Shown here: piece by piece, positions 1-64,000 of the stretch
Layout: every line of letters starts with the position of its first letter
Position numbering within the stretch: the first letter of the stretch is position 1
Origin: a bacterium
Lineage (GTDB): Bacteria; Patescibacteriota; Minisyncoccia; Minisyncoccales; JAGGSE01
DNA: 64,000 nt
Direction: 5' to 3'
NCBI GenBank assembly: GCA_021159225.1
Contig: JAGGSE010000232.1
Coordinates: forward strand, 23,015 to 87,014
Made by a program: the position numbers and the translations under genes
The notes under the pieces: model-generated
Seen by the model: only the letters and a program-made list of their open reading frames with translations
Told to the model about the DNA's origin: nothing
The model's database searches: none

Positions 1-30
1 GTTCTTTTTAATGGAGTTGCGGGAAAGTGA
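1..30 (+). CDS. 3' end of an upstream gene entering from the left edge (partial)
   Basis: The open frame ...VLFNGVAGK* ends at TGA 28-30. It overlaps the next GTG start as GTGA, the coupling pattern used throughout the window. Confidence 0.25.
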   Translation, partial: VLFNGVAGK

Positions 31-410
31 GGTCGAAGTTCATGTTTAAGGGTATGTTTACCTTAATGAGCGGCGTGTTGTTGTCTCCTTATTGCGCCAG
101 TCAAATGGTGATTTTGGTTTGTCTGGTGATTGTGGAACTAGTCCTAAGTGTGTACTTGTCTTTGAAGTATCGGCGGTTTGATAGTCACATACTTCTTAGG
201 ACGTGTTGTAAATTCTTACTCTACTTCGGAGTCATTTTGACTGCAGTTGGAATCGACTCCTACTTCGGGTTTCGGAGGATTTTAGTACAGGGGTTTCTAC
301 TCCCTTTCTTGTCCGTGACAGAAGCCCTTGAAGTGTTCAGGCAAGCAACTGAATTAAAGTGGTTTGAGAGGAGATTTCCGCGTTTCTCTTATTGGGTTAG
401 ACATGGATGA
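27..410 (+). CDS. multi-pass membrane protein, possibly holin-family-like
   Basis: Three to four hydrophobic segments are present (VILVCLVIVELVLSVYL, FLLYFGVILTAVGI, LVQGFLLPFLSV). The architecture recalls phage holin family 4, but no diagnostic motif is present. The start is GTG 27 or ATG 42. Confidence 0.35.
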   Translation: MRSKFMFKGMFTLMSGVLLSPYCASQMVILVCLVIVELVLSVYLSLKYRRFDSHILLRTCCKFLLYFGVILTAVGIDSYFGFRRILVQGFLLPFLSVTEALEVFRQATELKWFERRFPRFSYWVRHG

Positions 411-723
411 GGAGTATAGTGGTGAGAATTTATATGGCTTGTTGGACGCAGTGATGTCCCGCTTACATCGGGATTTAAATGGCCCCCGCGACAGCGGAAA
501 AGATGGTTGGGATCTTTGTTGTAAGGCCCTACTGTGGTTTATGTTTAGCGAGGGAGTTTTATCTTTTCCGCGACGTAATAAAGCGGATGAGTTCTTTAGG
601 TACCTGTTTAAGAAGGTAGTGAACACGTCACGGAAGTTTGCTCTTAATGAGGACTTGATTTGTTTGGGCCTTTTTGCGCTGAAGAAGCAGTTTGAACAGA
701 AAGGAGAATCGAATGAAGTTTAG
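403..723 (+). CDS. hypothetical protein
   Basis: This is the in-frame part of ORF 364-723. ATG 403 overlaps the upstream stop (ATGGATGA). No motif was recognised. Confidence 0.35.
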   Translation: MDEEYSGENLYGLLDAVMSRLHRDLNGPRDSGKDGWDLCCKALLWFMFSEGVLSFPRRNKADEFFRYLFKKVVNTSRKFALNEDLICLGLFALKKQFEQKGESNEV

Positions 724-1696
724 TATTTACACGCACGGAGATTTTGACGGTTTGGTGTCAGGTGCAATTGGATATAATTTTTGTAAGGAAGTTGGTTTAA
801 GTTTGGATAAGATTACTTTTGTTGAGTATTCGACTTATCCTCCTGAAGTTTGGGATTCCTATCGGTTTGACCCTATTGTTAATGTGGTAACTGACTTTCC
901 ATATAGTCGTGCTCTTCCTTCTTCTGACTTCTTTATTTGGGCTGATCATCACCAGGAAAGGTTTGTTCCAGACTCTTCCGAAATAACTCGGGGAGTTTGC
1001 TTTTATGACTCCGACGCCCCTTCCTGTGCTAGAGTTCTTGAACCTTTAGCTAAGTTGAACCCTCTGTTGGAGTCTCTAGTACCTTGGGCTGATATGGTTG
1101 ATAGTGCTCGCTACGAATCTGCTGAACAAGCCGTCTTAATGAAGGACCCGCCGTTAAGAGTTGCTGTTGCTATGTCTCAAACGTTCAACGATGATGTTTT
1201 CAGAGCCGAGTTGCTGAAAATGATATGTCAAGTTCCTCCCGACCAGATACTCTCCCATCCGAAAGTAGACGATGCTTATCGACGGTATACTTGGAAGCAA
1301 GAGAGGTCTATAGATTTCTTACAAAAGAATTTGGTCCTTTATGAAGACAAAGACGTCTTAGTAGGGATATGTTCCTTTGTTGGTTATAAGTTTTCCTCTC
1401 GGTATGCCGCTTTCTTGGTTCAACCGAATTTAGACTTTTTAATACACATTCGTAGTATTCCTCCTTGGGATTCACCTGCAGTCAGCCTGTCGGTCTCTTA
1501 TAACCCGTGGAAGGAGTTTGATTGTGTAATACCTTTACACGAGATTCTTCGTGATGTTTACGACGGTGATTCGGGAGGTCATGTTCGTGTTGCCGCTGCG
1601 GTTTTACCCAATGCTCAAGCTGCTATGGAGCTAGCGCGGAAGTTGGCTCAGGTTGTATGTACACGTCTTACTACTGCGCGTGAAAAAGTCACTTGA
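713..1696 (+). CDS. DHH/DHHA1-family phosphoesterase (NrnA/RecJ-like)
   Basis: AAGGAG lies 6 nt before ATG 713. DHH motif I is THGDFDGLVSG, motif III is WADHHQ, and the DHHA1 GGGH-type motif is GDSGGHVRVAAA. Confidence 0.8.
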   Translation: MKFSIYTHGDFDGLVSGAIGYNFCKEVGLSLDKITFVEYSTYPPEVWDSYRFDPIVNVVTDFPYSRALPSSDFFIWADHHQERFVPDSSEITRGVCFYDSDAPSCARVLEPLAKLNPLLESLVPWADMVDSARYESAEQAVLMKDPPLRVAVAMSQTFNDDVFRAELLKMICQVPPDQILSHPKVDDAYRRYTWKQERSIDFLQKNLVLYEDKDVLVGICSFVGYKFSSRYAAFLVQPNLDFLIHIRSIPPWDSPAVSLSVSYNPWKEFDCVIPLHEILRDVYDGDSGGHVRVAAAVLPNAQAAMELARKLAQVVCTRLTTAREKVT

Positions 1697-1768
1697 CTTT
1701 GGCCATTTGTGAGGGTAAATTTTCTCTTGTTGAATGTTCAGTTCAGTTTAGTTTTAAGGAGGTAGGTT

Positions 1769-2035
1769 ATGAGTAATACTGATAAAGTGAAAGAGTTAAC
1801 CGAACTTGTCACTCAACTGGTTAAGGCTTTGGTGGACGACCCGGATACTGTAACCGTTGAGACTTACAAAGGGGATTCAATTGTGTTGTTTACGGTTAAA
1901 GCTGACTCTCCTAAGACGCTCTCGTTTCTAATTGGGAAGAAAGGAAGCACGGTGTCTGCGATGAGACATCTTGTTCGGTGCTTAGGAGCTCGGTTGGATC
2001 TTAAGACTGTCTTTGAGGTGTCTAGTCTTAAGTAA
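1769..2035 (+). CDS. KH-domain RNA-binding protein (KhpA-like)
   Basis: The 88-aa protein has LVKALVDDPDTVTVE...FLIGKKGSTVSAMRHLV with a GxxG loop (GKKG), the typical KhpA/UPF0109 layout. An AAGGAGG RBS precedes it. Confidence 0.75.
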   Translation: MSNTDKVKELTELVTQLVKALVDDPDTVTVETYKGDSIVLFTVKADSPKTLSFLIGKKGSTVSAMRHLVRCLGARLDLKTVFEVSSLK

Positions 2036-3026
2036 TTTTATGTACCTCGAGCATGTTGTAGCTTTTTGCTGTTTGTAGGATAGTTCTGATGGTGTTAACT
2101 GGAGCTGTGGTTTTGTTTTGTATTGTTGAGCTGTAAAGACGTACTCTTACCCTCTTTCCCTCGTTGTCTATGTAAACACTTACGTTGTAACAAGCTACTG
2201 CTACTACGTCGCCCTTGTTCAAGTAAAGTTCGGAGTTGTGACTTCTTCCTACTAGTTCGAGATCTCCTTTCTCGTTTGCAGCTCCTAGGTCGTAGTTATA
2301 GACACCTTTTGTCTTTGTGGGGATCCTGTTAATAACTTTGAGCGCGAATTCTATATACCGTTTAAACTTGATGAATGTTAAATTATGTGCATCTTGTTTA
2401 GTTGGTTTGAGTATTGCTCCTTCAAAGTGTCTGATTTTACAGAACTTGCGGACGTTCTTGTCGACCTCTGAGAGAGACCTTGCTCGCTCGTAAGGGACCC
2501 TGTTTAGGGGTGTATCTATAGGAGTTAGTTCTGAGGGGATGGGAAGTGCCTTGAGTTCTTCTAGGCGCTCCAGTGTTGTTTGATGAGAGATATCTTTATT
2601 GTCTATGTAGAGACAATCGAAAAGAGTCAATACCGCGTGAACGTTGTTGCGAGTTTTCCTTCTCCTATGGATTAAACCAATGGTAATTCCTCGTGGTTGG
2701 TGCTTTTTGTTTACGTAAGTTTCCAGTTCGCCCTCTGCGACAAGGTTGTTACAGGGGAGGTTCTTTAGGGCTTCTATGATTGGATTTGGTAGTTGTAATG
2801 GATTGCCTTGGTCACTGTACGCTTTAATGGAGTTACCTTCTTTACTAATTTGGATGTAGAGACCATCGTACTTGGGTTCAACAATGAAATCGAGCCGTGC
2901 TCCGTATTTTTTACGTATGAATGATAACAGTTCGCGCGTGTTAATTTTCTTCACGTTGAAGATGAAAGCTACATAGTCGTGTTGACGCCCGTTGAACTTT
3001 CCTGGTGTTATTTTTTTCGCTAACAT
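2028..3026 (-). CDS. ATP-dependent DNA ligase
   Basis: The adenylation motif I KxDG is present (VEPKYDGLY). Motif III is LVAEGELE, motif IV is LTLFDCLYID and motif V is FEGAILKP. The C-terminal half is OB-like. This is a lone - strand gene among + strand genes. Confidence 0.85.
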   Translation of the reverse strand: MLAKKITPGKFNGRQHDYVAFIFNVKKINTRELLSFIRKKYGARLDFIVEPKYDGLYIQISKEGNSIKAYSDQGNPLQLPNPIIEALKNLPCNNLVAEGELETYVNKKHQPRGITIGLIHRRRKTRNNVHAVLTLFDCLYIDNKDISHQTTLERLEELKALPIPSELTPIDTPLNRVPYERARSLSEVDKNVRKFCKIRHFEGAILKPTKQDAHNLTFIKFKRYIEFALKVINRIPTKTKGVYNYDLGAANEKGDLELVGRSHNSELYLNKGDVVAVACYNVSVYIDNEGKRVRVRLYSSTIQNKTTAPVNTIRTILQTAKSYNMLEVHKIT

Positions 3027-3096
3027 TGAGCCTCCTTGATTAGTGTTCTTAGTTGAGGTTAACTCCTTTTTTTGTTAGAGGCAAGTGAGGTTTGTG

Positions 3097-3876
3097 ATGG
3101 ATAGGACAATCTCTATAGTAATTGGTTATGAACATCATGAGCGACGTCTTCCTTTACTTCTTAAGTGTCTTTCCTCTCTCCAAGACATCGAGCAAATTTG
3201 CATCGTTGAGTCTGGTCCTTTTAAAGCACTAACTCGTAATGTGTTATCTCCTGTTTTAGCTGAGGATACTGAGTTGAAGTACTTGAAGATTTACACATCG
3301 ACCCCGTACAACAGGGCCTGGAACTTCAACATTGGAGTTCGTCATCTTTCGACTTGTGATATAGTTGTTCTAATTGATGCTGATTTGGTCTTTCCTCCCG
3401 ACTTCTCACGTATTGTACGTGAGCAGGTTACTTCCAAGGACTATGTCGGTCCTGCCTGGAACTGTATTGTGTACTTGAGTGAAAAGGATACTCTTCGGTC
3501 ACTCTCGCTCCCAAGGTATGAAGTAGAAATTACGTCTCCGTCTCGGGCTTGTCGCCCTTCTAAGGCAGGTGCTGCCGGAGGAGCCTTTGTGTGCTATCGT
3601 GATACTTACTTCGATTTTCAGGGTATGGACGAGAGGTTCTTTGGAAGGACGAGTGAAGACAACGCTCACTGGGCTAAGTTAGAGGTCCTAGGTTACAAGG
3701 TGAGGCCTCTCCCTGTAACTCTCTATCACTTGTATCATCCTATCAACCCTGTAATTGCATCAAATCGTAGTGAAGTCTTTGACATGTTAAATTGGTCTAA
3801 AGAGAGGTGGTTGGAAGAGATAAACTCTAAAGGTAACTGGGGGTCGATTGATGGATTCATTGTTAAACCTATCTAA
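3097..3876 (+). CDS. family-2-like glycosyltransferase
   Basis: ISIVIGYEHHERRLPLL...CIVE is followed by a DxD-type VVLIDADLVF, the GT-A fold pattern. The start is ATG 3097 (GTG 3085 also possible). Confidence 0.65.
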   Translation: MDRTISIVIGYEHHERRLPLLLKCLSSLQDIEQICIVESGPFKALTRNVLSPVLAEDTELKYLKIYTSTPYNRAWNFNIGVRHLSTCDIVVLIDADLVFPPDFSRIVREQVTSKDYVGPAWNCIVYLSEKDTLRSLSLPRYEVEITSPSRACRPSKAGAAGGAFVCYRDTYFDFQGMDERFFGRTSEDNAHWAKLEVLGYKVRPLPVTLYHLYHPINPVIASNRSEVFDMLNWSKERWLEEINSKGNWGSIDGFIVKPI

Positions 3877-4666
3877 GACTTGTTATCTATTTTGGTTGGT
3901 AAGAGGTGATGTACCTTTATATGTTACTGTAAGTGTGTCTTCTTTATGTGCAGTGGCTGGATTTGATGAAGTAATTATGTGTTTGGATGTTTCTGAGGTA
4001 GACATGCCGTTTGAGTTCGTTCGAGAAACTTATTTCCCGGAGGTAACCCAAGTTGTAACTCCTCAAGAGTTCTTTGAGAAAGAGGCATTTTCTATTTATT
4101 CGAGTTTGCACGGTCGTTATGAGGTAGTTAATAAAGCCGATTTTTTTCGAATTTACGCATTGTACCGGTTTGGGGGTTTTTATTGCGATACAGATACGCT
4201 GGCTCTTCGTCCATTTCAACCCCTTGTAACTGGTTCTTCCTATATTTCTTCTGAAGACGGCTCTCATTTAAGCAACGGTATTCTTTTTACGGAGAAAGGG
4301 CACAAGGCTTTGGAGTTTATGTATAAGAATTTTACTAACCGGTGGCAGCCCAATACTTTTAATTTAGTAGGGTCTCAATGGTTTACTGAACTAGAAGAGT
4401 ACTTCCTAGTTGATTGGAATAGGAATCATCATTACTACATTAGTTGGCAGGAATGGAAGAAACTGTTTTCTCCTTTCTCTGGAGAGGTTGAGGATTTGTT
4501 TACGCGAGAGGTATTCTCTGTGCATTTATGGGGTACCACGCTTCGTCGAAACAACTTTTATCTCTCGCCGGATTATGTACGTGAGCGCCCTTCAACCCTT
4601 TTTTCGAAGATCGTGCAGTTTCTTTCACAGAAGGATTCCGTAATTTGCAAGGAGTTGTGCCAATGA
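3848..4666 (+). CDS. glycosyltransferase with DXD sugar-binding region (Gly_transf_sug/OCH1-like)
   Basis: ADFFRIYALYRFGGFYCDTDT matches the conserved D..R...L...GG.Y.D.D signature. The start is uncertain and overlaps the upstream gene. Confidence 0.55.
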   Translation: MMDSLLNLSKTCYLFWLVRGDVPLYVTVSVSSLCAVAGFDEVIMCLDVSEVDMPFEFVRETYFPEVTQVVTPQEFFEKEAFSIYSSLHGRYEVVNKADFFRIYALYRFGGFYCDTDTLALRPFQPLVTGSSYISSEDGSHLSNGILFTEKGHKALEFMYKNFTNRWQPNTFNLVGSQWFTELEEYFLVDWNRNHHYYISWQEWKKLFSPFSGEVEDLFTREVFSVHLWGTTLRRNNFYLSPDYVRERPSTLFSKIVQFLSQKDSVICKELCQ

Positions 4667-5193
4667 GCGTTCTTGAACGATTGTCCCCGGATAATCGCCT
4701 CTTTGGTATTCCGATTCAACACTCATTTGCGTCACTCTATATCTTGGATCTAGTTTTTGACCAGTTTGATTTTGCTCAGGTTGTTGAGTTGGGTACTTAT
4801 AGAGGTGCTCTTTCAACTTTTCTGTGGCTAGAGTGTCAAGTTCGAGGTCACCGTTTCTTGTCGGTTGATCGCGCTGATAAGAGAGTCACGGATTTATTTC
4901 CTTTCTTAAGAGGTGATATTTTTGAATGTCAACGGACTAAGTTGAGAATTTTTGAGTTTTTAGGGCAGGCGCCCTCTTTCTTGTACTGTGACGATGGGAA
5001 TAAACCACGTGAGATTCAGGTTTACGCACCTGTCCTTCCCCCGAGAAGTGTACTCGGTGTACATGATTGGGGCACAGAAATCTCTGAGAAAGATGTTTCG
5101 TTTTTGGCTGACTTGAGTTTTCATCCGATTGATGACATAAATTGTTTAAGCACGGAACTCCACACGTTGCAACAGTTTTGGGTTCGAAGATAA
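4663..5193 (+). CDS. Rossmann-fold SAM-dependent methyltransferase-like protein (O-MTase family 3 / TylF / CmcI-like)
   Basis: GGAG lies 8 nt before ATG 4663, with an ATGA overlap. VVELGTYRGALSTFL resembles the glycine-rich SAM loop, and FLYCDDGNKPRE resembles the FIDADK region. Confidence 0.45.
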   Translation: MSVLERLSPDNRLFGIPIQHSFASLYILDLVFDQFDFAQVVELGTYRGALSTFLWLECQVRGHRFLSVDRADKRVTDLFPFLRGDIFECQRTKLRIFEFLGQAPSFLYCDDGNKPREIQVYAPVLPPRSVLGVHDWGTEISEKDVSFLADLSFHPIDDINCLSTELHTLQQFWVRR

Positions 5194-5453
5194 TGTCTCC
5201 TGAGTTTGTTCACGATTTTCGGAACGGGATTAGTTGTATTGCTGGGATTATCCTTAGAATTAACCGAAAACAGGAAAGTATCCTTGCTGCACAGGAAGAG
5301 TTGTCTCAGTTATTTTGCGAGCTTCGGCTCCAGTTACTTCGTGTTCTTTCAGCTTTGGAACGTTCCGTTGATAGCTTTGAAGAAGTGCATGGAGGTCAAA
5401 ATGCCCTCAAGCAATCCGTTCGCGATCACGAAAATCTTGACAGAAGTTCTTGA
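5193..5453 (+). CDS. hypothetical helical protein
   Basis: There is a TAATG overlap with the upstream gene. The 86-aa product has coiled-coil-like composition (QEELSQLFCELRLQLLRVLSALERS). It overlaps the next gene by 53 nt. Confidence 0.35.
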   Translation: MSPEFVHDFRNGISCIAGIILRINRKQESILAAQEELSQLFCELRLQLLRVLSALERSVDSFEEVHGGQNALKQSVRDHENLDRSS

Positions 5454-5970
5454 TTTGAAACCTCAAAGTATTTTGGATATTGGTCCGGGTTTCGGTAAGT
5501 GGGGTGTACTCTTTAGGGAGTACTTGGATGTTTGGAATTGGAGGGTGTTTCCTCCTGAGTGGAAAGTTCGAATTGATTGTATCGAAGCTTATTCCAAGTA
5601 CATCTCTCCTTTACACGAGTACATTTACAACAAAGTAATAGTTCAGGACGTTCGATCCATTTCTTGGGAGTCTTTCCCTACTTATGATCTCATATGTTTG
5701 TTCGATGTTATTGAGCATATGAGCAAACTCGAGGGCTACGATCTGTTACACACCTTGCTCCGGAAGGTTACTAAAGCAGTGTTTGTTTCAACACCATTGC
5801 CAGAGGATTTCTCTTCCTTTCCTCACGGAAGATGGGAAGATGATTATGAAGGACATAAGGAAGCTTGGTCTCCGGTAGAGTTTGTTGAAAATTTTGGCGC
5901 CGAAATAGTGATGTGTGACGGTGGTAAAAGAGGGTTCCGGACTTTTCTCGCGAAGATTATGATACGATAG
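5401..5970 (+). CDS. class I SAM-dependent methyltransferase
   Basis: GGAGG lies 5 nt before ATG 5401. Motif I is ILDIGPGFGKWG, followed by DLICLFDVIEHM. The ORF-track N-terminal extension from 5206 has no support. Confidence 0.7.
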   Translation: MPSSNPFAITKILTEVLDLKPQSILDIGPGFGKWGVLFREYLDVWNWRVFPPEWKVRIDCIEAYSKYISPLHEYIYNKVIVQDVRSISWESFPTYDLICLFDVIEHMSKLEGYDLLHTLLRKVTKAVFVSTPLPEDFSSFPHGRWEDDYEGHKEAWSPVEFVENFGAEIVMCDGGKRGFRTFLAKIMIR

Positions 5971-5981
5971 GAGGCTTTTTT

Positions 5982-7121
5982 ATGGAACTCGTAGAGTTTA
6001 AGGGTCGTAAAGGAATTTGGATTACTTACAAGGGCCGCAAGATCTTTATCCCTGAGGAAAGAATTCATCAACGAGAGTTGGGGTCACGTTCCCGTCTTGA
6101 TCCAAAGATGAAAGTCCTCGGAGGTATCACTTTAGCAACTTTAGCCGCTTACTTTTTAAAACCCGGTACGCCCATTTCTGAACTTTTTCGCAATAAAAGG
6201 TTTGTCGTGATCGCTAAACACCCAAATCCCACTCCCTCAATGAGAGAGAAGTTTTATGACATGATCACGTCGGCAATAATGGGGATGCGTGTAGTTCGTC
6301 CCAAAGCGGGCGCTAAACTTCCCAAAACTGCAGGCGTTGTTCATACCTGGTCGAAAGAAGCCTTTAAGATGAAACTTCCTAAGATTCAAGACTATGACTT
6401 GATGTCTGCTATTGACGATAAAGCGGTATTTCCAAAGCTGTTCAAGGACGACCCTAAAATTGTTCCTCAAACCTTCTTACTTCGTGAGTTTCACAGTCTT
6501 GAATCCGCACGCTATGCGTTCCAACGTGCTGGGAAGGGATTTGTGATTAAACCGCGCATTGGCTCACTTTCGAAGGAACTCCCTACTCATGAGTGGAGTG
6601 ACAAACGTTTGATGAAATATATTGAACAGCACGGTGGTCCTAATAATGTGATCATACAAGAAATGTTACCTTTTAGAAATGAGTTTCGTGTTCACTATGT
6701 GAATGGGAAGGTTTACTCTATTACACATCGTCGTTTTCCTGATCCTTTCCGTAAAATTTACAATAAAATCTTTTATCGATTCGGAATGGAGGGTGGTTCT
6801 TCTATTCCAGTGCTCAACCCTGTGAAACGTAAACGACTTAAGGAGTTTGTGACTCAAGCTATGAAACTATATGAGAAGAACGCCCATGTAGGGTTTGACA
6901 TCGTCGAATTACCTGACGGTTCCTTCCGATTTATTGAAGGAAACCCTGTTCCAGGTAGTTTAATGAACCCTGTTATTGCCAGGAAGTTACACAAGACTGT
7001 CACTGGAGTATGGACTAATGACTTACGCGCCGTTGCTCTAGCTGGAGGCGCGGCGGGTTTATGGTGGGCAGGAGAAGGAGTTTCCGAAGTACGGAAGAAG
7101 GAGAAGCAGCTGTGGGTGTAG
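5982..7121 (+). CDS. ATP-grasp ligase (RimK/GshB-like) with N-terminal WITYKGRKIFI motif and hydrophobic segments
   Basis: ATP-grasp signatures are FVIKPRIGSLSK, VIIQEMLPFRNEFRVHYVNGKVYSI and GFDIVELPDGSFRFIEGNPVPGS. Hydrophobic stretches are GGITLATLAAYFL and AVALAGGAAGLWWAG. Confidence 0.65.
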   Translation: MELVEFKGRKGIWITYKGRKIFIPEERIHQRELGSRSRLDPKMKVLGGITLATLAAYFLKPGTPISELFRNKRFVVIAKHPNPTPSMREKFYDMITSAIMGMRVVRPKAGAKLPKTAGVVHTWSKEAFKMKLPKIQDYDLMSAIDDKAVFPKLFKDDPKIVPQTFLLREFHSLESARYAFQRAGKGFVIKPRIGSLSKELPTHEWSDKRLMKYIEQHGGPNNVIIQEMLPFRNEFRVHYVNGKVYSITHRRFPDPFRKIYNKIFYRFGMEGGSSIPVLNPVKRKRLKEFVTQAMKLYEKNAHVGFDIVELPDGSFRFIEGNPVPGSLMNPVIARKLHKTVTGVWTNDLRAVALAGGAAGLWWAGEGVSEVRKKEKQLWV

Positions 7122-7495
7122 GAAAACACGTGTTGATTGACGTGTTTGAGGTGCCTTTTGAAGTTTTAGATAATGAGAAGTTGGTTCTTCAGTGTTTGAT
7201 TCGGGCCGCTAGTAAGGCCGGCGCAACCATACTTCATTCATTCGTTCATCATTTTGAACCTCACGGGGTAAGTTGTGTGGTTGTGATCTCTGAGTCTCAC
7301 TTTTCTATCCATACTTGGCCTGAACGACTTTACGCGGCCGTTGATTTGTTCACTTGCGGCGATTCCGTTGATTTAGATGTAGCGGTTCAGGAGATTCTTC
7401 AGTTTCTTAAAGGTAATCCTAAAGTTTTAGTCTTGGAGAGGGGGGATGTACATGATCGCCGATTGGGGACTTCACCTGATTTTAGATTTGTATGA
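7112..7495 (+). CDS. speH: S-adenosylmethionine decarboxylase proenzyme, small bacterial/archaeal class
   Basis: AAGGAG lies 9 nt before GTG 7112. GKHVLIDVFE...VVVISESHFSIHTWPERLYAAVDLFTCG contains the Glu-Ser self-processing site and the HTWPE and FTCG signatures. Confidence 0.8.
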   Translation: MGVGKHVLIDVFEVPFEVLDNEKLVLQCLIRAASKAGATILHSFVHHFEPHGVSCVVVISESHFSIHTWPERLYAAVDLFTCGDSVDLDVAVQEILQFLKGNPKVLVLERGDVHDRRLGTSPDFRFV

Positions 7496-7823
7496 TTGTG
7501 ATGAGTTCCTTATTTCTAGTAAGGGCAAACTTAGGGAATTCGTATTCGAACTTTGTGATATTCTTGATGTGAAAAGGTACGGTGACCCTATAATTGAGTG
7601 GTTTGGTAACGGCCCTTCTGAAGGATACACTCTTGTTCAGTTAATAGAGACGTCTCTGGTATCAGGACATTTTGCTCCTTCTAGCCGGACTGCTTACATT
7701 GATGTGTTTAGTTGTAAATTTTTTGACCCGATTAAGGTTCAGGAGTACATTGGAGGTTTCTTTAAAGCTAAGAAGGTTGATTCTACCCTTCTTGAAAGGG
7801 GGTCGAAGTTACGTGAAGTATAA
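7446..7823 (+). CDS. AdoMetDC-like paralog with altered processing site
   Basis: It aligns by eye with the upstream gene: GLHLILDLYDC...LVQLIETSLVSGHFAPSSRTAYIDVFSC...LLERG. ES-SH is replaced by ETS, and HTWPE is lost. Confidence 0.6.
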   Translation: MYMIADWGLHLILDLYDCDEFLISSKGKLREFVFELCDILDVKRYGDPIIEWFGNGPSEGYTLVQLIETSLVSGHFAPSSRTAYIDVFSCKFFDPIKVQEYIGGFFKAKKVDSTLLERGSKLREV

Positions 7824-9012
7824 GATAACATTTCTGGGTTCTAAGGGTATGATTGAGGAAAGTTCCCCTCATCACAAACTGAGAACAGGTATTGTAGTCG
7901 AGACTCGCAGAGCGCGTTTCCAAATTGACTGTGGTGAAGAGGAGTTCTTTGATAACCTTAAGGACGTGGATTTTTTGTATGTAAGTCATTGTTATGATGA
8001 GAAGACTGAAGTTTTTACTAATCGTGGCTGGAAGAGGTTTACTGAGTTAAGTAGTTCGGATTACGTCGCGACATTGGATGAGGACGATCGATTAGTGTTT
8101 GAGAAGCCTATAGATTATATTGAGCAAGATTACACTGGGTTAATGTATTACTTGAGTACGGATTTTTTGAATATGATGGTGACTCCTAATCACAATTTGT
8201 ATATTTCGGAGAACTTTGATGACCCTTCCTTTTCTCTTATCCCTGCCGCGAGGTGTTTTGGGCGCCCTAAGATGTTTACGTGCTCTTTTAAATGTGAACA
8301 ACACGATACTTCTCTGGCACAAGCAGTTTTTTCTGACAGTCGTTCCTCTACCGCTAAGTCAGTAACCTCCGGTAGTCAAGAGTCCTGGGTTCCTTACGAC
8401 GGGAAAGTTTACTGTGTTACTTTACCCGAGTACACTAGGCATATACTGTTGACTCGCCGTGAGGGTAAAGTGTGCTTTTCCGGGAACTCACACCCAGATC
8501 ATGTAAGTGGCTTAAAACACAAGGAAATTCCGACGACGTTGGTGTCTACGTCGCTCGTTCGACGTCAATTAGTCCGTAATTGGAAGGTCACTCCTACTCT
8601 TTTTTCTTCACTTCCTTTTGAGTACGAAGATGTGTCGTTAAAAGCTGTTTCTTGTTTTCACTCTATTCGATGTCCTATGTGGGGTGTTGTAATAAATAAC
8701 GAATTGGGTATCTTTACGGATGTTATACGACCACGTGCTGGCTGGGGGATTCTCAAGGGACTCCGAGTTTACATTGGTGATGGCTCCGCGATTAACCATC
8801 CCATAATCCGCGTTAAGGAAAAGGGAGGAGAACCGTTCGGGCACACTTGTATGAAATCTCAACTCCGATATGCTTCTCAATTGAATTGGCAAACAGTTGT
8901 TTTTACTCATCTTGGCCGCCAGCCTGTTTTGAAAGGTGATGAGAGAGTGAGAGAAATTCTCGGTGTGGAGGATTTAATTATTGCGAAGGATGGACTTACA
9001 ATCGAAGTTTGA
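7813..9012 (+). CDS. metallo-beta-lactamase-fold hydrolase interrupted by a mini-intein
   Basis: GTG 7813 gives VKYKITFLGSKG (an MBL-type N-terminus). LYVSH / intein / SHPDHVSG restores HxHxDH, and later His (CFHS), Asp (IFTDV) and His (FTHLG) motifs are present. Confidence 0.75.
   Translation: MKYKITFLGSKGMIEESSPHHKLRTGIVVETRRARFQIDCGEEEFFDNLKDVDFLYVSHCYDEKTEVFTNRGWKRFTELSSSDYVATLDEDDRLVFEKPIDYIEQDYTGLMYYLSTDFLNMMVTPNHNLYISENFDDPSFSLIPAARCFGRPKMFTCSFKCEQHDTSLAQAVFSDSRSSTAKSVTSGSQESWVPYDGKVYCVTLPEYTRHILLTRREGKVCFSGNSHPDHVSGLKHKEIPTTLVSTSLVRRQLVRNWKVTPTLFSSLPFEYEDVSLKAVSCFHSIRCPMWGVVINNELGIFTDVIRPRAGWGILKGLRVYIGDGSAINHPIIRVKEKGGEPFGHTCMKSQLRYASQLNWQTVVFTHLGRQPVLKGDERVREILGVEDLIIAKDGLTIEV
7990..8487 (+). 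mobile_element. mini-intein (166 codons, no endonuclease domain) in the MBL-fold gene
   Basis: It has Cys1 (CYDEKTEVFTNRGWK), block B TPNH, and C-terminal KVYCVTLPEY...VCFSGN followed by Ser+1. It is in frame, and its removal recreates a conserved host motif. Confidence 0.8.
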
Positions 9013-9220
9013 GTCAGAGGTGCCGAAGTACAGACATCGAACACGAAAACGTAGAATTCCTGTTTACTATCGACTTAGAAGGGAGTACCGAAGTAGGGTA
9101 CCGTGGTTTCGTGAGTGGGCCGTTCTAAAACGTTATGTCACCGTGGATGATGCTGAAAAAGCTGTTAAGGTCTTGAACGCTAAGGATAAGTGGTTTGAAT
9201 ATAGTTTAGATCCTTATTAA
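8981..9220 (+). CDS. small basic protein, unknown function
   Basis: The 79-aa ORF is very Arg/Lys/Tyr rich (KYRHRTRKRRIPVYYRLRREYRSR). The start is uncertain. Confidence 0.3.
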   Translation: MRRMDLQSKFESEVPKYRHRTRKRRIPVYYRLRREYRSRVPWFREWAVLKRYVTVDDAEKAVKVLNAKDKWFEYSLDPY

Positions 9221-9230
9221 GGAGATTGGC

Positions 9231-10229
9231 GTGAAATTTAGAGTCCCTCCTGAGTGGATTGAGAAATGGATTACCAAGGGCGGACGTAGAGTTCCGATTA
9301 TTAAAAAGGAGTTCCGCCAAGCTTTCTTGTGGACTTTCGCCTTTGCCAGGAAGTCTCCTCTTCGAGTTGTTGACTCCCGGTCTATTAATGAAACGCTAGA
9401 AGGGGCGGGCTTCGAGACTTTTAGGTTTCTCGAGAACGTTGCAGCGCCTCATCCCGAAGTCCGCAGGAAAGTCCTTCCTCAGGCTGATGCATTTTTGAAT
9501 TTTTTTATTGGGAGTGCTGAGAGTGAAAGAGCATTTCGTAATGTAAGTTTATCCTTTCATCGTTATACGTCGTCTGCTCCAATAGGGTGTTATGTTGATG
9601 CCTATATTCTTAGGTCGACGGGGAAAATTGAAAGAGAGCTCACACAACAGTGCCTTGAACAATTTTCCGCAAATGATCGTGTCCATCTCAGACACGTTCT
9701 GGGAATTACTCTTCCTAAGGTTCAAAGGGTTCCTTCTGAGGTTAAGGATCTTGCTGAGTACGCGTTTCCGCAAGGATCGGGGGCTATTAGTATGCTAGTG
9801 TACTCCCCTAGGCGGCGTGATGTTCCTTATGATCTTACTTTTCTCCATGAATGCTGTCATTTTGTTCAGAGTCAGCTTGCTACTCGGGCTCCTGATTATT
9901 ATGTAGAATTTGGTCGAAGTGTTTATGCTCCTTACCTTCAGAGAGTTTTGCCTGAAGCTGTACAGCTCTTTCAGCAAGCTACTAAGCATTATGGTTCGGT
10001 ACGCCCTTCAGTTAGGCGTAATTTTGTGAGGTTGCAGTTTTATCGGGCTTTAATGGACGACCCTTTTAACACGTCCGTGATATCAATTCCCAGCCTTCAA
10101 AGTCCAGAAGAGGGCTTTTCTGAGGCTTTTTCGCTTTTTGCACATTCAAATCTTCAGCATCGTAGGTTTCTTAGACTTAAGTGGCCTGAGGCACGTGACT
10201 ATTTTGCTACTTTGGAAGGAGTACTGTGA
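9231..10229 (+). CDS. HExxH zincin-like protein with N-terminal WITKGGRRVPI motif
   Basis: AAGGAG precedes GTG 9231. FLHECCHFV (HExxH) is followed about 85 aa later by EEGFSEAFSLFA. The portal fusion C-terminus shows the same HExxH...E.F.E.F arrangement. Confidence 0.5.
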   Translation: MKFRVPPEWIEKWITKGGRRVPIIKKEFRQAFLWTFAFARKSPLRVVDSRSINETLEGAGFETFRFLENVAAPHPEVRRKVLPQADAFLNFFIGSAESERAFRNVSLSFHRYTSSAPIGCYVDAYILRSTGKIERELTQQCLEQFSANDRVHLRHVLGITLPKVQRVPSEVKDLAEYAFPQGSGAISMLVYSPRRRDVPYDLTFLHECCHFVQSQLATRAPDYYVEFGRSVYAPYLQRVLPEAVQLFQQATKHYGSVRPSVRRNFVRLQFYRALMDDPFNTSVISIPSLQSPEEGFSEAFSLFAHSNLQHRRFLRLKWPEARDYFATLEGVL

Positions 10230-10468
10230 TGACTGAATTCGACCCAATTCGGTGGCTGTCCAAGTATCGAGCAAAACATCTCGGAGAAGATCACTTCTCC
10301 CTGTGCTCTTTTTGTAAACATTTCCGTGAGGATTGTACTTGTGTAGCGTTTCCCAAAGGAATTCCAGGAAAGTACTTGTTCTTTGATGTCTATCACCTTG
10401 AGAAAGATCCTTCTCAGAAAGGGGATGCTGTATTTGAATTGTCTTCTCGTTTTGTGAAGGAGAAGTAA
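10226..10468 (+). CDS. small Cys/His-rich protein
   Basis: The 80-aa product contains CSFCKHFREDCTCVAFPKGIP. It has a GTGATGA-type overlap with the upstream stop. Confidence 0.4.
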   Translation: MMTEFDPIRWLSKYRAKHLGEDHFSLCSFCKHFREDCTCVAFPKGIPGKYLFFDVYHLEKDPSQKGDAVFELSSRFVKEK

Positions 10469-10470
10469 CT

Positions 10471-11439
10471 ATGCTGAAGATTTTATATATTTGTAAAGAC
10501 TTTACTAACTGGATTGGACATGGACATCTAGCCTTTAAGAAAGCTCTTGCTAAAGTTGCTGATGTTACTTTTCATCACAAGCCCTGTCACGTACCTACGC
10601 TATTGAAGGAGCTCGCTGACAAAGGGAAAACTTTTGATCTACTCATGTTGGGTGAAGCTCCTCCAGTAACTCCTCCTTTGACAGGGCTAGCTGAGATTAA
10701 GCTTCCTAAGGTAGTTCACTATTGGGATGTTCATGCTTATCAGAGAGATCGGCTCCTGTTTATCAAGGAGAATAAAATCGACTTTGTGGTAGTAAAGTTT
10801 AAAGAAGGGACGCTCAAGTTGTTTCCTCGACTCCTTGATGTAGTTCCTTGTGAGTGGTTACCTATTGGAGTTGACACTCACGTGTTTAAGAAATGGTCTC
10901 AAACGAAGACCATAGACATCTTACTAACCGGAGCTATTCTCCCTGATGTTTATCCTATGAGAACATCTTATTTACGTACGTTTAAGGGGTACCCTGGTTT
11001 TGTACACGTCCCTCATCCTGGTTATGGTCACTTTGATTCACGAACTGCGATTGTTCATGATACCTACGCGAAGCTTTTGAACTCAGCTAAAGTTTGCCCT
11101 ACTTGTGGTAGTATCTACAATTACTCCATTCAGAAGTTCTTCGAGATTCCCGCGTCTTTTTCTCTTTTGGCAGCTCCACCTATTAACGACATTGTAGAAC
11201 TTGGGTACGTTCCAGATAAACACTTTTTGCCCGTCTCACCAACTTCCTTTGAGGATAAAATTCTCTCAGTGTTAAGGGACGAAGACCGCTTAGTTGAGAT
11301 TACGACACGAGGGTATAGATTAGTTCGTAAGTTCCACAGTGTCGATGTGAGAGCAAAGCAGTTTGTTAACTTGATGTGTAGAGCTGTATTGGGCGTTAAG
11401 CAGCCATTTGATGGGTTAAGGGAGTTTTCTCTGAGGTGA
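10471..11439 (+). CDS. possible CgeB-like / GT1-like glycosyltransferase
   Basis: MLKILYICKD... at the N-terminus and AKVCPTCGSIYNYSIQKFFEIPASFSLLAAPP resemble the CgeB-family C-terminal pattern. This call is from memory only. Confidence 0.4.
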   Translation: MLKILYICKDFTNWIGHGHLAFKKALAKVADVTFHHKPCHVPTLLKELADKGKTFDLLMLGEAPPVTPPLTGLAEIKLPKVVHYWDVHAYQRDRLLFIKENKIDFVVVKFKEGTLKLFPRLLDVVPCEWLPIGVDTHVFKKWSQTKTIDILLTGAILPDVYPMRTSYLRTFKGYPGFVHVPHPGYGHFDSRTAIVHDTYAKLLNSAKVCPTCGSIYNYSIQKFFEIPASFSLLAAPPINDIVELGYVPDKHFLPVSPTSFEDKILSVLRDEDRLVEITTRGYRLVRKFHSVDVRAKQFVNLMCRAVLGVKQPFDGLREFSLR

Positions 11440-12512
11440 GAATCGCAATTCTAGGGGCAGACGGCTACTTAGGTTTTGCACTTTCACATCATTTGCTTAG
11501 AGAAGGGCACTCTGTACTAGGCGTTGACAATTTAAAGCGGGAGTCTTTAGTAGAGGCGACCTCCTCTTATTCGATTATTCGTCACTCTTTTGAGTCCTTA
11601 AAAGATTTACAGACTGTTGAGTTAGATGTTACAGATTCCGCTGCCTTACGTGACCGATTGGAGAAGTTTGAGCCTGATTTGATTGTCGACTTATCCCGGT
11701 TATACAGCCCAGCCCTTTTTCAGCAGCGAGACCAATTGCTTTGTGTTACTAACCTTTACAACACCATTTCGGTTGTAAATACACTAGCTTCGTCCGCTTT
11801 ACGTAACGTTCCTTTATTTGTGGTAACCGATCTAAACTCCTATTATCCCTCACAACTACCGGTTCCAGAAGGTCCGTTATTGATTCACCACAATGAGCTT
11901 GAGGATTTTTTACCTTTTCCATTGAAAGGGGACTCTCTTAATCAGTGTACTGAAGCCTTTGTTCAAATTTTCTTAACATATGCTCGTAACCACTTAAAAC
12001 TCAAGTTAGTCGATCTCCGTGTAGGTTCTGTGTATGGTGTGTATCCAAGTGAGGAACCACTTCATCGATTGCACGTTGACAAGTTTCATAGTACCGTCAT
12101 TAACTACTATTGCGCCCGAGGCGTCCGTCAAGGGATCGTAAATGTGCCTCAGGAGGGTTACTATACTATTATCTCGTTGAATCAATTTGTTGAGAGTTTT
12201 ACTTACTTGTTGACTAAGAAGGTGGACAAACCCATTGTTCATTTGTTCGATCGGCTGGTCAGCTTTCAGGATTTGATTTATAAGATAAAACATGTTTTTG
12301 CGGAGGATTTTGGGTATAGACTACGAATTGGGTTCTTTCGTACTAAAACATTTGAGTTTACTTGGCCACAGTTTGTCCACATTGAAAGGGAACTCTTGAG
12401 TGATTGTTTCTTAAGTGATACAATTGAGCTTGAGGATGATTTGAGAACGTTGATCGATGTGTGCTTCAGGAATAAGAAGAAAATCACTTCGTTACCTCGT
12501 TCTTTGTGGTAG
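11436..12512 (+). CDS. NAD(P)-binding extended-SDR (epimerase/dehydratase-like) protein, catalytic YxxxK not evident
   Basis: The Rossmann motif is IAILGADGYLGFALSHHLLREGHSVLGVDN. At the expected PYGxSKxxxE position the sequence reads SLNQCTEAF. Confidence 0.6.
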   Translation: MRIAILGADGYLGFALSHHLLREGHSVLGVDNLKRESLVEATSSYSIIRHSFESLKDLQTVELDVTDSAALRDRLEKFEPDLIVDLSRLYSPALFQQRDQLLCVTNLYNTISVVNTLASSALRNVPLFVVTDLNSYYPSQLPVPEGPLLIHHNELEDFLPFPLKGDSLNQCTEAFVQIFLTYARNHLKLKLVDLRVGSVYGVYPSEEPLHRLHVDKFHSTVINYYCARGVRQGIVNVPQEGYYTIISLNQFVESFTYLLTKKVDKPIVHLFDRLVSFQDLIYKIKHVFAEDFGYRLRIGFFRTKTFEFTWPQFVHIERELLSDCFLSDTIELEDDLRTLIDVCFRNKKKITSLPRSLW

Positions 12513-12523
12513 GAGGAAAGAGT

Positions 12524-13411
12524 ATGAGAGTCCTAATCTTGGACGATGAGGCGCCAGTAAGGGACTTTTTTAAGTCTTTCCTCGAGAGTAGTTTTGACAA
12601 TTGTGAGTGTTATACTTGCGGTTCAGTTCAAGAGTTTAAGAAGTTAAATACTGAAGTCAATCCCGATTTCTACATCCTTGACGTTGTCCTACTCAATGGG
12701 CAAGTGTTCTCAGCGGTGGACCAGTTTGACCCTGCACGGGCGATACTTGTGACAGGTTACGATTCGGATAGAGTTCGTAAAATCGCCCGCGTATATGGGT
12801 TTCACGGGGTTCTTCCCAAGCCTGTAAATGGAGACGTGTTGAAAAGTATGCTGGATTCTTTGGTATTGAGGGTGAGCCCCCGCTTACGGTCTAGAGTTCA
12901 GGATTTAATGGGCGTTTTCCCGAAACTGTTTGAAGTTCTTGCAAAGAGTTTGGTTAGTGGGCAGAAAGTGCAAGAATGTGTTGAGATAGTTGGTAAAGCT
13001 CTTAACGCAACAGTGATAGTTTCCCCATTTGAACAAGGTGGTATGATTAGTTTCCCTTTGTTTGCATACTTTAAAGAGGGCGAACCTAAAATGCCCCGAC
13101 GATTTAAGTTACCTAAAGGTTGGTTTGATCAGTTGTTGAACGGGAAATTTGTTACCTGTTTCGAACAGGGACTCGACGAGCTTGGCATCGATGTTAAGAG
13201 GGCTTTAGCATTTCCTATCAAGGGCGAAGGTATAGGTCAATGGGGTTTCTTCTTGACTTATGATGATAAGGATGCTCCTTATTCTCAAGAGGAAATTACG
13301 TTCGTGAAGTGTGTTACGGATATTCTTGCTCTTGCATTACTCCGGCTACGTCATAATACTACTCTCGAGACTGTGCTTCGCAACGCCATTACGAAGGTGA
13401 GTGCTTTTTGA
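12524..13411 (+). CDS. response-regulator receiver domain fused to a GAF-like domain
   Basis: AGGAGG precedes ATG 12524. The receiver residues are MRVLILDDE (acidic pair), DFYILDVVL (phospho-acceptor Asp), AILVTGY (Thr) and VLPKP (Lys). The C-terminal half has GAF-like periodicity. Confidence 0.65.
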   Translation: MRVLILDDEAPVRDFFKSFLESSFDNCECYTCGSVQEFKKLNTEVNPDFYILDVVLLNGQVFSAVDQFDPARAILVTGYDSDRVRKIARVYGFHGVLPKPVNGDVLKSMLDSLVLRVSPRLRSRVQDLMGVFPKLFEVLAKSLVSGQKVQECVEIVGKALNATVIVSPFEQGGMISFPLFAYFKEGEPKMPRRFKLPKGWFDQLLNGKFVTCFEQGLDELGIDVKRALAFPIKGEGIGQWGFFLTYDDKDAPYSQEEITFVKCVTDILALALLRLRHNTTLETVLRNAITKVSAF

Positions 13412-13700
13412 AGTAACGGTGGACTTAAGGAATCTCTCTACAGTCGAAGAATTGTTGGTTGAACTAGTACGAGGGAATACGTCTGCCACGGAGAAGTTAG
13501 TTGAGCGGGTGACTGTGATTGAACGTAAGGCAGAAAGTCTGTGTGAAAATCAAACTTCTGTTGTGTCGAGTGTGACTGAAGTTAAACTCCGAGTAGATGA
13601 TATTTGGCGTATTTTACGGAGTTTGTTCATTAAAGTTATCCTAGTTTGTGGCTCCGTTTGTGCGATTAGTTTCGTGTTAGGATATCTTTTAAAAGGATAG
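13401..13700 (+). CDS. tail-anchored membrane protein
   Basis: The 99-aa product has a helical N-terminal part and a C-terminal TM segment (VILVCGSVCAISFVLGYLL). Confidence 0.4.
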   Translation: MLFEVTVDLRNLSTVEELLVELVRGNTSATEKLVERVTVIERKAESLCENQTSVVSSVTEVKLRVDDIWRILRSLFIKVILVCGSVCAISFVLGYLLKG

Positions 13701-13702
13701 GA

Positions 13703-14494
13703 TTACATCTCCGTGATCTTGAAAGAGACCTTCCGCAGTGTTAGATCGTACACCGGAATACAGTTTTGGTGTACTCCCCCCTTTAGCGCTTTAATCTCTG
13801 GCCTCTCTTCTACCGGGAACATTCTCTGTAGTCTAATATAAAGAGGAACGAAGTAGTAAATAGGTATTTTGGGTATTAAGAAGAGATGATATGCAGGTGC
13901 GTAGTGTATAAAGTTTTTGATAAGTGTCTGTTTTTCGGGTAAGTCGTTGACTATTTTGTGAAGATCAATGGAAATTGGGTTGGTATAGTTTTTAGGGTAC
14001 ATAGGCGCGTACTTCCTACTCAAGACCGGCGGTGTGAGCTCTAAATTGTAGATGGGAGCGAACGTTGAGAAAGGTGTTCCGTAGTATGCGTTTGACCAGT
14101 GAACATAAGTTGGTAGAAATTTTTCGAGGACTTGTTTGGTCACTCTGGCGATTGGGTCTTCTTCAATCTTGAGAGGAGTGAAGACCATAAAATCGAGATC
14201 GTGCGGTGTTCCGTAGAAGACTGATCCTGTTACGATCACGTAGGGGTTTTTGATCTGGAAAGGTAACATCCTGTTCAAACTTCTTTTTACTTTATGAGCG
14301 TTTACCCCTCTCTTACGCAGTTCTCTGACTATTAAGCTGTCGAGTTTCATAAGCTGCGATAGAGTCAAACCCCCGACTTTCCCTCCTTTTTTTCGGGCCT
14401 TTTTAATCAGGGCTACTACAATTGAGTGCTTAAAAAGCAGGTCTTTAGTAGGGATTTTTGATAAATCGGCCCCTAAAAGCTGAGTTACTTTCAT
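13703..14494 (-). CDS. Pol-beta-superfamily nucleotidyltransferase-like protein
   Basis: On the - strand AAGGAG lies 6 nt before ATG 14494. VTGSVFYGTPHDLDFMVF fits the GS-x(n)-DxD minimal NTase motif. This is the second lone - strand gene. Confidence 0.5.
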   Translation of the reverse strand: MKVTQLLGADLSKIPTKDLLFKHSIVVALIKKARKKGGKVGGLTLSQLMKLDSLIVRELRKRGVNAHKVKRSLNRMLPFQIKNPYVIVTGSVFYGTPHDLDFMVFTPLKIEEDPIARVTKQVLEKFLPTYVHWSNAYYGTPFSTFAPIYNLELTPPVLSRKYAPMYPKNYTNPISIDLHKIVNDLPEKQTLIKNFIHYAPAYHLFLIPKIPIYYFVPLYIRLQRMFPVEERPEIKALKGGVHQNCIPVYDLTLRKVSFKITEM

Positions 14495-14503
14495 ACTTAC
14501 TCC

Positions 14504-14532
14504 TTGCACTAGTTGGTTGGTTCTAGTATAAA
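14504..14532 (+). promoter_or_regulatory. sigma70-like promoter candidate for the head operon
   Basis: TTGCAC (14504-14509), a 17-nt spacer and TATAAA (14527-14532) lie in the 78-nt divergent intergenic region upstream of the portal gene. Confidence 0.4.
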
Positions 14533-14572
14533 GGTAAGGAGACGCCGAGTCAACCCGTAGAGGAGGAAGACT

Positions 14573-17500
14573 GTGGAGAGACAACTTGAGAAGAAGGAGA
14601 AGGAACAACAGGTTAAGGAGCGATTAGTTGGAGAGACTTCGATCACTGCAGGAACTTTCGCAAGTTTGGTTACTTCTCTTTCCGCCTCGCAACTCCGTCA
14701 AATCTATAAAGAGACTAATGTTGTGAGGCGGTGTGTTGACCATATTGCGAGTTCTGTTGCGGACCTTCCGCGAGAGTATGATGTAAAGTTTGGTTTGAAG
14801 AAAAGTGAAGTAATCGATCTTATTTTTGTGCGCGAGACTATAACTGGAGAGACTTTTCGAGATGTGTTAATCGCTTTGACAGTGGATTTGTTGGTGTTGA
14901 ACAAAGGTGTGTTAGTACCTTTGAAGACATTTGGCGGAAGGTTAACCGGATTTACGGCACGCGATGCAGCCACTTTTTCTCCAGTGTATGAGAAAGACGG
15001 CAGGCTTCGTGGGTTCATTCAACAAGTCGGCTTGGGTAAGGTGTATAAGTTTCGCCCAGATGAGTTAGTGTACATTCAACTTATTCCTAAAACTTACACT
15101 GCTACTGGAGGGTCTATCTTAGAGTCTCTTACTTATGAAGTTACGAGCTTGTTAAAGAACTTAGTGAAAAGCGATCCTGAATCTAGGAAGCCTATCGGGA
15201 CATTTATTTTTCCGGAGAGTTTGGACGAGGCAGTTGTTAATAGGTTTCAAGAGGACTTAACCTCGTTAGTATCTGGAGGTAAAGTGAAAATCCCCGTGGT
15301 ATGGGGCGCTGGTAAAGGGGAGTGGATCGAGTTGGTTAAACAATTTGACATTCAGATGGTTGCTACGTTCTTGGATCGCTTAGATTGGCTAGTTCGGAGC
15401 GCTTTTGGATTTGTGCCTCCTGGAAGTAGTTTACTTCAGTCACGACCTAACGAAGATTTGATGTATTCTACCTTAGTCCCTGTGGTTGCTCGGGCGATCC
15501 AGAATCGACTGAATCGGTTTCTTAAACCTTATGGAGTTACTTTTAGTTTTAAGATTCCTCCTGCACACTCGTTGCAACGTATTATTGAAGGGACTAAGTC
15601 AGGGTTGATCTCACCTAATGAGGCCCGTCAGTTTATGTACTTACCACCGGTTAAAGGCGGCGATCAGTTGTCAGTTATGCAGCCTCAAGGTTTAACTCCT
15701 GTAGGGAAGAGTGGGCAACAATCTCCTGTGGTACCTCTCTCGGACGCTAAACAAGATACAGATATTACTCGCTCGCTTTCTATAGAAGAAGTGAAACAGC
15801 TTAGGAATCTCTCTCTTTTGTCCGATGAGAAGGTAGCACGGTTTGTTCTTAGGAGAATTAAGTTGCTGAAATCGATGCAAGAGGAGTTAAGAGAGGCAGT
15901 TCTGGATTATCGTTCTTCTTTTGAAGAGAAGGTGATGTTGCGTCAGGATACCCCTGCTTTACCTTCTTATGTGCCTTTCTTACTACGAGTAGAAGGGATC
16001 ATTGATAATTATGAGGCCCAGTCGATTGCGCTGGGTTATGAACGCGTGCTCCAGTTTTGGAACAGACGCGAGTTCGATAAGGATCTGATTGACGCTGAGA
16101 TTGCTGAACACGATCGACGACTTCGTCGAGAGTCTATTCGGAGTTGGAAAGAGCGTTTAGATTCTATTCACAATGAAGCAAAAAGAGGTGAGTGGGATCA
16201 AGTTAAAAAAGCTCTTGACAATTTTATACGCGCGATTATTGCCGCCGCAGGGTTTGTCACTTTGTTTGCGAATCTCCCTCTTGTACTTGTGTCTAAGTTT
16301 TTTGAGGAGACACAAGGAGTGCTCTTACGCTGGGTGGGCATATCTGATGATGTTACATGTTATGATGAAGCAACTAAAGTGTTGACGGATCGGGGGTGGA
16401 AGTTCTTTAAGGATTTGGATGGTACGGAGAGGTTGTTGAGTATTAACCCTGATGATTTGACTCAGGTTGAGTGGCTTAAACCTGTTGCCTATCAGACGTT
16501 TGAGTACGATGGTGAGATGATTCATTTCGAGGGCTATCAAACGGATCTACTCGTGACACCTGATCATCAGTGTTTTGTGTATGATAATGGAAGACTTCGG
16601 AAAGTTCGCGCAGGAGAGCTGACTCAATTTGCGAAGGTTTCTTTCTACCATGGTGTTCCCGTCGATGTTGCTGACGTGTCTAGTATTTCCTGTAGTGAAG
16701 CAGAAGTTCGCCTTTCTTACTACAAGGGGAAGGTCTACGACGTGACTCTTCCTAAATGGCACACTCTTTACATCATGCGCAATGGGAAGTGTATGTGGAG
16801 TGGTAATTGCGAAGACTGTGCAGCTCTTCAAGGGCGCGTTTTTAAACCATCCACGCTTGAACTGCTTCAAACTTGGCCCGGTTATGGTGTGCGTTGTGGC
16901 CATAACTGTAGGTGTGCCCTTGAACCTGTTTCTAATATTACGCAAGCAAGTGTTAACGAGTGGATCGGTAAAGTTATCAAGTTTAGGAATTTGCACGTCC
17001 CTCTAAAGGAAGCAGCGCTTGTTTATTCTGACGTAATCGAACATATCGATAAGAAGATCGCAGAAGCTCTCAAAAAGAACCCTCACTTACGGGAGCCTTC
17101 GTACGTTGCTTTATTTAAGGAAATCCGATTGCGCGAGACTTTAACCCAACCTAAATACGATGCTATACGAAATATACTCGAAATCCCCGCCTCTTTTACT
17201 GAGGAGCAGATTCGTTCAGCTTTTGTCGATGCAGTCGCCCTGAACGTCCTGTTACGTCAGAACTTTCAGTATCCTAGCTCACCTTTCGTCTCTGAGATAA
17301 TGTCTATAATGGAGCGGGCCAGGAAAGTGCTTTGGAACGAGCAATTAAGTAAGCTTTTACCTTCAGAGTTGAAAGAGTCTTGGTTGGAAGGTGATTTCGC
17401 TCCTTTTGAGAAATTGTCACTTAAGCTGTTTGATATTCCAGTTAAGGCTTACTTTGATCCCAGAGAGTTTTTTACTTACATGTTCCGGGCGTCCATTTTT

Positions 17501-18841
17501 AGCCCTCATCGAGAGGATATAGTAGGGATGCCCGCTTTTCGAGAACTCCTGGCAACCCATGTGTGGTCCCCAACTACTTATGAGAATTGGCTTAACCGTG
17601 TTTATAAGGCCCGTTCCGCCCCTTGGCGGGCCACGTTAACTCCTGATAGAGTACTTACTCGACTGGAATACGTTGACTCAGAGTTCCGTGATAGATTGGT
17701 AGAAATCCTTAAGAGTTATCCGATGTTACGAGTTCCATCTTTTTGGGATGGGTTGAAGGGAATTAAGTTGTCAGATGTATCTCGCTACGACGCGTCTTAT
17801 AGTTTGGAGGGGACCTATGATGAGTTTGTGAAGTCCTTTGTTGGTTCTATCTTGACTACGGGGGATACATTTCAGTTCCTCCACGAGCTAGGCCATCATG
17901 TGTTTGAGCGTCATTTTACCGCGCGCTCTACACTAAGAGACGCGTTTGCTTATGTGTACCGTGAACGAGTTTTGATCCCGTTTTACGAGCAAGTTTTACC
18001 TTATTTGACTGAAAAGGAAGCTCAAAAGTTCATGGGGTACATGAACGAGATGCTTGATGCAAGTGAGAAGAGAACTCTTGGGAGCTTTTTCTTAGGGTCT
18101 CGAGACGTATTTAGAGAGGAAATTTTTAAGCCTATTTATCCTAAGTTACAAGAGGTGATGCGGAACTGGGCACTTCCGATGCGACTGTACTCATTACAGA
18201 GCATCGACGAATCCTTTGCCGAGTTGTTTGCCACTTATATACGTAACCCATCGGTGTTGTACTTCAGTGACCCCGAGTTGTACTTGTTTATGGAATCGCT
18301 CTTGCAGAACCTTGCTGTACGTCCAGAAACTTTGATAAGTAAGCACCCTATGTGGAAACGTGTTTTTGAGGCCCTTTCACGTATAGGTTTAACACGGAGT
18401 CAGATAAAGCAACTTCTTCCGAACCTTCTGTGGGCACATATTAGAGAAGATGTTGGGTTTGAGGAGTTGATAGCGTTGTTCGAGAGCGCTGCTACTGCAG
18501 AGGGCGAAGACTTACGGAAGAAGATAAAAGATATTGTCGAGCGCTTTTTCAAAGCGCCTGAGAAGAAGAAAATGCCTAGTTCTGAGCCGAAACCCAAAGA
18601 GATTAGGAAGCCTCGTAAGGCACCTTCTCTTCCCGAAAAGACTCTAGTAACTCTAAAGGATGTGCGCGAAGTTCTTGAGAAGACTTTGAAGCTCGAAGGT
18701 AGAGACTTAGAGGTTTTTATGGACAAGATTGTTTCGGTTGTAGCTGAAGGTAAGATGAGTATGATTGATGTGTATGAGAAATTGACTTCTTTCAAGACTA
18801 AAAAGGAGGCTTTGAAGTGGCTAGCCGGTTTGAAGAAGTAA
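14573..18841 (+). CDS. portal protein fused to a MuF-like head-morphogenesis domain (intein-interrupted) and an HExxH zincin-like C-terminal region
   Basis: AGGAGG lies 6 nt before GTG 14573. The N-terminal third is portal-like (LRQIYKETNVVRRCVDHIASSVADLP...). After intein removal the MuF signature reads ISDDVT-CEDCAALQGRVF...CGHNCRC. The C-terminal region has FLHELGHHVF ... DESFAELFATYI and ends in a Lys/Glu-rich tail. Confidence 0.75.
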   Translation: MERQLEKKEKEQQVKERLVGETSITAGTFASLVTSLSASQLRQIYKETNVVRRCVDHIASSVADLPREYDVKFGLKKSEVIDLIFVRETITGETFRDVLIALTVDLLVLNKGVLVPLKTFGGRLTGFTARDAATFSPVYEKDGRLRGFIQQVGLGKVYKFRPDELVYIQLIPKTYTATGGSILESLTYEVTSLLKNLVKSDPESRKPIGTFIFPESLDEAVVNRFQEDLTSLVSGGKVKIPVVWGAGKGEWIELVKQFDIQMVATFLDRLDWLVRSAFGFVPPGSSLLQSRPNEDLMYSTLVPVVARAIQNRLNRFLKPYGVTFSFKIPPAHSLQRIIEGTKSGLISPNEARQFMYLPPVKGGDQLSVMQPQGLTPVGKSGQQSPVVPLSDAKQDTDITRSLSIEEVKQLRNLSLLSDEKVARFVLRRIKLLKSMQEELREAVLDYRSSFEEKVMLRQDTPALPSYVPFLLRVEGIIDNYEAQSIALGYERVLQFWNRREFDKDLIDAEIAEHDRRLRRESIRSWKERLDSIHNEAKRGEWDQVKKALDNFIRAIIAAAGFVTLFANLPLVLVSKFFEETQGVLLRWVGISDDVTCYDEATKVLTDRGWKFFKDLDGTERLLSINPDDLTQVEWLKPVAYQTFEYDGEMIHFEGYQTDLLVTPDHQCFVYDNGRLRKVRAGELTQFAKVSFYHGVPVDVADVSSISCSEAEVRLSYYKGKVYDVTLPKWHTLYIMRNGKCMWSGNCEDCAALQGRVFKPSTLELLQTWPGYGVRCGHNCRCALEPVSNITQASVNEWIGKVIKFRNLHVPLKEAALVYSDVIEHIDKKIAEALKKNPHLREPSYVALFKEIRLRETLTQPKYDAIRNILEIPASFTEEQIRSAFVDAVALNVLLRQNFQYPSSPFVSEIMSIMERARKVLWNEQLSKLLPSELKESWLEGDFAPFEKLSLKLFDIPVKAYFDPREFFTYMFRASIFSPHREDIVGMPAFRELLATHVWSPTTYENWLNRVYKARSAPWRATLTPDRVLTRLEYVDSEFRDRLVEILKSYPMLRVPSFWDGLKGIKLSDVSRYDASYSLEGTYDEFVKSFVGSILTTGDTFQFLHELGHHVFERHFTARSTLRDAFAYVYRERVLIPFYEQVLPYLTEKEAQKFMGYMNEMLDASEKRTLGSFFLGSRDVFREEIFKPIYPKLQEVMRNWALPMRLYSLQSIDESFAELFATYIRNPSVLYFSDPELYLFMESLLQNLAVRPETLISKHPMWKRVFEALSRIGLTRSQIKQLLPNLLWAHIREDVGFEELIALFESAATAEGEDLRKKIKDIVERFFKAPEKKKMPSSEPKPKEIRKPRKAPSLPEKTLVTLKDVREVLEKTLKLEGRDLEVFMDKIVSVVAEGKMSMIDVYEKLTSFKTKKEALKWLAGLKK
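16358..16807 (+). mobile_element. mini-intein (150 codons) in the MuF-like domain of the portal fusion
   Basis: It has Cys1 (CYDEATKVLTDRGWK), block B TPDH, and C-terminal KVYDVTLPKW...CMWSGN followed by Cys+1 (the first Cys of CEDC). It is clearly homologous to the intein at 7990-8487. Confidence 0.8.
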
Positions 18842-19473
18842 AAACTGAATTGGGTTATATCGTTGATAAGGAAGGTACCCTTGTAGGGACGTGGTTGTGG
18901 AAAGAAGGGAATATGACTGTGAGCACAAAGAACAAAGCTCTACAAGAGGTACTATCTCGAGGGGTACAGTTAGTAGAGCGTGTATTTGATCGAGGGGAGA
19001 TTCAGCTTAGCTATTCCCCCCCAACAGTTCGAGTAGTAAAGTTTACCCCTGTTGAACTCAGTTCGATTCTTGCGCCTGATTTCTACTGTATTACAGCTGA
19101 GGAGCGAAAGAAAGGAGTATCTTTACCTGCTAATACTGGCAGACACTCTCGCACGTTTAAACAAGTTCACCGGGGTTATGTCCTCGAACGATTAAAAGGG
19201 CGTGATATCACCATAGGAATTTGGTTTTATTCCCCGGGAGGAATTGTATGTCAGACTAATAGCAGGACGTTTGATAGGGAGTTCCACGAGGTTAAAAAGA
19301 AGTTAACAAGGACAGTGTTTACACGGGATGGGGTAAGGGAGGTTCCTCTTCCATTTAACGAGGCTACTTATTTTGATGTTAACTTGAAACTTCCCTCACG
19401 GTATTTTCTGGTACCTAGTTGGGGAATTGAAACCTCAGAGAAGGAGAAGTTCGAGGATGTCAAAGAAACTTGA
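18817..19473 (+). CDS. hypothetical protein
   Basis: GGAGG lies 7 nt before GTG 18817. The 218-aa product has no recognised motif. Confidence 0.4.
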   Translation: MASRFEEVKTELGYIVDKEGTLVGTWLWKEGNMTVSTKNKALQEVLSRGVQLVERVFDRGEIQLSYSPPTVRVVKFTPVELSSILAPDFYCITAEERKKGVSLPANTGRHSRTFKQVHRGYVLERLKGRDITIGIWFYSPGGIVCQTNSRTFDREFHEVKKKLTRTVFTRDGVREVPLPFNEATYFDVNLKLPSRYFLVPSWGIETSEKEKFEDVKET

Positions 19474-19822
19474 AGATTTTCTTGATCACTCGTTAGACGA
19501 TTTAGAGTCTCCTCCGGTCTTGGGGTTGGGTAAAGCTGCCTCTGAGGACTTACCTAAGCAGGAGGACATTCCATCTGAGGTTGGTTCGCCTGAACAGGAA
19601 GCGATTGATACAATTGCTGAGAGGATAATAGAAGAGTTACGCGGTAATGAAAGCATTAGGCCGAAGAATTGGAGTGACGTTCTCCGTGGTTTGGAATTAG
19701 TATTAAAGTTTAAGCATGAGTTACACGGCAAGCACAAGAAAGGAGAACAGGACCTCGCATACCAAGCTCTTCAGGAGTTTAAGGAAGTGGTAGATGCCTT
19801 CTCGAGATTTGAGTCAAAGTAA
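19457..19822 (+). CDS. acidic protein, possible small terminase subunit (by position only)
   Basis: It lies immediately upstream of, and overlaps, the large terminase gene. No motif was recognised. Confidence 0.3.
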   Translation: MSKKLEDFLDHSLDDLESPPVLGLGKAASEDLPKQEDIPSEVGSPEQEAIDTIAERIIEELRGNESIRPKNWSDVLRGLELVLKFKHELHGKHKKGEQDLAYQALQEFKEVVDAFSRFESK

Positions 19823-21239
19823 GTTCCACATTTCGTTAAAGAAGCTTCGTACTATTTGCCAAAATAGTTTCCTTCACTACTTGATCTTCGTTTTTGGGTT
19901 TCCAGTGTCGGCAATGCATCGAGAGTGGATTGACGCTCTTATGAAGTGTTCTCGAGTTGTGATTGCTGCTCCTCGGGCCCACTCTAAAACTACCATAGTT
20001 TCTATTGCGTATTCGACGTGGTTGATTGGGCGTAACCCCAATATAAGGATTAAGATCATAACTAACTCTATTGACAAGGGTAGAGAGATTTTAGCCGCAG
20101 TTTCGAGTACTCTTCTTTTTAATAAAAGGTACCAGTTTGTTTTTCCTGAGATTAGACCCGCAAAGACACGTTATTGGACGAAGGATAGATTGTATGTGGA
20201 GCGTTCTTTGGTTCTTCGTGATCCTACGATCGAAGCAAGAAGTGTTCTATCTACAGGGGCCGGAGGTAGGTCAGATGTGATAATTGGAGATGACATGGTT
20301 GATAATTTGAACTGCGTTACTGAAGGTTTGCGGAGAAAAGTAAAGGAAGCTTTCTATGATACTTGGATGAATACTCTCGAACCACAAGGGAACCAAGCGG
20401 TAGTTGTTGGTACTATTTGGCATGAAGACGATCTGCTCTCTGAATTGCTCAGGAATAAAGACTGGGAGTTTCGTAAAGTTTGGGCGATAAATGATAACTT
20501 TGACCCTCTATGGCCCCAAGTGTGGTCGCGAGAGAAGCTTTATAAGAAGTGGAAGGAAAACCCTTTGGCTTTCGATAAAGGCTTTCGCCATCGTCCAACA
20601 CGTGTAGATACTGCTCTTTTCCCGCCATCTTCATTTAAACAACGGTCTGATTGGCCTCTTTCTCCAGGGTCTAATCCTCCTGAGTATAACGATGTGGATC
20701 CTTCTCTTATCAAGTGTTACTTTGGGGTGGATATTTCAGCTGGACATGGAGATGATTTTTCGGTGATTTTTGTGGTGCGGGTGAATGCTGAAACTCTAAT
20801 TCGGTGGCCTGTTGAAATAGCTCGGTTGAAGCAACCAGCTCCTGATGTGACCCGCAAGCTCATTCGGATGTACAAGCAGTACCAACCCGAAGTGATTATG
20901 ATTGAGTCAAACGCTACTCAGTCTATGATGCAAGATTGGATTTCTGAAGTAAGTAAATTACCTCTAAAACCGTATTACACAGGCGTTCAAAAGCACTTGA
21001 TTTCGGTAGGGATCCCTTCTCTTAGAGTGGAACTTGATAATAATATGTGGATGATCCCTTCTTGGGATCACCCTCTTGAGTGTAGTTGTTCTTGGTGCCA
21101 ATGGAAAAGAGAGGTACTGTCGTATCCTTATAGTAAGAAAGACGACACTGTTTTTGCTTGGTGGTTTAGTCGTGAAGCAATTAGGCTTTTCCTAGAAGGA
21201 AAGCGAGTAGGCCGCGGATATGCTGTCGTAGAACTCTGA
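19794..21239 (+). CDS. terL: terminase large subunit
   Basis: The Walker A-like motif is AAPRAHSKTT, Walker B is DVIIGDDMVD and the coupling motif is GTIWHEDDL. The C-terminal RNase-H-like nuclease has FGVDISAGHGDDFSVIFVV and IMIESNATQ. Confidence 0.85.
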   Translation: MPSRDLSQSKFHISLKKLRTICQNSFLHYLIFVFGFPVSAMHREWIDALMKCSRVVIAAPRAHSKTTIVSIAYSTWLIGRNPNIRIKIITNSIDKGREILAAVSSTLLFNKRYQFVFPEIRPAKTRYWTKDRLYVERSLVLRDPTIEARSVLSTGAGGRSDVIIGDDMVDNLNCVTEGLRRKVKEAFYDTWMNTLEPQGNQAVVVGTIWHEDDLLSELLRNKDWEFRKVWAINDNFDPLWPQVWSREKLYKKWKENPLAFDKGFRHRPTRVDTALFPPSSFKQRSDWPLSPGSNPPEYNDVDPSLIKCYFGVDISAGHGDDFSVIFVVRVNAETLIRWPVEIARLKQPAPDVTRKLIRMYKQYQPEVIMIESNATQSMMQDWISEVSKLPLKPYYTGVQKHLISVGIPSLRVELDNNMWMIPSWDHPLECSCSWCQWKREVLSYPYSKKDDTVFAWWFSREAIRLFLEGKRVGRGYAVVEL

Positions 21240-21243
21240 CGTC

Positions 21244-21273
21244 TTGCACTTTTCTGTGTTATCCTAGTAAGCT
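21244..21273 (+). promoter_or_regulatory. promoter candidate sharing the CTTGCAC / CTTTTCTGTG box
   Basis: TTGCAC (21244-21249), an 18-nt spacer and TAAGCT (21268-21273) lie in the 62-nt gap after terL. The -10 element is weak. Confidence 0.3.
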
Positions 21274-21301
21274 TTTCTTAAGATGTTAGGGGGATTAAGG
21301 T

Positions 21302-22192
21302 GTGGGAGAGAATATCTCGGTAACTTCCTATACTTTTAAGAAGTACCTCAGCCCTTTTTTAGTTTGGTGTGAAGGTAAATTCGACTACATTCTTCACGTT
21401 CATTGGGCTAGCGTCCTCCACGGAGACTTGCGAATGGGTTACTGTGGCGACCCCAATAACGTGATTGGAGTTACCTTGTTCATTTACAAGCAAGGTGCTG
21501 TCAAACGCCGCCCCAATGGACCGAAGGGTTGGACAGAGTTCTTGAAAGTTGTTCGAGACCCTAAGAACTTCAAACTAAACTTCAAAACAGGAGAAATTCA
21601 GGGCCAGCGCAGCTTAGCGGCAACTGTTAAGTTACCGGAAGCTAAGGCATGGATGAGAGTGAAAAAGTACATCTCTCCTCCAGGCACTATTGGCGCTCGA
21701 GTTTTGCGCAAATGGTGGTCCTATATGACGATTGTTGATAAAGGTAAAGTGGAACATTTAACTCGGAAACTGGACGAGTTTGAGTTTTACTTTACTGAGG
21801 GTAAGGCTTTTAGAGGACGGTACATTCTTCGACCTTTTGGTAAGAACTTTACCTTCTTTACTGCCAGTGCCCGACCCGTACTTGTTGGGACGACCCAGAA
21901 GCTGGAAGAGGGTAAGGAAATTAGTGGTTTTCTTTGGATTAAAGCAAAGAACCAGACCCCGTATGTTCTTTCTACACGAGCTGTAAAGAAACGATTTATT
22001 TCCCCTGTGCATTTTAGTGGGCTGCCCCAGGCACTGAAGGAGAGAATTCCAAGAGCTTTTCAGTATTGGACTATAGAGTCAAAAGCGAAACGTTTAAAGG
22101 TGCGGGATAGTTTGGTGTTAGCTCTGAAGAGCCAGAGACAGTATCAGTACTTGGAAGAGGGGGCTTGGCATAAGGTCAGTTTGAAAGTGTGA
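21302..22192 (+). CDS. protein with N-terminal LigD 3'-phosphoesterase-like domain
   Basis: YILHVHWASVLHGDLRMG matches the H.A..LH.DLR metal-site signature. ISPPGTIGARV...IVDKGKVE and FYFTEGKAFRGRYILRPF match the later G..GA / D.G / G..GRY.L.R blocks of the LigD PE domain. The alignment is by eye. Confidence 0.5.
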   Translation: MGENISVTSYTFKKYLSPFLVWCEGKFDYILHVHWASVLHGDLRMGYCGDPNNVIGVTLFIYKQGAVKRRPNGPKGWTEFLKVVRDPKNFKLNFKTGEIQGQRSLAATVKLPEAKAWMRVKKYISPPGTIGARVLRKWWSYMTIVDKGKVEHLTRKLDEFEFYFTEGKAFRGRYILRPFGKNFTFFTASARPVLVGTTQKLEEGKEISGFLWIKAKNQTPYVLSTRAVKKRFISPVHFSGLPQALKERIPRAFQYWTIESKAKRLKVRDSLVLALKSQRQYQYLEEGAWHKVSLKV

Positions 22193-22269
22193 CCGTGGAC
22201 CCCTTGCCCAAATTTAGGTTCCCTGTGACTTTATTATGGAAAAAATTTGGAACAGGAAGGAGGTGCAAG

Positions 22270-23415
22270 ATGAGGTTTGAGAACGGCTTGTTTCAGTTAA
22301 ATCCAGAATTCATTCGCGCTCCAGCTGAGGTTTCCGAGAAGATTGCTAATCCGGGGGAGTTGGTGATCGCAGGTTATGCTACAACTTATGATAAAGGTTT
22401 GGATAATGCTGTCATATCTAGGAAGGCATTGTCTAACGCTGCTGAGGACCTGAAGAAGAGAAGCACAGTGTTGTTCAATCATGATCAAAATCGCCCTATT
22501 GGCCGCATTCATGAGGTGAAGTTGGATAATAAGGGGTTGTTTACAATTGCTGTAATTGATAAGACAGAGCAAGAGATTCAGGAGAAGATCAAATCAGGAA
22601 CGTTGAACAAGTTCTCGATCCGCGGACGGATTTTAGCTTCTCATGAAGAGTGGGATGAGAATACTGGAAGGTCCACGTCAGTTGTTGATAACTTGAAGTT
22701 GCTTGAGGTATCTGTTGTTTCCGTACCTGCTGTTGATGAAGCAGAGATTCAATCGTGGTATGTACAAAGGAGTGCGAGCGATAATGACTTCGTCCCCTTA
22801 CAAAGGGATGTTAATTCAGAACAAGGAGGTGACAAAATGAGTGATAAGGAAATGAAAGAGCTAGAGGAGCAGGAGCTTGAGGAGAAGGAAGAGGAAGCTC
22901 TTGAAGAAGAGGAAGGAACTGAGGAGTTGATTGAGGCAGTGGAATCCAGTCAGCTTGAACTGTTACTAGACCTTGATGAGCGTGTTTCTGCGTTGGTTGA
23001 GCGGGCGGACGAACTTCTTAAGGCCGCGAATTTAGATGCTGTTATGAAGAAGTTGGATGAGGCGATGGAGATGCTTAAGAAGATTTTGGACAAGTTGGAA
23101 AAATATCCTTACCCCTATCCTTATCCCTACCCTGCAAAAAAGTCTGCAGAGATTGAAGAGAGTGTAGAGGAGCTCGATCTTGAAGAGAATGCGGAGGAGC
23201 CGATGCAAGAAGTGCTCGAAAGTGTTCGGGCTCTTACTGATGAAGTTAAGGAGTTGAAGGAAACTGTAGTTGTTCGTGGCGAGAGGTCTGAAGAGGCTCC
23301 CGAGGATGCAATCCGGCAGTTTCTCGAGTCGGAAGAGTACAAAAACGCAGATCCTTCTGAGAAGATGAGGATGCTGTGGGATTTCACAGAAAAGTATAAA
23401 GGAGGTGAAAAGTAA
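22270..23415 (+). CDS. prohead serine protease (HK97/S78-type) fused to an acidic coiled-coil scaffold
   Basis: GGAGG lies 6 nt before ATG 22270. The protease signatures are LVIAGYATTYD...VLFNHDQNRPIGRI...KFSIRGRI...LLEVSVVSVPAVDEAEI. A Glu-rich helical region follows, containing KYPYPYPYPYPAKK. Confidence 0.8.
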   Translation: MRFENGLFQLNPEFIRAPAEVSEKIANPGELVIAGYATTYDKGLDNAVISRKALSNAAEDLKKRSTVLFNHDQNRPIGRIHEVKLDNKGLFTIAVIDKTEQEIQEKIKSGTLNKFSIRGRILASHEEWDENTGRSTSVVDNLKLLEVSVVSVPAVDEAEIQSWYVQRSASDNDFVPLQRDVNSEQGGDKMSDKEMKELEEQELEEKEEEALEEEEGTEELIEAVESSQLELLLDLDERVSALVERADELLKAANLDAVMKKLDEAMEMLKKILDKLEKYPYPYPYPYPAKKSAEIEESVEELDLEENAEEPMQEVLESVRALTDEVKELKETVVVRGERSEEAPEDAIRQFLESEEYKNADPSEKMRMLWDFTEKYKGGEK

Positions 23416-24365
23416 TGTTGAATCCTATATCTGAACTTCGAAGGGCATTAGCAGAGAATACTGGTGGCGGTTATGAAGGTATCGCTGATATCCTGCCGAA
23501 GGAAGTTGATAAGATCATCACCCAGATGGTCGAGCACCTTAACCCGCTGAGACAGAATATACCTAGGAAACCCGGTTCTGGTGCAGGGGTTTACATCAAT
23601 CGTAGAACCCCTGGTGCTGCTAAGGCTGCGTTCTATGCTGATACTGATTCTTTTGATGAAGAAACCGGTACTTATGAACAGGTCGAGTTCCTTTATAAGA
23701 CTATCGGAACACAAGGGAAGGTTACTCGTAAGGCGCGCGCTATCGGTTCTAAGTACGTTGATATTCTAACAGCTGAGATGGAGGCGAAGGCAGAGGATTT
23801 CAAAGATAAAGAGGAGTATGCTATTTGTTGGGGAGACTCCAGCGCCAACGCTAAGGAGTTTGACGGACTGTACAAGCTGTGCGATTCCTCGAATATTATT
23901 CCTGCTGGGTCCGACAACACAGGTGGTGATTTAACTCTGGCACTGCTGGATCAGGCTTTGGACGCCATTCGTGGTATGCCCAGTTTGATCGTATGTTCAA
24001 AGAGGACCCGTAGAAGGATTAGGGCATTGCTCCAGGCACAGCAAAGGTTCATTAACATGGTGAAGGTGAAAGGTGGATTTGAGGTTTTGAGTTATAACGA
24101 GGTTCCTATTTTGGTTAGCAACCAGATTCCGGATACTCAGCAGGTGAGTGCTAGCGGTGCTACAATTACTTCTCTCACAGGAGGTAATTTGAGTACTCTG
24201 TTTGTAGTTGATACAAGCAAAGTATTCGTCTCTGAGTTGACCCCGCTAACCGTTCAACCGCTGGCTAAGGAAAGTAGTCAGTATGATAAGTTTGATATCT
24301 TCGCTGATGAGGTGTTGGTAGCCAGAGATCCTCAAGCAATTTCGTGCATTGTAGGTATCAGGTAA
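23415..24365 (+). CDS. major capsid protein (HK97-fold by position and size)
   Basis: The 316-aa gene is start-stop coupled (TAATG) directly after the protease-scaffold gene. It is followed by the strongest terminator in the window. Confidence 0.7.
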   Translation: MLNPISELRRALAENTGGGYEGIADILPKEVDKIITQMVEHLNPLRQNIPRKPGSGAGVYINRRTPGAAKAAFYADTDSFDEETGTYEQVEFLYKTIGTQGKVTRKARAIGSKYVDILTAEMEAKAEDFKDKEEYAICWGDSSANAKEFDGLYKLCDSSNIIPAGSDNTGGDLTLALLDQALDAIRGMPSLIVCSKRTRRRIRALLQAQQRFINMVKVKGGFEVLSYNEVPILVSNQIPDTQQVSASGATITSLTGGNLSTLFVVDTSKVFVSELTPLTVQPLAKESSQYDKFDIFADEVLVARDPQAISCIVGIR

Positions 24366-24373
24366 TTAGTTCA

Positions 24374-24436
24374 GTTAAGAAGTAGTATAAAAACCCTCAA
24401 CGTGTTGACGTTGGGGGTTTTTTGTTGCTTCTTAAC
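24374..24436 (+). terminator. rho-independent terminator after the capsid gene
   Basis: A 9-bp GC-rich stem (CCCTCAACG 24394-24402 / CGTTGGGGG 24409-24417, one G-U pair) is followed by a T-run at 24418-24424. The outer arms GTTAAGAAG / CTTCTTAAC extend the hairpin. Confidence 0.7.
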
Positions 24437-24446
24437 TAGTTGGTAC

Positions 24447-24475
24447 TTGCTTTTCTGTGGGAAAGTCGGTAAAAA
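24447..24475 (+). promoter_or_regulatory. promoter candidate sharing the CTTGC..TTTTCTGTG box
   Basis: TTGCTT (24447-24452), a 17-nt spacer and TAAAAA (24470-24475) lie directly after the terminator. Confidence 0.3.
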
Positions 24476-24513
24476 CTTACTATAAGTACTTGTGGTGTAA
24501 TGAGGAGGTTGTT

Positions 24514-24882
24514 GTGATAGAGTTAGAATATAAAGGGCCTTATGAGGGTGAATATTGGGAGATGCCCACGTATAGGGAGTTAGTTCGAGTTTATAAGGGG
24601 CGGTGTAAGGTGAAGTATGAAGACACCGCACAAACTTTGGAGATGCACGGGTTTGTTCGAGTTACCAAAAGTGAACCGGTTAAGAAGGTCGAAGTGTCTG
24701 TAGATACTACTCCGGCTCCTCTCCCAGAGTCGAGTCGAGAGCGCAAAGTGATTGAAATGTATAGAGACGGAAATGCTTCGGTCTCGATGATTTCTAAAAC
24801 TTTGCGAATGAGTAAGAAGAAAGTTGAGGCGATTCTCGAGACTTACAAAGCTTGCTTAAACGAAGGAGACAGGAATGTTTAA
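24514..24882 (+). CDS. small protein with C-terminal helix-turn-helix
   Basis: GAGGAGG lies 5 nt before GTG 24514. RERKVIEMYRDGNASVSMISKTLRMSKKKVEAIL resembles sigma-region-4/LuxR-type HTH. Confidence 0.45.
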   Translation: MIELEYKGPYEGEYWEMPTYRELVRVYKGRCKVKYEDTAQTLEMHGFVRVTKSEPVKKVEVSVDTTPAPLPESSRERKVIEMYRDGNASVSMISKTLRMSKKKVEAILETYKACLNEGDRNV

Positions 24883-25690
24883 ACAAGTTTACACCGGGAG
24901 TGAGATAAGGCTGCAGTTTGATTTCGTTGTAGGAGGTCAAACTGTCCTTGTTTCACAACCTCAGGCAGATGTTTTCGATCCTTTTGGAAATAAAGTGGAT
25001 GTAGTTGATCTTGTTTTTTCTGGCGGACATTATTTGACTTATTGGACTACTCCTTCTGCTACGTTAGGGTCCTACGTTGCAATCGGCCGAGGAAAGTATG
25101 GTTATGAAGACCTTCTAGCCAATTCTCAAGTCAGGTTCGATGTCGTTTCGTCGTTGACTACTGAGCTTGTTACATTAGATGAAGTAAAAGAGTATTTGCA
25201 CGTAGATGATTTTTCTGAAGATCCCTTTCTCAGAGCCCTCCTTTTGGCTGCCTCGTCCGCGATTTTGGCGTATACACAGTTGAAATTAGGTTCTGTTAGT
25301 GAAACAGAGCGCTGTTTCTTGTCGGGAGCTACTCAGTATGGACTGAGATACTTTCCCATTTCTGAAATCACTGAGATTAAGCTCGACAGTGTGGATTTGG
25401 TTGAGGATACTGATTATTTTGTAGAACTGTCCACAGGTCTTATTAAGTTTTTCGTACCACAAACTGGTTTCTTTGAATGTACTTACACTTTTGGACTTTC
25501 CCAAATCCCTTCTCCGGTTAAACTCGCCTGTTTGAAGCTCGTTGCCGCTCTTTATAACCTGCGGGAATCTGAAGGTTTTTCCAGTCGCCGTTTATTGAGT
25601 AACGTTGAGAACTACTTGAGAGACGCGAAGATGGATGTAATGACTGAAGTTAGGAGTTTACTCGCTCCGTATAAACGTAAATTAGTTTAG
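24875..25690 (+). CDS. head-tail connector/adaptor (gp6-like) with an extra N-terminal domain
   Basis: LVTLDEVKEYLHVDDFSEDPFLRALLLAASSAILAYTQ is the typical gp6-like head-tail connector signature. Confidence 0.65.
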   Translation: MFKQVYTGSEIRLQFDFVVGGQTVLVSQPQADVFDPFGNKVDVVDLVFSGGHYLTYWTTPSATLGSYVAIGRGKYGYEDLLANSQVRFDVVSSLTTELVTLDEVKEYLHVDDFSEDPFLRALLLAASSAILAYTQLKLGSVSETERCFLSGATQYGLRYFPISEITEIKLDSVDLVEDTDYFVELSTGLIKFFVPQTGFFECTYTFGLSQIPSPVKLACLKLVAALYNLRESEGFSSRRLLSNVENYLRDAKMDVMTEVRSLLAPYKRKLV

Positions 25691-25709
25691 TTACAGGAAG
25701 GAGGTTGTT

Positions 25710-27602
25710 ATGATTACCGCTGTAACGTTTACGTCGGAAGATGTAGTCGCGTTTTTGAACACTACACTACCTTTTCACATTGAGGGCATTCCTTTAGTTG
25801 TAGTTGGACAGGATCAACGAGATCTTACCAAAGTCTTGAACTGTCGTACTTATGAAGGGGGAAAGACTTTTGGTAGGAAGTTACTTGCTGGATTAGAGAA
25901 GGTCGAAACGGAGTATTTTGTTTTTGTACACCCAAAGGCGGCTCTCTCTAATTTAGACTTCCTTGGTGAGGCTTTGAAAGTTCTTTCTTCCCCTGAAGTT
26001 GGTTTTGTAGTTCCTGGACTTCCTAAGGGTGTGGGACCACAGAGCTATAAGAGGAAAGACAGAGGAGCATTAGCTCGGATTGCCCCTTGGTGTTTCGCGT
26101 TCAGAACAGAGGAGGCTATTACTCTGTTTGAGAAAGCTCTGAAGGTGTTTCAAGACGAGCGAATTGTTCAGCTTGTATGTTATGAGCTGATGAAGCAAGG
26201 TCGTTTTAGCTATGTACTCCCAATGTACACTTTGGATATGGAAGAGGATTTTAGTGATCTGAAACTTGACGCGAGGTTCAGAACTCAACCGTTGGAGCCA
26301 GTATTAATCTATCAATATCGCCGGTTGAAGGACATCCCCTCTACTGCGAAATCTTTGTTCAAGGATGTCATTGTTTGCACTCCTTTAGACGTTCCTGAAA
26401 TTGATCAGGGAAAGTTGATTTTTGTTCTGAGAGAGGGTGAGGATTTTGCCGATATTTTTACCCTTGAGCAATTGCAAAGGATGTGTGACAATCCTGATCC
26501 GTTTGTTTTCGCGTACCAATTTCCTGTACTACGGACTTGGTCGGATAATCGATATTTGAAAGATCAAGTTACTTGGGAAATTAGGGCTTTTGCTTCCTTT
26601 GAAAAGATTGCCCCGCGTATTTTGATTAATCCTTACTACGGGCAACAGCTTCCTTATGAAGGCCTACGCCCAGTTAATGTGCCCATTATCAAGAAGGTTA
26701 ATGACTTACCCGACAATTGTTCTATTGCGAGACTTCGTACTCCTACCTTGACTATTGCAACGATTATGAAGGACGAAATGAAAAACCTCCCCACGTATTT
26801 GGGCACTGCTCTTCCTTTTGCTCAACAGGTGATTTTGGTAGACACCGGTTCTCAAGATGAATCTCTGTCTTTTGCAAAGCGCTTTGGAGCTGAGGTGTTA
26901 GAGACTAAATTAGATAAAGACTTCTCTAAAGCGCGGAATTTGTACTTACAGAGGGCGAACGGCACTTGGCTCCTTCAACAGGACCTGGACGAAATTGTTG
27001 ACTATAAGCAGATTTACGCAGTGATGTTGGAAACACCTGAGAATACAGACGCGGTCCAGCTTCAGGTGCACAATTTAACTCCGCAAGAGGGGACGGTCAT
27101 CTATCAAGATGCCATTCGTTTGGTTAAGAACCCACGAACTTGGTACTACTCAAATCGGGTTCACGAGACGTTTGAACGCTGCGCTACTGAGGAGAACCGT
27201 GTTGTATCACGAGTTAATGATGTAGTGATTTACCACCTAGGATTTCTGTCCCCACGCATGAAAGAGAAACTCTCTTTTTATCGAGAGTTGATCAACATGC
27301 AGTTAGAGGAGGAACCGGAAAACCCCTTACCGTATTTTAATCTCGCGCTCGATCTGTTGAACGAGTATGAAGAGCATCCTGAAAATTTGGACGTAGCGCT
27401 CAAACTCCTCCTTCAAGCAACTTCTCTCCATCCGAGTTTTGCCCTTGCACAGTACGAAGTTTCGAGAGTATATTGTCAAAAAGCACTCGAGGCAATTGAG
27501 AGGACCCTCGAAGTTGTGCCACCTCAACATCCTATGGTGAATGCTATTAAGAAGGTTTACGGACCTTTGAAAGAGTACACCAAAAGGTATATTGTGAGAT
27601 GA
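25710..27602 (+). CDS. family-2 glycosyltransferase with TPR-like C-terminus (630 aa)
   Basis: LTIATIMKDEMKNLPTYLGTALPFAQQVILVDTGSQDESLSFAKRFGAEV...LQQDLDEIV is a GT-A fold pattern with D.DE. TPR-like helices occupy the last ~100 aa. The N-terminal half may be a second GT-like domain. Confidence 0.7.
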   Translation: MITAVTFTSEDVVAFLNTTLPFHIEGIPLVVVGQDQRDLTKVLNCRTYEGGKTFGRKLLAGLEKVETEYFVFVHPKAALSNLDFLGEALKVLSSPEVGFVVPGLPKGVGPQSYKRKDRGALARIAPWCFAFRTEEAITLFEKALKVFQDERIVQLVCYELMKQGRFSYVLPMYTLDMEEDFSDLKLDARFRTQPLEPVLIYQYRRLKDIPSTAKSLFKDVIVCTPLDVPEIDQGKLIFVLREGEDFADIFTLEQLQRMCDNPDPFVFAYQFPVLRTWSDNRYLKDQVTWEIRAFASFEKIAPRILINPYYGQQLPYEGLRPVNVPIIKKVNDLPDNCSIARLRTPTLTIATIMKDEMKNLPTYLGTALPFAQQVILVDTGSQDESLSFAKRFGAEVLETKLDKDFSKARNLYLQRANGTWLLQQDLDEIVDYKQIYAVMLETPENTDAVQLQVHNLTPQEGTVIYQDAIRLVKNPRTWYYSNRVHETFERCATEENRVVSRVNDVVIYHLGFLSPRMKEKLSFYRELINMQLEEEPENPLPYFNLALDLLNEYEEHPENLDVALKLLLQATSLHPSFALAQYEVSRVYCQKALEAIERTLEVVPPQHPMVNAIKKVYGPLKEYTKRYIVR

Positions 27603-28180
27603 CCAATCTCGTTGGCTTTCATTACAGACAGCGTGTTTACACGGTTCGTCGGTATACCACTTGTGTTACAGTGGAGTTATCTTGCAAAAGAGGAGTTCCT
27701 ACTGCTTTGAACATTTCGCAAATACATCCTGAAGCTACGTTGCGATTGACCTGGTTAGGAGATACACCGAGCGTGTTGTGCACGTTAGTCGGGGCCTCTG
27801 TAACTGAAACTCTTACTTTAACTAAGTTTAGCGCGTCTCTTACGTCAAATAAGTTTCCTGGGCTGGAGTACGTTACGTGTACTCAGGATGGTTCCCTTTC
27901 GATTTATACCACCGAAGAAGTTGGTCTTGACATAGGACAAGTCACCGGCGCGGTTTATACTACTAGAAGGGCTATAGGAACGGATGAGTTTGGTCGTGTT
28001 ACGTTAGTCTCTTCGAGTGTAATGGTGTGTTTACCCGGAGTTGAAATTCGCTCTGACGATGTACTGATTGACCAAGAAACGAACGAGACTTTTTCTGTAG
28101 TAGAGGCACAGCAAGCTTTTGATCGAAGAGGTAGATTGCATCATTGGGAACTTGATGTTGTACGGATAAGAGAACGATGA
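27599..28180 (+). CDS. hypothetical head-tail joining region protein
   Basis: It has ATGA coupling at both ends and is called by position only. Confidence 0.4.
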   Translation: MTNLVGFHYRQRVYTVRRYTTCVTVELSCKRGVPTALNISQIHPEATLRLTWLGDTPSVLCTLVGASVTETLTLTKFSASLTSNKFPGLEYVTCTQDGSLSIYTTEEVGLDIGQVTGAVYTTRRAIGTDEFGRVTLVSSSVMVCLPGVEIRSDDVLIDQETNETFSVVEAQQAFDRRGRLHHWELDVVRIRER

Positions 28181-28554
28181 GACTGTTAATTCGATTACCT
28201 TCTGTTTCGAAGATTTACGATGACCTTGAGAGAAGGAAGCAAAAGTCCATCGATGTGATATTTGAGGAGGTTATTCGACTCGTTAGTGGTGAACCTCTTT
28301 CTAACGAGGAGTTACGCAGACGAGGACATCCTTACTCAAGGCGACGTCCTACTAACTTGTCCCCTTTGGTTCATATTCGTACTGGACGTTTAAAGGCTTC
28401 GATTCGTAAGAATCGCGACGGAATTGCTTTTGACACTGGTAAAGCACCCCATCTAAAATATGTGACTAAAGGTACAAGGCGGATGATCCCTCGAGACTTT
28501 ATTGCGGCTGCTCTCCAAAGGGCTTCAGATCGATTGAGGGAGATTTGGGAGTAG
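28177..28554 (+). CDS. HK97 gp10-like tail/neck component
   Basis: GHPYSRRRP...GKAPHLKYVTKGTRRMIPRDFI resembles the HK97 gp10-family C-terminal pattern. Confidence 0.5.
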   Translation: MRLLIRLPSVSKIYDDLERRKQKSIDVIFEEVIRLVSGEPLSNEELRRRGHPYSRRRPTNLSPLVHIRTGRLKASIRKNRDGIAFDTGKAPHLKYVTKGTRRMIPRDFIAAALQRASDRLREIWE

Positions 28555-28560
28555 GATAGT

Positions 28561-28989
28561 ATGATTTATTTGCACGAAGTTCAGTCGGATTTGAGTAGTA
28601 AGATTGAGTCCGTTTTGACGGATTTGGATCAAACGTATAATTTGGGGTTGATTAGAGCTCCGGTGATAGTTTCCTCCTTACCAGAGGATCGCGTTACTCC
28701 TTCTACTTACTTGAAAATGGAAGAGGTTTCAAGTCAAGAGAAGGTTTTCTTTCGGTGTACTGGAACGTTACTCGTTGAGTTATCTTTTGAGATAGGTGAA
28801 GATGTGGCTTCGAGCCTGATCCGGAAGTTAGGTAATAAGTTGCAAGATCAATTGGAGCGAAGAAATAATACTACCCATACCTACTATTCAGGTAGTGTTA
28901 AAAGAGTCACGTGGTCTCTTCCTAAGGAAGAGATGGTTAGAACAATTAAAGTTGAGTTCGAGGTACAAGGCATTGAGCAACCAATCTAG
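28561..28989 (+). CDS. hypothetical neck/tail-terminator-position protein
   Basis: The call rests on its position between the gp10-like gene and the tail tube gene. No motif was recognised. Confidence 0.4.
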   Translation: MIYLHEVQSDLSSKIESVLTDLDQTYNLGLIRAPVIVSSLPEDRVTPSTYLKMEEVSSQEKVFFRCTGTLLVELSFEIGEDVASSLIRKLGNKLQDQLERRNNTTHTYYSGSVKRVTWSLPKEEMVRTIKVEFEVQGIEQPI

Positions 28990-29209
28990 TGCTTGGAAGT
29001 GCTCAAGTTGTGGGGCCGTCCTAGGTTACCTGGATGGTACAGACATCTTGCGTATCAAGTATAAGGACTTATACTTTTACGTAAATGTTATAAGAGGAGC
29101 TTCGTTGATAAAGTGTTTGTGTCGTAAGTGTGGTAAAGTTAATGAAGTTATGGCGAAAGCGATGAAGATGAGTGAACCTGCTGTGATCGAACTGGAGAAG
29201 TACTTGTAG
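28973..29209 (+). CDS. zinc-ribbon protein (Mu Com-like layout)
   Basis: Two CxxC pairs (CSSCGAVL ... CRKCGKVNEV) are separated by a beta-like segment. The start is probably TTG 28973. Confidence 0.4.
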   Translation: MSNQSSAWKCSSCGAVLGYLDGTDILRIKYKDLYFYVNVIRGASLIKCLCRKCGKVNEVMAKAMKMSEPAVIELEKYL

Positions 29210-29291
29210 TGAGTTAGGTTGTTGAGGTACACACTTAATTTGAGGAGGTGAGAATTGTAAATGAACACACCAACTTATAACACCAAAAGAT

Positions 29292-30498
29292 TGAGTTTCG
29301 GGCCTAAGTGACACTGGGCCCGTAAAACCTCTGCTGATCAACGGGGAAACACAATGGTATCCACTCAGCTAAATGAGATTTTAGATGGATTAATTTTCAG
29401 TGATGGGCATATTGCTTATTGTAAGGCTGGTGACTATAGGTTCGAGTTGGGGACGACCAAGCGTTTGTACGCAGAGCAAGTTTGTAACCTTCTTCGTCCT
29501 GTTATTTCCTGTTCTATTAGAGAACAAGTACGTATTGGATTTGGGAAGAAATTTATCTCTTACAGAGTTGTTGGATATAAAGCTCCTGTTATGAAGAATC
29601 TTCACTATCGTTGGTATGATGATAAAAAGAAAAAGCTTCCCAAAGATTTTAGATGGACGCCTACTACTTTGAACGTTGCTTATTGTGGTGATGGTACTGT
29701 TATTGAGAATAGCCCGACTATGTGCTTAAATAGTTGGGCGGTTCCCGAGGTGAAAGAGATAGTTAGGTGCTTTGAAGAGTTGGGCTTGTATGGGACGGTT
29801 GTCCAAACCCCAACAGGACCGATTTTTAGGTTACATCAAGATTGTGCCCTAGATTTCTTCGAGTACATAGGAGACCCACTAATTCCGTTTCACTCTTATA
29901 AGTGGATTACCGTTGTCAACCCCCAGCAAGCAGTTCGCGCGACTCTGTGGGACGATGACCTAGCTCAAAAGGTTGCGAGGTGTATTAAGAAGATTATGAT
30001 TTTACGCGTTTGGGGAGGTTCGAAGGAACGGCGGTACTTGTCGTACTTTCCTGAGTTAGTCGTAATGGTTAATGATAAAGACGTTAAAGATGCCCTTCAG
30101 AGAATCAGAACTTCAAGGAAGAAAGGTGAGGTTGTAGTTAGAGGTCGACAAGCGAAACGTGTTTTAGAAAGGGTCCATTTGTTTCTTCCGGACGATAAAC
30201 GAATGTTAGCTACAATTGCGTTAGCTTTGCCTCTTGGGCGGAGGAAGAAAGATTTGAAGGAAGTTCTATATCAGTTTTTCTGGACGAAATTTAATGAATT
30301 AAATCCGCCCGAGAGAAGACGGGGACCCAAAAGAGAGTTGAATAGCGAACTGCGGCTGCAGAGACTGAGCGTAGAGGACACTAACCTCTTTCAGGATCTG
30401 GTTAGTGTATACGACAGTCCGACCCCTACGGTGACGTAGGGAAGTAGTTGTACTACTTGCCCGAAAGGGTCAAGAAAAATAACAGGTTAAAGCGGGTG
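29292..30498 (+). mobile_element. hypothetical self-splicing (group I-type) intron carrying the homing endonuclease gene
   Basis: This is inference only. An orphan RBS plus 16-codon ORF lies upstream, and the tail tube ORF has no RBS. A U precedes the proposed 5' splice site and a G precedes the proposed 3' splice site. Hairpins, including a GAAA tetraloop, flank the endonuclease ORF. Confidence 0.25.
29354..30439 (+). CDS. LAGLIDADG-family homing endonuclease
   Basis: Two LAGLIDADG-type motifs are present: LDGLIFSDGHI and LNVAYCGDGTV. The C-terminal region is basic. Confidence 0.75.
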   Translation: MVSTQLNEILDGLIFSDGHIAYCKAGDYRFELGTTKRLYAEQVCNLLRPVISCSIREQVRIGFGKKFISYRVVGYKAPVMKNLHYRWYDDKKKKLPKDFRWTPTTLNVAYCGDGTVIENSPTMCLNSWAVPEVKEIVRCFEELGLYGTVVQTPTGPIFRLHQDCALDFFEYIGDPLIPFHSYKWITVVNPQQAVRATLWDDDLAQKVARCIKKIMILRVWGGSKERRYLSYFPELVVMVNDKDVKDALQRIRTSRKKGEVVVRGRQAKRVLERVHLFLPDDKRMLATIALALPLGRRKKDLKEVLYQFFWTKFNELNPPERRRGPKRELNSELRLQRLSVEDTNLFQDLVSVYDSPTPTVT

Positions 30499-30998
30499 TG
30501 CTTTATATTGGAAGCGCCGGCCAAACACCTACTATTGATATAGGCGCTGTTAAGACTGGAGCAACTCTAACATTTACTCGAGATAAACTCGAGGTTAAAC
30601 AGGGTTCTCCCGAGAAGTTGATCAAACAGTGGGTTGTTACTGAGACAGTTAAACTAGATGTTGTTGGTCATGAATGGAATCTTGAGAATTTGAGGTATGC
30701 TATTGGTTGTGGTATCATTCAAACTTCGGGAAATGAGAAGACGATGGATTTCGGCGGAGATATGGAAGTTACTGAAGCGTCGCTGAAGTTCGTTCACCAG
30801 ATGCCTGCTGGAGGAACTGTGGAAATTGATATTTGGAGAGCTCAGTCCGCAGGAGAACTCTCGATCGAGTTTGGGAACGATCCACACGAATTCCCTTACT
30901 CGTTCGTTGCTCTGGATGCCGATACTGCTTGGGATGGCACTACCTTGGATGAGAGGGGAAGGTTGTGCCGAATTAGGTTAATCGGTGACTTCTCCTAA
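30498..30998 (+). CDS. major tail tube protein (N-terminus possibly encoded upstream at 29261-29291)
   Basis: The 166-aa gene lies directly before the chaperone pair and the tape measure gene. It has a GTG start with no recognisable RBS. Confidence 0.55.
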   Translation: MLYIGSAGQTPTIDIGAVKTGATLTFTRDKLEVKQGSPEKLIKQWVVTETVKLDVVGHEWNLENLRYAIGCGIIQTSGNEKTMDFGGDMEVTEASLKFVHQMPAGGTVEIDIWRAQSAGELSIEFGNDPHEFPYSFVALDADTAWDGTTLDERGRLCRIRLIGDFS

Positions 30999-31051
30999 TT
31001 TTAGGTTAACTTAGTTAGTACAATTTAGACGCCCCAGGAGGTGCATTTATT

Positions 31052-31450
31052 ATGAAAGCTTTTGAAGAGTACATTGAAGGAGCTCGTGAAGTTACCTTAA
31101 GCAATGGGAACACGGTTGAGATTCCTCCGCTTACTTGGGGGAAGGAACTTAGGCTCTACAACATTCTAACTAAGGTCTTTTCTAAGCTTTCCGTTAGTAC
31201 TGATGCAGAAGGCAATCCTCAGTTCGATGAGTCCCAAGTCTACGCGTTCATGACCGCCTTTGCTAATGACGTGTCTGAGATTGCATCGATTATTTTCAAC
31301 AAAGACAAGAAGTGGGTTGAAAATAATCTGACCTCAAAGGATATGGTAGAGTTTATCGTCCCTTTGTCGCTTCACATTTTCGGAAAGCTAAATCTCGGAC
31401 TAACCAACGCGGTAACGAAGTTGGCAGAAGAGGCGGGGGAGACCCCATAG
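31052..31450 (+). CDS. tail assembly chaperone (gpG-like)
   Basis: It lies between the tube and tape measure genes. GGAGG precedes ATG 31052. Confidence 0.55.
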   Translation: MKAFEEYIEGAREVTLSNGNTVEIPPLTWGKELRLYNILTKVFSKLSVSTDAEGNPQFDESQVYAFMTAFANDVSEIASIIFNKDKKWVENNLTSKDMVEFIVPLSLHIFGKLNLGLTNAVTKLAEEAGETP

Positions 31451-31479
31451 AGAAGACCATAGCGCAGGTAGTCGACTTC

Positions 31480-31713
31480 TTGTGCTCTCAGTATGGATGG
31501 ACTCCTGACCAGGTTTTCGCCTTGACAAGGCCCACGATTGAGGGTTTACTAGAAGAAGCGAGAGAACGACTCCACGCTCAGTATCGTTTCTATGCTTCTC
31601 TAGTAGGCGCAGAACTTCGTGATGATTACGTTCGGCCAGATAGTGATGATCCACGTACCTTGTTGAAGAAAGTGCGAGATATTGGAGTCGATTTTGAGGT
31701 GGTTGGTGGGTAA
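31480..31713 (+). CDS. gpT-like frame, probably expressed as a -1 frameshift extension of the chaperone
   Basis: The ORF is in the -1 frame relative to 31052-31450. That frame is open from 31327, so it overlaps the end of the G frame. It has no RBS of its own. Confidence 0.45.
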   Translation: MCSQYGWTPDQVFALTRPTIEGLLEEARERLHAQYRFYASLVGAELRDDYVRPDSDDPRTLLKKVRDIGVDFEVVGG

Positions 31714-31718
31714 AGAAT

Positions 31719-34700
31719 ATGGCCGAAGAGTATATAGTAGAAATAGGTGTTGAGAATAAGGAGGAGTTAGAAAAACTCCGTACCCAAGTCGCGAAAACCG
31801 CTGAGTCTGTCCAAACCCTTTCTGAAACTGTACGTAAGCTCGCTGAAAGTCAACGACAATTAGTTGAGTCGATTCGTAATACCGCCCGGAGTACCCAAGC
31901 TTCTGTTAAGTCCACCCAAAGTGCTTCGAAGGCCACTTCACAGTACGCCTCCTCTGTTCTCACGTTAAGGACTGCGTTTATTGCTATTGCCTCTGCAGCT
32001 GGGTTGGTAACTGCAGCGATTAACTCTAAAAAGATCTCGATGAGCTTAGCGAATAAGTTGTACGTACTTTATACGCGCTCAGCCCAAAGCGCTGCTCGAG
32101 CAGTCACCTCATTTGCAGTACAGCATCGCTTCCTTGGTACCGTTTTGACGCAAACCGTTCATATACTTTCCACTACAACTTCTGCTTGGATTACTTGGGC
32201 AAAAGGATCAATCCCTGCTACTGCCGCAATGAAACAGTCTTTAAATTCTGTGCGAGATGCGCTCAGAGTGTTGTTCACCGAGTTTCGCAGGGGACCTTTT
32301 ACTTGGATAGCTTCTCAGTTTACGCACGTTGCAGAAGTTGGTAAGTCTGCGTTCGTTTCTATTGCTGTTTATGCTGTAAGGGCAGCTACTAGGTTAGTTG
32401 AGTTCTTGACTCCTGCTGTTGCTACGGTAACGCGCTTGTTTTTGAAGTTGAGCGATTCTCTTACTCCAGTAAGGGAAGCTCTTTCTCGTCTGTTTGTTAG
32501 ACTGAGAATTCCAGACGCCTTTACTAAGCTAACCGAAGTTTTTACCAGGCTTAAAGTGATAATCGTTGATGTCGCGGATGTTATCTCTACTAAGTTTGTG
32601 TCTGGACTTCGTGTCGTAGCCGACCTCTGGAAAGGCTTACTCCGACTTGCTTATTCCCTACGTGATCGTGTAGCCCAGATCGGGAGTGTGGTGAAGTCTA
32701 AGTTAGCCGGCAAGATAGGACTGACCGCTAGTTTTGCGTTTTTAGGTACTGTATTGGATAAGGTGCGAGACAAGATCTTGCAGCTCGGGGCTCGTATTAA
32801 CGAATCCCTAGGTGGTGAGGCCGTTTCTATAGGCGCGAAGTTATCTAAACCTTTTGTGGCGATGATGGGGAGTTTGACCATTCTTTCCGGGAAACTGTTG
32901 CGTTTCTTTCCCTTGACTAAGAAGTTAGGCTCTACACTAACTACGTTGGGGTACTCCCTCGCTTCTGTGTCCTCGTTTTCGCGGTCGTGGTCTATGGTAA
33001 TGTCCCATTTGGATAAGACATTACCTGGAGTCAACGACCGATTACGCAGAGTTACTCGCGGTTTCTCAGAGTTGACCGGTAAGATTAACATACAAACGGC
33101 CGCGCTTCCTAGATTGATCAAGGCACTTGGGGAAGTCACCTTTCACTACCTTATGATATTCAAGTTTAATGTTAGTCTAGCTCACGGATTCGAGCTCTTG
33201 GGTGAGAAGCTCTCTTACTTTGGTGAAGCCATGCTCGAGCACTTCTCCGAATCGTATAGAGTCAGTTCTGAGATGATTCGCACGCAGGTTGATTTGAACC
33301 GAGCGGTTCGGAGGTATGCTGAGTTGACCGGCGATGCTTCTATGAGTGCAAAAGATTGGCTCCAGTGGTCCGACAGACTTGCTCTTTCTGCAGGTAAAAA
33401 CGTTTCAGAGATGCGCCGGGTTACCGGTGCTCTGTTGGATTTTGCGGCTTTGTATAAGTTGAACCAAAAGGAGACGAAGCGATTCATTTCTTTGATGACA
33501 GACGTTTCGAGTTTCTTGGGCAAAGATGTGTTCGAGACCTTGCAACATGTCCACGGTGCGTTGGCTGGGTTAACTAATTCAGCCATGATTTTGGGCATTA
33601 ACATAGACCACCTCAGAGAGAAGACTAAGTTTTACGAAGAACAACTCCGGAAAGAAGGCACCGAAACTGGAAAGTCCGTCAAACAAAAAGCGAGGATGCT
33701 CGCTCTTATACAGGAGTTGAGTTACTTACAGGGTGTTAACAATAGGTTGATGGAAACAGGGTATGGTATTCTGAGACGTTATCGCGTTTCTCAAGAACTT
33801 CTCGCGGCCCAAACTGGAAATTATGTAACTCCTATTTTGAATGCTTATTACAAAATTTTGACCCGAATTAACGAGGTCATGGCTCAGCCCGGGATTGGAG
33901 GTTTTATCACTACGATGAAGGCCGCTGGTGCCGCCTCACTTGATTTGCTAGGACGTTTTGTAAAACTCGGAGCGCAGTTGTTTGTATTGATTGAGACTGT
34001 ACATTTAGTTGAAAAGGCGTTAACAGCACTAAACGCAGCCTTTGACGTCTTTGGGATGACTCAGAGAACAGCTCTTGCTCCTCTATTCGTGATGAGAGAT
34101 GGTATGGTCAAAACTAGTTTTACTGCCTCGTCACTAAGCAAAGTTCTCAAGAGGTTAAGCGTTTACATTGGTACTACCTTTGTAAACTTCTTCAAAAACG
34201 GTGCCAAGGCTGTTAAAGGCCTTGTTGTAGAGTTAAGAACTGCGATCTCCACATTAATGGCGACTAAAGTTCCCAAGGCCATTTTTGGCCCAGCTCTAGC
34301 ATCTGCTATGGTTCCAGAAAGGGGTGTGATTAGGAAAGCTCTGGCTGCTAGTAAGTTGATGCAAGCGACTTTTATGGCCGAAGGGTTGGTGCTGGCGAAG
34401 AAGGTAACTCCTATGGTACAGAAGCACGCTAAACAGGTTCGAGATTTGTACTTAATTACTCATGACGTCGCCGGAGCTCAACGGGAGTGGGCTAATACCA
34501 TAATTACGTTTACTGGGGCGGCCGGGGGTTTGTCTAAAGTATGGTACACTTTCTTAGGTGTCGTTACAAAAGTTAAAGGTGCCGTGTTAAAACTCATTAA
34601 CATATTCAAAGGCTTTGCCAAGATTTTTGGGATTATTTTGATCGTCATTCCCGCGGTGTATAAAGCCTTCAAAGAAGCGCTTATCCCGGCTTTTAAGGAA

Positions 34701-37700
34701 ACTTTTGGGGAGTCCGAAACTTTTCGGGCCGCGGTTTCTGCACTAGGGAAAGTTTTGGGTTGGTTAGGAAAAATCATTGTACAGATTGTTACTGGCCCCG
34801 TTAAGCTGTTTGCGACGGGAATCGCTGGGACTGCAGGTGTTATTTCGTATGCACTGGGATTGATTATTAAGTACAGGGGCGTTCTTCTCCGCTTAACAGG
34901 ACCTTTCTATTTACTCGGGAAGTCCGTCTTTAATGTGGGGAAGTGGTTCGGTATTTGGGGTAAGTCTGTTGACTCCTTGAACAAGAAACTTGACAGTGCT
35001 GGCGAGACTTTGATCAAGTTTGGAGAACGGTCTGCAGATAATGCTCGAGCTATAATTGGGCTGAACAAGGTACTACAGACTAACATCGATCGTACTGCGC
35101 GGTTGCGAAAGGAACTTGCTGAAGGAATGAAGAGACGACAAGAGGAACTGGGACTGAACCTTTCGTCTGCTAAGTCGTTGGAGCGAGTTGTTAACGCTAT
35201 TCAGGAGTATCGAGATGCCTACCAAGAGTTCCTCGAAGTTCAAGATGAGATTGAGAAAGGTAGGACGACTGAGGGTAAGCAGTTAGAAGATGCAGAGGCT
35301 TTACATAGGAGAAGTACCGAAGCGGTTCAGGAGCTTTCGAAGGCGCGTTCCGCTCTTGCAGAGAATTTGAAGAAGCAGTTTGAAATTACAGGAGCCCAGA
35401 TTAAGGAAACTAAAACGTTGGTAAGTTTGTACTCAAAGTACACTAAAGCTATTGGCGACGTTTCGACTGGACAAGTAGTTACTCTCAAAACTGGGCAAGC
35501 TATTTCACGGATTTGGCAAGGCTTAAATCAGATTACACAGGGAAACTTAAGTGGGATTAAGACAACCGCAGAAGCGTACAACTCGTTAGCAGGTATACTT
35601 CGTGATATGGCCTCTAAAGCTAGCCCTTCACTACGGGCCGCGTTGGTAGCAGAAGCTAAGTCTTATGAGAAGCAAGCTGGTATACTAACTAAGGTAATGG
35701 AGAGGACCAAAGGGAAGGTCAAAATTGATGAAAAATTAATCGAGACTTCCTTCAAAGTCTCCGCTGCCCAACGTGCTGTGAATGACGAATTACAAAGGCA
35801 CCAAGCAATTTTGACTTACTTACATAAATCGATTTCCGATACAACTGAGGGACTGGGTCAGTTCGCGAATGTGTATTCTAAAGATGTAACAGTCTCGGCC
35901 GAAACTGCCGCCCGTGTACAGCTCGCTTTAGCGAAGATCTCCGAAGTAGGTGCTCGTCGCTACGAAGAAGCTATCAATGGTAATATAGACTCTCTTAAAG
36001 TGTACCGGAACTATCTTGAAACAATTCAGAAGTCCCAGAACGACGAATTTGCCACTCTTGTTAAGGACGCAAAGGGGAGACAGCTCCTGAATGCTTACTT
36101 GGAAGCACAGATTCGAACCGTTGATAACTTGATAAAGTCTTATGAGAGTGAGTCTCAAGTTCATGTAACTTTATCGGCTCGTATAAAAGCACGACTCGCT
36201 ACTTTGAAGGCGCAGAATAAGGTAACAACGGAAACTCTGAAGCTTCGGAAACTTCTACTTGACCTTTGGAAGTCTGAGTTTAACCTCCATTCTCGGTTAA
36301 ACGCCCTTACGTTACAGGGGTTGACTACAAGAGAAAAGAGAGCCCAAGCAGAACAGTATCTTAGCGAGGCTTTACAACAAAGTATCGAGCAGTATAGCAG
36401 AGCAGGACTTTCTCTCAAAGCCTTTGATGATTACGAGAAAGGGGCTATTTCAACTACTACAGCCGTTAGACAGGCTCTGGTGCAATTACAAGGTCGTACC
36501 GACTTGTTAAGTAGGGCTATTAAGGAAACCCTCTTAGAAGCTCTGTCTCGTGCTACATCTCAACAGCGTGAGTATGCGGCTATGACGATCCAAAGTGCGA
36601 GGCGGATTAAAGAACTCGAGAAAGTAATTCACCCTGTTTATACTACTTTTGGGAATTACTCGAATCTGATCGCTGATTTGGTTAATCGTTCTCGTGACCT
36701 AGCAAAGCAGACAGGGATTTCGGCCCTCGCCTTTGATTCCTCTACGGTTACTGTGAGTGAACTGGCTTCTTATCTCGCCCTTTTAAGCGCACATCAAGTT
36801 GATTACAACAATGTTTCAAAAGAGACCGCTCAAGAAGTTACCTCTCTAGTTGAGAAGTTACTCGAGCTGACCAGAGTTGATGTCCCCCAATGGGGGTCAA
36901 GCTTAGCTAATGTATTTGAGAGCTTACAAGGGAAGACTAAGGATTTCATTTCAGCGAATGATTACCTCAAACCCGCTCTCCTGAACGCTATCTTTGGATT
37001 TAGGGGGTTGGTTGACAGAGTCCGTGAGCTTGATGCTAACCTCGCTCCTGTTATACAAAGCGTGTTAGACAGCGCTTCGGCGATGTATGAAGCTAAGAGT
37101 TCTTCTTCGGCTTATAGTGAGGGGTTGAGTAAAATCACGAGTTTGGAAGAGCAAGTACGTACCGCCCTTAGTAGCGTACTCCCTCATTTAAACGCGCAAG
37201 TTCAGGCTTTAGCTAAAGGGAAAGTGCAAACTGCTGACATGATCGCGAAGACTCAAGATTATGCTAGGATCGTTTCAATACTGGTTTCCCAGTTAAACAC
37301 ATTGACTGATGCTGAGGAACGTTTGCGAGAAAGCCGCCGTAAGAATTTGGAGTTGAGTTCCTCTTTGGTATTTTCCACTCAGCAACTTCATGAGAATGTG
37401 TCCGAGCTCGCTAACATTGCTGTACAAGATCTGATTCAACAGTACCGACGAGCGGGTGTGGTACTGAGTGAATCGCAGAAACAAGCACTGGAGGACATAA
37501 CAAGGACTATTACAGGTTACACAGAGTTAACTGAGTTGGCTCGTAGACGAGTTGATACTTTTACGAAGTTCGTGGACGCTAAGCTGGCCGAACAAACACG
37601 CGCTTGGTCGCGCAATAAGGATGAAGTTGAAGCTTTTGCTAATGGCTTGAGGACTATTGGCGAGAGTGCAATGCAAGGAATCTTGAAGAACTATGCTGAG

Positions 37701-38336
37701 ATTGGGGCGAAGATCGAGGAAATGGGCGGGTTCTTTGGCGCCCTCGGACAAATGACTCAAGAGGCTGTTGCGAGGACCGCTGCGAGCGCGTTTGATGAGT
37801 TGAACAGGGCAATAATTGATTCTATAGTATACGGAAAGCGATTTCAGATGAACTGGCAGGAAATTTTGAGAAGCTTTACGGCAGGTCTTGCTCAGGCAAT
37901 GCTACAGTTGTTAGAATTTAAACTAGCTATGATGGCGCTGCAGGCGATGGGAATTCGAGTTCCTATGATGAGACGTGGGGGTTTGGTTCCTTTAAGGAGG
38001 CAGGCCGGCGGCCCGGTACCTGGGCAAGGACGTGGAGATAGCGTCCCCGCTTTACTAGAACCAGGAGAATATGTTGTTCCAAGGCCTGTGGTAGAAAAAA
38101 TAGGAGTTTCGTTCTTTGACGCGCTACGTAAAGGTGTTGTACCTCCGACGATAACACCTTTTCATTACCAAGCGGGAGGCTTGGTTACGCCGATGCAACA
38201 ACAAACGCAGGAACCGAAGGTAACGGTTGTGACTATTTTCGATGAGAAGGAGCTTAATAAGTATTATAGCTCTCCCACTTATGGCAGGGTTGTTGCGAAC
38301 AATGTAGGTGAGAGAATCGCGAGGAGGACTAGCTAA
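31719..38336 (+). CDS. tail tape measure protein (2205 aa)
   Basis: It is very long and helical, with hydrophobic central segments. The C-terminal region GGLVPLRRQAGGPVPGQGRGDSVPALLEPGEYVVP is typical, and the gene follows the chaperones. Confidence 0.9.
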   Translation: MAEEYIVEIGVENKEELEKLRTQVAKTAESVQTLSETVRKLAESQRQLVESIRNTARSTQASVKSTQSASKATSQYASSVLTLRTAFIAIASAAGLVTAAINSKKISMSLANKLYVLYTRSAQSAARAVTSFAVQHRFLGTVLTQTVHILSTTTSAWITWAKGSIPATAAMKQSLNSVRDALRVLFTEFRRGPFTWIASQFTHVAEVGKSAFVSIAVYAVRAATRLVEFLTPAVATVTRLFLKLSDSLTPVREALSRLFVRLRIPDAFTKLTEVFTRLKVIIVDVADVISTKFVSGLRVVADLWKGLLRLAYSLRDRVAQIGSVVKSKLAGKIGLTASFAFLGTVLDKVRDKILQLGARINESLGGEAVSIGAKLSKPFVAMMGSLTILSGKLLRFFPLTKKLGSTLTTLGYSLASVSSFSRSWSMVMSHLDKTLPGVNDRLRRVTRGFSELTGKINIQTAALPRLIKALGEVTFHYLMIFKFNVSLAHGFELLGEKLSYFGEAMLEHFSESYRVSSEMIRTQVDLNRAVRRYAELTGDASMSAKDWLQWSDRLALSAGKNVSEMRRVTGALLDFAALYKLNQKETKRFISLMTDVSSFLGKDVFETLQHVHGALAGLTNSAMILGINIDHLREKTKFYEEQLRKEGTETGKSVKQKARMLALIQELSYLQGVNNRLMETGYGILRRYRVSQELLAAQTGNYVTPILNAYYKILTRINEVMAQPGIGGFITTMKAAGAASLDLLGRFVKLGAQLFVLIETVHLVEKALTALNAAFDVFGMTQRTALAPLFVMRDGMVKTSFTASSLSKVLKRLSVYIGTTFVNFFKNGAKAVKGLVVELRTAISTLMATKVPKAIFGPALASAMVPERGVIRKALAASKLMQATFMAEGLVLAKKVTPMVQKHAKQVRDLYLITHDVAGAQREWANTIITFTGAAGGLSKVWYTFLGVVTKVKGAVLKLINIFKGFAKIFGIILIVIPAVYKAFKEALIPAFKETFGESETFRAAVSALGKVLGWLGKIIVQIVTGPVKLFATGIAGTAGVISYALGLIIKYRGVLLRLTGPFYLLGKSVFNVGKWFGIWGKSVDSLNKKLDSAGETLIKFGERSADNARAIIGLNKVLQTNIDRTARLRKELAEGMKRRQEELGLNLSSAKSLERVVNAIQEYRDAYQEFLEVQDEIEKGRTTEGKQLEDAEALHRRSTEAVQELSKARSALAENLKKQFEITGAQIKETKTLVSLYSKYTKAIGDVSTGQVVTLKTGQAISRIWQGLNQITQGNLSGIKTTAEAYNSLAGILRDMASKASPSLRAALVAEAKSYEKQAGILTKVMERTKGKVKIDEKLIETSFKVSAAQRAVNDELQRHQAILTYLHKSISDTTEGLGQFANVYSKDVTVSAETAARVQLALAKISEVGARRYEEAINGNIDSLKVYRNYLETIQKSQNDEFATLVKDAKGRQLLNAYLEAQIRTVDNLIKSYESESQVHVTLSARIKARLATLKAQNKVTTETLKLRKLLLDLWKSEFNLHSRLNALTLQGLTTREKRAQAEQYLSEALQQSIEQYSRAGLSLKAFDDYEKGAISTTTAVRQALVQLQGRTDLLSRAIKETLLEALSRATSQQREYAAMTIQSARRIKELEKVIHPVYTTFGNYSNLIADLVNRSRDLAKQTGISALAFDSSTVTVSELASYLALLSAHQVDYNNVSKETAQEVTSLVEKLLELTRVDVPQWGSSLANVFESLQGKTKDFISANDYLKPALLNAIFGFRGLVDRVRELDANLAPVIQSVLDSASAMYEAKSSSSAYSEGLSKITSLEEQVRTALSSVLPHLNAQVQALAKGKVQTADMIAKTQDYARIVSILVSQLNTLTDAEERLRESRRKNLELSSSLVFSTQQLHENVSELANIAVQDLIQQYRRAGVVLSESQKQALEDITRTITGYTELTELARRRVDTFTKFVDAKLAEQTRAWSRNKDEVEAFANGLRTIGESAMQGILKNYAEIGAKIEEMGGFFGALGQMTQEAVARTAASAFDELNRAIIDSIVYGKRFQMNWQEILRSFTAGLAQAMLQLLEFKLAMMALQAMGIRVPMMRRGGLVPLRRQAGGPVPGQGRGDSVPALLEPGEYVVPRPVVEKIGVSFFDALRKGVVPPTITPFHYQAGGLVTPMQQQTQEPKVTVVTIFDEKELNKYYSSPTYGRVVANNVGERIARRTS

Positions 38337-39310
38337 TGGCTTTTAGAAAAACGTCTGGAACTGTATCTTCGCTGTCGGATTTATTTGCTCGAATTAGGAC
38401 TTTCTTTGTTGGCTCTCTCGGATGGACACAAGTTCACTCAGGAACTCAAATGGGGAGTGCTTACTACTTTTATCATAGTACAGGAGAGGCTGGAAATAAA
38501 GACATTTACATTGGTGTTAGATCTTTCCGGCGCAGTAGCACTTTGTGCGGCTTTCAGTTTACAGCTTGTACAGATATAAACACGTCGGAGGATTTCGATA
38601 GTCAGCCGGGGGGTTTTGGAACTCCAGACTGTTGTTGCTGCCAGTTTGTAAGGTATCCTATCTTAAGCGCTGTTGATGATGGGACGTCGATGGCGTATTG
38701 GTTTATTGGGGATAAGGATTTTGCATTTCTTTTGTTTAGAATTGGTTCTAAATATTTATCAGCTTACGTGGGGTTGATTAATTCGTACTGGAGTGATTAC
38801 CCTTTACCATTAGTAGTTCTTGGTTCTTTAACCTTCGACCCCTATCTTAGATTTGGCTGTACTAGCGTTTGTTGGCGTGATCGTCAGCTTGCAATCCCGT
38901 ATCGCCGGAATCTGGGGAGTGGTGAAGGTTATGACGCCTTTTTCGGTTGCTGTGGTTCCTGGCTTCGAAATTGCGGAAATACTGAGTGGTTTCGCCGCTT
39001 TGTAACTAATTGTGTAGATAGTTATAATAACTGTGAATTTCTAAGCCATACTAATTCTTGTTGGTGGTTGGTTACTTACTTCTATTGCCAATCGTATTCG
39101 ACCCGGTCTCAAGGGCACGTTTTATTTCCTATTTATGTCGGGAGCCCAGAGATTGACCTACTCGGTGAGTTGAAATATGTTTACTATTCATACTTTTATG
39201 GTAATGTACCGTCTGAGTCTACTATTTACGTTGGGGGCGACCCTTACTTGGTTTTTGTAAGTACTTATGGAGAAGACTCCGTTTCAATAGCAATAAGGGA
39301 TTACGAATAA
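38336..39310 (+). CDS. post-tape-measure tail-tip protein, paralog A (Cys/Trp/Tyr-rich)
   Basis: It has TAATG coupling and is paralogous to the next gene (LGW..., DIYIGV, CG.Q, WFIGDKDF, VGLI.SYWS). It contains the CCCC run in TPDCCCCQF. Confidence 0.5.
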   Translation: MAFRKTSGTVSSLSDLFARIRTFFVGSLGWTQVHSGTQMGSAYYFYHSTGEAGNKDIYIGVRSFRRSSTLCGFQFTACTDINTSEDFDSQPGGFGTPDCCCCQFVRYPILSAVDDGTSMAYWFIGDKDFAFLLFRIGSKYLSAYVGLINSYWSDYPLPLVVLGSLTFDPYLRFGCTSVCWRDRQLAIPYRRNLGSGEGYDAFFGCCGSWLRNCGNTEWFRRFVTNCVDSYNNCEFLSHTNSCWWLVTYFYCQSYSTRSQGHVLFPIYVGSPEIDLLGELKYVYYSYFYGNVPSESTIYVGGDPYLVFVSTYGEDSVSIAIRDYE

Positions 39311-40260
39311 TGGCATATCATATAGAACACTTAACTGATATAAACGGGCCTCAAGCGTTATACAACGCCTTGATTGACTTTATGACAAGTACGTTAGGGT
39401 GGGAAGTCAAGAAAACTGGAACTACTGGAGGTAGTTACGGAAGAGATTATACTATCCTTTATTCTAGCGGCGAATCAGAGCAAGAAGATATTTACGTTGG
39501 ATTTAGTTGGTATTATCGTACTAATATTCGTTGCGGCATTCAAGTAAACGCTTATACAGGGTTCGACAGTGCTTACGGCTTTAGTAGTTTAGGTTCTCTA
39601 AATACGGAGAAGTCCCACGGTGTTTATAGGTGGTTGCCCACCGTACTACTTCAGGACACAAATTACGATCACGTGTGGTTTTGTGGAGATAAAGATAGTT
39701 GTTTCGGTGTAGTTAGGTGTGTTACTATTTACCCCCACTTTTGTGTTGGCCTCTTACGACGTTATTGGTCACGGTATTTTGATCCTTACCCTCTTTATGC
39801 GTTTGGAACTTTCAGTGGCGGATACAATTACCCTTATGACTATGACTGGAACGACTCTTCGCGGTTCAGAGGAATCAGTTCTTACCGACATGGGGATTAC
39901 TGTAGAGATTACTTGTGGTACAATCAGGATACTTGGCATTCGGATTTTGGTTACTACCCCGTGGATCCTGGTACAGGAGATACTATGCGACATGAACATC
40001 CTGAAAGAAAAAAGAAAATCTTTACCGCTAATATGTTTATCCACGCAATGGAACTGCCTAACAACGAGAAAGCTATTGCCCCTTTTATGATCGCCGATGA
40101 GACAGGTATACGCGGCGAAATTAAGTGGGTTTATAAGTTATCTCGAGCTGTTGGGCTGGATCCGGAGGACGAAGTTACAATTAACTCGGCTTCGTACAAA
40201 GTATTCCCTGGTACAGTAGATCTGAATCTCTCAAGATGGTTTGCAATTAGACTCGCTTAG
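39310..40260 (+). CDS. post-tape-measure tail-tip protein, paralog B
   Basis: It has TAATG coupling and shares blocks with 38336-39310 (LGWEV, DIYVGF, CGIQV, WFCGDKDS, VGLLRRYWS). Confidence 0.5.
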   Translation: MAYHIEHLTDINGPQALYNALIDFMTSTLGWEVKKTGTTGGSYGRDYTILYSSGESEQEDIYVGFSWYYRTNIRCGIQVNAYTGFDSAYGFSSLGSLNTEKSHGVYRWLPTVLLQDTNYDHVWFCGDKDSCFGVVRCVTIYPHFCVGLLRRYWSRYFDPYPLYAFGTFSGGYNYPYDYDWNDSSRFRGISSYRHGDYCRDYLWYNQDTWHSDFGYYPVDPGTGDTMRHEHPERKKKIFTANMFIHAMELPNNEKAIAPFMIADETGIRGEIKWVYKLSRAVGLDPEDEVTINSASYKVFPGTVDLNLSRWFAIRLA

Positions 40261-40273
40261 GAGTTAATTGAGC

Positions 40274-41221
40274 ATGGGTGTGATTAAACTCTATAAGTCA
40301 AAAATTGTTAACGATTCGGAGTTCAACGGAGGTTATGAAGATTGCTCGTCCGAGATTTTCTCAGGACAATATGAGAACCTTTTTCCAGATGTCTCGCCCT
40401 CCGAACGTGCTTCTGGGTACGTTCGTTATCGAAAGTTCTTCGTTCACGCAACTGCTCAAACTATCTCTAGTTCGTACGTAGGAATCTTTGACAGGAGCCC
40501 TGCAGGAGATTATTTTAGACTTCACGCAGCAACTGTTGCTCAGACTCAAGGAAGTTTACTCGCACTTCCTTCGCACAAGTGGTATGGTACTGGTAGGATT
40601 ACCCAACCCGTTGCCTCTGGGGCTACAGTTGTAGTTGCGTCTTTTGATGGTGATGTCCCTGATATTGAAGTGAACGATACCGTTCTTTTGGCTAGTGCGA
40701 CTGATAATGAACTGCATACTGTGGCCGCTGTTACCAGTTCCGGACTGAGTGTAACCGTTACTTTGAGTAATGGTACTAACCACTCGTACGATACGGGTTC
40801 TCGTTTGTGCCACTTACTTCCGTTGGGTAGTATTGCCCCTAGTTACTCTGATTGGTTGGAGTCTAGCTCTTCAGGGACTTATGATGAAGTGAATTACCCT
40901 CCTAGTGTGTATAATGTGGGGACGGTTGAAGATGTTTGGACTTTGACGTTTTATAGTTCCTCTGCGTTTACGTGTGTAGGTTTAACTACGGGAACTGTTG
41001 GAACAGGAGATATTAACAACGATTTTTCGCCCAGTAATCCTGTGGGGGGCACCTATTTCACACTCTACGCCTCCGGTTGGGGAGGTTCATGGCAGTCTGG
41101 AGATTCTGTCTCGTTTAAAACTCACCCGTCTTCGAAGCCTGCTTGGGCTAAAGAAGTTATCCCTGCGGGCGCTGCGCCTTGTTTCTCGAATGAGGTGCCC
41201 TTTATTGTGATCTATGCTTAA
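40274..41221 (+). CDS. tail/baseplate-region structural protein
   Basis: The call rests on position. The product is Ser/Thr/Gly-rich and beta-type. No motif was recognised. Confidence 0.4.
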   Translation: MGVIKLYKSKIVNDSEFNGGYEDCSSEIFSGQYENLFPDVSPSERASGYVRYRKFFVHATAQTISSSYVGIFDRSPAGDYFRLHAATVAQTQGSLLALPSHKWYGTGRITQPVASGATVVVASFDGDVPDIEVNDTVLLASATDNELHTVAAVTSSGLSVTVTLSNGTNHSYDTGSRLCHLLPLGSIAPSYSDWLESSSSGTYDEVNYPPSVYNVGTVEDVWTLTFYSSSAFTCVGLTTGTVGTGDINNDFSPSNPVGGTYFTLYASGWGGSWQSGDSVSFKTHPSSKPAWAKEVIPAGAAPCFSNEVPFIVIYA

Positions 41222-41315
41222 GGGGACCCAGATGACTCTTAAGACGACTACTCCAATTCTCGAGTCTTACACTCCTAGTGGGCTACTGCGATTATAACTT
41301 AAGGAGAGGAAGTAA

Positions 41316-44300
41316 ATGGGCTGGCTCCCAGAATATTCACACAGAATCAGGTTCAAGATTGATCATGCAAAGATTGACTCTGATCTTACTCACTTCCCTA
41401 TTACCCTCTTCTTGACTGAAGATAATGCTGATGCAGTCTTTAATGAACTGGGTTCTAACTATAAGAAGATTGCAGTTACTTCTGATGATGGTACTACTCA
41501 ACTTTATGTAGAAGTTGAAGTATGGGACTCAGCGAATAAACAGGCAGTTCTCCATATTTCTAGGTCGTCTTGGACTATTTCGTCATCTTCAGATACTTAT
41601 TTTTATCTTTACTACGACGCGTCTGTTGCAGACAACACAACTTACGTTGGAGATCCTGGAGATTCTGTTGCTGCAAATGTTTGGGATGACAACTTTAAAG
41701 CGGTTTACCATTTATCTCAAAATCCCACAGGAGGCAATGGATGTATTAAAGATAGCACCAGCAACAATAATGACGGTACTCCTCATGGAAGTATGACTTC
41801 AGATGATTTAGTTGATGGGGGGGTAGGAAAGGCTCTGGACTTCGACGGAAGTGACGACTATGTGGATTGTGGGAGCGACGGCAGCTTGGATATTACTGGT
41901 CCTCTTACAATAGAGTCAGTTGTGAAGTTATCTTCTACAGGCGGGAGTCAAGCTTTTTTTGAAGGGCGTCTGCAATATACATTGTGGGTGAATTCAAGTG
42001 GTAGAGTACGCCTTGCAGACACGCAAGGTAACTACTGTGATTCAGATTCTGGTGATTTTGCCTGGGATGTTTATCAGTACGTAGCTGGCAAGTTTTCGGG
42101 TTCTTCTGGAGACTCTATTACCACGTCCAATGCTGCTGTTTTTATAAACGACGCTAATGTAACAGCAGCTACGGGAGGTACGTGGTTGCCACAGTCTCTT
42201 TCTACTGCTGTAATTGCGTGTTCTCCTCAAGCTACGCCCATCTCTTTTGCAGATGGTTTGATAGACGAAGTAAGAATTTCCAACGTGGCTCGTTCCGATG
42301 CTTGGATCAAGGCGACTTATTATTCTTTATTTAATAGTTTGATAACTGTTTGTGAGCATGTAACGGCGTGGAGTTATAGAAAGAAAATTACTATTTCTGG
42401 TTCTCCAGGAGCCGGAACAGGTTATCAAGTCCTTTTAAAAGTAGGAGAAAGTTCTGGAGCTAGTAACTGTGATTTCCATGTTGAAGGGCATTCTGCCAAG
42501 TTCCCTTCAGGAACCAATGATTCAGGAGACCTTCGTTTTGTAGATAACGATGGTTCTACTTTTTTAAACTTCTGGGTTGAGAAGGTAGAAGGTGAGGCAC
42601 CCAATAGAGTAGCTTATTGTTGGGTTAAGATAAACGACAACTTAGATTCGGATGTGAATATTTACTGTTATTATGGCAACCCTGGGACAGGTAATGTAAG
42701 CAACGGGAAAAATACGTTTGAGTTCTTTGACGATTTTAGCATTGACTCACTTTCAAACTATGATCTGATTTCGGTGTTTCACTTCGGCGACGGTACTGAT
42801 GATAAAACAGCAGGAACTTATGATGTAGTTAATCAGAGAGTAAACATTAACACTGGTGATAACCTTGAAACGGTTTATTCCCCGAAAAATTTTACCATCA
42901 GAAATTTTCATGCCCAGGCTAAGTTTCTTGTTTCAGGAGGCTACCCGTATGGTGCTACGGGTACTGTAGTAGGACGGTATCAAGATGACAACAATATGTA
43001 CACAGGCCAAAAGGCAGCACAACAGTATAGTGAGACTGGGGGGACAGGTTCTTATTGTAGTTATACATCACCAATAATACGTAAGTGGGTTGCTAGTACC
43101 GAGAGTGACATTGCTACACCCCCGTCAAATAATTACATTCCAATGAATACTGAAACTATACTAGCTCTAGCAATATATGAAAACAATATAAAATTCTTTG
43201 TTGACGGTTCAGAGGTTTTATCGACTACAGACTCTGATTTATCTGATGCAGGCAGGGTGGCATTTGGAGCGGGTCAGTGGGAGGGCTGGCTGGATGAGAT
43301 CAGAGTCCGTAAATATGTGTCTCCCGAACCTTCTTTCTCTACTGCAGGAGACGAAGAGCAACTTGTCGGCCCTACCTGGTATCAGGCTATTTCTTGTATT
43401 CGAAATCGCCTTTACGAGATTGCCTACAATTCTAAACATTACCTTACTTCTACCTTTTATATGTTCTTTAGAATTTGGGGAGGTGATATTACTAAAGTCA
43501 AGAACAAAGTATTTGCTGATGCGTTAACTTTAATAGCCAACCAAGTTCGATCCTATCAGCTCGTGGTCCCTCATTTGATTCAACATTGGGACGGCCCTGA
43601 AGGTGATTACCGGCTCGTTCCTCCTTCTACTCGCGAACGTCCATGGTGGTGGTGGCCTTATTCTTGCGGTGAACCCGTATCTAAAGGGCAGGAGGGTATT
43701 AACTATTCACGTATTTCGAAGGATCGTCGTTACGACACGTTTTTCTCCCCCCAACGGTATTATTGGGGTGTAATAGTAGGGACACCGTACTCACGAACTC
43801 CCTCATCTTACGCAGGTAAAACAATTGAGGACAAACCAAAGAATTTCTTCTGGAACAGAGTTTACGTTGTCCCTACAAAAATTGATTTCGGATTTACTAA
43901 GGTAGGTTCGTCTCGGTTAATTCACATTTTACATCGTTATGAAGACACCTCTCACGATTTACAATCTGTTTCTTCTTCGGATCCTACGTTTTCGGTAACT
44001 CTTCCTGAGCCTTTGCCTCACACTATGGCTCCCGGGGCTGAGATGGACGGTCTTGTGAATGTGGCACAGGTGGGGGCAGTGAGAGTAGTAGACGCGCCCA
44101 TCTACTTCCATTTTGATACAGTAGGAGACGCCATTTGTTATGTTTCTGCTACGTTCGCTATAGTCCTCTTGAAACCGAGAAAGTATGATCAATGGAATAC
44201 ACCTCATACTTTTCAGAAGATAAAGTTCAAGTTCGAAACAGAATTGGTTCACAACTTAGCAAGCAAGCCCACCCGTATTCCTAAACTTTATTACCCTACC

Positions 44301-45308
44301 CGCTCGTCTTCGTTGCACTTGGGAGCTGTTGATGAGGTTGCATATGATCTTGATTATGATGCTATCAATGCGGCTCGTTATTTAGTAGTAGTGCCTGAGT
44401 TTCCTCTTAGAGTACGATTAGTGAGCAACGCGCACCAACATGATACCCAGATAGTGGTAGAAGATGTCACAGACTTTGAGGTAGGGTATTCTGCTGTTTT
44501 GTGTAGCTCGCGTCATTTAGAAGCGGGCCAGATCACCGAAATTGACGCAGCCTCGAAAACACTTAAGTTTGCTGGCCAGCTTCAGTATGATTATGATGTG
44601 AACGATACCTGGGTGTACCCCAGTTTTACGGGGTACGGCCACGTGCGACGGACTCGTTCTTTAGTGAAACATAATGTTTACAACCTTGAGATTGACGTAG
44701 ATGAAATAATCCCTGAGGGCTGTAACGCATTGACAGGTACTACTTCGCAGTGGTACAAACGGCCAAGAACGGTGCTTGTTGAAGGGTCTGTAGTTGATAG
44801 TAGGGATGTTAAGGGTCTTGAAGTTGGCGTCCCGTCCATTAAAAATCCTTTGAGCTCTCGTCTGCGTGATAAAATTGTTGTAACGCATAGTTACCAGTTC
44901 TTTGGAACTGCTTGGAGGGATTTCAAAGACTTGTTTTTATACGCAAAAGGGCGCTATCAGAAAGTCAATATAATCACTTGGTTGAGTGAATTACGCGTTT
45001 ACGAAGACGCTTATCAAGGTTCTGCTTCGCTAAAGATCATACCTCGGACTTACTCTGAGATTTGGAGTGCTTACAAGAAGGTGGTGATTGATTATGGATC
45101 TACTATAGTTCACACGACCGTTACGGGCGTAGTTACTGCTGAGGATCATTGTGTAGTTACCCTTCAAGATAATTTGTCGTTAGACACACCGAAGGGTACC
45201 CCACTCCACTTTAAGATTGACGCTTACTTAACAGAGGATACCATCGAGTTTGATTTCAAGGGCGATGGCTGTTTCGTAACTGTTACTTGGGAGGAAGCGT
45301 ATGACTAA
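41316..45308 (+). CDS. large tail fibre/adhesin with LamG (concanavalin-like) and DUF2341-like domains
   Basis: The LamG_3-type signature is GKALDFDGSDDYVDCG ... LIDEVRISNVARSDAWIKATYYS, with a second ...GWLDEIRVRKYVSPEP. The DUF2341-like signature is WSYRKKITISGSPGAGTGYQVLLKV...NIYCYYGNPG. Confidence 0.65.
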   Translation: MGWLPEYSHRIRFKIDHAKIDSDLTHFPITLFLTEDNADAVFNELGSNYKKIAVTSDDGTTQLYVEVEVWDSANKQAVLHISRSSWTISSSSDTYFYLYYDASVADNTTYVGDPGDSVAANVWDDNFKAVYHLSQNPTGGNGCIKDSTSNNNDGTPHGSMTSDDLVDGGVGKALDFDGSDDYVDCGSDGSLDITGPLTIESVVKLSSTGGSQAFFEGRLQYTLWVNSSGRVRLADTQGNYCDSDSGDFAWDVYQYVAGKFSGSSGDSITTSNAAVFINDANVTAATGGTWLPQSLSTAVIACSPQATPISFADGLIDEVRISNVARSDAWIKATYYSLFNSLITVCEHVTAWSYRKKITISGSPGAGTGYQVLLKVGESSGASNCDFHVEGHSAKFPSGTNDSGDLRFVDNDGSTFLNFWVEKVEGEAPNRVAYCWVKINDNLDSDVNIYCYYGNPGTGNVSNGKNTFEFFDDFSIDSLSNYDLISVFHFGDGTDDKTAGTYDVVNQRVNINTGDNLETVYSPKNFTIRNFHAQAKFLVSGGYPYGATGTVVGRYQDDNNMYTGQKAAQQYSETGGTGSYCSYTSPIIRKWVASTESDIATPPSNNYIPMNTETILALAIYENNIKFFVDGSEVLSTTDSDLSDAGRVAFGAGQWEGWLDEIRVRKYVSPEPSFSTAGDEEQLVGPTWYQAISCIRNRLYEIAYNSKHYLTSTFYMFFRIWGGDITKVKNKVFADALTLIANQVRSYQLVVPHLIQHWDGPEGDYRLVPPSTRERPWWWWPYSCGEPVSKGQEGINYSRISKDRRYDTFFSPQRYYWGVIVGTPYSRTPSSYAGKTIEDKPKNFFWNRVYVVPTKIDFGFTKVGSSRLIHILHRYEDTSHDLQSVSSSDPTFSVTLPEPLPHTMAPGAEMDGLVNVAQVGAVRVVDAPIYFHFDTVGDAICYVSATFAIVLLKPRKYDQWNTPHTFQKIKFKFETELVHNLASKPTRIPKLYYPTRSSSLHLGAVDEVAYDLDYDAINAARYLVVVPEFPLRVRLVSNAHQHDTQIVVEDVTDFEVGYSAVLCSSRHLEAGQITEIDAASKTLKFAGQLQYDYDVNDTWVYPSFTGYGHVRRTRSLVKHNVYNLEIDVDEIIPEGCNALTGTTSQWYKRPRTVLVEGSVVDSRDVKGLEVGVPSIKNPLSSRLRDKIVVTHSYQFFGTAWRDFKDLFLYAKGRYQKVNIITWLSELRVYEDAYQGSASLKIIPRTYSEIWSAYKKVVIDYGSTIVHTTVTGVVTAEDHCVVTLQDNLSLDTPKGTPLHFKIDAYLTEDTIEFDFKGDGCFVTVTWEEAYD

Positions 45309-46170
45309 AATAGCACTTGAGCTCACTGGGGGGTTAGGGAAGAATATTGCTTTTACTGCAGTGCTCCCTTACCTCGACTCTAAACCAACCATTTTATGTT
45401 CGTTCCCTGTTGCCTTTGAGAATAGTCCTTATGTGGAGGAGTGTGTGCCGTGGCCTTCTTCCAACTTTAGGGTGCTGAGTGAGTTTGATATAAGGAAAGT
45501 TGAACCCTACTACGTTGCGGATTACCGTCAAGGGAAGATTACTCTGATTGAGGCAATATTTAGATCCTGTGATGTTAAGCTTGTGCAGGGCGCTGCCCCG
45601 AAGCTTTACTTAACTGATAAAGAGAAGAAGGATGCACGGGCCTATCTCGATCGGAAAGGGCGCCCTGTTATTTTATTCCAACCTTTTGGAGCTTCTACCG
45701 ACGTATCCAGCCCCCTCTCTTCAGGTCAACGCTCTTTGAGTAAAGATCAAGCGCTGAAGTTAGCCCGGTTCTTGAGCGATTTTGGTACTGTACTCGTACT
45801 GCGCGGTTTGTCCCAACCCTCGCTACCTGGATTTGAGCATCCTGATTTGAACTTAAGGTTTTCCATCTCTCTTGTGTCAGAAGCGGACGCTCTAGTGGGT
45901 GTGGATAGTTGGCTTTGCCACGCCGGGGCTGCACTGGGGAAGAGAGGTTTCTTTATCTTTACGTCTACGGACCCGAGACAGTTGTCCTATCCTCTGCACA
46001 TTTCAGTTCAGTCACCTAACCGCTGCGATTTGTACCCATGCCGCCGTCCTTGGCCAGGAGTTCCTGACAATTTTGTGTGTCCCTTTGGTTTGAAGTGCCA
46101 AGATTTTAATCCTGAAGTATTTTTTGAAGAGATAGAGTCCTATTTGAAGGAGGCCCTCGTTGAAGTTTGA
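45301..46170 (+). CDS. GT9 (heptosyltransferase)-like glycosyltransferase
   Basis: LELTGGLGKNIAFTAVLPYL at the N-terminus and SEADALVGVDSWLCHAGAALGKRGFFIF match the GT9 D-S-G..H.A.A.G pattern. Confidence 0.55.
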   Translation: MTKIALELTGGLGKNIAFTAVLPYLDSKPTILCSFPVAFENSPYVEECVPWPSSNFRVLSEFDIRKVEPYYVADYRQGKITLIEAIFRSCDVKLVQGAAPKLYLTDKEKKDARAYLDRKGRPVILFQPFGASTDVSSPLSSGQRSLSKDQALKLARFLSDFGTVLVLRGLSQPSLPGFEHPDLNLRFSISLVSEADALVGVDSWLCHAGAALGKRGFFIFTSTDPRQLSYPLHISVQSPNRCDLYPCRRPWPGVPDNFVCPFGLKCQDFNPEVFFEEIESYLKEALVEV

Positions 46171-46960
46171 CGGCGTAATTCTCGTTTATGGCATGCATAC
46201 AGACTATTTAATTGCGACTAACTTCCCGTTTACGACCAATGACTCTATTACCTGGGAACCTCTTATCACGTCTGATATTTCATACGAGCTTTCTGGCGTA
46301 GATCGGAAAGAAGCGTTTACTATTAAAATTTTACGGGATAAAGTACCCGATCTCTCAAGTTACCTTGTAAATCGAGTTGGTTCTGTGACAGTTCGCGCTG
46401 TTGAGATTGATGTGGATACGGCAACTTGGTCAGAGTTTTATCAAGGTAATGTCACTAAGTTTAAAATCGACCTCCACTTTGTCGAACTCGAAGTTGAGAG
46501 TATGGTGTCGTTAGGTCTTAGGTCAGCGAATCGTGTCCGCCTTTCTCTAGGATGTATTCGAACTTTAGACGAATGTGGAGTCGCATGGGATTCTTATTCT
46601 GCTTCTGGAATAGTAGCTGGTATTAGTGGGAGAACTATCTCGATTAACTATACTACTCGGGGTTCAAACTTCCCAGACCCCGTTCCAAATAATTTTCTGA
46701 AATATGGGAAGTTAGTTGCGCCAACGGAAGTTAGGAGTATAGTTTTTAATGATGCGGGTTCTGTGGTGGTGAGGTTTGCTACTCGTGATCTGTCTGTAGG
46801 AGATGTTGTTACTGTTTACGCCGGGTGTGATAAATCGATTGCAACTTGTAGAGACAAGTTTAACAATTTGGATAACTACTTAGGTTTTCCTCATACTCCT
46901 ACAGAGAGTGCGACTTTAAGAGGAAGACAGGGAAAGACTGCGTCTGGTGGAAAGAAGTAA
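46160..46960 (+). CDS. tail hub protein, DUF2163 / BR0599-like (GTA g13-like)
   Basis: AGGAGG precedes TTG 46160. The C-terminal YAGCDKSIATCRDKFNNLDNYLGFPHTP matches the BR0599-family GCDK..C...F.N..N..GFP signature. Confidence 0.6.
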   Translation: MKFDGVILVYGMHTDYLIATNFPFTTNDSITWEPLITSDISYELSGVDRKEAFTIKILRDKVPDLSSYLVNRVGSVTVRAVEIDVDTATWSEFYQGNVTKFKIDLHFVELEVESMVSLGLRSANRVRLSLGCIRTLDECGVAWDSYSASGIVAGISGRTISINYTTRGSNFPDPVPNNFLKYGKLVAPTEVRSIVFNDAGSVVVRFATRDLSVGDVVTVYAGCDKSIATCRDKFNNLDNYLGFPHTPTESATLRGRQGKTASGGKK

Positions 46961-47408
46961 GTGCTACAATTGCGTACTCTTTGAGAAGGCTAATGAATGG
47001 ATTGGTACCCCATTTAAACTCAGGGATTGTGTTAAAGGTAGGGGGGCTGATTGTGTGAGTGCGCCTCTTTCGATCTTGGTAGATGTAGGTCTACTTCCTA
47101 AGGAAACGTTTCTAGATATTTACAGCGCGCGAATGCTCAAACTATTTCGTCAAAACCATCAAGAGTTCTTACGGCAACTGGCGCATACTTTTGGTGACAA
47201 TTACATGGTGGTAACTGGAGATAAAAGTGTGAAGTGCGGAGATATTGTGGTGCGAGACATTGGGCGCTATAGAGAGATGTTCGCCGCAGTCTATGTGTCC
47301 GATAAGTTTCTCGTTGCTAGACCTGTAACCGGAGTTCAGTGGGTTGCTAACTTTGAATTTGACTACAAAATTTCTAAAGTCAATTTTAGGTGTCCTTGTG
47401 AAGTGTGA
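46947..47408 (+). CDS. NlpC/P60-like protein, copy 1 (gpK / GTA g14 position)
   Basis: A.EWIGTPFKL...GRGADCVS fits the A..y.GtPY...G.DCSG pattern and KCGDIVV fits GD.v. No catalytic His is visible at the expected HVGIY position. Confidence 0.45.
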   Translation: MERSKCYNCVLFEKANEWIGTPFKLRDCVKGRGADCVSAPLSILVDVGLLPKETFLDIYSARMLKLFRQNHQEFLRQLAHTFGDNYMVVTGDKSVKCGDIVVRDIGRYREMFAAVYVSDKFLVARPVTGVQWVANFEFDYKISKVNFRCPCEV

Positions 47409-47862
47409 GAATTGTTATTATTATCAGTTAGCACAGAAGTGGGTTAATACCCCTTTCAAGCTCGGGGGTACTTCTCTTAAGGGAATTGACTGCTTTGGAG
47501 TCTCATTACGTATAGCACAAGAGAGTGGTTTGATTTCGGAGGATCAGTTCAAAGTAATTCATACTACAACGGTACTTAGGATTCTAAGGAAAGAGGGTGT
47601 ACATAAATTCAAAACGTTTATTCAGGAAGGGAGTGGTGGACGACTTGTTGAAACAACTAACCCAGCAGACTTGAAGTGTGGGGACTGGGTGTTAAGAATT
47701 ATAGGAAGAAATTTTGACGTTGAGAGTGCTCTGTTTGTAGGAGGTCAGTTTATTACATCTTTCCCGAAAGAGTGTGTTACTATCACACCTGTGTTTAAGT
47801 TTGACTTTGCAATCTCGTGGGGAGGATTTTCGTTTAGGAAATGGCGGTCTTTGCAACTCTAG
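47398..47862 (+). CDS. NlpC/P60-like protein, copy 2 (tandem paralog)
   Basis: GTG 47398 gives VKCENCYYYQLAQKWVNTPFKLGG...KGIDCFGVS...KCGDWVL, which is collinear with copy 1. Confidence 0.45.
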   Translation: MKCENCYYYQLAQKWVNTPFKLGGTSLKGIDCFGVSLRIAQESGLISEDQFKVIHTTTVLRILRKEGVHKFKTFIQEGSGGRLVETTNPADLKCGDWVLRIIGRNFDVESALFVGGQFITSFPKECVTITPVFKFDFAISWGGFSFRKWRSLQL

Positions 47863-50180
47863 CAATTTATGCGGCGTTGTTTCTCGCGAGCTACTTTTTG
47901 GCGGGGCCACCTAAGACTGAGGACAGTCCGGGCGACCAAAGTGCTAATGAAGTAAAGATTCCTCGCAACCGAGTTGGGCTGGCGATTCCCTCTGTTTTTG
48001 GAAGGGGCCAGGTTGCTGGCGTAATGATTGATATGGTTCCTAAAGTAGAGGCATATGGTCGTTTCAAGCGGTCATTTCAAGAGGTTGAACATAAGAAGAA
48101 GGTAGGTTCTGGTAAGGCTAAGGCAGAAATTACCTATTACACCTACGTGATGGTTGCTCGTTGGGCCTTTTCTATAGGCCCGGTCGATGAGTTTACGAAG
48201 CTAATCCTTGAGTCCACTCGAGTGGATGTAGATCACCCTTCTTCGGGGTGCGATCAGAGTGAACGAGGTAAGTACCTCGGGGGCTATTGGTACTATGGTA
48301 CGTCTACGCAAACTCGACATTCTCACGACACCGCTCTTCATGACAGTTCCGACCTATTGAACTATCGCAATGTGGCGTACGCTACACTAAATATTTGTTT
48401 AGGACAATCTCCATCTCCTATCCACCCACAATGTGAGTTGAAAAGGTTCGTTCAGCCCTTGACTTCACTTGGGAAGAAAGTTGGAGATGACGCTAATTTG
48501 ATGCAAGTCCTTTACTACATTCTAACGAATCGATGGTATTTGAACATCCCGGAAAGTTTGGTCGATAAAGATTCGTTTATAGAGGCAGGTAATGTTCTTG
48601 CGTCGGAGGGAATTGGAGGTTCATATGTAGTTTCAACTTCAGCCGACCTAGGACAGGTAATAAGAGAGATCTTAGATTGGTGCGGGGCCAAGCTTTATTG
48701 GTATCAAAACAAAATTTGCGTTAAGGTAATTAGAAATACAGGGGCTGCAACGTTGACTTTAACTGATGATGACATTGACAACTTGTCACTCGAGGGGAAT
48801 CTTTGGACCGCAGTTCATTGTGCAGCTTCGCTGGAGTGGATTGATCCTCACAATGATTATGAGACGAACTGGATTTATCAGGTTGACCACGGTACCGAAG
48901 CAGTTGCAGGTAATTTTAAACTAAACGAGTTTAGTTATAGGATTATTGCTTCTGATACTATTGCAAAGAAAGTGCTTGATCGTAAGATGACTGAGGTTAC
49001 GTTCCCCCGTATTAAAGCTACTTTCACGACTACTGTGTCTATCGAACCTTACCAAATCATTGAGATTGATTCTGACCAGTTTGGAGTAACGGGTACATTT
49101 AGGGTTACATCAATTGTTCGAAAGGGAGTGGGCGTTTACGAGCTTGAGGCTATAGAACTTGTTGAAGCAGAACCTGTTGACATGTCAGACGTTCCTTCTG
49201 TTGGTCCAGGAGTAGTTACGCAGGACTTCGAGAGTAGTTGGATTTCCTGGGGTTATCTCGAAAACCCAATTGGAGGTGTTTACTTCTGGTGTAAACCTGA
49301 TTTAAGCAATCCTTACTTAAAAGGTTTCTCGATAACCTTGAGTTACGACTCTTTAGAGCTTTCTACGGCAGAGATTTTGGTTAACTACTTAGGGACGCTA
49401 ACTCACGATGTTCCTGTTACTCATAAGACTTCTAGGACTTATCAGATCGATGTTACTAGTGACGTCGCTTTTTCACTACTTGGATCTAGTGATGCTGGTT
49501 GGTTCGCTGGTTCTTTGTTATTACTGATCAATAACGAGATAATTTCTGTTAGAGATGTAAGTGTAGATGAGAGTGGATACCATTTTGTAGGAGTAATCAG
49601 GGGATTCTTCAAGACAATCATCTCTTCACATGCTGCTGGAACTGACGTGTTCTATCTGAATTACAACTCTCCCGTTACTACGGATAGAAATACGTTTGCG
49701 CCTCTTGCTAACCAAACCCTCGATATTGACATGACCCCTCGACATCACTTCCTTGGAGCGGAAATCGACGATACAGAACACGCGGAGACAGACTCCTTTA
49801 CGTACAAGGGTAATCCTTTTAGGCCATTGCCAATCTGTAATCTCCAGGTTAATGAGCAAGGTAATAATCACCGCGTTTCTTCGGGCGATGACGTCAGCAT
49901 TAGTTGGAGGAACCAATCTAGAGATGGGGCGGGGTTTCATTTCCCAAGTCAGCAAAAGCCACAGGATCCTACTCCTGATTATGACCAGATCCGGTTAGAG
50001 ATTTATGATGGTACCACGCAGGTGAGAGAAGAGATATTAGATGGCACAACTACGTCGTATGACTACACGTCCGCGCTGCAATCTTCAGACGGCGTGCTTA
50101 ACAAGAACTTCACGATTAAAATTACGCCAAGGAACAACGTATGTGAGGCGGACACTGTTGAACTAACAGTACTACGCTGA
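47841..50180 (+). CDS. host-specificity / central tail fibre protein (lambda J / GTA g15-like)
   Basis: An N-terminal hydrophobic segment is followed by IPRNRVGLAIPSVFGRGQVAGVMID, typical of J-like proteins. The 779-aa gene follows the hub and NlpC-like genes. Confidence 0.6.
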   Translation: MAVFATLAIYAALFLASYFLAGPPKTEDSPGDQSANEVKIPRNRVGLAIPSVFGRGQVAGVMIDMVPKVEAYGRFKRSFQEVEHKKKVGSGKAKAEITYYTYVMVARWAFSIGPVDEFTKLILESTRVDVDHPSSGCDQSERGKYLGGYWYYGTSTQTRHSHDTALHDSSDLLNYRNVAYATLNICLGQSPSPIHPQCELKRFVQPLTSLGKKVGDDANLMQVLYYILTNRWYLNIPESLVDKDSFIEAGNVLASEGIGGSYVVSTSADLGQVIREILDWCGAKLYWYQNKICVKVIRNTGAATLTLTDDDIDNLSLEGNLWTAVHCAASLEWIDPHNDYETNWIYQVDHGTEAVAGNFKLNEFSYRIIASDTIAKKVLDRKMTEVTFPRIKATFTTTVSIEPYQIIEIDSDQFGVTGTFRVTSIVRKGVGVYELEAIELVEAEPVDMSDVPSVGPGVVTQDFESSWISWGYLENPIGGVYFWCKPDLSNPYLKGFSITLSYDSLELSTAEILVNYLGTLTHDVPVTHKTSRTYQIDVTSDVAFSLLGSSDAGWFAGSLLLLINNEIISVRDVSVDESGYHFVGVIRGFFKTIISSHAAGTDVFYLNYNSPVTTDRNTFAPLANQTLDIDMTPRHHFLGAEIDDTEHAETDSFTYKGNPFRPLPICNLQVNEQGNNHRVSSGDDVSISWRNQSRDGAGFHFPSQQKPQDPTPDYDQIRLEIYDGTTQVREEILDGTTTSYDYTSALQSSDGVLNKNFTIKITPRNNVCEADTVELTVLR

Positions 50181-50192
50181 GGAGGTTAGTAG

Positions 50193-51041
50193 ATGGGATT
50201 CTTAGAGCCTTACGAGTTTGAGGAGATGGGGAATGTAATTGGATGGGATGCTATTTGCACAGGAAACACTCAAAAAGTAAGAGATGCAATCGGTGCTCCT
50301 TGTTATTCGGTTACAGCTGGAGAAAACCTCTCTAAAGGACAAGCTGTTTATATCGCAAGTGATCAAAGGGCTTATAGAGCTAGCAATACTTCTGACAGTA
50401 CCATGCCTTGTGTAGGGTTTGTCTATAAGGATGCATCTGCAGGTAACGATGTGTGGATACAGTTTGACGGGCGTGCCGCGCTGTTTTCAGGTCTTACAGT
50501 TGGGTCTAAGTATTTCGTAGGTACAAATGGAGGGATTACTTCTACACGGCCTACTGGGTCGAATATAGTTCAATGTGTTGGGATTGCTGTTTCTTCAACC
50601 ACACTCCTGCTCGTATCTTTGGGGTGCGACTTTGCTAGCACTAGGACGGCAGAAGTAGGAGGTTTACATATAGTAGGGGCAAGTGACAGCTTTGGAACCG
50701 CTCAGGTGATTGATGTTGATGCTTCCCAGAGCGACCCATCTGCTATTACGTCTACTGCAGTTACCTATGCCGATGCTGCGGCTGTTACTTTAGGAGACGC
50801 AGACTTAACGTATGACGCGAATGAGAGAGACTTGATTAACGATCTGAAATCCAAATATAACGATCTTGTACCTCTGGTAAACGAGATAAAGAGTGACTAT
50901 AATGCGTTAAGAGCTGATGTTACTTCTATCCACTCTGTCTTGATAGGGACTATTGATTACTGTGATGCTTTAAAAGCGAAAATTAACGAATTACTAGGAG
51001 AGCTCCGTAAGACCGGTGGTTGCGGAGTTTTGAATGATTAG
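50193..51041 (+). CDS. putative tail fibre / receptor-binding protein
   Basis: GAGGAGG RBS. A beta-rich N-terminal domain (GQAVYIASDQRAY...GSKYFVGTNGGITSTRP) is followed by a helical C-terminus. The call rests on position. Confidence 0.4.
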   Translation: MGFLEPYEFEEMGNVIGWDAICTGNTQKVRDAIGAPCYSVTAGENLSKGQAVYIASDQRAYRASNTSDSTMPCVGFVYKDASAGNDVWIQFDGRAALFSGLTVGSKYFVGTNGGITSTRPTGSNIVQCVGIAVSSTTLLLVSLGCDFASTRTAEVGGLHIVGASDSFGTAQVIDVDASQSDPSAITSTAVTYADAAAVTLGDADLTYDANERDLINDLKSKYNDLVPLVNEIKSDYNALRADVTSIHSVLIGTIDYCDALKAKINELLGELRKTGGCGVLND

Positions 51042-51053
51042 AGGAGGTAGCTT

Positions 51054-51467
51054 ATGATAGAGTATCCTGTTGTTGAAATTGTAAGGCTAGAGGAGAATGA
51101 ATCTTACGGCACCTTTGGAGTGCTTCGTATTCAGAAGCAAGTCTTTTGTGTGACTCTCGAACCTGCGGACCGATTCAATATGCCCGGAGTTTCATGTATT
51201 CCCGCACAGCAGTACATATGTAGAAGGCACGTTTCTAGCCGGTTTGGGGAGACTTTCATAGTTACAAATGTACCGGGCCGTGTTGGTATTCTATTCCATC
51301 CGGGCAATGAAGTTGAAGATACTGCTGGGTGCATTCTTTTGGCGGAACATTATGGGAAGTTACACGGTGATAGAGCTGTGCTGAATTCGGGTAAGACGTT
51401 CAAGAGGTTTATGGAGGTTATGAAGGACTTTGATAAGTTTCATTTGACAATTCTGGAATGTTATTAA
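51054..51467 (+). CDS. DUF5675-like protein with L,D-transpeptidase-like His...Cys signature
   Basis: GTFGVLRI...FCVTLEP...CIPAQQYIC...VPGRVGILFHPGNEVEDTAGCILL is recognised from memory of the family. Confidence 0.45.
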   Translation: MIEYPVVEIVRLEENESYGTFGVLRIQKQVFCVTLEPADRFNMPGVSCIPAQQYICRRHVSSRFGETFIVTNVPGRVGILFHPGNEVEDTAGCILLAEHYGKLHGDRAVLNSGKTFKRFMEVMKDFDKFHLTILECY

Positions 51468-51478
51468 AGGGGGTTAAA

Positions 51479-51922
51479 TTGGTGAAAAGAGTTTTAATAG
51501 GAGTATTATTGTTGTTTTTAATGAACAGTTCTCTTTGCCTGGCGAAGAATCGGATTACTTGGCTTAGTTTGCTAAACAACAAGCATTTCTCTGCTGGTGA
51601 AGTTGTTTCCACTCGAGTCCTCGATCTTGATAAACTACGCGCTACAGGGTACTTTTCGTTACAAGTGACGATTACTGGAGGAGGTGTTTACACTATTAAG
51701 GAGAAGTGCAGTCTCGATGAACAGTTTTTCAGAACCCCCGAAGGAGTCCCAGATATTGCGACTGAGCTTACTTCTACTTCTGGTCCGGAGAGCGACGGCC
51801 ATTTGTTTATACCAGTTGATTTGGGTGCAATGACGAAGTATTTGCAGTTTGAGGTGGTTGAAACTTCTGGGACTTCCGGAGGTACTGTAACAATTCTATT
51901 GGGGATAACTGTGGATCGATAA
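51479..51922 (+). CDS. secreted protein
   Basis: A signal-peptide-like N-terminus (KRVLIGVLLLFLMNSSLCLA) is followed by a beta-rich body. Confidence 0.45.
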   Translation: MVKRVLIGVLLLFLMNSSLCLAKNRITWLSLLNNKHFSAGEVVSTRVLDLDKLRATGYFSLQVTITGGGVYTIKEKCSLDEQFFRTPEGVPDIATELTSTSGPESDGHLFIPVDLGAMTKYLQFEVVETSGTSGGTVTILLGITVDR

Positions 51923-52399
51923 GTGATGGTCAGGAAAGTCCTTTCAATTAGTATATTGCTCTTGGCGATTTTTACAACAAGTGTTTGTGCTCAATGGGTG
52001 CGTAAACGTCAATTCGTCTCAGACTCTACAATTACTGTCGCGTGGAACGCTCCTATAGTGCTGTCTACAGGTGACCCGATTCCAACTGATGCTGTTTTAA
52101 AGTACCGGGTTTACATTCGAAGAGTTGGGTCTCCTCCGCGAGAGATTACTTCTGCTCCTATTACAGAGACTCAATTTACGTTCGCTCCTCCTAAAGTTGA
52201 CTTTTGTTTTATTGGTGTACGTGCAGTACTTTACGATTCTAACGGAGTTCAAATTAGTGAATCACCTATCGCGTGGTCGTACGACCTTAGAGTAGCAGCT
52301 AATGGTCGTACGTTCGGGATGCGTAACTATTCCTCGAAGTTGATAACTATATTGGGGCGAAGACCTCGATGGGGCCAGCTTTGGCATCATCGATGGTAA
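51923..52399 (+). CDS. secreted FN3/Ig-like protein
   Basis: The signal peptide is VRKVLSISILLLAIFTTSVCAQ. The FN3-like pattern is ITVAWNAP...LKYRVYIRR...FCFIGVRAV. Confidence 0.5.
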   Translation: MMVRKVLSISILLLAIFTTSVCAQWVRKRQFVSDSTITVAWNAPIVLSTGDPIPTDAVLKYRVYIRRVGSPPREITSAPITETQFTFAPPKVDFCFIGVRAVLYDSNGVQISESPIAWSYDLRVAANGRTFGMRNYSSKLITILGRRPRWGQLWHHRW

Positions 52400-52435
52400 A
52401 AAGCACACTAAATTCTAAAACAGGAGGTAGTTAAG

Positions 52436-52651
52436 ATGGAGATTAAACCAGGATACAAAACTACTGAGTTTTGGGTAACTGTAACAGCGAAAGCAATTGC
52501 CCTGCTTGCGGCTCTAGGTGTGTTTACACCTGAGCAAGCTTCTGTGGTAACTCAAGCGATTACTCAACTAGCCGGAGTAGTGGGAGTTGTAGCAGCTGCA
52601 TTTGGCTACTCTCTGGCAAGAGGTTCTGCTAAGAAAGGGAGTCAACAATAG
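52436..52651 (+). CDS. holin-like small membrane protein
   Basis: The 71-aa product has two TM segments (FWVTVTAKAIALLAALGVF; LAGVVGVVAAAFGY) and a charged C-terminus. AGGAGG RBS. Confidence 0.5.
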   Translation: MEIKPGYKTTEFWVTVTAKAIALLAALGVFTPEQASVVTQAITQLAGVVGVVAAAFGYSLARGSAKKGSQQ

Positions 52652-52740
52652 AATACTAACTCGCATTAGGGGGTAGAAGAGTGTTTACGAGGCTGGTGAT
52701 CGCTTTAATCTTGTGCTTTTTTCGTGTTTGTTAGTCACGC

Positions 52741-52774
52741 TCTGGGAGTAGCACGTACTAGCGCCACTCCCAGA
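52741..52774 (+). other. strong hairpin in a 256-nt non-coding gap
   Basis: The stem is tCTGGGAGT (52741-52749) / ACTCCCAGa (52766-52774), 9 bp with a 16-nt loop. There is no U-tract, so it is not a canonical terminator. Confidence 0.35.
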
Positions 52775-52907
52775 CCCGGTCCAGTAAGACCTACAGCACT
52801 TAGGGTACTTCATTAGGTGAGTCAGACCGCTTTGAATCATCGGCAGAGCTTTACACGAGGGTACAACTGTATTACAGCTATTATCTTCAATTGGGAGGTC
52901 CGAAAAA

Positions 52908-53450
52908 ATGGCCGAACTATTAGTCAAGTCTAGTGATACGACAAACCCCGATCCAATAAAAGATTTACGCGGATGCTACAAAAAGGGTGACGTTGTAGTT
53001 GTGAAGCCAGATGGATGGAAATGGGGGAAAGAAGAGTTGAACAAGAATAAGTTCTACATTCTGTGTGTGCCTGACAAAGAAGTCGATGAATTAAAGTTTT
53101 TGACAAAGGAAGATGAAATTGTGCTGGGAAATCGGTACATTGCTGAGTCTCCTGAATTAGGAGTAATGGCAGAAGGTCCTGATGCAGAGACAGCATCTAA
53201 GACTTGCCAAACCCTAGCTGATGCTGTTCTGAAGAGATTACAAGACCACGATTTATCTCCTAGTTACCAAATCGTAACAAGAATAGAACCTATCAGACAC
53301 GTTGTGGCCAGGCGCAGACATAGGATCAACATTGAAGATATTGAGGACATCCTACAAAGTGAGGTAGTTGCTGAAGTAACCAGTGACAAAATCAGCGTAA
53401 CAGACAAACCTCAGAAAATATCAGCAACCTTAGCGAAGCTGGCTAAGTAA
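52908..53450 (+). CDS. hypothetical protein
   Basis: GGGAGG RBS. The 180-aa product has no recognised motif. Confidence 0.45.
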   Translation: MAELLVKSSDTTNPDPIKDLRGCYKKGDVVVVKPDGWKWGKEELNKNKFYILCVPDKEVDELKFLTKEDEIVLGNRYIAESPELGVMAEGPDAETASKTCQTLADAVLKRLQDHDLSPSYQIVTRIEPIRHVVARRRHRINIEDIEDILQSEVVAEVTSDKISVTDKPQKISATLAKLAK

Positions 53451-53451
53451 A

Positions 53452-56103
53452 ATGGCAACTGAAGTTGTAAAGATAGTCGATACAGGAGGAAGTGGAGATT
53501 ACTCATCTCTAGCTGCTTGGGAAGCAGACTTCGGGAGCTGTACCCAGTCGAACTACCCTTCTATGTCTGGAGACGGTGACCTTGTGGGAGCGGACTTGAT
53601 CGCTGTTGCTGATTGTAGGTGTTCAACTGGGGATGAGGATGATAGTGCAGTTACTATTGATGGATGGACTTCTGTAGACTCGGATCACTACATTAGGATT
53701 TGGACCGATCCAGATCAGGGGTACAGACACCCAGGGAAATGGGATGACACAAAGTACAGGCTTGTGCTCTCCGAAGGAACTATTTTTGACATACAAGAAG
53801 AGTATGTGAGACTTATTGGCTTACAGATGAAAGGAACGAGATCGACAGGGTCTCAGTTGTTGATACATACATATTACACAAGCCGTTATCTGCGGGTCGA
53901 AAAATGTATCCTCTGTAGAGAGAATGCTGGTGGAACAGTAAATACTGGAATTAGTTGTGATAATTCTGCTGTACAAATTTATTTGGTCAATAATCTTTTT
54001 TATGACATACCTCAATATGCCATTCGTGGAAACGACTATTACTACTTATACAACAATACTATTATCAACTGTGGTACTGGTGTAGATGGTGGATCATCAG
54101 GGTATTGCAGAGCTATCAACAACATTGTTGACTGTACTACTTGTTTTGTTGGAGTTTTCGACTCTGATTCAGATTTCAACATCTCGTCAGATGATACAGC
54201 TCCAGGACCAAATTCAATCCATAATGCTACGGTCACTTTTGTAGACGCAGCTAATGGCGACTTTCACCTTGATGCTTCTGATACAGTAGCTAGAGACGCA
54301 GGTACAGACCTTTCATCTGATCCTTATTTAGCTTTCACTGACGACATCGATGGTGAAACTCGCTCTGCTCCTTGGGATATTGGAGTGGATGAATATGTGA
54401 GCGGAGGTGGAGGAGTACTTACAGCTATAGCTGATATACTATTAGCGTCTCTCACTCCGGCCACGTCGTTTAGCGTACTCAGGAGTATATCAGCTTCCCT
54501 CAGTTCTCTAAGCACTACTTCTCTTTCCCACTTAGGACTGCTCCTTACCCTTACTTCAAACATTCAACCTAGTTCCTCTACTGACGAGATTATCCTCTCT
54601 TTAACTAAACTAGCGATGGTCGGTGTAAGTAGTCAATCAACTACTGCCGATTCGGATTTAGTCATCTTACGGTCGCTGTTAAGTAACGTACTCCCAGTCT
54701 CTGACTCTAGCATCTTTCATTTAGATATACTGAGGAACGCTTTAACACAATCTCAGGTTGGTACGTTTACTCCGAGTGGTGCTCTCTCAGTACTACGCCG
54801 TGTAACTAGTTCTGAGCCAATTCAGTCGTACGCAAGCACTACTGCCCTCAGAGTTTTGAGGAATCTCACAAGCTCGCTACAAGCGCAGTCTTTTACATCA
54901 GCTCTGATTCACTTACACGTAGTTAGGGAGTTGCTGGCAAATATACCCTTGCAATCCGACGCCTCTGACGAAGTCATACTTTCGCTGGCCGAGCTGTTTA
55001 CAGCGATCGCGAACATTGTCACTGGAACAAGTACTAACACGCCACGTCTCTTGGTACTCCGGTCACTTGTAACGAGCGCTTCTGTGTTGACGGACTCCAA
55101 CAGTGTAGTACTTCGACTACTGAAAAGGGTGTTTACCTACGTTTTGAGTCACACTGTTACGTCACCTACGACATTGAACGTTCTACGGATTGCTTTAAAC
55201 TCGATCACCGCACAATCGTCAACTCCCGACGACGCCGAACTTCTCCTAGCGCAGTTGATCACAGCAGTCTCAAACATTCTTGCGCTAGTTATACCTTCAA
55301 CTACTTCTCTGGCAATAAAACGAGCTCTCGTATCACATATTCAAACGACTACTGGCACGGGCGATGTACCTCTTGAGTTATTGAGAGAAGTGCTCGTTAA
55401 TATTTTAAGTCAAGCAAGTGGTTCAACAGCTCCGCTACGAGTGCTAAGACCTGTTTCGAGTGCTACCTCAGTCCAAACACTGGCTGCTGATGACGTTGTC
55501 TTGTTGTTAGTCGAAGTGCTTATTGCTGCGGCCAACGTTGTAACTACTGTTACTACCAGTGAAGTTAGTTCGAATGTACTACGCGAGTTGTTAACACTAA
55601 CCGAAGTTAAGACTACCTCTTCAGATTCTGTTGAACTTTCTATTGCCGCGCTCATAAAAGCAGCCGCTGATGTTGTTTCACAAGTTCTTACTGGTAATGC
55701 GAAGTTCTCGATATTAAGACTGATTTCAACTGAAGTTCAAACTCAAACCGCTTCGCACGCTGTGGTACTCGAGCTGATTCGCTCTGTTACTTCTGCTATT
55801 CAGGCCGCTGTTACGTCGTCGAACAGCGTCGGGCTAATAATCGTTAAAGTTGGGCAAGTAGAGATTGTAGTCACTGCTCAGGTTGCTCAAGCAGCTCTCG
55901 CGATTCTAAAGGCACTTGCTATAGATATTACCTCTAACACCATTACTGCGGATGTGTTGCTCAGGGTACTAAGATCGACATCTTTGGGAGTAGATAGTAC
56001 GACCTTAACTGGAGCGGTTGAGTTGATCACTACCATGTTAGGTTTGATTGTAGACACAACTATAGAATCGCTTACGCCGAGGCGAACCATAGAGGAGGTT
56101 TAA
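53452..56103 (+). CDS. tailspike-like protein: right-handed beta-helix domain plus long Ser/Thr/Leu/Val repeat rod
   Basis: Beta-helix-type repeats include NNLFYDIPQYAIRGN, YNNTIINCGTGV and INNIVDCTTCF. The terminal block is GDFHLDASDTVARDAGTD...DIDGETRSAPWDIGVDEY. About 26 degenerate repeats follow. Confidence 0.6.
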   Translation: MATEVVKIVDTGGSGDYSSLAAWEADFGSCTQSNYPSMSGDGDLVGADLIAVADCRCSTGDEDDSAVTIDGWTSVDSDHYIRIWTDPDQGYRHPGKWDDTKYRLVLSEGTIFDIQEEYVRLIGLQMKGTRSTGSQLLIHTYYTSRYLRVEKCILCRENAGGTVNTGISCDNSAVQIYLVNNLFYDIPQYAIRGNDYYYLYNNTIINCGTGVDGGSSGYCRAINNIVDCTTCFVGVFDSDSDFNISSDDTAPGPNSIHNATVTFVDAANGDFHLDASDTVARDAGTDLSSDPYLAFTDDIDGETRSAPWDIGVDEYVSGGGGVLTAIADILLASLTPATSFSVLRSISASLSSLSTTSLSHLGLLLTLTSNIQPSSSTDEIILSLTKLAMVGVSSQSTTADSDLVILRSLLSNVLPVSDSSIFHLDILRNALTQSQVGTFTPSGALSVLRRVTSSEPIQSYASTTALRVLRNLTSSLQAQSFTSALIHLHVVRELLANIPLQSDASDEVILSLAELFTAIANIVTGTSTNTPRLLVLRSLVTSASVLTDSNSVVLRLLKRVFTYVLSHTVTSPTTLNVLRIALNSITAQSSTPDDAELLLAQLITAVSNILALVIPSTTSLAIKRALVSHIQTTTGTGDVPLELLREVLVNILSQASGSTAPLRVLRPVSSATSVQTLAADDVVLLLVEVLIAAANVVTTVTTSEVSSNVLRELLTLTEVKTTSSDSVELSIAALIKAAADVVSQVLTGNAKFSILRLISTEVQTQTASHAVVLELIRSVTSAIQAAVTSSNSVGLIIVKVGQVEIVVTAQVAQAALAILKALAIDITSNTITADVLLRVLRSTSLGVDSTTLTGAVELITTMLGLIVDTTIESLTPRRTIEEV
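54415..56079 (+). repeat. about 26 degenerate tandem repeats of about 21 aa (protein level) in the tailspike
   Basis: Units look like VLRSISASLSSLSTTSLSHLG, ILRSLLSNVLPVSDSSIFHLD, VLRNLTSSLQAQSFTSALIHLH and VLRELLTLTEVKTTSSDSVE. The DNA copies are diverged. Confidence 0.6.
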
Positions 56104-56105
56104 AA

Positions 56106-56912
56106 ATGGGATCACTATCAAATTATTTAGAGAATGCATTACTAGATCATGTTCTTAATCAGAATACGTACACACCACCTACTACTATTTACATAGCTTT
56201 GTCTACTGCAGATCCTCAAGATGATGGTTCTGGAGTGAGTGAACCATCTGGAGGTGGTTATGCTAGGCAACCTATTACATTTGGAGCAGCTTCTAATAGG
56301 AGAGTGGTTCAAAACACGGATGTTGAGTTTCCTCAGGCCACCGCTGATTGGGGTACTATTACTCACTGGGCTCTTTTTGATGCTAGTACAGGTGGTAATA
56401 TGTTAGCGTATGGCGAATTGGCGTCTGCTAAGACAGTTTATGAAGGCAACACTCCTTCGATAGCGTCAGGTGAAGTGTATATAGAATTCACTGCAGGGTA
56501 CATTTCCAGCTACCTTGCCAACGCATTACTTGATTTTGTATTTCGTAACCAAACCTACACACCGCCTTCTACTTACGTAGCTCTAACTACTGCTACTATT
56601 AGTGATAGTGACACAGGGTCAACTATTTCTGAACCGCCAGGAAATGGCTACTCTAGAGTGTTAGTGAATCCCAATGGAGGTAGCTCTCCTGCTTGGGGAA
56701 CAGTTTCGAATGGGGCTATTGAGAACGCGGATAACATTGATGTGGGCCCTGCTTCAGGGGGTTCTTGGGGTACTATAGTAGCCACTGCCTTGGTAGACGC
56801 TTCGAGTGCAGGTAACGTGTTGTTCTACGATAACGGAGTAACAGATCAGGAAGTCGGCGATGGAGATACTTACCGGTTCCCCGCTGGAGATTTCAACATA
56901 AGTATGGACTAA
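56106..56912 (+). CDS. tail-fibre-associated protein with internal two-fold duplication
   Basis: SNYLENALLDHVLNQNTYTPPTTIYIALSTA...VSEPSGGGYARQPI is repeated as SSYLANALLDFVFRNQTYTPPSTYVALTTA...ISEPPGNGYSRVLV. Confidence 0.5.
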   Translation: MGSLSNYLENALLDHVLNQNTYTPPTTIYIALSTADPQDDGSGVSEPSGGGYARQPITFGAASNRRVVQNTDVEFPQATADWGTITHWALFDASTGGNMLAYGELASAKTVYEGNTPSIASGEVYIEFTAGYISSYLANALLDFVFRNQTYTPPSTYVALTTATISDSDTGSTISEPPGNGYSRVLVNPNGGSSPAWGTVSNGAIENADNIDVGPASGGSWGTIVATALVDASSAGNVLFYDNGVTDQEVGDGDTYRFPAGDFNISMD

Positions 56913-56960
56913 TAGTACGCGCTTTCACATTTTTTAAATTAATTTGCGATACGAGACTTT

Positions 56961-57284
56961 TTGAAGATGATAGTCGAAGTCTTCTACTTAGGGCATGACA
57001 ATAGCATAGATTTGCTTCTGAAGTCTAATAACTCAGTTGTTGACCTTTCCCCAGTTACGAAGATGGAACTGGAGATCAAGGGGGTTACTACTCTTTCAAC
57101 TGAAGATTATCCCGGACTGATACAGTGGGCGGGTTCACTGGAAAGGGGAAGGGTTGTGATTGACCTAAATAGGTACACTGGTACGTTGCCAACGGGTAGA
57201 TTTATTGCTCGATTAATCGTTTACGACCCATCTCACCCACATGGTATTGTGTGGGGTGAGTTTGTGCTTTATATTCGTGATTAG
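56961..57284 (+). CDS. small beta-rich protein
   Basis: The 107-aa ORF has no recognised motif. The start is TTG 56961 or ATG 56967. Confidence 0.4.
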   Translation: MKMIVEVFYLGHDNSIDLLLKSNNSVVDLSPVTKMELEIKGVTTLSTEDYPGLIQWAGSLERGRVVIDLNRYTGTLPTGRFIARLIVYDPSHPHGIVWGEFVLYIRD

Positions 57285-57301
57285 GGAAGGACTTAGGAGG
57301 T

Positions 57302-57607
57302 TTGACGAAAAAAGACAACCTCTCTTTCAATCTTAATTGGTGCCTTTCTTTTCTCAGTGATTGTGCTTGCTCAACAAGTAAATTGGCACGTAGTTAATCA
57401 AGTTACAGTTACATGGGACCTACAATTCTAGCAAACGGTAATCCTGTCCCCAGGGACAATTCACTTAAGTATCGTGTTTACGTCAAGCGAGATGCCTCTG
57501 ATGTCCAAGTTCAAGAAGTGACTACAGATCTCATTTCTGAGGCACAGTATACAATTACACTATCTGAGGAAGGTTGCTACTTCGTTGGAGTACGTGCTTT
57601 AATCTAA
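57302..57607 (+). pseudogene. frameshifted, truncated paralog of the secreted FN3-like gene 51923-52399
   Basis: AGGAGG precedes TTG 57302. The signal-peptide-like segment KKTTSLSILIGAFLFSVIVLAQQ...VTVTWD is in another frame (57306-57431). GPTILANGNPVPRDNSLKYRVYVKR...CYFVGVRALI is back in the first frame. The shifts fall at an A6 run and a GGG run. Confidence 0.55.
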
Positions 57608-57630
57608 GGGATTCATCCTCAGGTGTTAAC

Positions 57631-57798
57631 ATGAGTCCGTTCACAACACCTTTGATAGTAGAACCTATAAGTACTAGACGTTGGAGATTGGTAGCGCCGT
57701 TTGAGTATCACGTAGGAAGTTATCCAAGTTCTAAGCCTAAGTGGAAACGTTTCATCAAAAGTCTTCGGAGAAAAGAGGATTTTAATTTTAGACGATGA
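57631..57798 (+). pseudogene. truncated DUF1353-like fragment
   Basis: MSPFTTPLIVEPISTRRWRLVAPFEYHVGSYP resembles the N-terminus of DUF1353-type proteins (from memory). The ORF ends after 55 aa without the expected C-terminal part. Confidence 0.3.
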
Positions 57799-57934
57799 CG
57801 GGATGGCTTATTAATTTTCTATAGTGGTCTAGGCTAACTATAGCTGACCTATTGAAAAATTGGAGGGTGTACCTACTGATGAAGAGCTGAGGGCGTAACA
57901 GTGGTAGTCTACATCTGTTAGGAAGGTGGTTCTT

Positions 57935-59065
57935 ATGTCGATAACATATGATTCAGAAAACAGTACAATTATCATTACGGATTTTACACTGGAAAGTCCT
58001 TGTACTTTTGAAGATATTTATCAAACTGACGTGTCAAATGGATGGGGAGTTGTAGAAAAGAAGGAGACTGCATATTTCATACATGCTATTATCCAGCTTG
58101 GTGATAGTGACCATGATGCTTGGCTGGTTGATAAGAATAAACAACTATTTTTCTTTGCTGATTGTGCTTTTAAAAATTCTGTTCGGACGGGGCATTTAAT
58201 TTTGGGAGAAATTGAAAATGAATAAGAAAAAACTGCAAAGAATGGATGCTATATAGAGTGTTATGGAAATTATTTTATTGATGGTAATATTCAAGAAATT
58301 GATTTGCTTGATATAAAAGTTGTTTCAAGAAATGCTGATAACTATAGTATCTTGGCAGTTGATAACTGTATCGGAAAGATTTGGAATAGTGAATTGCATC
58401 TTTTTGTATTAAGAGGGAGTGCTGCAAATTTAGATATATACAATGTGGAACTTGGTAATTTTCCCCAAGATAGCTTTGTTTCACCTTTTTTGTATTTTAG
58501 TGTTGGCTCTGGAAATATGGAAAAAATCACTGTTGTTAATTGTTCATATACAGCTATTATTTTTATGTACGCTGGATTTGCTATCAAAAATCTTGTTGGG
58601 AGAAATATCAGGAATGCTCTTGTTTTGTGCAGGTTTGCTAGAAGTGAATCTTTTGCGATTGATTGGGATGTTGATTGGAATATGGCCGTTCTTGAGGGAA
58701 CCGCATATGAAGGTCTTAATAAACTTTGGCGGCAGTATTCTTTTAACGTTAGAGTTCAAGATGAAAGAAATAATCCCATATCAAACGCATCGGTTATTTT
58801 GAAAGATAATAACGGTAATACTGTTTATTCTGAAACGTCAGATGAGTCAGGAAGGAGTCCCATTCAAGTCCTCGACTGGGGATATTATGCTCTCGACGAC
58901 AGTAGTAATTGTATTGAGTATCCATCAACTCCTCATACCCTTGTTGTTACAAAACAAGGGTACCAAAAGTATGAAACAAAGATCGAACTAACTAAAAAAC
59001 TGGCGGACTTTCCAGTAGTTCTTAAGAAAGAGAATATTAATGTTGACCAAGAGGCCTTAGTATGA
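57935..59065 (+). pseudogene. AT-rich island gene interrupted by one in-frame TAA (beta-helix-like plus carboxypeptidase-regulatory-like domain)
   Basis: ORFs 57935-58225 and 58304-59065 are in the same frame. Only TAA 58223-58225 lies between them, and the intervening codons read like protein (EKTAKNGCYIECYGNYFIDGNIQEIDLL). The C-terminal FNVRVQDERNNPISNASVILKDNNGN...VVTKQGYQKYETKIEL is CarboxypepD_reg-like. Confidence 0.45.
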
Positions 59066-59808
59066 GGTATGCCAAATCAGAGTCCACAAACATTTTAGCG
59101 TTATTTAATAGCGGAGATACTGTAACGATTAATGTGTACAGGTTGTCAGACAATACGAAGGTGGTGGATGGTGCTTCTTGCTCTGAAGTGGCAGAAACAG
59201 GGATATTTAAGTATCTTTTTAGTCAGACGATTTCGCAGAAAGAAGAATACTTGTGGGTAATGAACAATGGAGAATATAGCAAGTATGGGAAGATAGTGTT
59301 AAGCGGGTGGATGGATGATACTGCTGACGAGATTCAAAACCACCGTAATATGGTAGAACCTAAGATAGATATAACTATCAGCTCCAGGGCTTCCCAAGAG
59401 TCTGTTGATGCCATTCCTACAGCAGATGAGATTGCCGATGTTGTATGGGATGAGACAACCTCTGATCATACTACTTCTGGATCATTTGGTGAGGAAGTTC
59501 AAAGTCACGCAACCAAAACTGAGTTGGATCAAGCTGAAGCGAACATAAGAGGTGTTGACAGCGACTCTCTCAAAACCCTTTCTGACCAGATAGACTCAGT
59601 AAAAGAGCAAACGGATAAGATTCCCACTATTCAGTTAGATGTGTCTTTTATTAAGGACATTGAAGGTGGTCGTTGGGTGCTTGACGGACATCAAATGGTG
59701 TTTTATAAAGAAGATAACACTACGGAAGTTGCTCGATTTGATCTCTACAATAAAGACGGGGCATTGATTAGTGAAGAAGATGACGCCTATGAAAGGCGTC
59801 GAGTTTAA
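59062..59808 (+). CDS. hypothetical structural/accessory protein
   Basis: ATGA coupling. The 248-aa product has no recognised motif. Confidence 0.45.
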   Translation: MRYAKSESTNILALFNSGDTVTINVYRLSDNTKVVDGASCSEVAETGIFKYLFSQTISQKEEYLWVMNNGEYSKYGKIVLSGWMDDTADEIQNHRNMVEPKIDITISSRASQESVDAIPTADEIADVVWDETTSDHTTSGSFGEEVQSHATKTELDQAEANIRGVDSDSLKTLSDQIDSVKEQTDKIPTIQLDVSFIKDIEGGRWVLDGHQMVFYKEDNTTEVARFDLYNKDGALISEEDDAYERRRV

Positions 59809-59830
59809 AAAAAGAGAAGGAGGGATTAGG

Positions 59831-60169
59831 ATGATTAGGATGTCGAAAGTATTGACAGGAATTTTTCTTCTGGCTTTTTGTATTTTCATGGCAGGGAGTG
59901 CATTTGCCGCTCCTTATCTAGTTTGCGACCCCCAAACTAACGTAACCTCTTACATAGTTACCCTAGATGGAACTGAGACCGAAGTACCTGCTCAAGATTT
60001 GGGTAATGGTACTGTACGTCTCCATTTCGATCTAGCTAGTGTAACAGAAGGGGAGCATCATGTTGAAGTAAGAGCGAAGAACATTTGGGGGGTGAGTGAT
60101 CCGGTCCCTTTCGACTTTACAAAAACACTACCCGCTCTTCCTTCGGGCTTCTCTATATCGACAGAATGA
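59831..60169 (+). CDS. secreted Ig/FN3-like protein
   Basis: GAAGGAGGG lies 5 nt before ATG 59831. The signal peptide is MIRMSKVLTGIFLLAFCIFMAGSAFA, and the body is beta-rich. Confidence 0.55.
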   Translation: MIRMSKVLTGIFLLAFCIFMAGSAFAAPYLVCDPQTNVTSYIVTLDGTETEVPAQDLGNGTVRLHFDLASVTEGEHHVEVRAKNIWGVSDPVPFDFTKTLPALPSGFSISTE

Positions 60170-60191
60170 TCTACTACTTGGAGGTTGAGCC

Positions 60192-60596
60192 TTGTCGGTA
60201 GGAAGAGTGAGTACCTTATTAGGGGTGCTGGTGGGGCTTTGCTCTCTGATAGGAGCTGTAGCGGCAGTGGACTCCCGTTATGCTAAACAGGTGTACGTGG
60301 AGAAAATAGAGCAGCGCTTGGACCAGAAGATATGGTCTGATAGGTATTACCAAATACAGCAGAGAATTTGGCAGCTTCAAGATCGTTACCCAATTCCCCA
60401 AAATATGCCCCAATCTGTGAAGGAGGAGCTGCGTAAACTCAAGTTTCTGAAAGAGCAGATTGAGAGAAAACTGAGAATTCCTGCTGACCAACTAGGGACG
60501 ATAGAACTGGCAGTGGCTCATGCTAAAGCCACTGCCGGCGCCCCTGTACCTCCTAAACGTATTAAAGTTTCCGAGAACTACAGTATGGGAGTGTAG
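60192..60596 (+). CDS. N-terminally anchored coiled-coil protein
   Basis: GGAGG lies 6 nt before TTG 60192. The TM segment is LLGVLVGLCSLIGAVAAV, followed by a helical region. Confidence 0.45.
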   Translation: MSVGRVSTLLGVLVGLCSLIGAVAAVDSRYAKQVYVEKIEQRLDQKIWSDRYYQIQQRIWQLQDRYPIPQNMPQSVKEELRKLKFLKEQIERKLRIPADQLGTIELAVAHAKATAGAPVPPKRIKVSENYSMGV

Positions 60597-60604
60597 GTGA
60601 TGTT

Positions 60605-60790
60605 ATGACGAGTTTGATTATCACAAGAGGTTTTGGAAAATGTAAAGGTGAAGCTCAACCTGTAGTAGTAAGTGGGGGTGAAGTGATTACTCAGGAAAAA
60701 CCCCGAATTTATATTGATAGGTTAGTTACCAAAGATGCTCCTGACACAAGTCAGCTCTTGAAGGTGATTGTGGAGTCGGTACATGATTGA
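60605..60790 (+). CDS. small hypothetical protein
   Basis: The 61-aa ORF is coupled to the next gene. Confidence 0.35.
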   Translation: MTSLIITRGFGKCKGEAQPVVVSGGEVITQEKPRIYIDRLVTKDAPDTSQLLKVIVESVHD

Positions 60791-61136
60791 GGCATATTTA
60801 CAATCTGCAAAAACGTTCGAATTCAGAGTTACCATTGAAGGGGTCCACTACTCCGTACTAACAGCTTATTTAAGAGTGCAAGTCGGTAAAATTGAGCTGG
60901 GGTTTCCTGGTGAAGTCCTACGAGACAAGATCGTTGTTACCATTCCCGCATTACAGAAGTTCGTGAGTCTTGCGCTTGATAGGACTTATAAAGTAAGATT
61001 AGAAGTGATTGGCGGCGGTTTCTATTTGGTTCCTTGGGAAGATAGCATTGTGTTTAAACCTTCGATTGCAGTCAAGAACGTTGAGGTAGTAAATGAGAAG
61101 ACGCCGTGTATAGTTTTGAAAAGGAGGTCAGTATGA
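60783..61136 (+). CDS. hypothetical protein, paralog 1 of a tandem pair
   Basis: It shares blocks with the next gene: GV...YLRV..G.IELGFP...VVTIP...FV...KV.LEV...PWEDSIVFKP. Confidence 0.45.
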   Translation: MIEAYLQSAKTFEFRVTIEGVHYSVLTAYLRVQVGKIELGFPGEVLRDKIVVTIPALQKFVSLALDRTYKVRLEVIGGGFYLVPWEDSIVFKPSIAVKNVEVVNEKTPCIVLKRRSV

Positions 61137-61573
61137 AACTCGCTCCTAACAAACCTTACAACCTCTCCTTCGAATCCGAAATCACGGGAGTTGATACGTC
61201 CAACTTAAAGGGATTCCTGAGAATGTCCATCAATGGCATTGAATATGGAGTTCCTGCTACAATTCGAAAGAACTCGATCGACGTTTCTATCCCACCTTTT
61301 GAGAGCTTTGTTAAGGTCTCTTTCGAGAAGGAATTGAAGGTACCAGTTAAGTTGGAGATAGTAAGCCCTGAATTCTGTTTGTGTGTTTGGGAGGATACAT
61401 TTGTAGTTAAACCTGTAGTTAAAGCTCGTGTCGCCCCAGTAAATATCCAGGGTTCAGGAAAGGTTGTAGTTAAAGGGTTGAAGAAAACTACTGATATTGA
61501 CAAGCAGTTTGAAAGAGCCGGGATTACAGATCCCCGTGTTAAAGAGTTGATCAAAAAGAAGATGAAGAAGTAA
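61133..61573 (+). CDS. hypothetical protein, paralog 2 of a tandem pair
   Basis: AGGAGG lies 6 nt before ATG 61133, with an ATGA overlap. It is collinear with 60783-61136 (GV...FLRM..G.IEYGVP...DVSIP...FV...KLEI...VWEDTFVVKP). Confidence 0.5.
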   Translation: MKLAPNKPYNLSFESEITGVDTSNLKGFLRMSINGIEYGVPATIRKNSIDVSIPPFESFVKVSFEKELKVPVKLEIVSPEFCLCVWEDTFVVKPVVKARVAPVNIQGSGKVVVKGLKKTTDIDKQFERAGITDPRVKELIKKKMKK

Positions 61574-61585
61574 AAGGAGGTTAAC

Positions 61586-61957
61586 ATGATCAAAGTTGAA
61601 GTTCTTGCTAAAGATGGTGGTACTAAAGTGGTAAACCTCACTCGTACCAAAGCGGTACATGAAAGGTGCTTGAACTGTTCCGCGTGGAATGCTTACGCAG
61701 TTTCACAGTGTACCTTTACAGACTGCCCTCTGTACCCTTTCCGAACTGGTAAAGGTGTACGAGGTAGATCCGCTGAGAGAAATAAAGCAATAGTTAGATA
61801 TTGTCAATGGTGTTCAAATAGCAGAACACCTAAAGATTGCACTGCGAGATTGTGCCCTTTATATGTGTACAGAACAGGTCGTATTGATAACAATGTAGTC
61901 CTGGAGAGGGTCAAGAGTCCCCGAGAGTTTCGCTTCAGTAAGAACATGAACGACTAG
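61586..61957 (+). CDS. zinc-binding protein with duplicated Cys4-CPLY motif
   Basis: GGAGG RBS. CLNCSAWNAYAVSQCTFTDCPLYPFRTGKG and CQWCSNSRTPKDCTARLCPLYVYRTGR are two copies of CxxC-x(n)-C-x(4,5)-CPLY.(F/Y)RTG. Confidence 0.5.
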   Translation: MIKVEVLAKDGGTKVVNLTRTKAVHERCLNCSAWNAYAVSQCTFTDCPLYPFRTGKGVRGRSAERNKAIVRYCQWCSNSRTPKDCTARLCPLYVYRTGRIDNNVVLERVKSPREFRFSKNMND

Positions 61958-62114
61958 TATAAAATTTTCTTTTTCCACTACAACGAACTTACCCCACACC
62001 CTCGGGTATAACTAAGTATAGGTTGAGCGTTACCTGCGATTTAAGTGCCAAAGGTATGCGCACTTCTGGGCTAAAAATCGATTTTTACAAGCAACTGAAG
62101 ATCACGTCTCCCCC

Positions 62115-62143
62115 TTGCTTTTACGACACGTTAACGTAATAAT
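62115..62143 (+). promoter_or_regulatory. promoter candidate in the 265-nt gap
   Basis: TTGCTT (62115-62120), a 17-nt spacer and AATAAT (62138-62143). The -35 context CCTTGCTTTT matches the box at 24446-24454. Confidence 0.3.
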
Positions 62144-62222
62144 CACTATTGACATCCCTCTTTGCTTAGAAAGGGAGAAACCTTGCAGACTTGAAATTAG
62201 GTAAAAACTTAGGAGGAAGCTT

Positions 62223-62408
62223 GTGAAACAAACACGAAAAGTCAAGGTATTTGATCTCTCGAGGTTGATCGACGACGAGTGGATTCACAAGGCTCCACAT
62301 GAAGGAGTTCCCTTTACTACGTTGATAGGCGACGCTATTTCGCTGACTCCTATCTCAGAAGCGCGTCTGCTACGTCGTAAACTCAAGAGAAGGGAGAGGA
62401 GGAAATGA
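62223..62408 (+). CDS. small hypothetical protein
   Basis: AGGAGG lies 6 nt before GTG 62223. The 61-aa product has a basic C-terminus. Confidence 0.4.
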   Translation: MKQTRKVKVFDLSRLIDDEWIHKAPHEGVPFTTLIGDAISLTPISEARLLRRKLKRRERRK

Positions 62409-63724
62409 ACTACTTTCGCACTTCTTTTTTCCACAAGATTCGCAACAAACTTTTCAGGATCTACTTGAATGGAAGTGGAGAAGAGGGTGTCTTCATTACA
62501 AAGGGAGGTCGGAGGATATTCCTAAAGTTAAAGTCCAAGGGAGCTCGCGTCAACGAGCAACGTGTTAAATACTGGATGGATAGAATTGACGAAGTAGGAC
62601 TATACAAGCTGGTAAAGGATCGTAACTTTAAAACCTTCTTAGGGAACACAGGAAAATATGTACATCCTCTCTTCTCAGAACTATATCGTACTTGGCCAAA
62701 CAAACAGGATAAGTTGTGGTATAGGAAGTTGATCGAGAACTGGCATTGGAACCGTTCTAGAGCTAGGGATACTCTACAGAAGCTAGTTTCTGGGGAACTT
62801 AAGAACCCTTTTTGGGATGAAGTATCCGCACTGAACAGGGCACTTTTGCTAAAAGAGTCTAAGGAACTACCTCGTATTACTTTGTACAGAGGTGTGTGGG
62901 TTTCAACCCCTTATTCGCCAACCTACGCGCACCATATGATCCAGTTTTTTGCAGACTTAAAAGAGATGCAACTCAACCCACAGAAGTACATTCTCAAGGA
63001 CTTCCCGTTCGCATCTTTTTCAACCCTTCAAAGTCAGGCTCAGAAGTTTGGAATGGTCGATCACGCCAAAATCCCTGTCTCCCGTATTGTTGGGCACTAT
63101 AGGATTGGTTTTGGTTCAACAAGAGAGAAGGAATTTATCGTCCGTACATCGTACAGGAGAGTTCCTGAGTTAATAACACGGGCAAGTTCGAGTTTAAAGA
63201 GCGCGAAGAAGTGGCCGGACATACAGTATTCCCCACTCCCGGAGACCGCTACTAGAGTTTACAGGTTTAATAGAGAAGTGTTCTCTGAAGTACCTTTTCG
63301 GAGGAACTTCGCTTTTCGCGAAATTCGCCTAGTAACACACGCGGGTGACACTGATTACGTAGCGGGCTCCCACCGCATTCACTACGTAACACTTCAATTT
63401 AACAGCGCGTTCTATGACCGAACAAAAACGTTTTTAGAATCCATGCAAGTCTTAAACAGGGAATGGGTGTTTTACGTTAAGAATCGAGACGACGCCCTCG
63501 AACTCTACTCAACTTTCTGTGATCAACTGACTCGCGGCCGTAGCCGTGATCTTGTTTCCAACATCCCCAAAGTAATTGATCGAGTTACGAAAAACTACGA
63601 CTTAGAGTGGTATTTTGCAATTCCAACTACTCCTAAGAGTCTGCTCACGTCTCCATTTAGTACTACCAAAGACACGACGCACGCTTTTTACTTCGCCTCA
63701 AGGGATATACTCAAACCCTTCTAA
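62405..63724 (+). CDS. ADP-ribosyltransferase-like protein (R-S-E class) with N-terminal FITKGGRRIFL motif
   Basis: ITLYRGV supplies the Arg, FASFSTLQS the STS-like turn and REKEFIVR the ExE, with about 45 and 40 aa spacings. The layout resembles C3/VIP2/Alt-type ARTs. Confidence 0.55.
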   Translation: MNYFRTSFFHKIRNKLFRIYLNGSGEEGVFITKGGRRIFLKLKSKGARVNEQRVKYWMDRIDEVGLYKLVKDRNFKTFLGNTGKYVHPLFSELYRTWPNKQDKLWYRKLIENWHWNRSRARDTLQKLVSGELKNPFWDEVSALNRALLLKESKELPRITLYRGVWVSTPYSPTYAHHMIQFFADLKEMQLNPQKYILKDFPFASFSTLQSQAQKFGMVDHAKIPVSRIVGHYRIGFGSTREKEFIVRTSYRRVPELITRASSSLKSAKKWPDIQYSPLPETATRVYRFNREVFSEVPFRRNFAFREIRLVTHAGDTDYVAGSHRIHYVTLQFNSAFYDRTKTFLESMQVLNREWVFYVKNRDDALELYSTFCDQLTRGRSRDLVSNIPKVIDRVTKNYDLEWYFAIPTTPKSLLTSPFSTTKDTTHAFYFASRDILKPF

Positions 63725-63788
63725 AATAGTAATCCCACAAAAGGGAACTGAGTTCAATTTTACTAAGTGTTTAAATTTATTTGAGTTA

Positions 63789-64000
63789 CTATCGACCCTG
63801 TTTACTTCCATAGGCAACGTAACTGCCTCGGGTCAACAACTGTTTCTTAGAGAGCCACTGAATTCGCTTTTCCCATCTATCGAGCTCGACCTCTTCCTTG
63901 AACCCTCCGAGGCCAAAGTTTGATACCTTTACTCCATTCCAGGAAATACTCCTTTCTATAACTAGAAGTTCCTGTACGGTGAAGTTACCTCCCTCGAAGC
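63789..64000 (-). CDS. 3' end of a - strand gene entering from the right edge (partial)
   Basis: The reverse-complement frame is open from the window edge to TAG (complement of 63789-63791). It reads ...FEGGNFTVQELLVIERSISWNGVKVSNFGLGGFKEEVELDRWEKRIQWLSKKQLLTRGSYVAYGSKQGR*. It is absent from the ORF track because no start lies inside the window. Confidence 0.45.
   Translation of the reverse strand, partial: FEGGNFTVQELLVIERSISWNGVKVSNFGLGGFKEEVELDRWEKRIQWLSKKQLLTRGSYVAYGSKQGR

What the first reader, a model, noticed from the sequence alone, without database searches (positions are those of the whole stretch)
29261..30998. The tail tube gene may be split by a homing-endonuclease-carrying intron
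Five observations point this way.
1. The presumed tail tube ORF starts at GTG 30498 with no Shine-Dalgarno sequence. Almost every other gene here has GGAGG.
2. About 1.2 kb upstream, GAGGAGG is followed by ATG 29261 and a 16-codon ORF (MNTPTYNTKRLSFGPK*) that goes nowhere.
3. A LAGLIDADG endonuclease gene lies between them. That class mostly resides in group I introns or inteins.
4. Joining after U29291 to the base after G30498 keeps the frame (AGA-T|TG-CTT) and gives MNTPTYNTKRLLYIGSAGQTPTIDIG.... It also satisfies the group I rule of U before the 5' splice site and G at the intron 3' end.
5. Hairpins flank the endonuclease ORF: CGGGCC/GGCCCG at 29299-29322, AAGTAGT/ACTACTT at 30442-30458, and a CCC-GAAA-GGG tetraloop hairpin at 30460-30469.

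There are weaknesses. Only about 120 nt of the proposed intron are non-coding, so core helices would have to overlap the ORF. I also could not find a convincing P1/IGS pairing.
Basis: inference. Interest (0 to 1): 0.65.

Follow-up and report, generated by a model that had tools for sequence, protein, structure and literature searches.

The report
Group I intron splits tail-tube gene
The phage's tail-tube gene is interrupted after codon 15 by a 1,189-base self-splicing-type (group I) intron that carries its own homing-endonuclease gene; this is a known kind of mobile element, here with its protein-coding frame running through most of the RNA's catalytic core.

Summary
Uninterrupted homologues of the tube protein begin MNTPTYTTKRLSFGPGVLYIG. 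DNA alignment puts the insertion exactly between CCT and GGT. So exon 1 is 29261-29305, the intron is 29306-30494 (1,189 nt), and exon 2 starts at 30495.

The intron has the group I hallmarks:
- a P1 helix with a U29305•G29316 wobble at the 5' splice site;
- a P10 pairing with exon 2, and a terminal G30494;
- helices P3-P9.2, including a P7 with a bulged A.

In 12 related introns from phage tube and capsid genes, 98.3% of helix cells pair. 42 of 47 pairs show compensatory changes.

Rfam's group I model does not detect the window intron. ORF-less relatives score only below threshold.

The 361-aa ORF fills 91% of the intron:
- an I-SceI-like LAGLIDADG nuclease sits in loop L5;
- a degenerate LAGLIDADG-fold domain sits in loop L6;
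- the linker and tail are encoded by core helices.

Related phages lack the intron, carry an ORF-less copy, or carry a second, HNH-containing intron about 40 nt downstream.

Verdict: a new member of a known kind. Splicing itself is inferred, not shown.

The parts
29242..29248 (+). Shine-Dalgarno sequence GAGGAGG serving exon 1
   Evidence: Read directly from the sequence. It lies 12 nt upstream of ATG 29261.
29261..29305 (+). Exon 1 of the tail-tube (major tail) gene. It has 15 codons, MNTPTYNTKRLSFGP, and ends in U29305.
   Evidence: Intron-less homologues P0002 and P0005 begin MNTPTYTTKRLSFGPGV / MNVPEYSTKRLSFGPGV. The DNA alignment breaks after CCT.
29306..30494 (+). Group I intron, 1,189 nt, from AAGUG... 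to ...AAGCG, ending in terminal G30494
   Evidence: Boundaries come from alignment to the intron-less loci L001 and L004-L006.
29299..29322 (+). P1 helix. 5' exon CGGGCCU (29299-29305) pairs with the internal guide GGGCCCG (29316-29322), with U29305•G29316 at the splice site. Loop bases ACACU (29311-29315) pair with exon 2 GGUGU (30495-30499) to form P10.
   Evidence: U•G is present in 10/10 family members with a known P1. P10 covaries with the exon in L020 (AACACUCU x GGAGUGUU).
29328..29334 (+). P3 5' strand CCUCUGC. Its partner is GUAGAGG at 30371-30377, about 1 kb away. P3 forms the pseudoknot with P7.
   Evidence: Seven different compensatory versions occur across the family, and 100% of cells pair.
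29343..29346 (+). P4 5' strand GGGG. Its partner is CCCC at 29920-29923. It is flanked by the A-rich joins J4/5 (AAAC) and J5/4 (CAA).
29351..29364 (+). P5 5' strand ACAAUGGUAUCCAC. Its partner is 29902-29916, with U29907 bulged. The endonuclease start codon AUG 29354 lies inside this helix. P5 closes loop L5 (29365-29901).
   Evidence: The duplex is 14 bp at -17.5 kcal/mol. L020 has a perfect 14-bp equivalent with five compensatory pairs, and L030 has an 8-bp version.
29924..29937 (+). P6 (CAGC), an AA bulge, and P6a (GCAGUUCG) 5' strands. Partners are 30355-30358 and 30346-30353. Together they close loop L6 (29938-30345).
   Evidence: Compensatory changes occur in every family member. The helices are recovered by an unconstrained fold.
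29354..30439 (+). Homing-endonuclease ORF of 361 aa.
- aa 1-185: I-SceI-like two-motif LAGLIDADG nuclease (in L5).
- aa 183-194: linker encoded by P5'/J5/4/P4'/P6.
- aa ~195-320: degenerate LAGLIDADG-fold domain (in L6).
- aa 333-361: tail encoded by P6'-P9.
The stop codon UAG 30437-30439 lies in P9.
   Evidence: Pfam and PHROGs. AlphaFold and Foldseek. Homologue P0008 is 46% identical over 99% of the length.
30361..30420 (+). Catalytic centre.
- P7 5' strand is G-[A30362 bulge]-GACUG (30361-30367).
- P3' is at 30371-30377.
- P8 is ACACUAACC/GGUUAGUGU (30378-30386/30400-30408).
- J8/7 is AUACGA (30409-30414).
- P7 3' strand is CAGUCC (30415-20).
   Evidence: The R/S-like elements are conserved in 8 viral loci. 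P8 covaries completely.
30424..30494 (+). 3' peripheral domain.
- P9, with a GUGA loop (30424-30441).
- P9.1 (30442-30458).
- P9.2, with a GAAA loop (30460-30469).
- A 25-nt tail ending in terminal G30494.
   Evidence: L9 is a GNRA loop in the nine family members where it can be read; L023 and L029 have longer P9 loops.
30495..30998 (+). Exon 2 of the tail-tube gene (GVLYIGSAG...GDFS*). The spliced product is 182 aa.
   Evidence: The spliced protein matches phrog_2175 (1.2e-9) and phrog_885, major tail protein (1.8e-3), from residue 6-7 onward.

Best explanation
Window 29306-30494 is a mobile group I intron inserted between codons 15 (CCU, Pro) and 16 (GGU, Gly) of the phage's major tail (tube) protein gene.

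Proposed mechanism. All of this is inferred from the anatomy and from general knowledge of group I introns:
1. The late transcript folds. The last seven exon bases (CGGGCCU) pair with the internal guide GGGCCCG to form P1, placing U29305•G29316 at the cleavage site.
2. A free guanosine binds the P7 pocket (G30363-C30419, next to bulged A30362) and attacks after U29305.
3. Terminal G30494 then enters the pocket, and P10 (ACACU x GGUGU) aligns exon 2.
4. The exons are ligated to ...UUCGGGCCU|GGUGUGCUU..., giving a 182-aa protein that starts MNTPTYNTKRLSFGPGVLYIG and is translated from the strong GAGGAGG site.

The endonuclease ORF. The intron also encodes a 361-aa protein whose start codon lies inside helix P5.
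- The first 185 residues are a two-motif, I-SceI-like LAGLIDADG nuclease housed in loop L5.
- The frame then reads through P5', P4' and P6 into loop L6, which encodes a second, catalytically degenerate LAGLIDADG-fold domain.
- It runs on through P6', P7, P3', P8, P7' and into P9.
- The nuclease presumably cuts intron-less tube genes of co-infecting relatives at the CCT|GGT site and so copies the intron in (homing).
- Ribosomes on this ORF would unfold the ribozyme, so translation of the nuclease and splicing of one RNA molecule should be mutually exclusive.
For: Shown here:
1. Six homologues were found. The two full-length ones (182 aa) are uninterrupted and align from residue 1 through the junction as ...RLSFGPGVLY.... 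They lie in syntenic phage tail modules.
2. DNA alignment breaks exactly at CCT|GGT.
3. P1 with a U•G wobble, P10 and a terminal G are all present.
4. A search with the R...S core pattern found 8 viral loci with the same architecture in other genes. The capsid-gene copies also restore a continuous major-head-protein match when spliced.
5. Helix counts on 12 introns give 98.3% of cells paired and 42/47 pairs with changes on both sides. None of 500 shuffles reached this, and slid controls gave 34-43%. The 8-sequence version gave the same picture.
6. An unconstrained fold of the ORF-excised intron recovers P1, P4, P5, P6/P6a, P7, P8, P9, P9.1 and P9.2, with z = -7.1.
7. The same intron occupies the same codon boundary in L020/L033, in L030-32, and as an ORF-less copy of about 260 nt in L021. 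Presence/absence polymorphism of this kind is expected for a homing element.
8. The ORF-less relative L023 aligns full-length to Rfam Intron_gpI (31.5 bits, E 2e-4) with the same helix labels.
9. The endonuclease is supported by Pfam at 45.9 bits and PHROG at 3.5e-20. Foldseek top hits are all LAGLIDADG enzymes.
10. The interrupted arrangement occurs on about 10 independent contigs.
Against: - Rfam's Intron_gpI model gives no hit on the window intron, even on a 331-nt slice or at E<=10. It also finds nothing in L021.
- Family members that do hit stay below the gathering score (31.5 and 27.4 bits against 50).
- The helix strands used for the covariation counts were extracted and put in register by hand. 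This leans towards the structure, most of all for the local hairpins P5, P8, P9 and P9.1.
- The family was retrieved with a pattern taken from the window's own P7 region, so P7 conservation is circular.
- No RNA or protein data exist, so splicing, GTP dependence and endonuclease activity are untested.
- P4 in the window is only 4 bp.
- Identification of the host gene as the tail tube rests on synteny and weak profile matches.
Confidence: 0.93

Rival explanations
1. This is a free-standing homing-endonuclease gene inserted into the 5' end of the tube gene, with no splicing. The tube protein is made from GTG 30498 without its first 16 residues, and the 16-codon ORF is a dead remnant.
For: Gene callers annotate exactly this: a 166-aa product, P0001, on about 10 contigs. 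Rfam finds no intron.
Against: - GTG 30498 has no ribosome-binding site, whereas the remnant keeps a perfect GAGGAGG and an intact frame up to the exact homologous codon.
- The flanks form P1 and P10 with U•G and a terminal G.
- Long-range helices P3, P4, P5 and P6, spanning 0.4-1 kb, covary in four lineages.
- An ORF-less copy of the element exists at the same site. A free-standing HEG model cannot explain that.
Confidence: 0.04
2. The locus is a decaying pseudogene or an assembly artefact. The tube gene is broken and non-functional in this contig.
For: The window is metagenome-like and matches no cultured phage. One related public contig carries adapter sequence at its end.
Against: - The identical arrangement was recovered on about 10 contigs from different samples.
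- Both exons are intact and in phase.
- The endonuclease ORF is intact and conserved at 46% identity in a diverged copy.
- The tube gene is single-copy in an otherwise complete tail module.
Confidence: 0.02
3. It is another kind of intervening element: an intein, a group II intron, or a translational bypass.
For: LAGLIDADG genes also occur in inteins and in a few group II introns. Exon 1 and the endonuclease ORF happen to share a reading frame.
Against: - Against an intein: a UGA at 29309 separates exon 1 from the ORF, exon 2 is in a different frame, and the frame coincidence is not kept in L020.
- Against a group II intron: the intron starts AAGUG and ends GCG, not GUGYG...AY. There is no domain V and no group II Rfam hit.
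- Against a bypass: 1,189 nt is far beyond any known ribosomal hop.
Confidence: 0.01

Closest known systems
Group I introns in phage structural genes: the Staphylococcus phage Twort orf142 (tail tube) introns, and the mycobacteriophage Cluster J capsid and tail-gene introns
   Same: These are self-splicing group I introns that interrupt late virion genes, including a tail-tube gene. Some carry homing-endonuclease ORFs, and presence varies among close relatives (PMC11878797; PMC3706429).
   Different: There is no detectable sequence similarity to any cultured-phage record. The ORF here is a long LAGLIDADG protein on the sense strand that spans two loops. The Twort orf142 introns are small, as I recall (my own knowledge). 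The LittleE capsid intron ORF is on the opposite strand.
T4 td / nrdB-type mobile group I introns, with the endonuclease ORF looped out of P6a
   Same: A mobile ribozyme plus a homing endonuclease, with the ORF placed in a peripheral loop of the P4-P6 domain. The sister introns L022/L025/L028 carry a single-motif LAGLIDADG ORF in exactly this P6 position.
   Different: The T4 ORFs are GIY-YIG or HNH and are confined to one loop (my own knowledge). Here the ORF starts in P5, fills L5, reads through P5'-P4'-P6, fills L6, and continues through P7-P3'-P8-P7' into P9. That makes 91% of the intron coding. No P2 or P7.1/7.2 is seen in the window copy.
'Core creep' and mitochondrial group I introns whose LAGLIDADG ORFs overlap core helices (Edgell, Chalamcharla & Belfort 2011)
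   Same: The ORF extends into ribozyme core sequence at both ends. The core-encoded parts (linker aa 186-194 and tail aa 325-361) are the parts AlphaFold leaves disordered. That fits an extension without a structural role (PMC3073962).
   Different: Here the overlap also includes an internal crossing of the core, between two folded protein domains housed in two different loops. The concept was framed for terminal extensions.
I-SceI (monomeric two-motif LAGLIDADG endonuclease), and the I-CreI/I-MsoI single-domain fold
   Same: The N-half has two motifs with conserved Asp (..FSDGHI....CGDGTV..). It matches LAGLIDADG_2, the whole of phrog_11023, and I-SceI structures. The C-half model matches I-MsoI and I-CreI, with TM about 0.5 normalised to the target.
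   Different: A third LAGLIDADG-fold domain is appended. Its first helix (LAQKVARCIKK) has no acidic catalytic residue. Sequence searches find only six relatives among 1.8 billion representatives. The fold match is weak (E 3e-3 and worse).

Membership tests
Group I intron | The last 5'-exon base is U and forms a U•G wobble in P1 with the internal guide sequence | tested here: met
   U29305•G29316 sits within the 7-bp P1 (29299-305/29316-322). U•G is present in 10/10 related introns.
Group I intron | The intron ends in G (omega G), and the 3' exon can pair with the guide (P10) | tested here: met
   G30494 is the terminal base. P10 is ACACU (29311-15) x GGUGU (30495-99). In L020, P10 changes together with the exon.
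Group I intron | Conserved core of P3-P4-P5-P6 and P7-P3'-P8-P7' with the P3/P7 pseudoknot, supported by covariation | tested here: met
   98.3% of cells pair and 42/47 pairs have double changes, with 0/500 shuffles reaching this. MFE recovers all nested helices. Caveat: the strands were registered by hand.
Group I intron | Guanosine-binding P7 (a G-C pair next to a bulged nucleotide), with A-rich J4/5 and J8/7 joins | tested here: met
   The sequence pattern is G30361-[A30362]-G30363...C30419-C30420, with J4/5 AAAC, J5/4 CAA and J8/7 AUACGA. This is a pattern match only, not biochemistry.
Group I intron | Scores at or above the gathering threshold of Rfam RF00028 (Intron_gpI) | tested here: not met
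   There is no hit on the window at E<=10, even on a 331-nt slice. The ORF-less relative L023 scores 31.5 bits and the site-2 intron in L007 scores 27.4 bits, both below the gathering score of 50. This is a limit of one curated model, not a defining biochemical feature.
Group I intron | Removal restores an uninterrupted, conserved host reading frame | tested here: met
   The spliced product is MNTPTYNTKRLSFGP|GVLYIG, against the intron-less P0002 and P0005.
Group I intron | GTP-dependent self-splicing of the transcript | not testable with these tools
   This needs in-vitro transcription and splicing, or RT-PCR.
LAGLIDADG homing endonuclease | LAGLIDADG domain above the curated threshold, with acidic residues at the motif ends | tested here: met
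   PF03161 scores 45.9 bits against a cut-off of 25. phrog_11023 gives 3.5e-20 over its whole length. The motifs ..IFSDG.. and ..CGDGT.. are conserved in four homologues.
LAGLIDADG homing endonuclease | Cleaves the intron-less allele and promotes homing | not testable with these tools
   The only evidence is indirect. The same codon boundary is empty, filled, or filled with an ORF-less copy in related phages.
Phage major tail (tube) protein | Profile match and position between the neck/terminator genes and the chaperone-tape-measure genes | tested here: inconclusive
   Profile matches are weak: phrog_885, major tail protein, E 1.8e-3; phrog_2175 E 1.2e-9; no Pfam hit. Synteny is typical: a Neck1-like gene upstream, then a tail assembly chaperone and a 2,205-aa protein downstream.
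Intein | In-frame insertion without stop codons, with Hint splicing blocks | tested here: not met
   UGA 29309 lies between exon 1 and the ORF. Exon 2 is in another frame. No Hint domain was found.
Group II intron | 5' GUGYG, 3' AY, domain V, and usually an RT-maturase ORF | tested here: not met
   The intron begins AAGUG and ends AAGCG. No group II Rfam hit and no RT domain were found.

The most novel reading that the evidence does not exclude
The 361-aa ORF may record two successive invasions of one ribozyme. First, a degenerate, non-catalytic LAGLIDADG-fold domain resident in L6. It also occurs alone, in L021 unit B and in P0011. Second, a later I-SceI-like nuclease that landed in L5. The two are now fused in frame through the P5'-P4'-P6 core strands.

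On this reading the degenerate domain would serve as a maturase or RNA chaperone for its own intron, or as an added DNA-binding module. The complete overlap of ORF and core would couple nuclease translation and splicing as mutually exclusive fates of each transcript.
Probability: 0.2. Interest if true: 0.55.

Novelty: new member of a known kind. Interest (0 to 1): 0.4.

Why it matters
Practical consequences:
- Gene callers mis-annotate this essential virion gene as a 166-aa protein starting at a GTG with no ribosome-binding site. They drop the real start and 16 conserved N-terminal residues in at least 10 public contigs.
- The intron family is present in tube and capsid genes of uncultured phages but is invisible to Rfam's group I model at its curated threshold. 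Such introns are therefore probably under-counted in viromes.

Biological interest:
- The first ~30 codons of this tube gene are a hot spot. Three different intron/endonuclease combinations occur within about 45 nt in related phages.
- The locus gives a compact example of a homing-endonuclease frame threaded through almost the whole ribozyme core. This could be used to test how translation and splicing interfere.

Tried and rejected
- Rfam scans of the region (E<=10), of a 331-nt slice, of the whole window at gathering score, and of L021 found no group I hit. The one recurrent sub-threshold hit, Bacilli-1 sRNA at 18.6 bits, only reflects the P9 and P9.1 hairpins.
- tblastn and blastn against 50,697 GenBank phage records found nothing for the tube protein, the 4-kb region or the intron core.
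- My first attempt to place P4'/P6 next to the R element failed (the hairpin CCGCCCG...CGGGG at 30305-30324). That segment is deleted in L020. RNAduplex then pointed to 29910-29930, which matched the family consensus xAA-CCCG-...-AAGCAG.
- The alternative pairing UGAUCAACGG x CCGUUGUCA was rejected because it is not conserved in L020.
- Read-through of UGA 29309 to fuse exon 1 with the endonuclease was rejected. The shared frame is not kept in L020.
- Homology between the C-half and the single-motif LAGLIDADG ORFs of the capsid-gene introns was not significant: BLASTP E>1, hhalign probability 1.3%.
- Sequence searches of PDB with the whole protein and with the C-half profile were uninformative.
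- The full-length AlphaFold model was poor (pLDDT 50.8). Only the C-half model built on a 7-sequence alignment was usable.
- A second R-like site at 54691-54703 (2 mismatches) is within chance expectation.
- I did not assign a group I subgroup (IA/IB/IC).
Full report
**1. What is in the sequence**

- GAGGAGG (29242-29248) precedes ATG 29261 and a 16-codon ORF, MNTPTYNTKRLSFGPK*.
- A 361-aa ORF (29354-30439) follows. It matches Pfam LAGLIDADG_2 (E 7.7e-12, 45.9 bits, cut-off 25). Residues 2-185 match the whole of phrog_11023, 'homing endonuclease with LAGLIDADG motif' (E 3.5e-20).
- Next is a 166-codon ORF from GTG 30498 with no Shine-Dalgarno sequence.
A mechanical count gives 17 of 57.

**2. 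The decisive comparison**

A search with the hypothetical spliced protein found six relatives. Two of them, P0002 and P0005 (both 182 aa), are uninterrupted. They begin MNTPTYTTKRLSFGPGVLYIGAAG and MNVPEYSTKRLSFGPGVLYLGAAG. They lie in syntenic tail modules.

- The window's small ORF supplies ...RLSFGP.
- The frame upstream of GTG 30498 supplies GVLYIG.
- DNA alignment places the break exactly at CCT|GGT.

So exon 1 is 29261-29305, the intervening sequence is 29306-30494 (1,189 nt), and exon 2 starts at 30495. It would delete six conserved residues.

**3. It is a group I intron**

- The last exon bases CGGGCCU (29299-29305) pair with GGGCCCG (29316-29322).
- The five bases just 5' of the guide (ACACU, 29311-15) pair with the first exon-2 bases (GGUGU), forming P10.
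- The intron ends in G30494.

A pattern taken from the R- and S-like elements (CAGAGACUGAGCG...CGACAGUCCGA) retrieved eight viral loci with the same architecture. Three of them are short, essentially ORF-less copies: L023, L027 and L029. One of these, L023, aligns full-length to Rfam Intron_gpI (31.5 bits, E 2e-4, below the gathering score of 50) with helix labels that agree with mine.

Using these as a guide, I mapped the window intron:

| Element | Coordinates |
|---|---|
| J1/3 | UAAAA |
| P3 | 29328-34 / 30371-77 |
| P4 | 29343-46 / 29920-23 |
| P5 | 29351-64 / 29902-16 |
| P6 | 29924-27 / 30355-58 |
| P6a | 29930-37 / 30346-53 |
| J6/7 | CA |
| P7 | 30361-67 (A30362 bulged) / 30415-20 |
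| P8 | 30378-86 / 30400-08 |
| J8/7 | AUACGA |
| P9 (GUGA loop) | 30424-41 |
| P9.1 | 30442-58 |
| P9.2 (GAAA loop) | 30460-69 |

An unconstrained fold of the intron with L5 and L6 excised recovers every nested helix, with z = -7.1. P3 cannot appear in such a fold because it is the pseudoknot partner of P7.

**4. Covariation**

The same intron sits at the same codon boundary in three other lineages:
- L020/L033, whose endonuclease is 46% identical;
- L030-32, a groundwater phage whose endonuclease C-half is 31% identical to the window's; its copy has an added P2;
- L021, which holds an ORF-less copy of about 260 nt.

I tabulated helix strands from 12 introns: these four lineages plus the capsid-gene and other copies.
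- 98.3% of 537 cells form standard pairs.
- 42 of 47 pairs show changes on both sides.
- None of 500 shuffles reached the observed values.
- Sliding the partner by 1-3 columns drops pairing to 34-43%.

Examples of compensatory change:

| Helix | Window | L020 | L030 |
|---|---|---|---|
| P3 | CCUCUGC/GUAGAGG | CCUCCGC/GCGGAGG | AGUUUCC/GGAAACU |
| P5 | ACAAUGGUAUCCAC | perfect 14-bp GCUAUGUCGAUCCA/UGGAUCGACAUAGC | - |
| P6-P6a | CAGC-AA-GCAG/CUGC-G-GCUG | CAGG-AA-GCGG/CCGC-A-CCUG | - |

Caveats:
- I extracted and registered the strands by hand, joined with constant spacers. This favours the structure, mainly for the local hairpins.
- The long-range helices P1, P3, P4 and P6 are anchored by invariant flanking joins, so they are less open to choice.
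- P7 is invariant by construction of the search pattern and carries no information.

**5. What Rfam says**

The curated group I model finds nothing in the window:
- on the 2.2-kb region at E<=10;
- on a 331-nt slice;
- on the whole window at gathering score.

It also finds nothing in L021. I take this as insensitivity of one model to a divergent family that has kilobase-scale loop insertions. It is recorded as a membership criterion that was tested and not met.

**6. The endonuclease ORF**

The ORF occupies 1,086 of the 1,189 intron bases.
- Its AUG (29354) lies inside P5.
- Residues 1-185 are encoded in L5. They carry two LAGLIDADG motifs with conserved Asp (..IFSDGHI....CGDGTV..). The whole-protein model matches I-SceI structures over about 207 aligned columns.
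- Residues 183-194 are encoded by P5', J5/4, P4' and P6.
- Residues ~195-320 are encoded in L6.
- Residues 333-361 are encoded by P6a'-P6', J6/7, P7, P3', P8, P7' and P9. The stop codon UAG lies in the P9 3' strand.

An AlphaFold model of the C-half from a 7-sequence alignment is usable (pLDDT 74.5, with residues 10-135 above 80). It has the alpha-beta-beta-alpha-beta-beta-alpha topology. The core-encoded linker (C-half residues 1-9) and tail (140-176) fall below 50.

The top 39 Foldseek hits for this model are all LAGLIDADG enzymes (I-MsoI, I-CreI, E-DreI). The scores are weak: E from 3e-3 and TM about 0.5. Its first helix (LAQKVARCIKK) has no acidic residue, so I infer a degenerate, non-catalytic domain.

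This domain is rare, with six hits in 1.8 billion representatives. It also occurs without the nuclease half, in P0011 and in L021 unit B.

In the sister introns in a major-head-protein gene (L022, L025, L028), L6 instead carries an ordinary single-motif LAGLIDADG ORF (YLAGLFDGEG). I could not link it to the window's C-half by sequence.

ORF overlap with the core is the situation Edgell et al. called 'core creep' (PMC3073962). The internal crossing between two loops goes beyond the terminal extensions they described.

**7. Host gene**

The spliced 182-aa protein matches phrog_2175 (1.2e-9) and phrog_885, major tail protein (1.8e-3), from residue 6-7 onward. It lies between a Neck1-like gene upstream and a tail assembly chaperone and a 2,205-aa protein downstream. 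'Tail tube' is therefore likely but rests on weak profiles and synteny.

**8. Rivals**

- A free-standing endonuclease with a truncated tube protein does not explain the ORF-less copy, the long-range covariation, or the retained start site.
- An artefact or pseudogene is unlikely, given about 10 independent contigs and intact frames.
- An intein and a group II intron fail their defining features.

**9. Known or new**

Group I introns in phage late genes are established. Examples are the Twort orf142 tail-tube gene (PMC11878797) and the Cluster J mycobacteriophage capsid and tail genes (PMC3706429). A phrog_11023 LAGLIDADG ORF has also been reported in a Bastillevirinae DNA polymerase intron.

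This is a new member of a known kind. It has three unusual features:
- an unusual ORF layout;
- an intron family that Rfam misses;
- a marked insertion hot spot at the 5' end of the gene.

Splicing, GTP dependence and homing are all inferred. None was observed.

Noticed in passing
L007 3256-3920; L020 from 3889; L021 from ~3900; L008 1-300: Related phages carry a second, different group I intron about 40 nt downstream of the window's site, after ...TPT. Its ORF matches HNH_3 (in L007 on the sense strand between the R and S elements; in L021 on the opposite strand). Rfam Intron_gpI hits it below threshold in L007 (27.4 and 19.7 bits). The window's site 2 is uninterrupted. L020 carries both introns, separated by a 41-nt exon.
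   Followed up: partly
L021 3045-3865: At the window's insertion site, L021 has an ORF-less copy of the intron. A second unit with its own P3-P9 follows, encoding only the homologue of the window endonuclease's C-half. This is either a tandem or a nested (twintron-like) arrangement. The 3' splice site and exon-2 junction (…CUAACUGUG|CUUUAU) could not be resolved: a Gly-Val pair seems to be missing.
   Followed up: partly
L009 1-130: Another relative (P0006) has the tube frame interrupted just before LYLGASG, a few bases from the window's site. The interrupting element ends in a different ORF (...EFKKQEYLKILECYDS*). The contig is cut at its 5' end. This may be a third intron or endonuclease at the same hot spot.
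   Followed up: no
L022, L025/L026, L027, L028 (e.g. L025 5568-6280): The same intron family interrupts a major head protein gene (phrog_267, E 2.6e-10, with the match continuous across the predicted junction ...TGFIP|EIWSAK...). P1 is CAUCCCU/GGGGAUG. L022, L025 and L028 have a single-motif LAGLIDADG ORF (YLAGLFDGEG) in L6. L027 is nearly ORF-less.
   Followed up: partly
window 25710-27602 (+): A 630-aa ORF lies immediately upstream of the neck and tail genes. Syntenic homologues match glycosyltransferase family 2 (weakly in L001 and L003, clearly in L030). This is an unusual gene to find inside a virion structural module.
   Followed up: no
window 28895-29209 (+), overlapping 28561-28989: A small ORF with two CxxC pairs lies between the terminator-like gene and the tube gene, with zinc-ribbon-like weak Pfam hits. 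Relatives call a 78-81-aa product here. Its function is unknown.
   Followed up: no
L020 3967-3985: The public contig ends with CTGTCTCTTATACACATCT, which I recognise from memory as a Nextera transposase adapter. The last ~50 bases of that ENA contig are therefore library artefact, not phage sequence.
   Followed up: no
P0012 (466 aa): A metagenomic 'protein' reads through a C-half-like domain, an R...S core segment (LQRLNEGD...VCDSPNPQV), a LAGLIDADG_2 domain and another C-half-like domain. It is apparently a gene call running through tandem intron units of this family.
   Followed up: no

Follow-up and report, generated by a model that had tools for sequence, protein, structure and literature searches.

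The product of ORF P0001 (439 amino acids; positions 62405..63724, + strand, of the window, by which we mean the whole 64,000-nucleotide stretch analysed here) is quite likely an NAD-utilising enzyme with the ADP-ribosyltransferase (ART) fold. As judged from its sequence, it very probably belongs to the R-S-E clade as a far-diverged member, with its nearest relatives among the Alt/VIP2-type ADPrib_exo_Tox domains that are common in phages. The ORF is exactly as the preliminary description had given it, and its start codon is supported by the homologs, since M1, Y3 and F4 are invariant among them. The protein is laid out as a tag, a helical region, an ART-like core and a C-terminal region. Its N-terminal module (residues 1-45; 62405..62539, +) is β-rich and shows 56% identity to the homolog P0003, vs 34% overall; inside it lies a shared hairpin motif, EGVFITKGGRRIFLK (residues 27-41; nucleotides 62483-62527, +). 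A helical linker follows (residues 46-135; 62540..62809, +), for which no family match was found and which is the sole part of the protein modelled with moderate confidence by AF2 (pLDDT 55-77, with helices at 51-64 and 88-131). The putative NAD-binding core (residues 137-246; 62813..63142, +) was recognised by hhalign against 57 phage ARTs of the PF03496 family. The C-terminal region (residues 247-439; 63143..63721, +) is 12-28% identical to P0003 and presumably supplies the ART strands still missing, followed by a domain specific to the lineage; the last ~60 residues have no counterpart in P0003.

From N- to C-terminus, the elements of the core are a pre-Arg helix (SALNRALL), a strand carrying R162 (ITLYRG), the segment FPFASFS with S204-x-S206, a helix (QAQKFG), an IPVS turn and E241-K-E243-FIV. 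All three motifs that had been quoted as an R-S-E triad are present (ITLYRGV at 158-164, FASFSTLQS at 202-210 and REKEFIVR at 240-247), and the distances between their key residues, 42 from R162 to S204 and 39 from S204 to E243, are close to the figure of about 45 and 40 proposed at the outset. R162 (codon AGA, 62888..62890, +) is the candidate catalytic or NAD-binding arginine, S204-F205-S206 (63014..63022, +; S204 at 63014-63016 and S206 at 63020-63022) the candidate S-T-S motif, and E241-K242-E243 (63125..63133, +; E241 at 63125-63127 and E243 at 63131-63133) the candidate [QE]-x-E catalytic motif. The family consists of two lineages only, the P0001 group, whose relatives are 83-90% identical, and P0003, which is 34-38% identical. 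R162, S204, F205, E243, I245 and V246 do not vary between the two; either S or T occurs at position 206, P0003 reading F-S-S-F-T vs F202-A-S204-F-S206 in P0001. Position 241 is E in P0001 and P0002 and Val in P0003, which leaves the second Glu as the one invariant Glu of the E-x-E. Within the enzyme region, conservation is highest in the blocks around R162 (57% identity vs 34% overall). Alignment to Alt only had equated the S-T-S motif with VST at 166-168; this assignment was rejected because the tripeptide lies 4 residues past R162 and is not conserved in P0003.

One alternative that has to be weighed is that the protein is not an ART, the similarity being convergent or accidental and the fold and function different. 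We regard this as very unlikely. What speaks for it is first of all that there is no database match at any level, even at E = 10: hmmscan of P0001, P0002 and P0003 against Pfam, PHROGs, PADLOC and NCBIfam had no relevant result at E ≤ 10, the three proteins being without any Pfam match even at E = 10 and not reaching the curated cut-off of PF03496 (23.4 bits). No match at E ≤ 10 was obtained in the whole genome with PF03496, in a six-frame search, or with PF18760 (ART-PolyVal), and nothing relevant was found among PDB sequences with phmmer and the family profile. Furthermore, no fold could be predicted (pLDDT ~35): the AF2 models had a mean pLDDT of 34.7 for the full-length protein with a 3-sequence alignment and of 36.7 for a cropped 5-sequence alignment, values at which they are unusable, and the catalytic region lay at ~22-30. 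The three motifs by themselves are also at chance level. A chained three-block PSSM, built from ARTs of the T4 Alt/ModA/ModB type, gave 21.4 bits, a score reached by 3.5% of the target shuffles and ranking about 11th among 1110 ORFs; the ART claim becomes significant only when conservation and deep profile-profile comparison are added. Finally, the homology is supported by ~90 columns only and the family profile has very little depth (Neff 1.5). An exhaustive phmmer search over 1.8 billion representatives, two word-indexed searches, scans of viral and metagenome contigs and of 400 genomes of the phylum revealed no wider family, recovering only P0002-like sequences (83-90%) and P0003, and viral-contig scans with single-sequence seeds returned only the seeds themselves. 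P0004, a repeat protein matching the N-terminal 50 residues only, was set aside as a family member.

Against this alternative stands the profile-profile comparison, for which we used as comparator an alignment of 57 verified PF03496 (ADPrib_exo_Tox) domains from uncultivated phages, called A5; 10/10 sampled members were above the curated cut-off of PF03496. With hhalign, A3 matched A5 with a probability of 93.9% (P 1.6e-7) and A1 with a probability of 91.2% (P 1e-6), in alignments of 92-93 columns that are co-linear over residues 137-246 of the target, from the pre-Arg helix to the E-x-E. The residues R162, S204/S206 and E241/E243 fall on the invariant R, S-T-S and E-x-E columns of A5: R162 on the invariant R48, the target F-x-S-x-S on the F-x-S-T-S columns with the nearly invariant S72, and E241 and E243 on the invariant E127 and E129. 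All four comparator-invariant catalytic columns are occupied by family-conserved residues. The score of the family was 46.5 against A5 and 37.8 against a 102-sequence ART profile (probability 84.5%, P 7e-6), while among 678 ORFs of this genome, taken as an empirical null, the highest scores were 26.0 and 28.0, respectively, and column shuffles of the target profile reached at most 28.4 and 20.5. P0003 alone scored 44.4 against A5 (P 1.4e-6) in the same register; two homologs only 34% identical match independently. The score of the target climbed with the diversity of the comparator (24.6, 27.4, 37.8 and 46.5), and that of the positive control, the proven ARTs ModA/ModB, climbed likewise (24.5, 33.7 and 69.7). 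With T4 Alt alone, a 14-sequence Alt family, ModA/B or a 45-sequence Alt family, hhalign gave P values of 0.001-0.2 that are suggestive only; these small comparators gave the proven ART ModB no advantage over the target. With T4 Alt as seed, a homolog search yielded only sequences of 96% identity or more, with no added diversity. The ART-like catalytic region of R-S-E type first proposed from its motifs is supported, at 91-94% probability against PF03496 ARTs and with a score far above the ORF null and above column shuffles. These comparisons statistically support homology for the ART core in its N-terminal half; from this we infer the complete fold, the catalytic activity and a transferase rather than an NADase chemistry.

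Taken alone, the part after the S-x-S gave no significance against the ART profile, and neither did the C-terminal region. The L-P-R-G turn after the E-x-E, of which L132, P133 and R134 are nearly invariant in A5, is absent; after the second Glu, the target reads E-F-I-V-R-T-S and P0003 E-H-I-V-F-A-P. In a greedy alignment, P0003 alone prefers another, downstream E-x-[ED] site (KEVEDVTLPLG). Some of these features bear on another possibility, which we consider unlikely, namely that the protein has the ART fold and is an NAD+ glycohydrolase, with water as acceptor, or a nucleic-acid-directed ART, not an arginine-specific protein ART. Host NAD+ would then be depleted or redirected, or nucleic acids would be marked during infection; the acceptor of a nucleic-acid-directed enzyme would be DNA or RNA, or the reaction an RNAylation like that of T4 ModB. 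It is precisely the acceptor-side half, after the S-x-S, that is unmatched to the protein-targeting PF03496 domains, the missing L-P-R-G turn lies on the same side of the argument, and the first position of the [QE]-x-E, which helps set acceptor specificity, varies here (E vs V in P0003). NADases with an ART fold and nucleic-acid ARTs are both documented (PMC9503650, section 3.1). On the other hand, the nearest detectable relatives are protein ARTs of the Alt/VIP2 type, the R, the S and the catalytic E are all kept, as in transferases, and no sequence feature positively favours NADase or nucleic-acid specificity. In the transferase reading, which we prefer, residues ~137-246 would form the NAD-binding half, with R162 in the first strand, S204-x-S206 in the second and E243, together with E241, as catalytic glutamate. 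After binding NAD+ and releasing nicotinamide, the enzyme would pass the ADP-ribose on to a macromolecule of the host; the E-x-E motif usually accompanies arginine-specific protein modification.

Comparison with known enzymes places P0001 nearest to the PF03496 phage domains, with which it shares the order and register of the motifs (pre-Arg helix, [LF]-[YF]-R-G, F-x-S-T-S, A..F helix, h-P-x-G/S turn and a candidate E-x-E-h-h-h) and, as in their short versions, a compact spacing. It differs from them by S-F-S in place of S-T-S, by having no L-P-R-G past the E-x-E, by an N-terminal helix (Y-x-G-x-x-Y-x-x-I-N-x-x-L-R) that is not recognisably conserved, by an extra C-terminal region of ~190 residues and by a hairpin tag instead of a MuF fusion; the compact versions on uncultivated viral contigs are often described as MuF head-protein fusions. 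T4 Alt, an NAD+:arginine ADP-ribosyltransferase that is packaged in the head and injected, is like P0001 phage-encoded and of R-S-E type (in the case of P0001, by sequence). The two have an identical pentapeptide, ITLYR, around the catalytic Arg, and each carries at its N-terminus an element separate from the catalytic domain; that of Alt is processed according to its annotation. Alt differs by its size (682 amino acids), an S-to-E spacing of ~70 residues and a PF26846 domain; the similarity of P0001 to the Alt family alone has a P of ~0.004 only, and no relationship links its tag to the capsid targeting sequence of T4. ModA and ModB, which are not packaged, are small phage proteins of R-S-E type like P0001, with the pre-Arg helix similarly close to the Arg (16-18 residues), and QLYRGI and REQEWMIP of ModB locally resemble TLYRGV and TREKEFIVR of P0001. 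Their spacing, in contrast, is R-24/28-S-67/70-E vs 42 and 39 in P0001, and their scores against the ART profile (54-62) are far above those found here (31-46).

The N-terminal motif noticed earlier on the target, an ATP-grasp and HExxH proteins is indeed common to them and could be extended to six ORFs of the contig. It follows the pattern [WF]-[IV]-T-x(1-3)-G-[RK]-[RK]-x-[FP]-[IL], reads FITKGGRRIFL at residues 30-40 of the target and is at the same position in P0002 and P0003. A search with this regular expression found six tagged ORFs on the contig vs 0.05 expected per shuffled proteome, and the occurrence of the tag on the contig is non-random; an HMM of the tag gave E values of 1e-10 to 4e-13 for exactly these six ORFs, a circular result in that the model was built from them. 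Besides the target, the set comprises an R2K-like ATP-grasp protein (5982-7121; tag WITYKGRKIFI), three HExxH, zincin-like proteins (one of them at 9231-10229, with the tag WITKGGRRVPI and the sequence HECCH) and a membrane protein; three of the tagged ORFs lie on the same contig just outside the window. A second tagged ORF adjoins P0003.

What the tag is for can be proposed in two ways. According to the first, the hairpin module of residues 1-45 would be a portable address tag, common to five other phage proteins, that most likely brings them to a common destination; the leading candidate is loading into the virion and co-injection with the DNA. That P0001 itself would be delivered in the virion we put somewhat below an even chance. 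Head-packaged ARTs are a documented theme (PMC9503650), with which the annotation of T4 Alt is consistent. The phage polyvalent proteins (Iyer, Burroughs, Anand, de Souza, Aravind 2017, summarised in PMC9503650) have the same repertoire as this phage, i.e. ART, zincin-like metallopeptidase and R2K-type ATP-grasp, but in the form of one giant protein, whereas here the enzymes are separate polypeptides, each with its own short tag, scattered over two genome arms. The presence of the tag on proteins of this repertoire also speaks for the ART reading. P0001 is a single-enzyme protein of 439 amino acids, unlike the multi-enzyme ART-PolyVal polypeptides.

According to the second proposal, which is possible at clearly less than an even chance, the ART-like enzyme would act within the infected cell in which it is made, as T4 ModA/ModB do, and remain unpackaged, the tag having another purpose, such as joining the six tagged proteins in a single complex or taking them to the membrane. 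The head module, with a portal-like protein, an S78 protease and a capsid protein, occupies ~14.5-25 kb of the window; an S78 prohead protease is thus encoded by the phage. The target, at 62.4 kb, lies ~39 kb downstream of this module, after genes of tail-fibre type, and is neither inside the head-morphogenesis module nor fused to a head protein (MuF/portal), nor is it in T4-like synteny. A 265-bp intergenic region precedes its cassette, around which a scan for promoters and terminators gave nothing above shuffles. Such a location, on an accessory arm well away from the head genes and behind an intergenic region of its own, favours use within the cell, as do the existence of one tagged protein with an internal tag directly before hydrophobic segments and the fact that the portal-MuF, protease and capsid proteins of the phage gave no match with the tag HMM. 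The cargo set argues in the opposite direction, since ART, ATP-grasp and zincins are the repertoire of virion-embedded polyvalent proteins (PMC9503650).

Immediately upstream of the target is a small ORF encoding a basic protein of 61 amino acids (62223..62408, +), whose TGA overlaps the ATG of the target as ATGA. The small ORF is translationally coupled to the target, and the ATGA overlap is found in both homolog lineages. Its homologs upstream of the target homologs are 61 amino acids long in L004 and 47 in L001/L003, and have in common a DL..I.D[DE]WI..P core and a Lys/Arg-rich tail. The co-translated protein would be a conserved partner of the target. The phage was binned with a very small bacterial genome. 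At this point we may only speculate, and the following proposal is a doubtful one, that the phage uses an 'unbundled' version of a polyvalent effector, in which at least six separately encoded proteins, each bearing a β-hairpin tag of ~12-25 residues as its own address, would be loaded into the virion and co-injected. The cargo would be an ART, an R2K ATP-grasp ligase, three zincin-type peptidases and a membrane protein, and the host a bacterium with a very small genome, of the candidate-phyla-radiation type. The small basic partner would keep the ART silent, or chaperone it, until delivery, and the ART would found a family of its own with a new target specificity, because its acceptor side is non-canonical (no L-P-R-G and a variable first Glu).

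Among the effectors that phages deliver with the virion, ADP-ribosyltransferases are some of the commonest, and they reprogramme transcription and translation of the host; to our knowledge, nearly all phage ADP-ribosyltransferases are recognisable by standard models. By its sequence relationships, P0001 would be a new, very divergent addition to these enzymes. None of Pfam, PHROGs, NCBIfam, PADLOC, PDB sequence searches and AlphaFold brings the family to light, and a purpose-built profile ties it to the ART superfamily. Viral 'dark matter' would thus still hide members of familiar effector classes, and a profile built in this way may serve as a recipe for finding them. We know of essentially nothing on how phages take over bacterial hosts with very small genomes. 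Since P0001 is one of six proteins with a common tag, this enzyme would offer NAD+-dependent labelling as a read-out for the destination of the tag.

The 439-residue protein encoded at 62405-63724 (+ strand) appears, judged from its sequence, to represent a new and very divergent family within the R-S-E clade of ADP-ribosyltransferases (ARTs). The four strings quoted in the preliminary description are all present in the product of this ORF: FITKGGRRIFL (residues 30-40), ITLYRGV (158-164), FASFSTLQS (202-210) and REKEFIVR (240-247). The spacing, put there at about 45 and 40 residues, was measured as 42 between R162 and S204 and as 39 between S204 and E243. The ORF begins at an ATG that shares the sequence ATGA with the stop codon of a 61-aa ORF upstream, and this start is supported by the invariance of M1, Y3 and F4 among homologs. 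The contig (96.9 kb, of which the window covers 23015-87014, in a MAG of 1.2 Mb in 239 contigs) is that of a tailed phage with nearly all genes on one strand, and the protein was also seen on contigs up to 187 kb. The gene lies about 39 kb downstream of the head module (portal-like giant ORF, S78 prohead protease and HK97/SU10-type capsid protein, at ∼14.5-24.4 kb of the window), with a 265-bp intergenic region ahead and a convergent gene behind. The MAG is bacterial, since it contains a tmRNA, and genomes of its phylum measure 0.5-0.9 Mb; the host assignment of the phage is tentative because binning contamination amounts to 8.8%.

Homologs were sought by exhaustive phmmer (1.84 billion representatives), two word-indexed searches, scans of viral and metagenome contigs, and a search of 400 genomes of the phylum. 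Across all of these the family consists of two lineages only: the window protein with its 83-90% identical relatives (P0002, and those of loci L026 and L027), and P0003, a protein of 428 aa which is 34-38% identical to the first lineage and whose gene adjoins a DNA ligase gene on small metagenome contigs. Invariant in the family alignment are R162 (TLYRG), S204-F205 (DFPFxSF[ST]) and E243-x-I-V (GFGxTxxxExIV), while E241 is replaced by Val in P0003. Identity between the window protein and P0003 is 56% in the N-terminal module, 57% around the Arg strand and 38% over residues 196-250, and falls to 12% in the last 140 residues. A 574-aa protein of the representative library (P0004), eukaryote-like in look and made of four copies of a ∼130-residue unit, matched residues 11-60 with its unit start (PIKIRNSSYDQVM..GMYISEDGRCCIRAQKS) at E 1.6e-6; this is either a chance similarity or a sign of remote kinship with the N-terminal module.

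Pfam, PHROGs, PADLOC and NCBIfam gave no relevant match for the family, and PDB sequences gave nothing with either a single sequence or a profile. PF18760 and PF03496 found no match over the whole genome; since both models fail on the protein, it is not a member of either family as curated. AlphaFold2 reached a mean pLDDT of 34.7 at full length (3 sequences) and of 36.7 for residues 84-300 (5 sequences), with values of 22-30 in the putative catalytic region.

Profile-profile comparison gave a significant match. The comparators were T4 ModA, ModB and Alt, along with Alt-family domains taken from GenBank phages (13) and from viral contigs (72). Against Alt-only profiles the family scored 24.6, then 27.4 (P 0.004-0.001), always anchored at SALNRALL...ITLYRGV, in a test of low power because the proven ARTs ModA/B themselves reached only 24.5 and 33.7. 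Use of the most divergent matches as scan seeds brought 80 compact ART domains from uncultivated phages; all 10 of those sampled matched PF03496 above its curated cut-off. Two comparator profiles were built, one of 102 sequences (Neff 8.1) and one of 57 compact domains with Alt left out (A5). The cropped family alignment scored 37.8 against the former (Prob 84.5%, P 7e-6, 90 columns) and 47.1 against the latter (A3: Prob 93.9%, P 1.6e-7); the full-length alignment (A1) scored 37.5 (Prob 68.9%, P 4.5e-5) and 46.5 (Prob 91.2%, P 1e-6). Taken alone, and in the same order, the window protein gave 27.9 and 31.2, and P0003 38.0 and 44.4 (Prob 90.5%, P 1.4e-6 for A5). As positive controls, a ModA/B profile scored 69.7 against the 102 sequences (Prob 97.3%), ModA alone 58.3 and 61.9, and ModB alone 54.4 and 56.8. 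By way of null, the maximum among 678 other ORFs of 200-700 aa from the same genome was 28.0 (102 sequences) and 26.0 (A5), that of column shuffles of the family profile was 20.5 (n=400) and 28.4 (n=300), and the reversed profile scored 10.3. The match is still significant after allowing for about 1100 ORFs and four comparators. The A5 alignment spans residues 137 to 246; in it R162 falls at the invariant Arg, F202-x-S204-x-S206 at F-x-S-T-S, QAQKFG at the A..F helix that comes next and I-P224-V-S at the h-P-x-G turn, and E241/E243 pair with both invariant Glu.

The R-S-E assignment of the preliminary description, beyond the reach of standard tools, thus appears correct by virtue of this match, while the motif order and spacing on which it was founded are by themselves at chance. 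For each of the three blocks (Arg, S-T-S and E-x-E) a position-specific matrix was derived from 14 Alt-family sequences plus ModA and ModB, and the best ordered chain of the three under spacing limits was scored. The protein obtained 21.4 bits, exactly on the three sites proposed, but 3.5% of its own shuffles match or exceed this value and it ranks about 11th among 1110 ORFs, so that the three motifs are not evidence by themselves. The Arg block alone is unusual (top 1%), and P0003 does not repeat the chain.

Significance is confined to the NAD-binding half, which runs from the pre-Arg helix through the helix after S-x-S; the segment past residue 217 gave no significant ART match on its own. 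The family profile puts E-x-E at E241/E243, whereas P0003 alone, in a greedy alignment, prefers KEVEDVTLPLGAPFRV, some 60 residues downstream (residues ∼317-332, L001 about 2881-2928). That stretch matches well the canonical E-x-E-V-I-L-P-R-G-x-x-F-x-V block of ARTs, and in P0003 it may be either the genuine catalytic site or a relic. At the equivalent place (residues 289-299, 63269-63301) the window protein reads REVFSEV--PFRR, with a six-residue deletion and no L-P-x-G. Being invariant and inside a conserved block, E243 is the more likely candidate for the catalytic Glu. The L-P-R-G turn, near-invariant in the comparator, is missing from the protein, which has ∼190 additional residues at its C-terminal end.

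The N-terminal hairpin motif had been described as common to this protein, an ATP-grasp and HExxH proteins, and this is borne out. The pattern [WFY]-[IV]-T-x(1-3)-G-[RK]-[RK]-x-[FP..]-[ILVF] occurs in six ORFs of the contig, for ∼0.05 occurrences expected per shuffled proteome, and only twice elsewhere in the 1.2-Mb genome, both times at implausible places. Besides the ART-like protein, the carriers are 5982-7121 of the window (sub-threshold R2K ATP-grasp matches), 9231-10229 (HECCH...EGFSEAF), two tandem 283-aa paralogs downstream (L006 5982-6833 and 6859-7710, i.e. contig 90981-91832 and 91858-92709; HEFGH...EGFAEEF) and a 339-aa protein just past the window (L006 2457-3476, contig 87456-88475). 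One of the paralogs has a weak ATLF-type zincin match in Pfam (E 0.001, below cut-off), and the three tagged HExxH proteins have in common a third-ligand-like SP.EGF[AS]E block. The 339-aa protein is the only one whose tag is not N-terminal: it lies at residue ∼205, directly ahead of about 100 hydrophobic Ala/Gly-rich residues. In the related phage locus L004 the tag occurs six times. The P0003 phage has a second tagged ORF (GIWVTVRGKRIFITLKK; L001 minus strand, motif near nt 323, and also L002), which argues that the tag system is older than the split of the two lineages. An NAD-dependent epimerase/dehydratase gene with an intein (Hint/Intein_splicing matches) lies at L006 3548-5689 (contig 88547-90688), and it is conserved in L004 (9146-11290).

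The small basic ORF directly upstream (62223-62408, +, 61 aa) is kept before every family member, among them P0002 (L004 4800-4985, 61 aa) and P0003 (L001 1793-1936, 47 aa), and is ATGA-coupled in both lineages; the unit is therefore a two-gene cassette. The small products have in common a DL..I.D[DE]WI..P core and a tail rich in Lys and Arg, and might inhibit the ART-like enzyme or serve it as chaperone or adaptor. The non-coding stretch before the cassette (61958-62222), among the few sizeable intergenic gaps, carries a strong AGGAGG ribosome-binding site; a consensus scan found no sigma-70-type promoter in it. The architecture is unusual, with hairpin tag, helical linker, ART core, unexplained C-terminal region and coupled small partner.

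As an NAD+-using enzyme of the R-S-E clade, the protein would hold NAD+ through R162 and S204, and E243 would stabilise the oxocarbenium intermediate. Given the E-x-E motif, the default expectation would be mono-ADP-ribosylation of an arginine in a host protein; with its divergent acceptor side, it may instead be an NADase or a nucleic-acid-directed enzyme. The tag would direct the ART-like protein to the same place as the ATP-grasp and the zincins. The leading reading, a tentative one, is that the tagged protein would be loaded into the virion and then injected, for which T4 Alt and MuF-ART fusions are precedents (PMC9503650). A serious rival is use inside the infected cell: when the portal-MuF, protease and capsid proteins of the phage were searched with a tag HMM, none carried a copy, and no direct link from tag to head was found within this phage. 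By function the protein would be of a known kind, the same as phage ART effectors, and the biology that it implies, the tag system aside, is expected for phages.
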